Of a DNA stretch of 25,358 nt, positions 1 through 25,358 are shown in pieces. Position 1 is the stretch's first letter; every line of letters starts with the position of its first letter. A model generated the notes under the pieces. That model was not told where the DNA came from. It did no database searches and worked only from the letters and a program-made list of their open reading frames with translations. A program made the position numbers and the translations under genes. The DNA is taken from positions 133,256 to 158,613 of the IMG/VR virus record IMGVR_UViG_3300047444_000753. One strand, written 5' to 3'. Origin of the DNA: a virus. Its lineage: Duplodnaviria > Heunggongvirae > Uroviricota > Caudoviricetes.

Positions 1-2
1 TT

Positions 3-1328
3 GAGTCCGGAGACGGTCGTCAGTTCGATGAGGAGTCCCTATCCTCGCGCAACATGCCTCTGGCGCTCATGTGGCAGATCAAGACTGGCCCCGGCCATGA
101 TGGGTCTGTCGTTGTCGGTCGCATCGACAGTATCGAGCGCACGCCTGAAGGCCTTGGCAATGCCAAGGGTGTCTTCGATGTTGGCCCCTACGGTCGCGAA
201 GCCGAGCGCATGGTTCGCAACGGTTTTCTTCGTGGTGTATCAGCAGATCTGGACAAGTTCGAAGGTACCGCGCTCAAGGATCCCGAAGAAGACGATGCTT
301 CGGAGCTCACAACTATCAAGAGCAAAGAAATCAACGTCAACAAGGCCCGACTCATGGGCATCACCATCGTACCAAAGCCCGCCTTTGAGGAGTGCCTAAT
401 CATGATTGAAGACCAGCCAACTATGGACACAGGGGACGACTACGTTCCCGATGGCCTCTACGAAGACAATCTGGACGACATGGACAGTGAGCTGGCCGCA
501 CTTGCTGCGTCCGCCGCACCGCTGACCCCGCCCAAGCAGTGGTTCGAAAACCCGAAGCTCAATGGTCCACAGCCTCTCACCGTCACTGATGATGGACAGG
601 TATTCGGCCACGTTGCTACTTGGAATTCTACACACATTGGTCTACCTCGCGCAACTCGTCCGCCACGTTCGCAGTCCAACTATGCATACTTCCGCAAGGG
701 CCTCCTGCGCACCGATACCGGCGAGGATGTACGAGTAGGGCAGCTGACACTCACAGGTGGTCACGCATCCATGCAAGCCTCTGCCAACGAAGCTATCAAA
801 CACTACGACGATACCCGCTCCGCTGTGGCCGACGTGACTGCCGGAGAAGACCAGCACGGCATCTGGGTAGCCGGGTCCCTGCGTCCGGATGTCACCCCGA
901 ATCAGGTCCGTGCGTTCCGTGCGTCCGCCTGCTCCGGTGACTGGCGTCCGATCAACGGCAAGCTGGAACTGGTAGCTGTCTGCTCCGTCAACGTTCCGGG
1001 CTTCCCGATCGCCCGTCCACAGGTTCTCGTGGCCGGTGGCCAGATTCAGGCTCTCGTGGCCGCTGGTGCACTTCCGACCGCCGAGTACTCCAAGATTGAC
1101 GAACTGACCATGCGTCTGGACGCCATCGAGGCTGCGGAGCTCAGTGCCAAGCGTGAGGAAGCCCTGCAGCGCCTCGCACCGTTCGTCCAGACCAAGGAGG
1201 CGGAACTCGCAGCACTGGCAGCGTCTGCCCGTGAGCGCATGCAGCCGGTCATCGCCTCTGCTGACGCAGACCTTGCAGCCCAGATGGAGGCCCTGCGTAA
1301 GCGCGTCCTAGGTGCTGACGGGGAGTAA
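3..1328 (+). CDS. Capsid maturation (prohead) protease, 5'-truncated by the window edge
   Basis: The frame is open from nt 3 (ESGDGRQFDEESLSSRN-MPLALMWQ), so the ATG at 54 is probably internal. GHDG and GVSAD plus ITIVPKPAF resemble His/Ser prohead protease motifs. The gene lies directly upstream of the capsid gene. Confidence 0.8.
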   Translation, partial: ESGDGRQFDEESLSSRNMPLALMWQIKTGPGHDGSVVVGRIDSIERTPEGLGNAKGVFDVGPYGREAERMVRNGFLRGVSADLDKFEGTALKDPEEDDASELTTIKSKEINVNKARLMGITIVPKPAFEECLIMIEDQPTMDTGDDYVPDGLYEDNLDDMDSELAALAASAAPLTPPKQWFENPKLNGPQPLTVTDDGQVFGHVATWNSTHIGLPRATRPPRSQSNYAYFRKGLLRTDTGEDVRVGQLTLTGGHASMQASANEAIKHYDDTRSAVADVTAGEDQHGIWVAGSLRPDVTPNQVRAFRASACSGDWRPINGKLELVAVCSVNVPGFPIARPQVLVAGGQIQALVAAGALPTAEYSKIDELTMRLDAIEAAELSAKREEALQRLAPFVQTKEAELAALAASARERMQPVIASADADLAAQMEALRKRVLGADGE

Positions 1329-1347
1329 CCTTTCCGAGTTGACATTG

Positions 1348-1374
1348 AAGAGGCCCGAAAGGGCCTTTTCTTTT
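1348..1374 (+). terminator. Rho-independent terminator
   Basis: AGGCCC-GAAA-GGGCCT stem-loop (1351-1366) with a GNRA loop, followed by TTTCTTTT, about 20 nt after the protease stop. Confidence 0.85.
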
Positions 1375-1416
1375 GCCACCACTGCATTTTCTAAACATAC
1401 ACACGTGCTTTTTTGC

Positions 1417-1426
1417 ATGATATACT
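1417..1426 (+). promoter_or_regulatory. Extended -10 promoter element upstream of the capsid gene
   Basis: ATGATATACT (TGn-TATACT) in an AT-rich intergenic region after the terminator. The same 10-mer recurs at 5365-5374. Confidence 0.65.
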
Positions 1427-1540
1427 ATAACTAATACTGAGCGCAAATCACACGATGATCCTGCCCTTGCTGCCATAGAGACTGAATTTATACACGATAA
1501 GTAGATTACTTATCCCTAAATGAAATCTAAGGAGGGACCT

Positions 1541-3706
1541 GTGGATCAGATCCGTGAAAGCCTAGACAAAATCTCCGACCTTTCGGACGATGAGCTCGAC
1601 GCACTCGAAAATTCTGTTGTTTCAGAGTTCAAGACGGTTCAATCGCAAGACCCGACTCGTGAAGTTGTAACCAACATGATCGCCCTCGCCGACGCAGCGG
1701 ACGCAGTCCGTTCCGAACGCGAGACTCGTAGCGCCGAATCCGCCAAACTTGCACAGGCCGCTGCTGACGCAGTTGCTCGCATGTCCAAGGACACGGATGA
1801 CGACGGAGACGGTGACGTTGACCCTGAGGGCAACGGAGAGCCGGACACCGACGACGCTGACAGCACCGAAGCACCTGCAGGATCCACCGATGACACAGAA
1901 ACACCTGATGCCACCGAAGATCCCGCTACGGACCCCACTGAGGATCCGACTGAAGCTGCCGAGCAGCCTCCAGTAGCCGAGACAGAGGCCCCTGCGGAAG
2001 ACCCCGCAACCGCCGCTATCGCCGCTCCTGCGAAGGATGACGAGACAGCCCCAGAGGACGCTCCCGCTGCCGTTACCGACGAGGCTACGCCAGCCCCTGA
2101 CGCTGAGCCCGCAACCCCCACAGACGCACCAGCAGCGGATCCGTCCGCTGAGGACAGTGCAGCCGGTGGCGGCGAGGACACAGACAACGCAGATGCTGAG
2201 CCTGATCTGACTGACGAAGACAAGAAGAAGATTGCAAATCTTGCCGCCGCCGCAGATCCGACTGTTGAAGATGCACCTAAAGAGTCCGAAGCAGCAATTG
2301 ACGAAACACCCGCAGACGAAGCCAAAGAGCTAGCTGCAACCGACCCCACAACTACCGACGCTGAACTTGCGTCGGACGAAATCCAGAAAGAGGACCCCGT
2401 GACTGCCTCAGCAACTCCAGAAGGGCTTGAATTCCAAGCTCCGGCAGATCGTTCGCCTGCTATCCCCGCTGTCAAGGCCCCAATGACCATCACCGCTGGT
2501 GCTGACATCAAGGGCATCCCTATGGGAAGCCAGCTTCCCGACATCGCCGCTGTGGCTTCTGCTCTTCTTGAGCGCAAGAAGTCCATGGGCAAGACTTCCG
2601 GTGGAGACGGAGAGCAGTCGCTCGTCGCTTCCTTCCGCACGGACTTCCCTGAGGCACGTTTCCTGAACTCCTCGGACTTCGAGGGCAACCGCGCCAAGGT
2701 TGACGGCGTCGTTTCTGCTACAGCCATCACGGCTGCCGGTGGTCTGACAGCACCTGTCGAGACCTCCTACGACATCTTCGAACTCGGAGAGACACTTGAC
2801 CGTCCGGTCAAGGACGCCCTCGCCGTCTTCGGTGCTGATCGTGGCGGTATCCGCTTCATGACTCCGCCGCTGCTCACAGACCTGAACGGTGCTGTGTCCC
2901 TGTGGACCATGCAGGATGACATCGACGCCGCTACGGAAGGTGCTCCGGATCCGGAGAAGCCCTGCCTCCGCGTTGCCGCTGGCACAGAAATCGTCGTCTA
3001 CGTAGACGCGATCCCGCTCTGCCTCACCTTCGGCAACCTCGGCGCTCGCGCCTTCCCAGAGCTCGTTGAGCGTCACACCAAGCTCGGCATGGTTCTCCAC
3101 GCCCGCTACGCTGAGACTCGCCTGCTCACCCGCATCGGTGCACTCTCCACTCCGGTCACAGCCGCTTCTGAGCTCGGTGTCGCCCGCGACATCTTCGGCC
3201 AGATCGACCGCGCCGCAGCTGCCTACCGCTCCCGCTACCGCCTCGCAGAAGACGCTCCACTGCGCGTCATCTTCCCGTCTTGGTTCAAGAACGCACTCCG
3301 TGCCGACCTGATCAAGCAGCTTCCGGGCGACGGTCGCGAAGGCACATTCAACCTCGCAGAGGCTGAGATCAACGGCTGGTTCGCTACTCGCTCCATCAAC
3401 GTGTCTTGGCACATCGATGGCGAGACCGGCCAGATCTTCGGCACACAGGACGCCGGGGCAGAGCTTCTCGCTTTCCCATCCGACGTTATCTGGTACCTCT
3501 TCTCTGAGGGCACCTTCCTCTTCCTCGATGCGGGAACTCTCGACCTCGGACTTGTCCGTGACTCGACCCTCAATGGCACAAACGATTACAAAATTTTCTT
3601 GGAGACTTTTGAAGGCGTTGCCAAGGTTGGCGTCGAATCCCTCCGTGTCCAGAGCAAGCTGGCCCTCCGTGGATCCGCTTCCGCTACTACAACAGTAGCT
3701 GGCTAG
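1541..3706 (+). CDS. Major capsid (hexamer-type) protein with N-terminal scaffold-like acidic extension
   Basis: AAGGAGG RBS before GTG 1541, which is preferred over ATG 1520. The protein has a helical N-terminus, a ~200-aa D/E/A/P/T-rich linker, then a ~325-aa globular domain from ITAAGGLTAPVETSYD ending in GTLDLGLVRDSTLNGTNDYKIFLETFEG, as I recall for actinophage major capsid proteins. It sits after the protease. Confidence 0.85.
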   Translation: MDQIRESLDKISDLSDDELDALENSVVSEFKTVQSQDPTREVVTNMIALADAADAVRSERETRSAESAKLAQAAADAVARMSKDTDDDGDGDVDPEGNGEPDTDDADSTEAPAGSTDDTETPDATEDPATDPTEDPTEAAEQPPVAETEAPAEDPATAAIAAPAKDDETAPEDAPAAVTDEATPAPDAEPATPTDAPAADPSAEDSAAGGGEDTDNADAEPDLTDEDKKKIANLAAAADPTVEDAPKESEAAIDETPADEAKELAATDPTTTDAELASDEIQKEDPVTASATPEGLEFQAPADRSPAIPAVKAPMTITAGADIKGIPMGSQLPDIAAVASALLERKKSMGKTSGGDGEQSLVASFRTDFPEARFLNSSDFEGNRAKVDGVVSATAITAAGGLTAPVETSYDIFELGETLDRPVKDALAVFGADRGGIRFMTPPLLTDLNGAVSLWTMQDDIDAATEGAPDPEKPCLRVAAGTEIVVYVDAIPLCLTFGNLGARAFPELVERHTKLGMVLHARYAETRLLTRIGALSTPVTAASELGVARDIFGQIDRAAAAYRSRYRLAEDAPLRVIFPSWFKNALRADLIKQLPGDGREGTFNLAEAEINGWFATRSINVSWHIDGETGQIFGTQDAGAELLAFPSDVIWYLFSEGTFLFLDAGTLDLGLVRDSTLNGTNDYKIFLETFEGVAKVGVESLRVQSKLALRGSASATTTVAG

Positions 3707-3718
3707 TAGTAAATCAAT

Positions 3719-3844
3719 ACAGTAACAGTAGCTGGACTCGAAATTCCATCGGAGAAATGAAATGGTAAGACCGACAAATACTCTCATTGAGACTACGGGG
3801 CCAGAGGCTTCTCCATTTGGGATTTTGAGTCCAGCTACTACTGT
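3719..3844 (+). promoter_or_regulatory. Long RNA stem enclosing the RBS and start codon of the second capsid gene
   Basis: 3727-3748 pairs with 3818-3839 over 22 consecutive positions (20 Watson-Crick, 2 G-U). GGAGAA 3751-3756 pairs with TTCTCC 3809-3814. ACAGT 3719-3723 pairs with ACTGT 3840-3844. Confidence 0.7.
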
Positions 3845-4628
3845 CGTAGAACGTCACGATGATTACTGGCTCTCCGGTTTCGTTTACGAAATCGGGGATG
3901 CCCGTGTCAAGGTGGACAACGCCGTAATCCTCGGTGCCAACACCCCCGCAGAAGTCACAAGTGTCGTCCCGAATGAGGGCGACACCTATGGCCTCTACTT
4001 CCCCTTCGACATCGAGGCAGAGGTTGAACACTCAACCCTCGGTGTGACCCCTGAGGAGGTCGAGACCTCTGCAAAGAAGGCCCTCGATGTCGTAACTCAG
4101 AAGGCTATCGAAGTTGAATTCTGGGGTGGCGGAGTTGCAAAGCTCCTCACCAAGGAGAACAAGAACCGCTACCTCGCCAGCACAGACTCCATCGATGTCA
4201 CGCCTACCCCGGGCACGGCTGTCAAGCCACGCTACGGGCTGGCACTGCTCGAAGGCGCTCTCGGGGACGCGACGCTCGGTTCGGTTGGCACGATCCATGC
4301 ACCGCGAGCGGTGGCAGGGATCCTCAAGCTTGAAGAGGACAGCAATGCGCTGTTCACCAAGCTTGGCAACACGGTAGTTGCAGGCACCGGATACTCCAAG
4401 ATCGGCCCCACAGGAGCCGTAGCAGGAGCAAACCAGTACTGGATGTACGCCACAGGACCTGTGACCGTCATCCTCGGCGACATGAACATCACCCCCGGTG
4501 AGGTCTCTCAGGCCATTGATACACGTGTAAATACTATCAAGTATTACGTCGATCGTCCAGCCGCCGTCACATGGTCCACCACAAACGTCTACGCAGTACT
4601 CATTGATCTATCGCTAGACTACGCTTAA
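3762..4628 (+). CDS. Second capsid protein (major capsid pentamer-type)
   Basis: 288 aa with a GGAGA RBS, immediately after the major capsid gene. Motifs PFGILS, GTIHAP and TKLGNTVVAGTGY...WMYATGPV resemble pentamer capsid proteins of Rosebush-like actinophages (recognition from memory). Confidence 0.7.
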   Translation: MVRPTNTLIETTGPEASPFGILSPATTVVERHDDYWLSGFVYEIGDARVKVDNAVILGANTPAEVTSVVPNEGDTYGLYFPFDIEAEVEHSTLGVTPEEVETSAKKALDVVTQKAIEVEFWGGGVAKLLTKENKNRYLASTDSIDVTPTPGTAVKPRYGLALLEGALGDATLGSVGTIHAPRAVAGILKLEEDSNALFTKLGNTVVAGTGYSKIGPTGAVAGANQYWMYATGPVTVILGDMNITPGEVSQAIDTRVNTIKYYVDRPAAVTWSTTNVYAVLIDLSLDYA

Positions 4629-4647
4629 TTTTTAGGAAGGATTCACA

Positions 4648-5301
4648 ATGGCTTACGATAAATCAGCCAGTATTTCGGGTTCCGTAATCCGTGTTACCCG
4701 TCTCAATGCAGACGGATCAACGGCTGTTGGCCCTAGTGCCTCATTTGTCACCCGTGCCTTCATCTCGGTCAAGATCACACCCGAGTACGAAGCTGGTACA
4801 GATATCACAACCAAGCTTGCTGACGGTACCATCGGTATCGCCTACAAGACCCCCAACACACTGAAGCGCGTCAACATCACGCTCGGTGTCGAGAACCCTG
4901 ACCCCGAACTCACGGAACTCATCGCTGGCGGAACCATCCTCGGCGCATCGCAGGGCTTCGCGGCCCCAGCGATGGGTGTGATTGGATCCCCGAACGGTGT
5001 CTCCATCGAGGTCTGGTCCAAGGCTATCCTCAACGGTCGTCCCGCAGCTGTCAACCCTTACTGGCACTGGCTCATCCCATACGCCCAGATGCAGGGCTCC
5101 GGCGATAAGACCATCGCTGAAGGCGTCCTCGGAACCGAATTCACCGGCTACGGTGTGGGTAACCCGCTCTTCGGTATCGGCTCCGGCAACACCCCAACAT
5201 GGCCGTGGATCACCGACCGCGCCTACGCCTATGCTCGCACAGACTCCATCCCGGACATCCCGGCTGGTGGCTCGGGCTACGTAGCAACTACAGGTCCATA
5301 A
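4648..5301 (+). CDS. Major tail (tube) protein
   Basis: 217 aa with an AGGAAGG RBS and strongly C-ending codons. Motifs GSVIRVTRLNADG, PEYEAG and IEVWSKA...YWHWLIP resemble actinophage tail tube proteins. A hairpin follows the gene. Confidence 0.75.
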   Translation: MAYDKSASISGSVIRVTRLNADGSTAVGPSASFVTRAFISVKITPEYEAGTDITTKLADGTIGIAYKTPNTLKRVNITLGVENPDPELTELIAGGTILGASQGFAAPAMGVIGSPNGVSIEVWSKAILNGRPAAVNPYWHWLIPYAQMQGSGDKTIAEGVLGTEFTGYGVGNPLFGIGSGNTPTWPWITDRAYAYARTDSIPDIPAGGSGYVATTGP

Positions 5302-5319
5302 GTAATACCCTACAACATT

Positions 5320-5360
5320 TCTGGCTGGTTCGTTTATTCGAGCCAGCCAGAGCTGTTTGT
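5320..5360 (+). terminator. Probable intrinsic terminator or mRNA-stabilising hairpin
   Basis: TCTGGCTGGTTCG-TTTATT-CGAGCCAGCCAGA forms 13 bp (one G-U) after the tail tube stop. The U-tract is weak (GCTGTTTGT). Confidence 0.65.
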
Positions 5361-5364
5361 GGTC

Positions 5365-5374
5365 ATGATATACT
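5365..5374 (+). promoter_or_regulatory. Extended -10 promoter element
   Basis: ATGATATACT, identical to 1417-1426, lying between the hairpin and the next RBS (GGGAG). Confidence 0.6.
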
Positions 5375-5398
5375 TAGATCAAATAACTTGGGAGCATT

Positions 5399-6088
5399 AT
5401 GGCTATTCTATGGCTAAAAAACTCGGACACTGTCGAGCCGACTGGCGACTACACTACCGATGCTGTAGCGGCTGCAAGCCTCATCCTGTACAAACTCTCC
5501 GGTGAGAAATTCACGGGTATCCAGAAGACAACCGAGTACTACGGATCCGGGCAGTTCAGTCCGATGAAGCTGGAGCCCGTCGTCATTCAGGGCGGCATCA
5601 AGAACATTCCGCTCCAGAGCGGGATCCGTGAGCTCCGTCTCCGCAATAGTCCTGTCGTCTCCATACAGTCCGTCAGCATTGGCGGACATGTCCTTGATCC
5701 TTCGGAGTACAGCCTACGCAACAATGCGTATATTGTCCGGAAGAACTCTACTCCGTGGATCCTTGATCCACTCCATGACCTCGAAGTCTCATATACATAT
5801 GGTACACCAGTTCCCGCCGCAGGCAAGCACGCAGCGTTGCGTCTCGCCAACGAGCTGATCTGGGCCAAGACTGAGTCCGACCAGTGTGGTCTTCCCCAGC
5901 GGATCACCACCAACATCACCCGTCAAGGCGAGAGCATGACCGTCCTTGACCCCCTAAACTTTCTTCAGGCTGGCCGTACAGGCGTGTATGAGATCGATCT
6001 CTTCCTCGCCGCTGTCAACCCGAATAAAGCAAAGAAGAAGTCGAAAGTCTTCTCTGTAGATAAACCACGTGGAGAGAGAATAAATTGA
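5399..6088 (+). CDS. Head-to-tail adaptor protein
   Basis: 229 aa. AASLILYKLSG, VSYTYGTPVP, CGLPQRITTNITRQG and GRTGVYEIDLFL match the pattern of actinophage adaptors. Position in the morphogenesis cluster fits. Confidence 0.7.
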   Translation: MAILWLKNSDTVEPTGDYTTDAVAAASLILYKLSGEKFTGIQKTTEYYGSGQFSPMKLEPVVIQGGIKNIPLQSGIRELRLRNSPVVSIQSVSIGGHVLDPSEYSLRNNAYIVRKNSTPWILDPLHDLEVSYTYGTPVPAAGKHAALRLANELIWAKTESDQCGLPQRITTNITRQGESMTVLDPLNFLQAGRTGVYEIDLFLAAVNPNKAKKKSKVFSVDKPRGERIN

Positions 6089-6366
6089 GCCAAACAGATC
6101 CGTACGCCGCGCCTGAAGATCCCGGAGCACCGGACGTCTACTACCCGCCCGTCGCAAAGCTAGAAGCAGTCGCCGCCGAGCCTGTGGCCGAGCCTGTCAC
6201 GGAGGATCCGGCCAAGCCGGACACCGAAGAGGCCGTTCCTGAAGGCACCATTGCCGAAGTTATGGCATGGGTCGGCGAGGACCATGACCGTGCTGTTCGC
6301 GCACTCGCTGCCGAAGAAGCCGGACACAACCGCAAGTCTCTCGTCAAGAGCCTCAGCGCTCTCTAA
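6085..6366 (+). CDS. Hypothetical protein (acidic Pro-rich N-terminus, small helical C-terminal domain)
   Basis: TTG start with GGAGAG upstream and a 4-bp overlap with the previous stop. Codon use matches the neighbours. C-terminus reads GTIAEVMAWVGED...RKSLVKSL. Confidence 0.7.
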   Translation: MSQTDPYAAPEDPGAPDVYYPPVAKLEAVAAEPVAEPVTEDPAKPDTEEAVPEGTIAEVMAWVGEDHDRAVRALAAEEAGHNRKSLVKSLSAL

Positions 6367-6374
6367 GGAACACC

Positions 6375-6863
6375 ATGTCGTTTGATGCACCTGTCTATCT
6401 TGAAGGAATCTCTGAGAAGGCTCAGCTGATTCTTGACCACCTCGTATCCGTGTTTGCGGAGAACGGGGTGGACCTGCCGTCCCGCCAGTTCCTTGCTGTG
6501 GGCGGACAGGGACAGACAGTGCACTCAGCGCCACAGGTGACGGTGTCTTGGGTGCAGGCCTACTCGGGCCTGCCCCAGCACCAATCCCAGTTTCCGGTCA
6601 GGCGTACCGAGCCGTGGACCGCTGTCTTCGTGGTGGAAGTTGTTCGTGACCTTCCGGGGATGAGCAACCGTGGGACCGAGCCCAGCGCGGAGACAATGAC
6701 CTCCACAGCCAACGGACAGATGCAGGACGCACAGCTGATGATTGAGGCCGGACGCAGGGCGTTCGAGGATTCATGGGAGGGCTCCGGCATGGCCGACATC
6801 TCCGCCAGCGCCCCGGGTGGCCTGTTGCAGGCCGTGACGATGACCGTAATGGTCGTCATCTAA
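6375..6863 (+). CDS. Putative tail terminator / head-tail completion protein
   Basis: 162 aa with an AAGGA RBS. Size and position between the adaptor and the tail chaperone fit. The function is inferred from gene order only. Confidence 0.5.
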   Translation: MSFDAPVYLEGISEKAQLILDHLVSVFAENGVDLPSRQFLAVGGQGQTVHSAPQVTVSWVQAYSGLPQHQSQFPVRRTEPWTAVFVVEVVRDLPGMSNRGTEPSAETMTSTANGQMQDAQLMIEAGRRAFEDSWEGSGMADISASAPGGLLQAVTMTVMVVI

Positions 6864-7246
6864 TGAAGTTTGAAAAGAATGAGGCCGGGTGGCACGAGGA
6901 ATTCGAGACCACCACGGGCATGGTCGGAAAAGACGTTCGGAACCGTAGCGCCATTCTTACATTGCTTGCCAAAATTCAGGTCGGCAAGAAAACTGGACAG
7001 CTGTCTACCTCCATTGGATACACACTTTCCGCAGACCACAACGGGGTTATCGGAACCATTGGATCCGATAACGACATTGCACTTTTGCACCACGAAGGTA
7101 CAAAGCCCCACATCATCCTGCCGCGTACAAAAAAGACACTACGGTTTGTAAGTCATGGTAAAATAGTGTATGCAAAGATAGTCCATCACCCGGGCACCAA
7201 GCCCAATAGATACTTGACGGACAATCTTGGAAAAGTTATTGATTAA
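6863..7246 (+). CDS. Putative neck / tail completion protein (HK97 gp10-like)
   Basis: The start is placed at ATG 6863 (TAATG overlap), not 6773, giving a basic 127-aa protein. KKTGQLSTSI, HHEGTKPH and HHPGTKPNRYL resemble HK97 gp10-like proteins. Confidence 0.6.
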   Translation: MKFEKNEAGWHEEFETTTGMVGKDVRNRSAILTLLAKIQVGKKTGQLSTSIGYTLSADHNGVIGTIGSDNDIALLHHEGTKPHIILPRTKKTLRFVSHGKIVYAKIVHHPGTKPNRYLTDNLGKVID

Positions 7247-7268
7247 CCGACGAAATTAGGTAAGACAC

Positions 7269-7625
7269 ATGGCTGTAAATCGCCTCCCGATGCGTACGCG
7301 CTCATTTTCTGTAGCAGTCCCCGAGACACCCGAAGTAGAAGTGGCTCCGCTCGGTTTTGATCTTGCAGGAGAGTCATTCGAAGTCTTCCCTGAGGCCCCC
7401 GGCATCGTTCTCCTCGAATTCGTTGAGGCCACGACGTCTGAAGTCAGGAACGCCAGTGCTGCGGCCCTGACTAAGTTCCTGCGGTCTGTCATGACTGCGG
7501 AGGAATGGGCTCGTCTGGACGCCGTTCTCCACGATCCCAAGCACATGATTGACGTGAAGACGATCACGGAGATTGTCTCCTTCATTGCGGAGTCCTACAC
7601 CTCGCGCCCTACAGAGGCGTCCTAG
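7269..7625 (+). CDS. Tail assembly chaperone (gpG-like)
   Basis: 118 aa ending YTSRPTEAS. It is the first of two overlapping frames just before the tape measure gene. Confidence 0.75.
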   Translation: MAVNRLPMRTRSFSVAVPETPEVEVAPLGFDLAGESFEVFPEAPGIVLLEFVEATTSEVRNASAAALTKFLRSVMTAEEWARLDAVLHDPKHMIDVKTITEIVSFIAESYTSRPTEAS

Positions 7626-7969
7626 CAGTCGGACGCCACTTCCTCTCTATTTGGAATTGGGTTGACGGATACTACCGGCTCCAGAACGTCGATCTGTACG
7701 GACTGCTGTGCAGACTCGACGCCGGTAGAGCCTTCAATTTGATTGATACTGTCCTGCTCGAAGAGAGCATCCGTGACGGTGGACTTGAGGATCCCCGGAG
7801 CAGAATGAAGGCAGTTATCACTAACTTGTATGGTAAAATTAGGGCTGAGGATAGTTCAAACGACGAAGACTTCGATGAGCACACACAGCCATCGAGAGCA
7901 ATGCAACCTCAAGGCTTTCTTGAAGCAGATGAATCCGGATATCCCGGTCTTGAGGCCCCTCTGGGGTAA
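7610..7969 (+). CDS. Tail assembly chaperone -1 frameshift extension (gpGT-like; fusion 7269-7969, ~233 aa)
   Basis: The -1 frame is open from 7553 to the stop at 7967-7969 and reads PYRGVLAVGRHFLSIWNWVDGYYRLQNVDLYGLLCRLDAGRAFNLIDTVLLEE. There is no clear RBS for TTG 7739. Candidate shift site is CGC-CCT-ACA at 7605-7613. Confidence 0.65.
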   Translation, partial: YRGVLAVGRHFLSIWNWVDGYYRLQNVDLYGLLCRLDAGRAFNLIDTVLLEESIRDGGLEDPRSRMKAVITNLYGKIRAEDSSNDEDFDEHTQPSRAMQPQGFLEADESGYPGLEAPLG

Positions 7970-7983
7970 CGTGAGGTTGTAGT

Positions 7984-10900
7984 ATGACGATTATCGGGTC
8001 CGCCTATGTAGACATCCGTGCAATCACCGACAAGCTTGAAGCCGACATCAAGAGTGCCCTCGCCATCCTGCCTGACACCATCGAGGTCAAGGTAGAGGCC
8101 GATACTCGTCCTGCCGAAGATCAGATTGACCTGCTTGTTGCTTGGGCCGACGAGCACAAGGTTGACATCAACATTGATGCTAATACTGTAGCAGCTGAGA
8201 CACACATTGGCGAAATCGTTGATGTGCATCCGGAAATCACTGTCGATGTTGACGCCGATACCGCAGCCGCCACAGCCCACGTCGAAGACTTCATGGCTAC
8301 CGCCGATGACCACGAGATCAACGTTCCCGTGGACATCGATGATCTCGGTGCCCGCACCAGCCTCATCGCCCTCATGGCTGAGTGGGGCCACAAGGTTCTC
8401 GACTGGGGCGTCGTTGTCCGTACTGGACTCGCCGAGCTAGAGCTGGGTGTTCTTGCCCGCCCACGTTTTGTCAAGATCTTCCCACAGATGAATGAAAATG
8501 TGGCTAAGTCCCTTGACGGGTCCTTCGACAACATCGGAAAGTTCCTCGCTGGCATCAGTGGCGGAACAACCCTTGCGGGCCTGATCGAAGAGGCCGTTCA
8601 GGCTAAGATCAAGCTTGGCGAAATGACGCCTCAAATCGCCATGACCGCCGAGAAGATCGGTGGCATGGCTACAGCGGCCACAGGCGCTGCTGGAGGCCTG
8701 CTCTCGCTTGGCAGCAGCCTTGTACAGATCATGGGTGTTGCCCCTATGCTTCCGGGTGTGTTTGTTGGCCTTGAAATCGCTATGAAGCTCACCACAACAG
8801 CCTTTAGTGATATGAAGAAGGCTGCTCCGGATCTTTACAAAGAGATCCAGAATATCAAGACGCAAATTGGCGAAGATTTCTGGTCCACGGCCCGTCAGGG
8901 ACTCAATGACCTTGTCAGCGGATCAGGTGTCCTGAAGGAATCCCTCGGTGAAACCTCCAAGGTCGTCGGTAGCTTCTGGGGCACCATGTTCGAGGGCATG
9001 AGCAAGGGAAGCTTCGCCAAGGGAATGGCGGGGGACTTCAAGAACCTTGACGCCGGAATCAAGACCATCACCAACAGCTCCAGCGTTTTTCTCCACATTT
9101 TCGAAACACTTGGAGAATTCGGGTCGGCGTATATTCCCAAGCTGGCGAGTGGTTTTGTTGATGTATCGAAGAGATTTGACGAGTTTCTGTCGAAGGCCAA
9201 CTCGGACGGACAGCTGAAGTCTTGGGTCGATGGCGGCGTGGCCGCACTCAAGGATCTTGGGCATGTCATCGGCGACGTGGGCAGCATCTTCGGCGGTCTC
9301 GCAGACGCAGCCAACAAGGCCGGAGGCATGACCCTCGGGGTCCTTGGCGGATCCCTGCAGCGCCTGTCTGATACTATACACACTGCTGATTTCCAGAAGA
9401 ACCTTGTCATGATCTTCCAAGGCGCAAATAGTGCAATTGGTGATATTGTCGGCGGACTTGGGAAGTTCATGGGGGCGATTGGGTATCTTGCTCCTGCGCT
9501 CAAGATCGTAGAGACCCAGATCGGCCAGACGCTCGGTAAGGCCTTGGAAATCGTCTCTGGCACTCTAGCGCGTCCCGAGGTCGCGGCGGGGCTCAAGGAC
9601 ATGTTCGGCGGCATTCTGGAGGGCGTAACCCACCTCTCCGTTGCGATGGAGCCGGTAGGCAAGAAGCTCGGATCCGTTATGTCCTTCGTTGGCTCGATTG
9701 CCGCCAACCTCGGAGATGTCGTAGGCCACGCAGCTGCCGTTTTGATCCCGCCGATCCAATCCATGCTGGATACGATCAAGCCGCTCACACCACTTCTTGG
9801 TGATGTAGTTAAAAAACTCACCGACATGTTCGCGCCCGTTCTTGGCACACTCGCTAAGGACGTCATTCCGCCTGCCGTTGACTCGCTGAAGAAACTCCTA
9901 CCTGCGATCAGCAACCTCATCTCTGCGATCACTCCTGACGTGGTCGAACTCATGAAGGCCTTCGGAGCCAGCCTGAACTACGGCAAGGGTGATCAGACGC
10001 AGAAGGATGCTGACGGCATCAATGCCTTGGCCAAGAGCATCAAGGACGGCCAGAAGGACTTCAAGTCGTGGACCGATGGCCTTAAGGCTCTGGACGACGC
10101 CACCGCATGGATGACCTCTACAAAGCACACCCAAGAATTCCACAACAGCACTGTCTCGATGTTCAACGATTTCTCGAAGAACAACCAGAAATTCAGTGAA
10201 GACATTCGTGCAAATGCCGACAAGATATTTGGTCCTTTCAACGTGGCCGTTGAAAAGATGAACAAGGATGTCAATAAGGGTCTGTCCGATTTCTGGGGTG
10301 ATACCACCCGCAACAACGAAGGCATGGATAAGGACTTCCGCAGCAACTGGAACAACTTCTGGGGCGGGCTCGACGGCTTCAACAAGGACACCAGCAAGAA
10401 GGTAAACGACGACCTCGGAAACTTCTGGACCGACGTTGGTAAGAACAACGACGGCATGGATAAGGACTTCCGTACCAACTGGAACAATTTCTGGGGTGGC
10501 CTAGACGGATTCAATAAGGACACCAGCAAGAAGGTCAACGACGACCTTGCAAACTTCTGGGGCGATGCCAAGCGCAACAATGACGGCATGGGCAAAGACT
10601 TCATGAAGGGCTGGGACGGAATGTGGAAGGACTTCAATACAGCCACCAAGCCTGTCGCCGATGTAGTAGGTAAGATCCAAGAACACCTCAGTAAGCTTTG
10701 GGGTGCTCTGGTTAGCCGCCCTATTGACGATTTCTCCAAGAAGTGGAATACCGGCTGGGAGAAAATCAAGGGCGACAACGAAAAATTGAGCCAAGATATC
10801 AACAAGAACATCTCCAACTGGTGGACAGGTGTATCCGGTGATTTCACTAGGGGTGCCGACAAGATTGGTAAGGATTGGTCCAAGGGTTGGAACGACCTGA

Positions 10901-12111
10901 AGTCCTCCAACACCAAGATCAGTGGTGACATTAACAAGTCTGTCACCACATGGTGGAACGGGGTGTCCGGCGACTTCACCAAGGGCGCTGACAAGATGGG
11001 CAAGGACTGGTCAAAGGGTTGGAATGATCTGAAGTCGTCCAACACTAAGATCAGCGGTGACATCAACAAGTCCGTCAGTACATGGTGGACAGGAATCTCC
11101 GGTGACTTCACCAGAGGTGCAGCAAGCATCGGTAAGGATTGGACCAAGAACTGGAACGATCTGAAGACCACAAATACCAAGCTTAGCGCTGACATCAATA
11201 AGAATGTCAGCAAATGGTGGACAGATATTTCCGCACCCTTCGTAAAAGAGGGCGCTAAAATTGGCAAGGACTGGGATAAAACTTGGTCCGATATTCAGTC
11301 CACCAACCAGAAGCTCAGTGCCGACATCAACAAGAACATTTCACAATGGTGGAGTGATATTCAGGCCGGTTGGACAACGGCTGGCACCCAGATCAGTACT
11401 TGGTGGGACACCATGTGGTCCGGTATCAATAATACCTTCAACAACATCGGCCAGCAAATTCAAACAGGCATTGATAATTTCTGGAAGGGTGTTCAGGACG
11501 CTTGGAACACTGCCATGGGTGTTGTCAAGGATATCGAAAAGCGCGGTTGGGATGCGATTTTCGATTACCTTAATGGGCTCTGGGGCGACATGCTCACTGC
11601 CGGTGGTCACATCATCGATGGGCTTGTCCATGGTATTCAGGACGGAATCGGGGCGGTCGGAAAGGCCATCGCTGGGGTTGGTCAGACTGTCCTCGATGGC
11701 ATCGGCAGGATTATGAATATGCACTCACCTTCCCGTGAAATGTACACCCGTGGTTTGTGGACAGTACAGGGCTATGTAAACGGTATCACCGACCATGGTG
11801 GCCTTGCTGTAGATGCCATGAACAACATCGCCAGCCGCGTGCTCGATGCGTCCACTGTCAAGATCCCATCCATGGATACCGGAGCACTGGTAGGAGGGCA
11901 GTCGCAGAACCCGAACATCTTTGCTGCAGCTGCACAAAGCAACAGCATGCCAGTTCCGGGATCCTACGGATACCAACCAACAAGCCAGCAGCGAAATGCG
12001 ACGGTGGTCAACCCAACAGTAAACGTATATCCGTCTGCGCCTCTGAATGAGGCTCAGGTCGGCCAGATGGCTGCCTCGCAGCTGTTCTGGGAATTCACCA
12101 ACCGCTTCTAG
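7984..12111 (+). CDS. Tape measure protein
   Basis: 1375 aa following the chaperones. It has an N-terminal IIGSAYVDIRA, an Ala/Gly-rich helical body, Trp-periodic repeats and a C-terminal MHSPSR motif. Confidence 0.95.
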   Translation: MTIIGSAYVDIRAITDKLEADIKSALAILPDTIEVKVEADTRPAEDQIDLLVAWADEHKVDINIDANTVAAETHIGEIVDVHPEITVDVDADTAAATAHVEDFMATADDHEINVPVDIDDLGARTSLIALMAEWGHKVLDWGVVVRTGLAELELGVLARPRFVKIFPQMNENVAKSLDGSFDNIGKFLAGISGGTTLAGLIEEAVQAKIKLGEMTPQIAMTAEKIGGMATAATGAAGGLLSLGSSLVQIMGVAPMLPGVFVGLEIAMKLTTTAFSDMKKAAPDLYKEIQNIKTQIGEDFWSTARQGLNDLVSGSGVLKESLGETSKVVGSFWGTMFEGMSKGSFAKGMAGDFKNLDAGIKTITNSSSVFLHIFETLGEFGSAYIPKLASGFVDVSKRFDEFLSKANSDGQLKSWVDGGVAALKDLGHVIGDVGSIFGGLADAANKAGGMTLGVLGGSLQRLSDTIHTADFQKNLVMIFQGANSAIGDIVGGLGKFMGAIGYLAPALKIVETQIGQTLGKALEIVSGTLARPEVAAGLKDMFGGILEGVTHLSVAMEPVGKKLGSVMSFVGSIAANLGDVVGHAAAVLIPPIQSMLDTIKPLTPLLGDVVKKLTDMFAPVLGTLAKDVIPPAVDSLKKLLPAISNLISAITPDVVELMKAFGASLNYGKGDQTQKDADGINALAKSIKDGQKDFKSWTDGLKALDDATAWMTSTKHTQEFHNSTVSMFNDFSKNNQKFSEDIRANADKIFGPFNVAVEKMNKDVNKGLSDFWGDTTRNNEGMDKDFRSNWNNFWGGLDGFNKDTSKKVNDDLGNFWTDVGKNNDGMDKDFRTNWNNFWGGLDGFNKDTSKKVNDDLANFWGDAKRNNDGMGKDFMKGWDGMWKDFNTATKPVADVVGKIQEHLSKLWGALVSRPIDDFSKKWNTGWEKIKGDNEKLSQDINKNISNWWTGVSGDFTRGADKIGKDWSKGWNDLKSSNTKISGDINKSVTTWWNGVSGDFTKGADKMGKDWSKGWNDLKSSNTKISGDINKSVSTWWTGISGDFTRGAASIGKDWTKNWNDLKTTNTKLSADINKNVSKWWTDISAPFVKEGAKIGKDWDKTWSDIQSTNQKLSADINKNISQWWSDIQAGWTTAGTQISTWWDTMWSGINNTFNNIGQQIQTGIDNFWKGVQDAWNTAMGVVKDIEKRGWDAIFDYLNGLWGDMLTAGGHIIDGLVHGIQDGIGAVGKAIAGVGQTVLDGIGRIMNMHSPSREMYTRGLWTVQGYVNGITDHGGLAVDAMNNIASRVLDASTVKIPSMDTGALVGGQSQNPNIFAAAAQSNSMPVPGSYGYQPTSQQRNATVVNPTVNVYPSAPLNEAQVGQMAASQLFWEFTNRF
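10288..10638 (+). repeat. 132-bp (44-aa) tandem repeat, about 2.7 copies, in the tape measure gene
   Basis: GGCATGGATAAGGACTTCCG occurs at 10321 and 10453. The unit is FWxDxxxNNxGMDKDFRxNWNNFWGGLDGFNKDTSKKVNDDL. Confidence 0.9.
10819..11380 (+). repeat. Second 132-bp (44-aa) tandem repeat family, 4 copies plus a partial, in the tape measure gene
   Basis: TGGTGG (WW) occurs at 10819, 10951, 11083, 11215 and 11347, exactly 132 bp apart. The unit is WWTGxSGDFTxGAxKIGKDWSKGWNDLKSxNTKISGDINKxV. Confidence 0.9.
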
Positions 12112-12122
12112 GAAACGACATT

Positions 12123-12974
12123 ATGTATCTACAGACAGACAAAATTGTGGCAACGATCAAAGACGTCACAATGCGGTCCTTCCTAACATCCAGCCCGCAG
12201 TTTGTTCTCGATCCTACCGCCCTAATTGGGTGGAGCGATGGTGTTGACGTGCGCCGTAACTTCACACCCCGCCAGATCCGCTCTGGTGACTTCCTTGAGG
12301 CAGGGCACCACGCCTCCCGATACATCACCTTCAGCGGGTCGGCCATGGCACGCAATGCTGCGGAGCTGCACGCCATGCGTGACCAGTTCATGGGGATGGT
12401 GCAGCCCAAGGAGTACCGTTCCCTCTCCATCGAGGACATCACGGGTGTGCGCTGGGCGACTGTCACCATCGGCGGCAAGGTCTCATGGGTACAGCAGACG
12501 GACACCGTGGCAGTCTTCAAGATCGACCTCTATGCACCGGACCCCAACCAGTACGGAGCCCTACAGACTGTCACCCTCATGGACAACTACATGTCCGGTG
12601 GGATGGACATGCCGATCACATACCCGATGAACTACGGCGCACCTTTCCACGCAGCAGTTGAGGTCCTAACTAATAACGGAAATAACGACGCGTGGCCGGT
12701 AATCAGGGTTTACGGGGACTACGATGCCGGATTTACAGTCACCGATAATCAGGGGAATTACGTAACGTACGGCGGGGCGGTACGGATGAATTCCCACGTA
12801 ACGATCGATATGCAAGCAGGAATCGCTACGCAGGATGGACAGGACCGTTCTACATTCCTGACCCGACGCGACTGGTGGTCGATTCCACCAAATTCAAGTA
12901 TTACTCCATCGTTTATCCCGGTACAAAAGGTAAACGGCTGGTGTGATATACTGTTCAGAGACACGTGGATATAG
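12123..12974 (+). CDS. Minor tail protein (distal tail, Dit-like)
   Basis: 283 aa, first gene after the tape measure. Motifs YAPDP, NNGNNDAWPVI and C-terminal RDTWI are typical of Dit-like proteins. Confidence 0.8.
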   Translation: MYLQTDKIVATIKDVTMRSFLTSSPQFVLDPTALIGWSDGVDVRRNFTPRQIRSGDFLEAGHHASRYITFSGSAMARNAAELHAMRDQFMGMVQPKEYRSLSIEDITGVRWATVTIGGKVSWVQQTDTVAVFKIDLYAPDPNQYGALQTVTLMDNYMSGGMDMPITYPMNYGAPFHAAVEVLTNNGNNDAWPVIRVYGDYDAGFTVTDNQGNYVTYGGAVRMNSHVTIDMQAGIATQDGQDRSTFLTRRDWWSIPPNSSITPSFIPVQKVNGWCDILFRDTWI

Positions 12975-12986
12975 TGAGGCTTTAAA

Positions 12987-13859
12987 ATGACATCAGGTTT
13001 TGGTGTAGACCCTACCCTTGACGCAACAACCGGAGCTGTTATTTCCGGTACCACCGCAAAAGACATCAGAAACATCACCAGCGCACTATACACTCCGGGC
13101 CTCATCAGCGGCGGAATCACCTCTAGTAGCGCCGGGAATATGTCATACAGTGTCACCAAAGGTGTTGTATGTATTGAAGCCACCAACGGCGAGAACATTC
13201 TGGCACCGATCCCCGCGACGACCTTCTATGTGCCCACCAACGGTACCAGTTCCACGCGTAATGACATCATCTACGTACAACAGCGGTATCCGTCCATTGA
13301 GGGCGATTCCGAAGTCATCGTAGGCTATGGAACATCCCTGCCCCAGCGTGCCGTCAAGCTGGACAACTACCTTGTCCCACCGGGGGCCAACACCACCAGT
13401 CGCGGTACCAAGGTAGACAGTGTTGACTACTCAATTCCCTACGGGGCAAGTCTCGGGACATTGGCAACGCTCAATGATACCCTCAACGGCGTTATCCCAG
13501 TCACGGAAACTACCATCGGATCCGCTGGTTTCTACGTGCCGACCGACCGTGAAATCCGAATTCACATGAAGTCCACCTACTCGGCATATCAAGCCGTAGG
13601 TTTCGACAATTCCAAGTATTGTGAAGTGAAGTTCAATATCTATCTGGACAACAGCTACATCTTTACGTGGAACTCCACAGGACTTCATCAGGCATGGCAG
13701 ACACTGGGCTTCGAGGAATACAACACTGTCGCAAAGGGACAGCATACGATCCGAGTAACCCGCCAGCGTGCTGTAGGACCCGGCTCTCCCTTCCACCACT
13801 TCCAGAGTGATGTTCGCGGAACCACCATCCTAGTCACAGACTATGGGGTTATGCGCTAA
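12987..13859 (+). CDS. Minor tail protein
   Basis: 290 aa with a GAGG RBS, S/T/G-rich and likely beta-rich, containing TRNDIIYV, within the tail cluster. Confidence 0.7.
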   Translation: MTSGFGVDPTLDATTGAVISGTTAKDIRNITSALYTPGLISGGITSSSAGNMSYSVTKGVVCIEATNGENILAPIPATTFYVPTNGTSSTRNDIIYVQQRYPSIEGDSEVIVGYGTSLPQRAVKLDNYLVPPGANTTSRGTKVDSVDYSIPYGASLGTLATLNDTLNGVIPVTETTIGSAGFYVPTDREIRIHMKSTYSAYQAVGFDNSKYCEVKFNIYLDNSYIFTWNSTGLHQAWQTLGFEEYNTVAKGQHTIRVTRQRAVGPGSPFHHFQSDVRGTTILVTDYGVMR

Positions 13860-15043
13860 TGGCCGTGGCTCAGGTGGTAACATCGCCTGACTCCTCAATG
13901 TGGTCTGTATATCTTCTCAACACCATTTCAGGTCAGATCGGCCCCCGGGTCGATGTTGACGCCACATCGTGGGACATCCCACTAAATGGTATTGAAACTC
14001 TCAAGACCACCATTAAGAAGTCAAGCGTCCCAGACCTCATCGATCAGAGCAAATGGTTTGCCCCGTGGTGGGGCGGAATCCTGCTCAAATACGGGGATGT
14101 CCCTGTCTTTGCTGGCGTGATCACAGGACGACCGTTGGAGAACTACAACGACATCGAACTGGACTGCGTGGGTATCAGGGCCATCCTTGCCAACCGCGTC
14201 GTGGCGCAGGAATTCACCGACTGGTCACTACTTGCCAAGAGCAAGATCGCCTACTACAAGCTTGGATTGGGTACAATCGCCAAACGTGTTGTGCAGGCGG
14301 TACAGCTGAAGCCCGGTGGGGCACTTCCAATCTCCTATCCGGTTCCGGACGAGACACAGGACGGCACGCCCGCCCTTGATGACCTTGACCACCAGCGTGT
14401 ATATGAGGGCTACGACCTACAGAACATCACCTGTGATGCAGTACTCACTAAGCTCTCAGAGGTCCACAACGGGCCTGACATCATGTTCCGCCCACGCATG
14501 GCCGATGGTGGGACGGTTACATGGGACATGTGGACTGGCACCGAAGGTGACCCACGAATCGCCCAGCAGCATCTGCACGTCTGGGACACGGATGCAAGTC
14601 TCGGTGCCGTTGCTGACCTGAGCATTGTTACTTCAGGAGCCTATCAGACCAACCGTGTCTACAGCTTGGGTGCTGGTTCCGGACGCGGAACGCTCATCAC
14701 GATGTCGGAAGATTTGACGACAATCAGTAAGGGATTCCCGCTTCTCGAATCTGTTATTGCCATCTCCCAGAGCACGAATAAGAACGTCGTGCAAGCACAT
14801 GGTGACGCGGTACTTCATCAGAACCAACAGCTCATCCGGGAAATTACCCTTACCGTTCGAGCCGGTGGATACTACCCGATCGGTACCTACTGGCCCGGAG
14901 ATCTCGTCGGCATCTACACCAAGGGCTGGGTAGCCCTAGAGGACGGCGTCCATCTCTGCCGTCTGCTCCACATGTCCGGAGACTTGACTACAGCATCCGA
15001 TATCAAACTTGTTATGCAACCCGAGGTGTACATTGCTGGTTAG
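13859..15043 (+). CDS. Minor tail protein (baseplate hub-like)
   Basis: 394 aa with a TAATG overlap. Motifs PVFAGVI, LTKLSEVHNGPDIMFRP, GFPLLE and YWPGDLV resemble actinophage siphovirus hub proteins. Confidence 0.75.
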   Translation: MAVAQVVTSPDSSMWSVYLLNTISGQIGPRVDVDATSWDIPLNGIETLKTTIKKSSVPDLIDQSKWFAPWWGGILLKYGDVPVFAGVITGRPLENYNDIELDCVGIRAILANRVVAQEFTDWSLLAKSKIAYYKLGLGTIAKRVVQAVQLKPGGALPISYPVPDETQDGTPALDDLDHQRVYEGYDLQNITCDAVLTKLSEVHNGPDIMFRPRMADGGTVTWDMWTGTEGDPRIAQQHLHVWDTDASLGAVADLSIVTSGAYQTNRVYSLGAGSGRGTLITMSEDLTTISKGFPLLESVIAISQSTNKNVVQAHGDAVLHQNQQLIREITLTVRAGGYYPIGTYWPGDLVGIYTKGWVALEDGVHLCRLLHMSGDLTTASDIKLVMQPEVYIAG

Positions 15044-18000
15044 ACGCATCACCCCCTCCATGCACGGGCTCGCCGAAGCCCTGCGCTCCATCGACAAAAA
15101 CGCCAAGCAACAGGGCACTGCTCCGGTCGGCAGTATTGTCATCAATGAGGACCAGACCCTCTCGACCATGGACCCGGACACCGGAGTCTCTGCGGTCTTT
15201 GGCCTGCAGGATGACGGATCTGTCGGCTTCAAGCAGTTCCTCGGAGACACGACCCCGCCGTCTGCTCCCACGGCCCCTGCCGTCTCAAGCTCGGCGGGCA
15301 TCTCCCTCATCGGATGGGATGGTCTCTTTGGAGACGGCAGTCTTGCTCCTGCGGACTACGATCACTGCAACGTCTATGGACAAAAAGTCGGGGATACCGT
15401 ATCTGTCCTAGTTGGGTCGGTAATCAACCCCGGAGACACGATAAGCTACGCCGGAGGGGTTCCGGGAGATTCATGGACCTTCTGGTTGACGGCTCTAGAC
15501 ACAAACGGGAATGAGTCGGATATCAGCCCGACGACGACCGCCAAGATTGCATCGGTGCTGGACGACACAGGCCTCTCACAGGCCCTTGCAGACAACACCA
15601 AGGCCATTGACGACGCCAATACGGCCATCGCCCTCAAGAGCTCCATTCTGTCCGCCTCAGCGGCCCCCAGCGGTTCCCACAACGTCAACGATATATGGTT
15701 CAACACCTCGGAGGGCAACAAGCCTTACCGATGGAACGGATCCGCATGGGTCACGACCGAAGATCAGGCTGCCATCGACGCGAAGGCAGCGGCACTAGAT
15801 GCGCAGAATGTTGCAGTGTCCGCAAATACTGCCGCGACCAACGCCCAGAATGTGGCAGTCTCTGCCCAGAATACAGGTGTATCTGCGCAAAACACTGCTG
15901 TTTCGGCCAACAACCTCGCTATTTCGGCCCAAAACACTGCTGTGTCCGCACAGAACATTGCTGTGTCAGCACAGAGCACTGCTGTATCTGCTAACAACCT
16001 CGCTGCCTCAGTCAACAGCACGGCAGTTTCCGCCAATAACGTAGCTGCATCGGCCCAGTCTGCCGCAATTTCTGCAAACAACACTGCCATCTCGGCTCAA
16101 AACACAGCCGTCTCGGCCAATAATGCAGCTGCTTCGGCACAGGCCACCGCAAATTCGGTAAACAGCATTGCAGTTTCTGCAAACAACACCGCTATTTCCG
16201 CTAACAATACAGCAATTTCTGCCAACAATACAGCCATCTCAGCACAAAATACTGCTGTGTCCGCAAATACGGCGGCAATCTCGGCTCAGAATATTGCTGC
16301 CTCGGCCAACACCGTCGCTGCATCCGCCAACAGCACGGCCATCTCTGCACAGAACACTGCTATTTCAGCCCAGAATACGGCAGTATCTGCTAACAATACC
16401 GCAATTTCGGCTAATAACGTAGCTGCTTCGGCCCAGACCGCAGCAGCATCTGCAACCAGTACAGCGATCTCTGCAAACAACACCGCTATCTCGGCCAATA
16501 ACGTAGCAGCTTCAGCCAACACGACTGCTGCGTCTGCTCAGAGTGTCGCGGCATCTGCCAACACCGTCGCAGCATCCGCAAACAGTACTGCGATCTCGGC
16601 AGGCAACACCGCCGTCTCCGCGAACAACGTAGCTGCCTCTGCCCAGAGCACCGCTACTTCGGCCCAGAGCGCCGCTGTCTCGGCACAGAATGTTGCGGCG
16701 TCGGCTAACGCTCTTGCAACTACTGCAAACAATACTGCAAACTCCGCTCAGGTCATTGCCAACGGTAAGAACCACATCTTCCTCACAAGCTCAACCCCTA
16801 CTGCCAGCGCAGACGGGGACATGTGGGTTGATCTCGGCAACGGCAGGACCCTGAAGTCATGGAGCGCGTCTTCCACAGCTTGGATTCCAACGATCCAAAA
16901 CGGGGCAATCACCGCCACCCAGATTGCCGCAGACACCATCGTGGCGGGAAACATCGCCGCTGGTGCCATCACGGCTTCGGAACTCGCTGCCAACTCTGTC
17001 AGCGCCAGTGCCCTAGCTGCGAACTCCATCACCGCGACAGCCCTTGCCGCAGGATCCATCACGGCTTCTGCTCTCGCGGCTCAGTCGATCACAGCGACAG
17101 CACTGGCCGCTCAGAGCATCACCGCGACAGCTCTGGCGGCGGGATCGATCACTGCAAGCGCCCTCGCTGCCCAGTCGATCACTGCGACGGCCCTTGCAGC
17201 CAAGAGCATTACCGCCAGCGCCCTTGCCGCAGGATCCATCACTGCCACTGCATTGGCCGTAGGCTCCATCACTGCCAGCGCTCTTGCTGCCCAGTCGATC
17301 ACGGCTACAGCTTTGGCAGCGCAGTCCATCACCGCCTCAGCTATGGCCGCAGGCTCGATCTCCGCTACAGCCCTACAGGCTGGGTCTGTTGCAGCCTCCA
17401 CACTTGCCGCACAGTCGATCACAGCTACGGCTCTCGCGGCCCAGAGCATCACGGCCAGTGCACTGGCCGCTCAGAGCATCACCGCGACAGCTCTGGCGGC
17501 GGGATCGATCACTGCAAGCGCCCTCGCTGCCCAGAGTATTACGGCTTCTGCTCTCGCCGCACAGTCCATCACGGCATCTGCTATGGCGGCGGGCTCTATC
17601 TCTGCAACAGCCCTGCAGGCCGGATCGGTAGCGGCCTCAACTCTTGCTGCCCAGAGCATCACAGCGACAGCCCTTGCAGCACAGTCGATCACGGCTACGG
17701 CACTTGCTGCCGGGTCAATCACGGCGTCGGCTCTGGCAGCTGGGTCAATCACTGCAAGCGCCCTCGCTGCCCAAAGCATCACCGCGTCAGCGCTTGCAGC
17801 TAACTCGATCACAGCGTCTGCTATTGCCGCAGGTGCCGTCATGGCGTCGGAACTTGCAGCCGGTTCCGTGACCGCTACAGCGCTGGCCGCACAGTCGATC
17901 ACGGCCACTGCACTGGCGGCTCAGGCCATCACCGCTTCCGCTATGGCCGCAGGATCCATCTCTGCTACGGCCCTGCAGGTAGGCTCAGTAGCGGCGTCCA

Positions 18001-20048
18001 CACTCGCGGCACAGTCCATCACGGCTACTGCACTAGCTGCTCAAAGCATCACTGCCACGGCGCTTGCGGCAGGGTCGATCACTGCATCAGCTCTGGCGGC
18101 ACAGTCCATCACGGCTACTGCACTAGCTGCTCAAAGCATTACTGCATCAGCTCTGGCCGCGCAGAGCATTACGGCTACAGCCCTCGCAGCCGGATCCATC
18201 ACGGCCTCAGCGCTCGCCGCACAGTCCATCACGGCGACGGCACTGGCAGCTGGGTCAATTACGGCCAGTGCGCTTGCAGCCCAGTCAATCACAGCTACGG
18301 CTCTCGCGGCCCAGAGCATCACGGCCAGTGCACTGGCCGCTCAGAGCATCACCGCGACAGCTCTGGCGGCGGGATCGATCACTGCAAGCGCCCTCGCTGC
18401 CCAGTCGATCACAGCTACGGCTCTTGCCGCACAGATCATTACTGCCAGCGCCCTTGCTGCAGATAGTGTTACAGCGTCAGCCATTGCCACAGGAGCTGTA
18501 ACTGCCGACTCCATCGCGGCGGGATCAATCACGGCATCAGCACTTGGTGCCGCGTCTGTCACGGCCTCTGCAATCAAGGCCGGATCCATCACGGCATCCT
18601 CCGGCATCATCGCCGACATCACCGCTGACGCGATCCAGTCCGGAACACTCAGCGCCAATTTCGTCACCATCGGTTCGGGTACGAACGCCCTCTCGGATGC
18701 CGGATTCAACAGCACGCAGATCACGAATGCCCGAACAGCGCTGTCTTCCGGAGGAACCGCTGGTTGGGTTATCGCCAATGGTACGTCTTCGGGGCTGAAG
18801 AAGGCTACCAGAACTACAACCACTACCTCGGACACCTTCTCCTATCTTGTAGATCCACACACCTACGCCAATGCCGGTCAACTCATTCCGTGTGTGGCAG
18901 GTCAGGTATGGACACTGAAGGCCGACACAACTACTAGTGCATCTGCTGCTGCGATTACCTTCCAAGCATACACAGCCAAGGCTGACGGAACCGTAACTAC
19001 TACAGCCATCACAACCACATCCATCTCCACTACTGCCCAGCGCCCGGTCTCTGCGACTTACACGATTCCGGCAGGCGTCACCGGCTTTATGATTGGCCTC
19101 AAGTGCAATACTTCAGGCGTCACATGGTCCGTACACGGTAATGCCTATGTCGGCCAGCAGGTTACTGGAGATCTGATTGTCAATGGTGCTATTGACGGTA
19201 AGACCATTACTGGTGCCCAAATCCAGACTGCTAGCTCCGGTGCCAGAATTACGCTTAATAACGCAGGACTCAATGGCTGGGATGCGAGCGGAAACAACTA
19301 CCTACAGGCTAACCCAGACGGAATCGTCGTAACAGGAACAGTCAGCGCGAGTGGTATTGGTTGGAACGGAATAAGCCGGTATGGCTTGAGTGCCGTTGTT
19401 GGACCTACGGCAATGCAGAACCTCCCCGGACTGCAGACACAACAAGGATATCTACCCGGATATGGTCCTCCGGATGCAGCCCCCGGAATTGGCTTCTTCC
19501 CGGATGGCGAGACCATGACTACCGTAGCCGGTCTGGGATCCACCGATGGGTTCAACGCAATCCTCTCGGCAGGTAATAACGGAGCTACAGGAGTTCAGGT
19601 TCCGTCCATCATATTGGATGGCAATGGCATCACACTGAATGGGCATGTGGGTGCAACAGATATTAGTATGAGTAGTGGCTATGTCACCACCACGCAATAC
19701 TTCACCCCATTGCAACCTGCAGGCTGGACTATTCAGGGGACTGTGTATCTTGATACCTCTAACACCGACTCCCGAGTATTGATGACAATCAAGGCCATAC
19801 GAACTGGCGGCACTATTAGCATGCCAGCGGGGTCCTATACCTCGATTGGAACTATTGTGCCAACCAATTGCCGAAGTTCTAATGGTGTACAGGCATATAG
19901 CCCCGGTCTATTGACTGGTGGTACATCTCCAGCTAAAACAACCACATTTATTAACCCCTCAACGGGGCAGCTACTTGTGATGCCTGATGTGGCCCAAACA
20001 GTTGCAAATAACTGGGCGCTTACGTTTACGCACGCATGGACAATGTAG
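15033..20048 (+). CDS. Large repeat-rich tail fibre / minor tail protein
   Basis: Probable start is TTG 15033 (GAGG at 15023-15026); the ORF track gives 15009. Order of parts: Fn3-like domain (DTTPPSAP...WLTALDTNGNES), Trp-containing knuckle, heptad repeat, second knuckle, decapeptide repeat, jelly-roll/CBM-like region, GKTITGAQIQTASSGARI segment, C-terminal tip. Confidence 0.85.
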   Translation: MLVRRITPSMHGLAEALRSIDKNAKQQGTAPVGSIVINEDQTLSTMDPDTGVSAVFGLQDDGSVGFKQFLGDTTPPSAPTAPAVSSSAGISLIGWDGLFGDGSLAPADYDHCNVYGQKVGDTVSVLVGSVINPGDTISYAGGVPGDSWTFWLTALDTNGNESDISPTTTAKIASVLDDTGLSQALADNTKAIDDANTAIALKSSILSASAAPSGSHNVNDIWFNTSEGNKPYRWNGSAWVTTEDQAAIDAKAAALDAQNVAVSANTAATNAQNVAVSAQNTGVSAQNTAVSANNLAISAQNTAVSAQNIAVSAQSTAVSANNLAASVNSTAVSANNVAASAQSAAISANNTAISAQNTAVSANNAAASAQATANSVNSIAVSANNTAISANNTAISANNTAISAQNTAVSANTAAISAQNIAASANTVAASANSTAISAQNTAISAQNTAVSANNTAISANNVAASAQTAAASATSTAISANNTAISANNVAASANTTAASAQSVAASANTVAASANSTAISAGNTAVSANNVAASAQSTATSAQSAAVSAQNVAASANALATTANNTANSAQVIANGKNHIFLTSSTPTASADGDMWVDLGNGRTLKSWSASSTAWIPTIQNGAITATQIAADTIVAGNIAAGAITASELAANSVSASALAANSITATALAAGSITASALAAQSITATALAAQSITATALAAGSITASALAAQSITATALAAKSITASALAAGSITATALAVGSITASALAAQSITATALAAQSITASAMAAGSISATALQAGSVAASTLAAQSITATALAAQSITASALAAQSITATALAAGSITASALAAQSITASALAAQSITASAMAAGSISATALQAGSVAASTLAAQSITATALAAQSITATALAAGSITASALAAGSITASALAAQSITASALAANSITASAIAAGAVMASELAAGSVTATALAAQSITATALAAQAITASAMAAGSISATALQVGSVAASTLAAQSITATALAAQSITATALAAGSITASALAAQSITATALAAQSITASALAAQSITATALAAGSITASALAAQSITATALAAGSITASALAAQSITATALAAQSITASALAAQSITATALAAGSITASALAAQSITATALAAQIITASALAADSVTASAIATGAVTADSIAAGSITASALGAASVTASAIKAGSITASSGIIADITADAIQSGTLSANFVTIGSGTNALSDAGFNSTQITNARTALSSGGTAGWVIANGTSSGLKKATRTTTTTSDTFSYLVDPHTYANAGQLIPCVAGQVWTLKADTTTSASAAAITFQAYTAKADGTVTTTAITTTSISTTAQRPVSATYTIPAGVTGFMIGLKCNTSGVTWSVHGNAYVGQQVTGDLIVNGAIDGKTITGAQIQTASSGARITLNNAGLNGWDASGNNYLQANPDGIVVTGTVSASGIGWNGISRYGLSAVVGPTAMQNLPGLQTQQGYLPGYGPPDAAPGIGFFPDGETMTTVAGLGSTDGFNAILSAGNNGATGVQVPSIILDGNGITLNGHVGATDISMSSGYVTTTQYFTPLQPAGWTIQGTVYLDTSNTDSRVLMTIKAIRTGGTISMPAGSYTSIGTIVPTNCRSSNGVQAYSPGLLTGGTSPAKTTTFINPSTGQLLVMPDVAQTVANNWALTFTHAWTM
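15801..16766 (+). repeat. 21-bp / heptad repeat, 46 units, consensus A-[NQ]-[NST]-[TVA]-A-[IVA]-S
   Basis: Counted from the translation (AQNVAVS ... ANNTAIS ... AQVIANG). The register is unbroken and codons are diverged. Confidence 0.95.
16899..18600 (+). repeat. 30-bp / decapeptide repeat, about 57 units, consensus A-[QG]-S-I-T-A-[ST]-A-L-A
   Basis: An Ile/Val codon ends every 30 nt from 16910 to 18590 with no indel. Confidence 0.95.
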
Positions 20049-20073
20049 CCTCTTACACAGAAAGAACACACCT

Positions 20074-20337
20074 ATGTCTTACTCTACTCAAGCCCTTATG
20101 GCACGTGATGATGCCCTATTGCTGCGGGTGACTGCTTGCGCAGCGGATGAAGGTCTCGACAACCCTGAGGCATGGGCTTGGTCCCGCCAATGGCAGATCT
20201 CAGCCCAGCCCGGATGGGATGCTGCGTACTCCTACGCAATTACAGCAAACAACCCAAATCCCGGAGATGACGCTGGAGTAATTACCGACGCAATGATTCT
20301 TTCAGCAGTACAAAGCCTCAAAGCAGCGACCCCGTAA
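20074..20337 (+). CDS. Small protein downstream of the tail fibre (possible fibre chaperone or virion protein)
   Basis: The start is placed at ATG 20074 (AGAAAG upstream), giving 87 aa. Motifs RVTACAA, QPGWDAAY and VITDAMILSAVQ. The function is inferred from position. Confidence 0.7.
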   Translation: MSYSTQALMARDDALLLRVTACAADEGLDNPEAWAWSRQWQISAQPGWDAAYSYAITANNPNPGDDAGVITDAMILSAVQSLKAATP

Positions 20338-20361
20338 ATTTGGCAGCAGGTCATTCACAGT

Positions 20362-20371
20362 AGGATATACT
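20362..20371 (+). promoter_or_regulatory. Probable -10 promoter element for the non-structural genes
   Basis: AGGATATACT followed by ATA, in an intergenic gap. It shares GATATACTATA with the capsid promoter at 1419-1429. Confidence 0.55.
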
Positions 20372-20400
20372 ATAGCTGTGTATACGACGAAAGGACAGAA

Positions 20401-20613
20401 ATGTCAAGTCTTCCCCAACTAGATTTCACTAAAATTGAGCAAAAGCTTTTGGCAAAACTCTCTGAAGCAACATCACAGGTAGTCCGTCTTGAGACGCTGG
20501 CAGAAGCCCTCCGTGATTCTCGGGACGTCATTGAGCGCGAGCGTGATGATTTGGCCCGACTACTAGAGGAATTGCGCCAGCAGGCCAGCCCCGATACCCC
20601 GGATGGACAGTAA
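20401..20613 (+). CDS. Hypothetical coiled-coil protein
   Basis: 70 aa with a GAAAGGA RBS, rich in L/E/R heptads. Confidence 0.75.
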   Translation: MSSLPQLDFTKIEQKLLAKLSEATSQVVRLETLAEALRDSRDVIERERDDLARLLEELRQQASPDTPDGQ

Positions 20614-20615
20614 CT

Positions 20616-21092
20616 ATGCAGTATGCAGTAAAAGACGGGGTACGTACCCTAAAATTTGAAGGTGAGCTCCTTGCCCAGAGCTCCAGTCGTATCGGATCCC
20701 GACCGCGCTGGGTGGAGTTTTACCTCTTCCGCACGACCACGGGAATCTACGTCATTTCCCGTATCGGGGTTAGCCGTTTCTACCATAGCGGAGACTGCTC
20801 CGTAGTGTCAAGGAACCGCCTCAGCGCCATTGACGAGTCTGAGCTTTCCGTGGATGCCATGCCGTGTACCGAGTGCCGACCCACCCGCATGGATGTCGAT
20901 GGTGTATATCCTGAGACCCCACGCTATTGGGCACAGCACTCGGAAAAGCCCCGTGGTATCGTAGCATCTTTGATGAAGTACGATGATAACGGCATCGAGT
21001 ACCTTACCAATGTGGCCCGTCGCCTGCTTGAGGACGCCGCCGAAGTCGATGCAGGCCTTGCTGACGCCTTCTACAACGACACTCTGGAGTAG
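20616..21092 (+). CDS. Hypothetical protein with a possible Zn site (HxxxC...CxxC)
   Basis: 158 aa, tightly packed after the previous gene. Contains HSGDC and CTECRP. Confidence 0.75.
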   Translation: MQYAVKDGVRTLKFEGELLAQSSSRIGSRPRWVEFYLFRTTTGIYVISRIGVSRFYHSGDCSVVSRNRLSAIDESELSVDAMPCTECRPTRMDVDGVYPETPRYWAQHSEKPRGIVASLMKYDDNGIEYLTNVARRLLEDAAEVDAGLADAFYNDTLE

Positions 21093-21118
21093 ACAACTGC
21101 GTGTCCTTCGGCTAAAGT
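21090..21118 (+). promoter_or_regulatory. SigA-type promoter candidate
   Basis: TAGACA (21090-21095), a 17-bp spacer, then TAAAGT (21113-21118). Confidence 0.5.
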
Positions 21119-21142
21119 CGGAAGACCTACGAAAGGACACTT

Positions 21143-21898
21143 GTGTACATTCACCTTGACACAACGAACGACTTCATCGTTCAGGCCGTGCTCACAAGGA
21201 TGCGGGAAGAATGCCCCGAAGACATCATCCTCACAGATACCGAAGCGATCTTCGAGCACACCTACGAACCGGGTAAGGGTATTCATGTGCTTCAGCACGG
21301 AATCCTCCCGGTCTTCGAGGAGGTCTCGCTGGAGCGCTGGTACCACCTGTTTCTCGCGTCCCGTGGTGCCCGTCTCTGGACTGAGACAGATGTCAAGACG
21401 GTTGCGCCCACCCACGCGGGCACCATTCTGCGCACCGAGGCCGGGATCAACAAGATCGTGGTCGATGCTGTCTACTCCGAAAACCGGGCCAAGCTTTTTC
21501 AGTCCTACGGTGTCAACTATATCGGTCGCACCTACGGGGACCCTCGCACGGCAGTGCTGGTAGACTACAAGCGGGACAAGACACACAACCCCACCAACGA
21601 CCTGCAGATCAAGGCCCTGCTGACGGCATTGCCGGAGGATGCTTGGACGTCCGAGGAACCTCACGACTGGGGCACCTTCGGTATCATCAGTACGTCGAAT
21701 CCTGACAAGCTCGCGGAATTCATGGACCTCCTCTCGGAGACCAACATTCTGGCCTACTCCACCGGAGCCGTCGCGAAGATGAAGTACATCGGGCGGGACT
21801 ACGGGCACATTGCGTCCCCGCGATCGGACAAGAAGTACGGACTAGAGATCCGTGAAGTGGCCAGCCGCATGAAGGCAACCGAGCTCAATAACGTTTGA
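21143..21898 (+). CDS. Hypothetical protein, possibly a degenerate nucleotide kinase-like / UDG-fold-like fusion
   Basis: GTG start with a GAAAGGA RBS, 251 aa, typical codon use. The family resemblance is tentative (see findings). Confidence 0.6.
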   Translation: MYIHLDTTNDFIVQAVLTRMREECPEDIILTDTEAIFEHTYEPGKGIHVLQHGILPVFEEVSLERWYHLFLASRGARLWTETDVKTVAPTHAGTILRTEAGINKIVVDAVYSENRAKLFQSYGVNYIGRTYGDPRTAVLVDYKRDKTHNPTNDLQIKALLTALPEDAWTSEEPHDWGTFGIISTSNPDKLAEFMDLLSETNILAYSTGAVAKMKYIGRDYGHIASPRSDKKYGLEIREVASRMKATELNNV

Positions 21899-21928
21899 CC
21901 AAGAAAAGCAATATACTAAAGGAAAATA

Positions 21929-23764
21929 GTGCCGCTCCATAACGATACTCAACTGTATCTTGTAAACACTATCGAAGATGTTTACCGAATGAGGCAATGG
22001 CTCCGTCAGTCCCGGGAGGTCTTGGGTGTCGATACCGAGACCTCCGGGCTTGACGCCTTCGCCCCCAATGCCGAGCTCCGGATGATCCAGATCGGTGACA
22101 CCCGTACCGGCTGGGCCGTACCGTTCCAGCGCTGGGGCGGAGCTGCGCTTGAATGTCTTGACGCATGGGGCGGAGAGTACGTTGCCCACAACCTGCCCTT
22201 CGACGCCACATGGCTCAAGCGGCACGCCGGGTGGGAGATCCCGTGGGAGCGTGCCCACGACTCCGCCATCATGGCTCGTATCGACCGTCCCAACAAGAAT
22301 GCTGGCCTCAAGGAGGTCACGACAGAACTGATCGACTCCAGCGCTGCGGACGGAGAGAAGGCCCTCAAGGCTGCGTTCAAGCGAAACGGCTGGGACTGGG
22401 ACACGGTTCCGATCGACTTTGAGGATTACTGGTTCTACGCGGCATTGGATCCGATCCTTGCGGCCCAGCTGTTCAGCTACTTCCGGACGGACAAGAAGTA
22501 CCCGCAGGTCTATGACATGGAGATGGCCGTCCAGCGCGTCACATGGAAGATGCAGCACCGGGGCATGCGCGTGGATACCGACTACTCGCAGGTCAAGTTC
22601 AACGAGCTGACCACGCTGGTGGATCGGAACATGGACTTCGCGGAAAAGAACTGGGGCATCGAGCTCACGTCCAACCCGCAGCTGGCCGAATATCTCCTGA
22701 GTCTTGGGGCCGAATTCACCAAGTGGGGTGAGAAGAGCGGTGTCCCGTCCGTGGACAAGGAACAGATGGGCAGGCTGATGCTCTCGGAGGATTTCCGGAT
22801 CCGGGACGCGGCCAAGATGGTCATCGAAACCCGCAGTGCCTCCAAGCTTAGCAGTGCCTACTTCGGCAACTTCCTGAGCATGAACAACGACGGCATTGTC
22901 CACCCAAGCATCCGCACACTCGGTGCCCGCACCGGGCGCATGTCCGTGACCACGCCTGCCCTACAGACCATCCCGCGTGGTGACGCGCTGGTCCGGGACG
23001 CGTTCATTCCGACTAACGAGGACGAACGGATCGTCTCCTGCGACTACTCACAGGTGGAGATGCGCCTGCTGGCCCACTTCTCCCGTGACCCCAAATTGCA
23101 AAACGCTTTCAAGGAAGCCGACGCGACAGGTGGTGACTTCTTCGTCACGCTGGGCCGTGAGATCTACAACGACCCCAGCTTCTCGAAGAAGGACCCGCGC
23201 CGTGGTCTGGTGAAGAGCACGCTCTACGGAGCCGCCTACGGCTCTGGAATCCAGAAGATGGCTGATACTGCCGGGGTGACCCTCGATCAGATGACACAGG
23301 TCTCCCAGAGCGTGTTTGCGGCCTTCCCGGGGATCAAGAGCTTCATGAAGGAAATCGAAGCCGTTGGTAAGGCCCGCGAGCGATCCGAAGGACAGGGCTA
23401 CATCCTGACTCCTTCAGACCGTCGCTTGCCATGTGATGACGGCATGGTCTATGCCCTGACCAACTACATGCTCCAAGGCACTGCCGCAGAGCTGATGAAG
23501 AAGGCCATCCTGAGGCTCGACGCGGCAGGCTATACCCAGTTTATGCGGATGCCCATACATGACGAAATGGTCTTCTCCCTCCCCATGGCTGGACATGAGG
23601 ATGCTATGAAGGAGATTGAGGAACTTATGTCCTACTGTAACGGGGAATTTGGCGTGGATCTTCCCGCCGAGCCCGAAGGACCCCTCGAACGCTGGGGATC
23701 CAAGTACCGCAAGGAAGGTGAAATCTTTGGCTACGACGCGGACAGCCTCCTCACAGCAGCCTAA
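21929..23764 (+). CDS. polA: DNA polymerase, family A (3'-5' exonuclease plus polymerase, no 5'-3' exonuclease)
   Basis: ExoI VDTETSGL, ExoII HNLPFD, ExoIII YAALD; ARTGRMS; motif A CDYSQVEMRLLAH, motif B RGLVKSTLYGAAYG, motif C IHDE. AAAGGA RBS before the GTG. Confidence 0.97.
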   Translation: MPLHNDTQLYLVNTIEDVYRMRQWLRQSREVLGVDTETSGLDAFAPNAELRMIQIGDTRTGWAVPFQRWGGAALECLDAWGGEYVAHNLPFDATWLKRHAGWEIPWERAHDSAIMARIDRPNKNAGLKEVTTELIDSSAADGEKALKAAFKRNGWDWDTVPIDFEDYWFYAALDPILAAQLFSYFRTDKKYPQVYDMEMAVQRVTWKMQHRGMRVDTDYSQVKFNELTTLVDRNMDFAEKNWGIELTSNPQLAEYLLSLGAEFTKWGEKSGVPSVDKEQMGRLMLSEDFRIRDAAKMVIETRSASKLSSAYFGNFLSMNNDGIVHPSIRTLGARTGRMSVTTPALQTIPRGDALVRDAFIPTNEDERIVSCDYSQVEMRLLAHFSRDPKLQNAFKEADATGGDFFVTLGREIYNDPSFSKKDPRRGLVKSTLYGAAYGSGIQKMADTAGVTLDQMTQVSQSVFAAFPGIKSFMKEIEAVGKARERSEGQGYILTPSDRRLPCDDGMVYALTNYMLQGTAAELMKKAILRLDAAGYTQFMRMPIHDEMVFSLPMAGHEDAMKEIEELMSYCNGEFGVDLPAEPEGPLERWGSKYRKEGEIFGYDADSLLTAA

Positions 23765-24212
23765 ATACCTGCTATCCATCGACCCCGGTCTGGCGACCGG
23801 CGTTGCCTTCATGGACATCGAGGACCCCATGGACCCCATCATTATCGGGTCATGGGAGCTTACCCCCGAGGAATTTTATCAAAGGGTAGAGGAAATTATC
23901 TCGGCCCACGGATCGAATGTTCTGGTGGTAATTGAGCGGTACATTATCACGGAAGCGACGGGCAAGAAATCCGCCCAGCCGTGGTCTCTGGAGCTAATTG
24001 GTGTCACCCGTAAGGAATGCTGGAAATACGGGGCGCGACTGGTTCTGCAAAAGCCCAGTGAGAAGGAATTTGCAACTCCGGAGAAACTCCGGTATGTCGG
24101 ATTCTGGCATGTCGGCGGTGAAGGACACGCAAATGACGCCTTCCGTCACGCGCTTATCTATTTGAACAATAGGTATGCTAGGTGGGGGCAAAAACTGCGC
24201 GGTATGGTATGA
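23727..24212 (+). CDS. RuvC-like Holliday junction resolvase
   Basis: SIDPG, VVIE and HANDAFRH motifs. The start is placed at TTG 23727 after AAGGAAGG, overlapping the polymerase by 38 bp, rather than at 23616. Confidence 0.85.
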   Translation: MATTRTASSQQPKYLLSIDPGLATGVAFMDIEDPMDPIIIGSWELTPEEFYQRVEEIISAHGSNVLVVIERYIITEATGKKSAQPWSLELIGVTRKECWKYGARLVLQKPSEKEFATPEKLRYVGFWHVGGEGHANDAFRHALIYLNNRYARWGQKLRGMV

Positions 24213-24240
24213 TTGAAACTTCGAATGACGAAAGAAAAAG

Positions 24241-25358
24241 ATGCCTGTAGTAGCTGAGATTGACGAAGAAAATCCAAAGAAGATCAAAACCTCCCAGCAC
24301 GAATGGAGGTTCCAAGAAATCCTGAAGGCGCTGCCGACCTCCCACTGGGACAAGAAGCTCTCGGTCTGGCGCTTCAACCTGAACTGGCAGACCTGCCTTG
24401 CCCTGAAGGCGGAGCTGGGCGACCTGTTCATTGCCGGACCCAACCTCAAACAGTGGATGGCGGACGAATACAACAATCGTATCCTCCCAGCATACACACT
24501 CCGGGACAAGATCGAAGCCGAGGGCTACGAACGGCTCTTCCCACACCAGCGCGGAGACGTGCAGTTCCTGTCCACGGCGGAGCGTGCCATTCTTGCCAAC
24601 GGGCTCGGGTCCGGCAAGTCGCAGTCGGCGTTCTCCACCGTCCGGTACCTGTACGAGCACAAGGGGATCAACCCGTTCCCGGCACTCATCGTCTGCCCGA
24701 ACTCCACCAAATTCCAGTGGAAAAACGAGATCGAAGAGGTCTGGCCGGGGCTCAAGGTCGAAGTGCTTGACGGCACGGTGACCAAGCGCCGGAAGGCCTT
24801 GGCATCGCAGGCGCACGTCTACATCATCAACTGGGAGGGCGTCCGGTCCCACTCGCGGCTGCAGCCCTACGGCTCCATCGCCCTGAAGAAGTGCCCGGAG
24901 CACGGAGGCAAGGATCCCAAGGTGACCGCCTCCACCTGTGAGGTGCATTCCAAGGAGCTCAACGAGATCGACTTTGTCACCGTCATCGGTGACGAGGCCC
25001 ACCGCATTGCCGACCCGTCCACCAAGGTGGCTCGGGCGTTCAAGGCAGCCACCGGAGACGCACGGTACCGCTTCGCCCTCACCGGCACGCCGATCCGTTC
25101 CGCCCCCGATGACCTGTTCTCGATCCTGAACTGGCTCATGCCCGAGGCCTACCCTTCCAAGGTCAAGTACATCGACCGCTTCTGCCTATCACACTCCGAC
25201 GCGTGGGGCACCCTGCACGTCTCCGGGATCCGCAAGGAGATGGAGCAGGAATTCTTCTCCGGCCTTGACCCCTTCCTGCGCCGCATGCCCAAGGAGCTCA
25301 TCTTGCCATTCCTTCCGCCTATCCTGCGTTCCCGCCGAGATGTGGAGATGGGGACGAA
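24241..25358 (+). CDS. SNF2-type (SF2) DNA helicase, 3'-truncated; absent from the ORF track
   Basis: Translated by hand from ATG 24241 (MPVVAEIDEENPKK). Motifs LFPHQ, Walker A GLGSGKS, ALIVCP, IINWE, Walker B DEAH, LTGTP. The frame is open to the window end. Confidence 0.93.
   Translation, partial: MPVVAEIDEENPKKIKTSQHEWRFQEILKALPTSHWDKKLSVWRFNLNWQTCLALKAELGDLFIAGPNLKQWMADEYNNRILPAYTLRDKIEAEGYERLFPHQRGDVQFLSTAERAILANGLGSGKSQSAFSTVRYLYEHKGINPFPALIVCPNSTKFQWKNEIEEVWPGLKVEVLDGTVTKRRKALASQAHVYIINWEGVRSHSRLQPYGSIALKKCPEHGGKDPKVTASTCEVHSKELNEIDFVTVIGDEAHRIADPSTKVARAFKAATGDARYRFALTGTPIRSAPDDLFSILNWLMPEAYPSKVKYIDRFCLSHSDAWGTLHVSGIRKEMEQEFFSGLDPFLRRMPKELILPFLPPILRSRRDVEMGT

Follow-up and report, generated by a model that had tools for sequence, protein, structure and literature searches.

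A long predicted mRNA helix around the start of a pentamer-like capsid gene: a candidate stoichiometry-setting element in actinobacterial phages

The structural module and its hexamer-pentamer junction

The window (the whole stretch of DNA analysed here, 25,358 nucleotides) forms the end of IMG/VR record IMGVR_UViG_3300047444_000753, which is 158,613 bases long and 91% complete. It carries the structural module of a siphophage: portal/protease, a phrog_777 major head gene, a phrog_779 gene, and major tail, adaptor, tape measure and tail genes, with a repeat-rich tail-fibre-like gene of 1679 aa at 15009-20048. The features around the two capsid genes are as follows.

1347..1374, + strand: terminator-like hairpin at the end of the preceding portal/protease unit, with a 10-bp stem, GAAA loop and T tail; read from the sequence, absent from the terminator/promoter scan output
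1418..1426, + strand: extended -10 promoter-like motif TGATATACT before the hexamer gene (motif scan)
1541..3706, + strand: major capsid hexamer gene (phrog_777, E 3e-79; 76% to Racecar 'major capsid hexamer protein')
3719..3723, + strand: outer 5' arm of the helix, then a 3-nt bulge (pair probabilities)
3727..3748, + strand: intergenic 5' arm of the core helix, spanning -35 to -14 relative to the start codon (fold, alignment)
3751..3756, + strand: GGAGAA, the SD-like sequence of the pentamer gene, which pairs in this genome (pair probabilities)
3762..4628, + strand: pentamer-like second capsid gene, 288 aa, predicted HK97 fold (phrog_779, E 4e-30; homology, fold)
3809..3814, + strand: anti-SD TTCTCC, codons 16-18 of the pentamer gene (fold)
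3818..3839, + strand: 3' arm of the core helix, in the P-F-G-I-L-S-P-A-T region at codons 19-26 (fold, synonymous conservation)
3840..3844, + strand: outer 3' arm (pair probabilities; relatives)
4648..5301, + strand: major tail (tube) protein gene, third of the unit (phrog_792, E 3e-21)
5319..5352, + strand: 14-bp terminator-like hairpin ending the three-gene unit (scan)
5366..5374, + strand: next TGATATACT promoter-like motif, after the tail-tube gene (motif scan)

The hexamer open reading frame is listed from ATG 1520, although GTG 1541, which stands behind AAGGAGG, is the likelier start judging from the sequence. The hexamer leader (1495-1525) is predicted to form an 8-bp hairpin with extensions just upstream of the hexamer SD, with ATG 1520 inside it.

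The closest cultured relatives of the 288-aa product are found in the Arthrobacter phages Mimi, Racecar, Talia1610 and Atuin (56-58%). Records matching the protein number 56, some of them annotated 'major capsid pentamer protein'; matches to the Gordonia proteins so annotated are weak (E 4e-7 to 1e-4), as are those of its profile to PG1 gp13 and Rosebush gp16. Top Foldseek matches of the predicted model (pLDDT 75) were HK97-fold capsid proteins, and a search of the PDB by sequence found no relative. The phrog matches, annotated relatives and predicted fold agree with the gene identities given in an earlier note on this DNA. The gene at 3762, which follows the hexamer gene, thus appears to encode a pentamer-like capsid protein, and we infer from weak homology and fold that this protein is the penton and sits at the vertices. 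In Jabs, a T=9 phage with two major capsid proteins, adjacent genes supply 80 hexons and 11 pentons (480 and 55 subunits), and MCPp occupies the five-fold vertices (10.64898/2026.07.24.740622); Jabs is likened here by description, not by homology. In L033-L035 and L082 the pentamer gene starts with TTG, a possible second way to keep its level low. A mini-ORF (ATG AAA TGG TAA, 3757-3768) overlaps the pentamer start in the window, and in close relatives ATA replaces its ATG. A hexamer-pentamer fusion made by ribosomal hopping or read-through was rejected, given three tandem stops, further pentamer-frame stops before the ATG, and no conserved slippery site.

Copies of TGATATACT lie at 1418, 5366 and 12944 of the window and at 28962, 61892, 85291 and 117758 of G000:C1, all on the + strand; these seven forward copies and none in reverse compare with one of each for a control. 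The motif sits at starts of structural units and is likely to be the late promoter. Among 23 relatives examined, some with loci cut short, a like motif precedes the hexamer gene in 18 and follows the tail-tube gene in 19, while the intergenic region and the pentamer gene hold none (0 of 23). Stray matches fall inside the hexamer gene in three relatives and the tail-tube gene in one. Because motifs flank the unit in most relatives and are missing from the intergenic region and pentamer gene, hexamer, pentamer and tail tube are probably carried on one transcript. A candidate tail-tube promoter, TTGATC-17-TAATTT at 4603 over the end of the pentamer gene, was dismissed: its -35 half is broken in many relatives and follows V/I-D-L codons. 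A soil metatranscriptome (word share 0.14) holds contigs from a relative that fill 27 of 30 bins, one of them running from 3702 to 3946; as contigs give no ends, strand or level, they were set aside as evidence. If the head is T=13-16, a guess from genome length, it would need 720-900 hexamer and 55 pentamer subunits. Tail geometry and the 1375-aa tape measure put the tail-tube need at about 300 subunits. This high-low-high layout supports a need for post-transcriptional lowering of the middle gene.

Between the hexamer and pentamer genes, 3727-3748 pairs with 3818-3839 over 22 consecutive pairs, exactly two of them G-U, and encloses a 69-nt loop that holds the start codon (ATG 3762). Inside it the SD GGAGAA pairs with TTCTCC (pair probabilities 0.71-1.0), and beyond the 3-nt bulge five outer pairs join 3719-3723 to 3840-3844 (0.58-0.97). 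All of this agrees with the earlier note, as does its placing of the stem base about 12 nt past the hexamer stop (3706), which is where the outer pairs begin; the 22-bp core begins at 20 nt. Folding the junction gave an MFE of -65.4, against -40.8 +/- 4.3 for shuffled sequences (z -5.69; none of 200 shuffles as good). When the 55 nt upstream of each start were compared with +25 to +120, the pentamer junction yielded 22 bp and the other 18 of the 19 window starts 6-10 bp, including the tail-tube start, which has 7 bp and thus no leader-to-coding helix. The junction ranks top of the 223 SD-bearing genes in the record (the next has 15 bp), and its helix is the longest uninterrupted one with a 30-150 nt loop on either strand of the whole record (the next is 19). 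Chance pairing is excluded.

An intrinsic terminator was rejected as a reading of the structure: the 69-nt loop is too long, no T run follows 3844, and the scan does not list it. A 5-pair hairpin with a T-rich tail does lie behind the 3' arm, within the pentamer gene (3865-3878); such sites occur at chance level. The last codons of the hexamer gene (3692-3702) and the 5' arm (3725-3735) share the direct repeat ACAGTAGCTGG. A switch in which the 3' arm would pair instead with ACAGTAGCTGG at 3692-3702 was discarded, with a probability of 0.0, a duplex of -20.6 vs -49.0, and its absence from L001 and L002.

Selection on the helix and the two junction designs

The capsid family comprises over 850 records in the phage collection, including cluster B mycobacteriophages. 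We gathered 152 loci; the window and L001-L136 were reduced to 79 by dropping loci without a hexamer match upstream or a start candidate, those with intergenic lengths beyond 20-140, and those whose junction was identical to another; 16 cultured phages were then added, giving 95 junctions, with manual placement of the starts in L124, L126 and L150. Junctions with a significant leader-to-coding helix and no strong local hairpin were termed type A, and those with an intergenic MFE below -20 and no helix type B. By these definitions 56 junctions are type A, 30 are type B, three are both and six are neither; shorter pairing still closes the starts of these six (20-34 kcal/mol to open). Many type A loci are closely related to one another, and grouping at 50% protein identity leaves 30 clusters (11 A, 14 B, 3 unclassified and 2 mixed). 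On a 56-row tree, where each type requires six changes and well-supported branches force four for A and three for B, the helix and hairpin designs swapped about six times.

Cultured phages of type A are Mimi, Atuin, Pumpernickel, Cece, A3Wally and BlueNGold; those of type B are Rosebush, PG1, Corofin, Apex, Wizard, Vivi2, TurkishDelight and DSL-LC01. In L137-L152, L011 and L013 (cluster B mycobacteriophages, and Gordonia, Streptomyces and some Microbacterium phages), a long local stem stands upstream of the pentamer SD, with an intergenic MFE of -30 to -57. Few T residues follow the type B stems, but T counts are unreliable, the script having often taken an enclosing fold. These hairpins may be terminators, nuclease sites or stabilisers. 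Since they leave the SD open, they must act differently from the helix. In Rosebush, gp17 is encoded directly behind the pentamer gene and is abundant in the virion (PMC7150772), so a strong stop at the hairpin of that phage is doubtful. A third design, with a short leader, a 15-bp hairpin in the coding sequence and local SD pairing, was seen in the Microbacterium phages Busephilis, Matzah and Teamocil (L145, L150 and L151). The annotated start of Matzah gene 24 seems too far downstream.

To check relatives for compensatory changes, 46 of the 56 type A loci were aligned by sequence only. The rows were selected for having the helix, which favours the result; six of them have a misaligned 5' arm, which has the opposite effect. 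Of the window's 28 core and SD pairs, 22 show two-sided changes, in 115 alignment cells vs 42 in shuffles, and none of 500 shuffles matched this. Among the 17 best core pairs, 15 change on both sides and 89.5% of cells are paired, vs 18-43% when the arms are slid; again none of 500 shuffles did as well. The SD pairs are kept in 45-60% of cells, and the outer pairs, with weak covariation, are paired in 70% of cells in relatives. In an alignment-free swap test on 25 representatives, leaders paired over 15.8 bp with their own gene vs 8.4 bp with other genes; the own gene was best in 15 cases, tied in seven and beaten in three, the ties lying mostly within the window's clade. Arm sequences are replaced in full from clade to clade, also where the encoded peptide differs, as in BlueNGold.

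Synonymous identity, from 32 sequences, is highest at codons 21-27, which form the 3' arm (0.81 vs a gene mean of 0.50). A second peak, at codons 10-16, coincides with a conserved hairpin inside the enclosed loop (codons 10-18 in L018-L029). At the junction between the pentamer gene and the next gene, 54 of the same loci gave a mean of 7.4 bp and a maximum of 13. As judged from covariation, the own-gene swap test and synonymous constraint, the helix is real and under selection in cis at the hexamer-pentamer junction, as had been proposed. The further argument that its G-U pairs point to RNA, and to the + strand, is only suggestive: G-U cells do outnumber A-C cells (25 vs 8; 20 vs 11 in another count), but the distinct events do not differ significantly (9 vs 6, p 0.61).

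How the helix might act on pentamer synthesis

We infer that pentamer output is lowered, and consider it very probable that the structure lowers it by some route. That the pairing leaves pentamer output unaffected (as a DNA-level feature, a stabiliser of the hexamer 3' end only, or an incidental fold) would fit the non-significant G-U asymmetry, but chance is excluded, the arms always flank the start codon, and a 3'-protecting stem needs no coding arm, as type B phages show; we regard this reading as very improbable.

Among the 56 type A loci, the median length is 17 bp for the longest uninterrupted helix and 33.5 bp with extensions, and 43 loci have at least 16 bp. The inner end of the conserved arm lies at a median of -17 and comes to -12 or closer in only seven, so the SD pairing of the window is best viewed as an extension of the conserved helix. 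The earlier description of a helix that 'locks the RBS' therefore goes too far, the SD pairs being kept in about half of the cells. The helix does include the SD itself in L045, L115, L116 and L122, which are distant type A loci, and in several distant loci it has only 11-14 uninterrupted bp, located on the SD.

This geometry bears on the suggestion that the helix is a substrate for host RNase III, a double cut excising about 90 nt with the pentamer SD, start codon and first ~23 codons. Pentamer translation from that mRNA would then be ended for good, and an intact hexamer message and a tail-tube message would be freed. An RNase III site requires about two turns of regular duplex, a length found here (22 uninterrupted bp in the window, a median of 17 in type A), and the near-perfect duplex, with its best-kept pairs flanking the RBS rather than covering it, suits such a nuclease. 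The enzyme is encoded in an actinobacterial control genome and not in the phage. Type B phages also have a long stem just upstream of the pentamer gene, and one double-strand-specific nuclease could explain both designs. Against this stand the distant loci with short helices on the SD, and a cut in the type B stem would leave the pentamer RBS whole. We consider RNase III cutting the strongest competing explanation, possible though rather unlikely as the principal function.

The cost of opening -20 to +13 was computed as a measure of start accessibility. In only 18 of 30 loci did the pentamer start come out as the more closed of the two capsid starts. The hexamer start, too, is predicted to be rather closed, which speaks against a simple lock, and the two window costs nearly agree (16.5 kcal/mol for the pentamer vs 14.5 kcal/mol for the hexamer); equilibrium opening energy was accordingly abandoned as a measure of repression, as it does not cleanly split hexamer from pentamer starts. 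The clearest signal in these predictions is one of timing, between nascent and full RNA. For 25 type A representatives the predicted cost rises from 11.2 kcal/mol with the transcript ending at +40 to 20.9 kcal/mol at full length, vs 14.8 and 14.7 kcal/mol for 25 type B representatives, a contrast that partly follows from type A being defined by the helix. In the window, extending the 3' end through +65 to +75 raises the predicted cost from 7.4 to 16.5 kcal/mol.

By analogy with the MS2 maturation gene, we propose that the predicted helix throttles pentamer translation, the start being open only until the 3' arm has been transcribed, a proposal to which we give slightly better than an even chance. 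Most ribosome loading at the pentamer start would fall in the period when RNA polymerase travels from about +30 to about +85. The core of 17-22 bp (~33 bp with extensions) would then close the start into a structured loop, remove the single-stranded landing region at -35 to -17 and stabilise the weaker SD pairing. Each mRNA would thus yield few pentamer subunits, and hexamer and tail-tube output would stay high. Several observations sit less easily with a throttle: (i) the best-kept pairs in the window's clade lie upstream of the SD, (ii) the pentamer start is predicted to be the more closed in little over half of the loci, (iii) the long regular duplex exceeds what SD occlusion needs and suits a nuclease, and (iv) the hairpin-type alternative leaves the SD open. 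RNase III cutting fits the high-low-high layout and the flanking duplex as well as the throttle does, and the two can act together.

The earlier note had the helix 'opened by ribosomes terminating upstream', which amounts to translational coupling: the pentamer gene would be translated only when ribosomes complete the hexamer gene. The outer pairs of the window, 12 nt past the stop, and the arms at 12 nt or less in six of the 56 loci would suit such coupling, as would the intergenic length, held at 27-60 nt in type A. However, the arm begins a median of 19.5 nt past the hexamer stop (range 4-31), and for 49 of the 56 loci it is at least 14 nt away. In the window, the predicted cost remains 16.5 kcal/mol when as many as 25 nt beyond the stop are masked, which argues against opening by a terminating ribosome, and we judge coupling to be improbable. 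Feedback on pentamer synthesis by a capsid or scaffold protein bound to the helix and its A-rich bulge would account for the recurrence of the bulge or internal loop and the outer pairs in the window's clade, but the bulge is kept in that clade only and arm sequence turns over completely between clades, making such a binding site a most improbable explanation.

At the level of the family, we think it fairly probable that phages with separate hexon and penton genes set capsid stoichiometry by an RNA device at one junction, having repeatedly switched between a leader-to-coding clamp (allowing one short burst per transcript, or RNase III excision) and a local hairpin. If true, this would be a new and widespread family of mRNA structures that set stoichiometry. 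Outside a few coliphages, little is known of how a single phage transcript supplies structural proteins in very unequal numbers; in this large family of phages of soil actinobacteria, the junction that needs a high-low-high ratio is precisely the one bearing a covarying structure. Both designs have cultured members (Mimi, Atuin, Pumpernickel, A3Wally and BlueNGold; Rosebush, PG1 and Wizard), so the proposal is directly testable. For annotation, the element marks the pentamer gene and its true start, and it warns against recoding the first 27 codons.

Comparison with known systems

No Rfam family matched the window at gathering score; a mir-605 hairpin fell below threshold (30 bits vs 98). Full-text searches of mostly open-access literature, on capsid stoichiometry and dual-MCP actinophages, on transcription in cluster B, and on long-range mRNA pairing, RNase III, T4 and surveys of structured RNAs, brought up no description of the element; the supplement to a survey of 224 motifs (PMC5737381) could hold a related one. 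We saw no mention of it in 10.1101/2022.09.09.507160.

The nearest parallel is the MS2 maturation gene, for which the kinetic logic is proven and a delay of about one second is enough for ribosome loading (PMC4615214). As is proposed for the present junction, pairing in cis silences a low-copy virion protein and nascent RNA offers a short window for translation, and in both cases the pairing covaries between phages; MS2 differs in being an RNA phage, in that its inhibitory strand lies upstream and pairs with the SD, and in that its delay comes from a metastable hairpin (PMC4615214). Here, a dsDNA phage operon is concerned, the partner strand lies in the coding sequence, the 17-22 bp helix lies for the most part beside the SD, and transcription order would provide the delay. 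The likeness is one of principle only, and no sequence relation is claimed.

Translational coupling by long-range pairing is known from the MS2 coat and lysis genes, the Min Jou interaction, and rplJ-rplL and rpmI-rplT of E. coli. There, as is predicted here, a downstream start is closed by pairing within a polycistronic mRNA, but the strand that closes it belongs to the upstream gene and is freed by ribosomes translating that gene, whereas in these phages it is intergenic and set back from the stop. The RNase III sites of phage T7 and of lambda sib are long, nearly regular stems between or across genes. The present duplex, known from prediction, differs from these in that its 69-nt loop holds a start codon and one of its arms lies in conserved coding sequence.

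T4 is named as a dual-MCP phage in 10.64898/2026.07.24.740622. Like the junction described here, its gp23/gp24 pair comprises adjacent genes for separate hexon and vertex proteins needed in very unequal numbers. A terminator stands between genes 23 and 24 of T4, a layout that resembles the type B relatives (cluster B mycobacteriophages and Gordonia phages) and not the helix type. The principle behind the proposed element is known, and the helix family, its site at the hexon-penton junction and its alternation with a local hairpin appear to be new.
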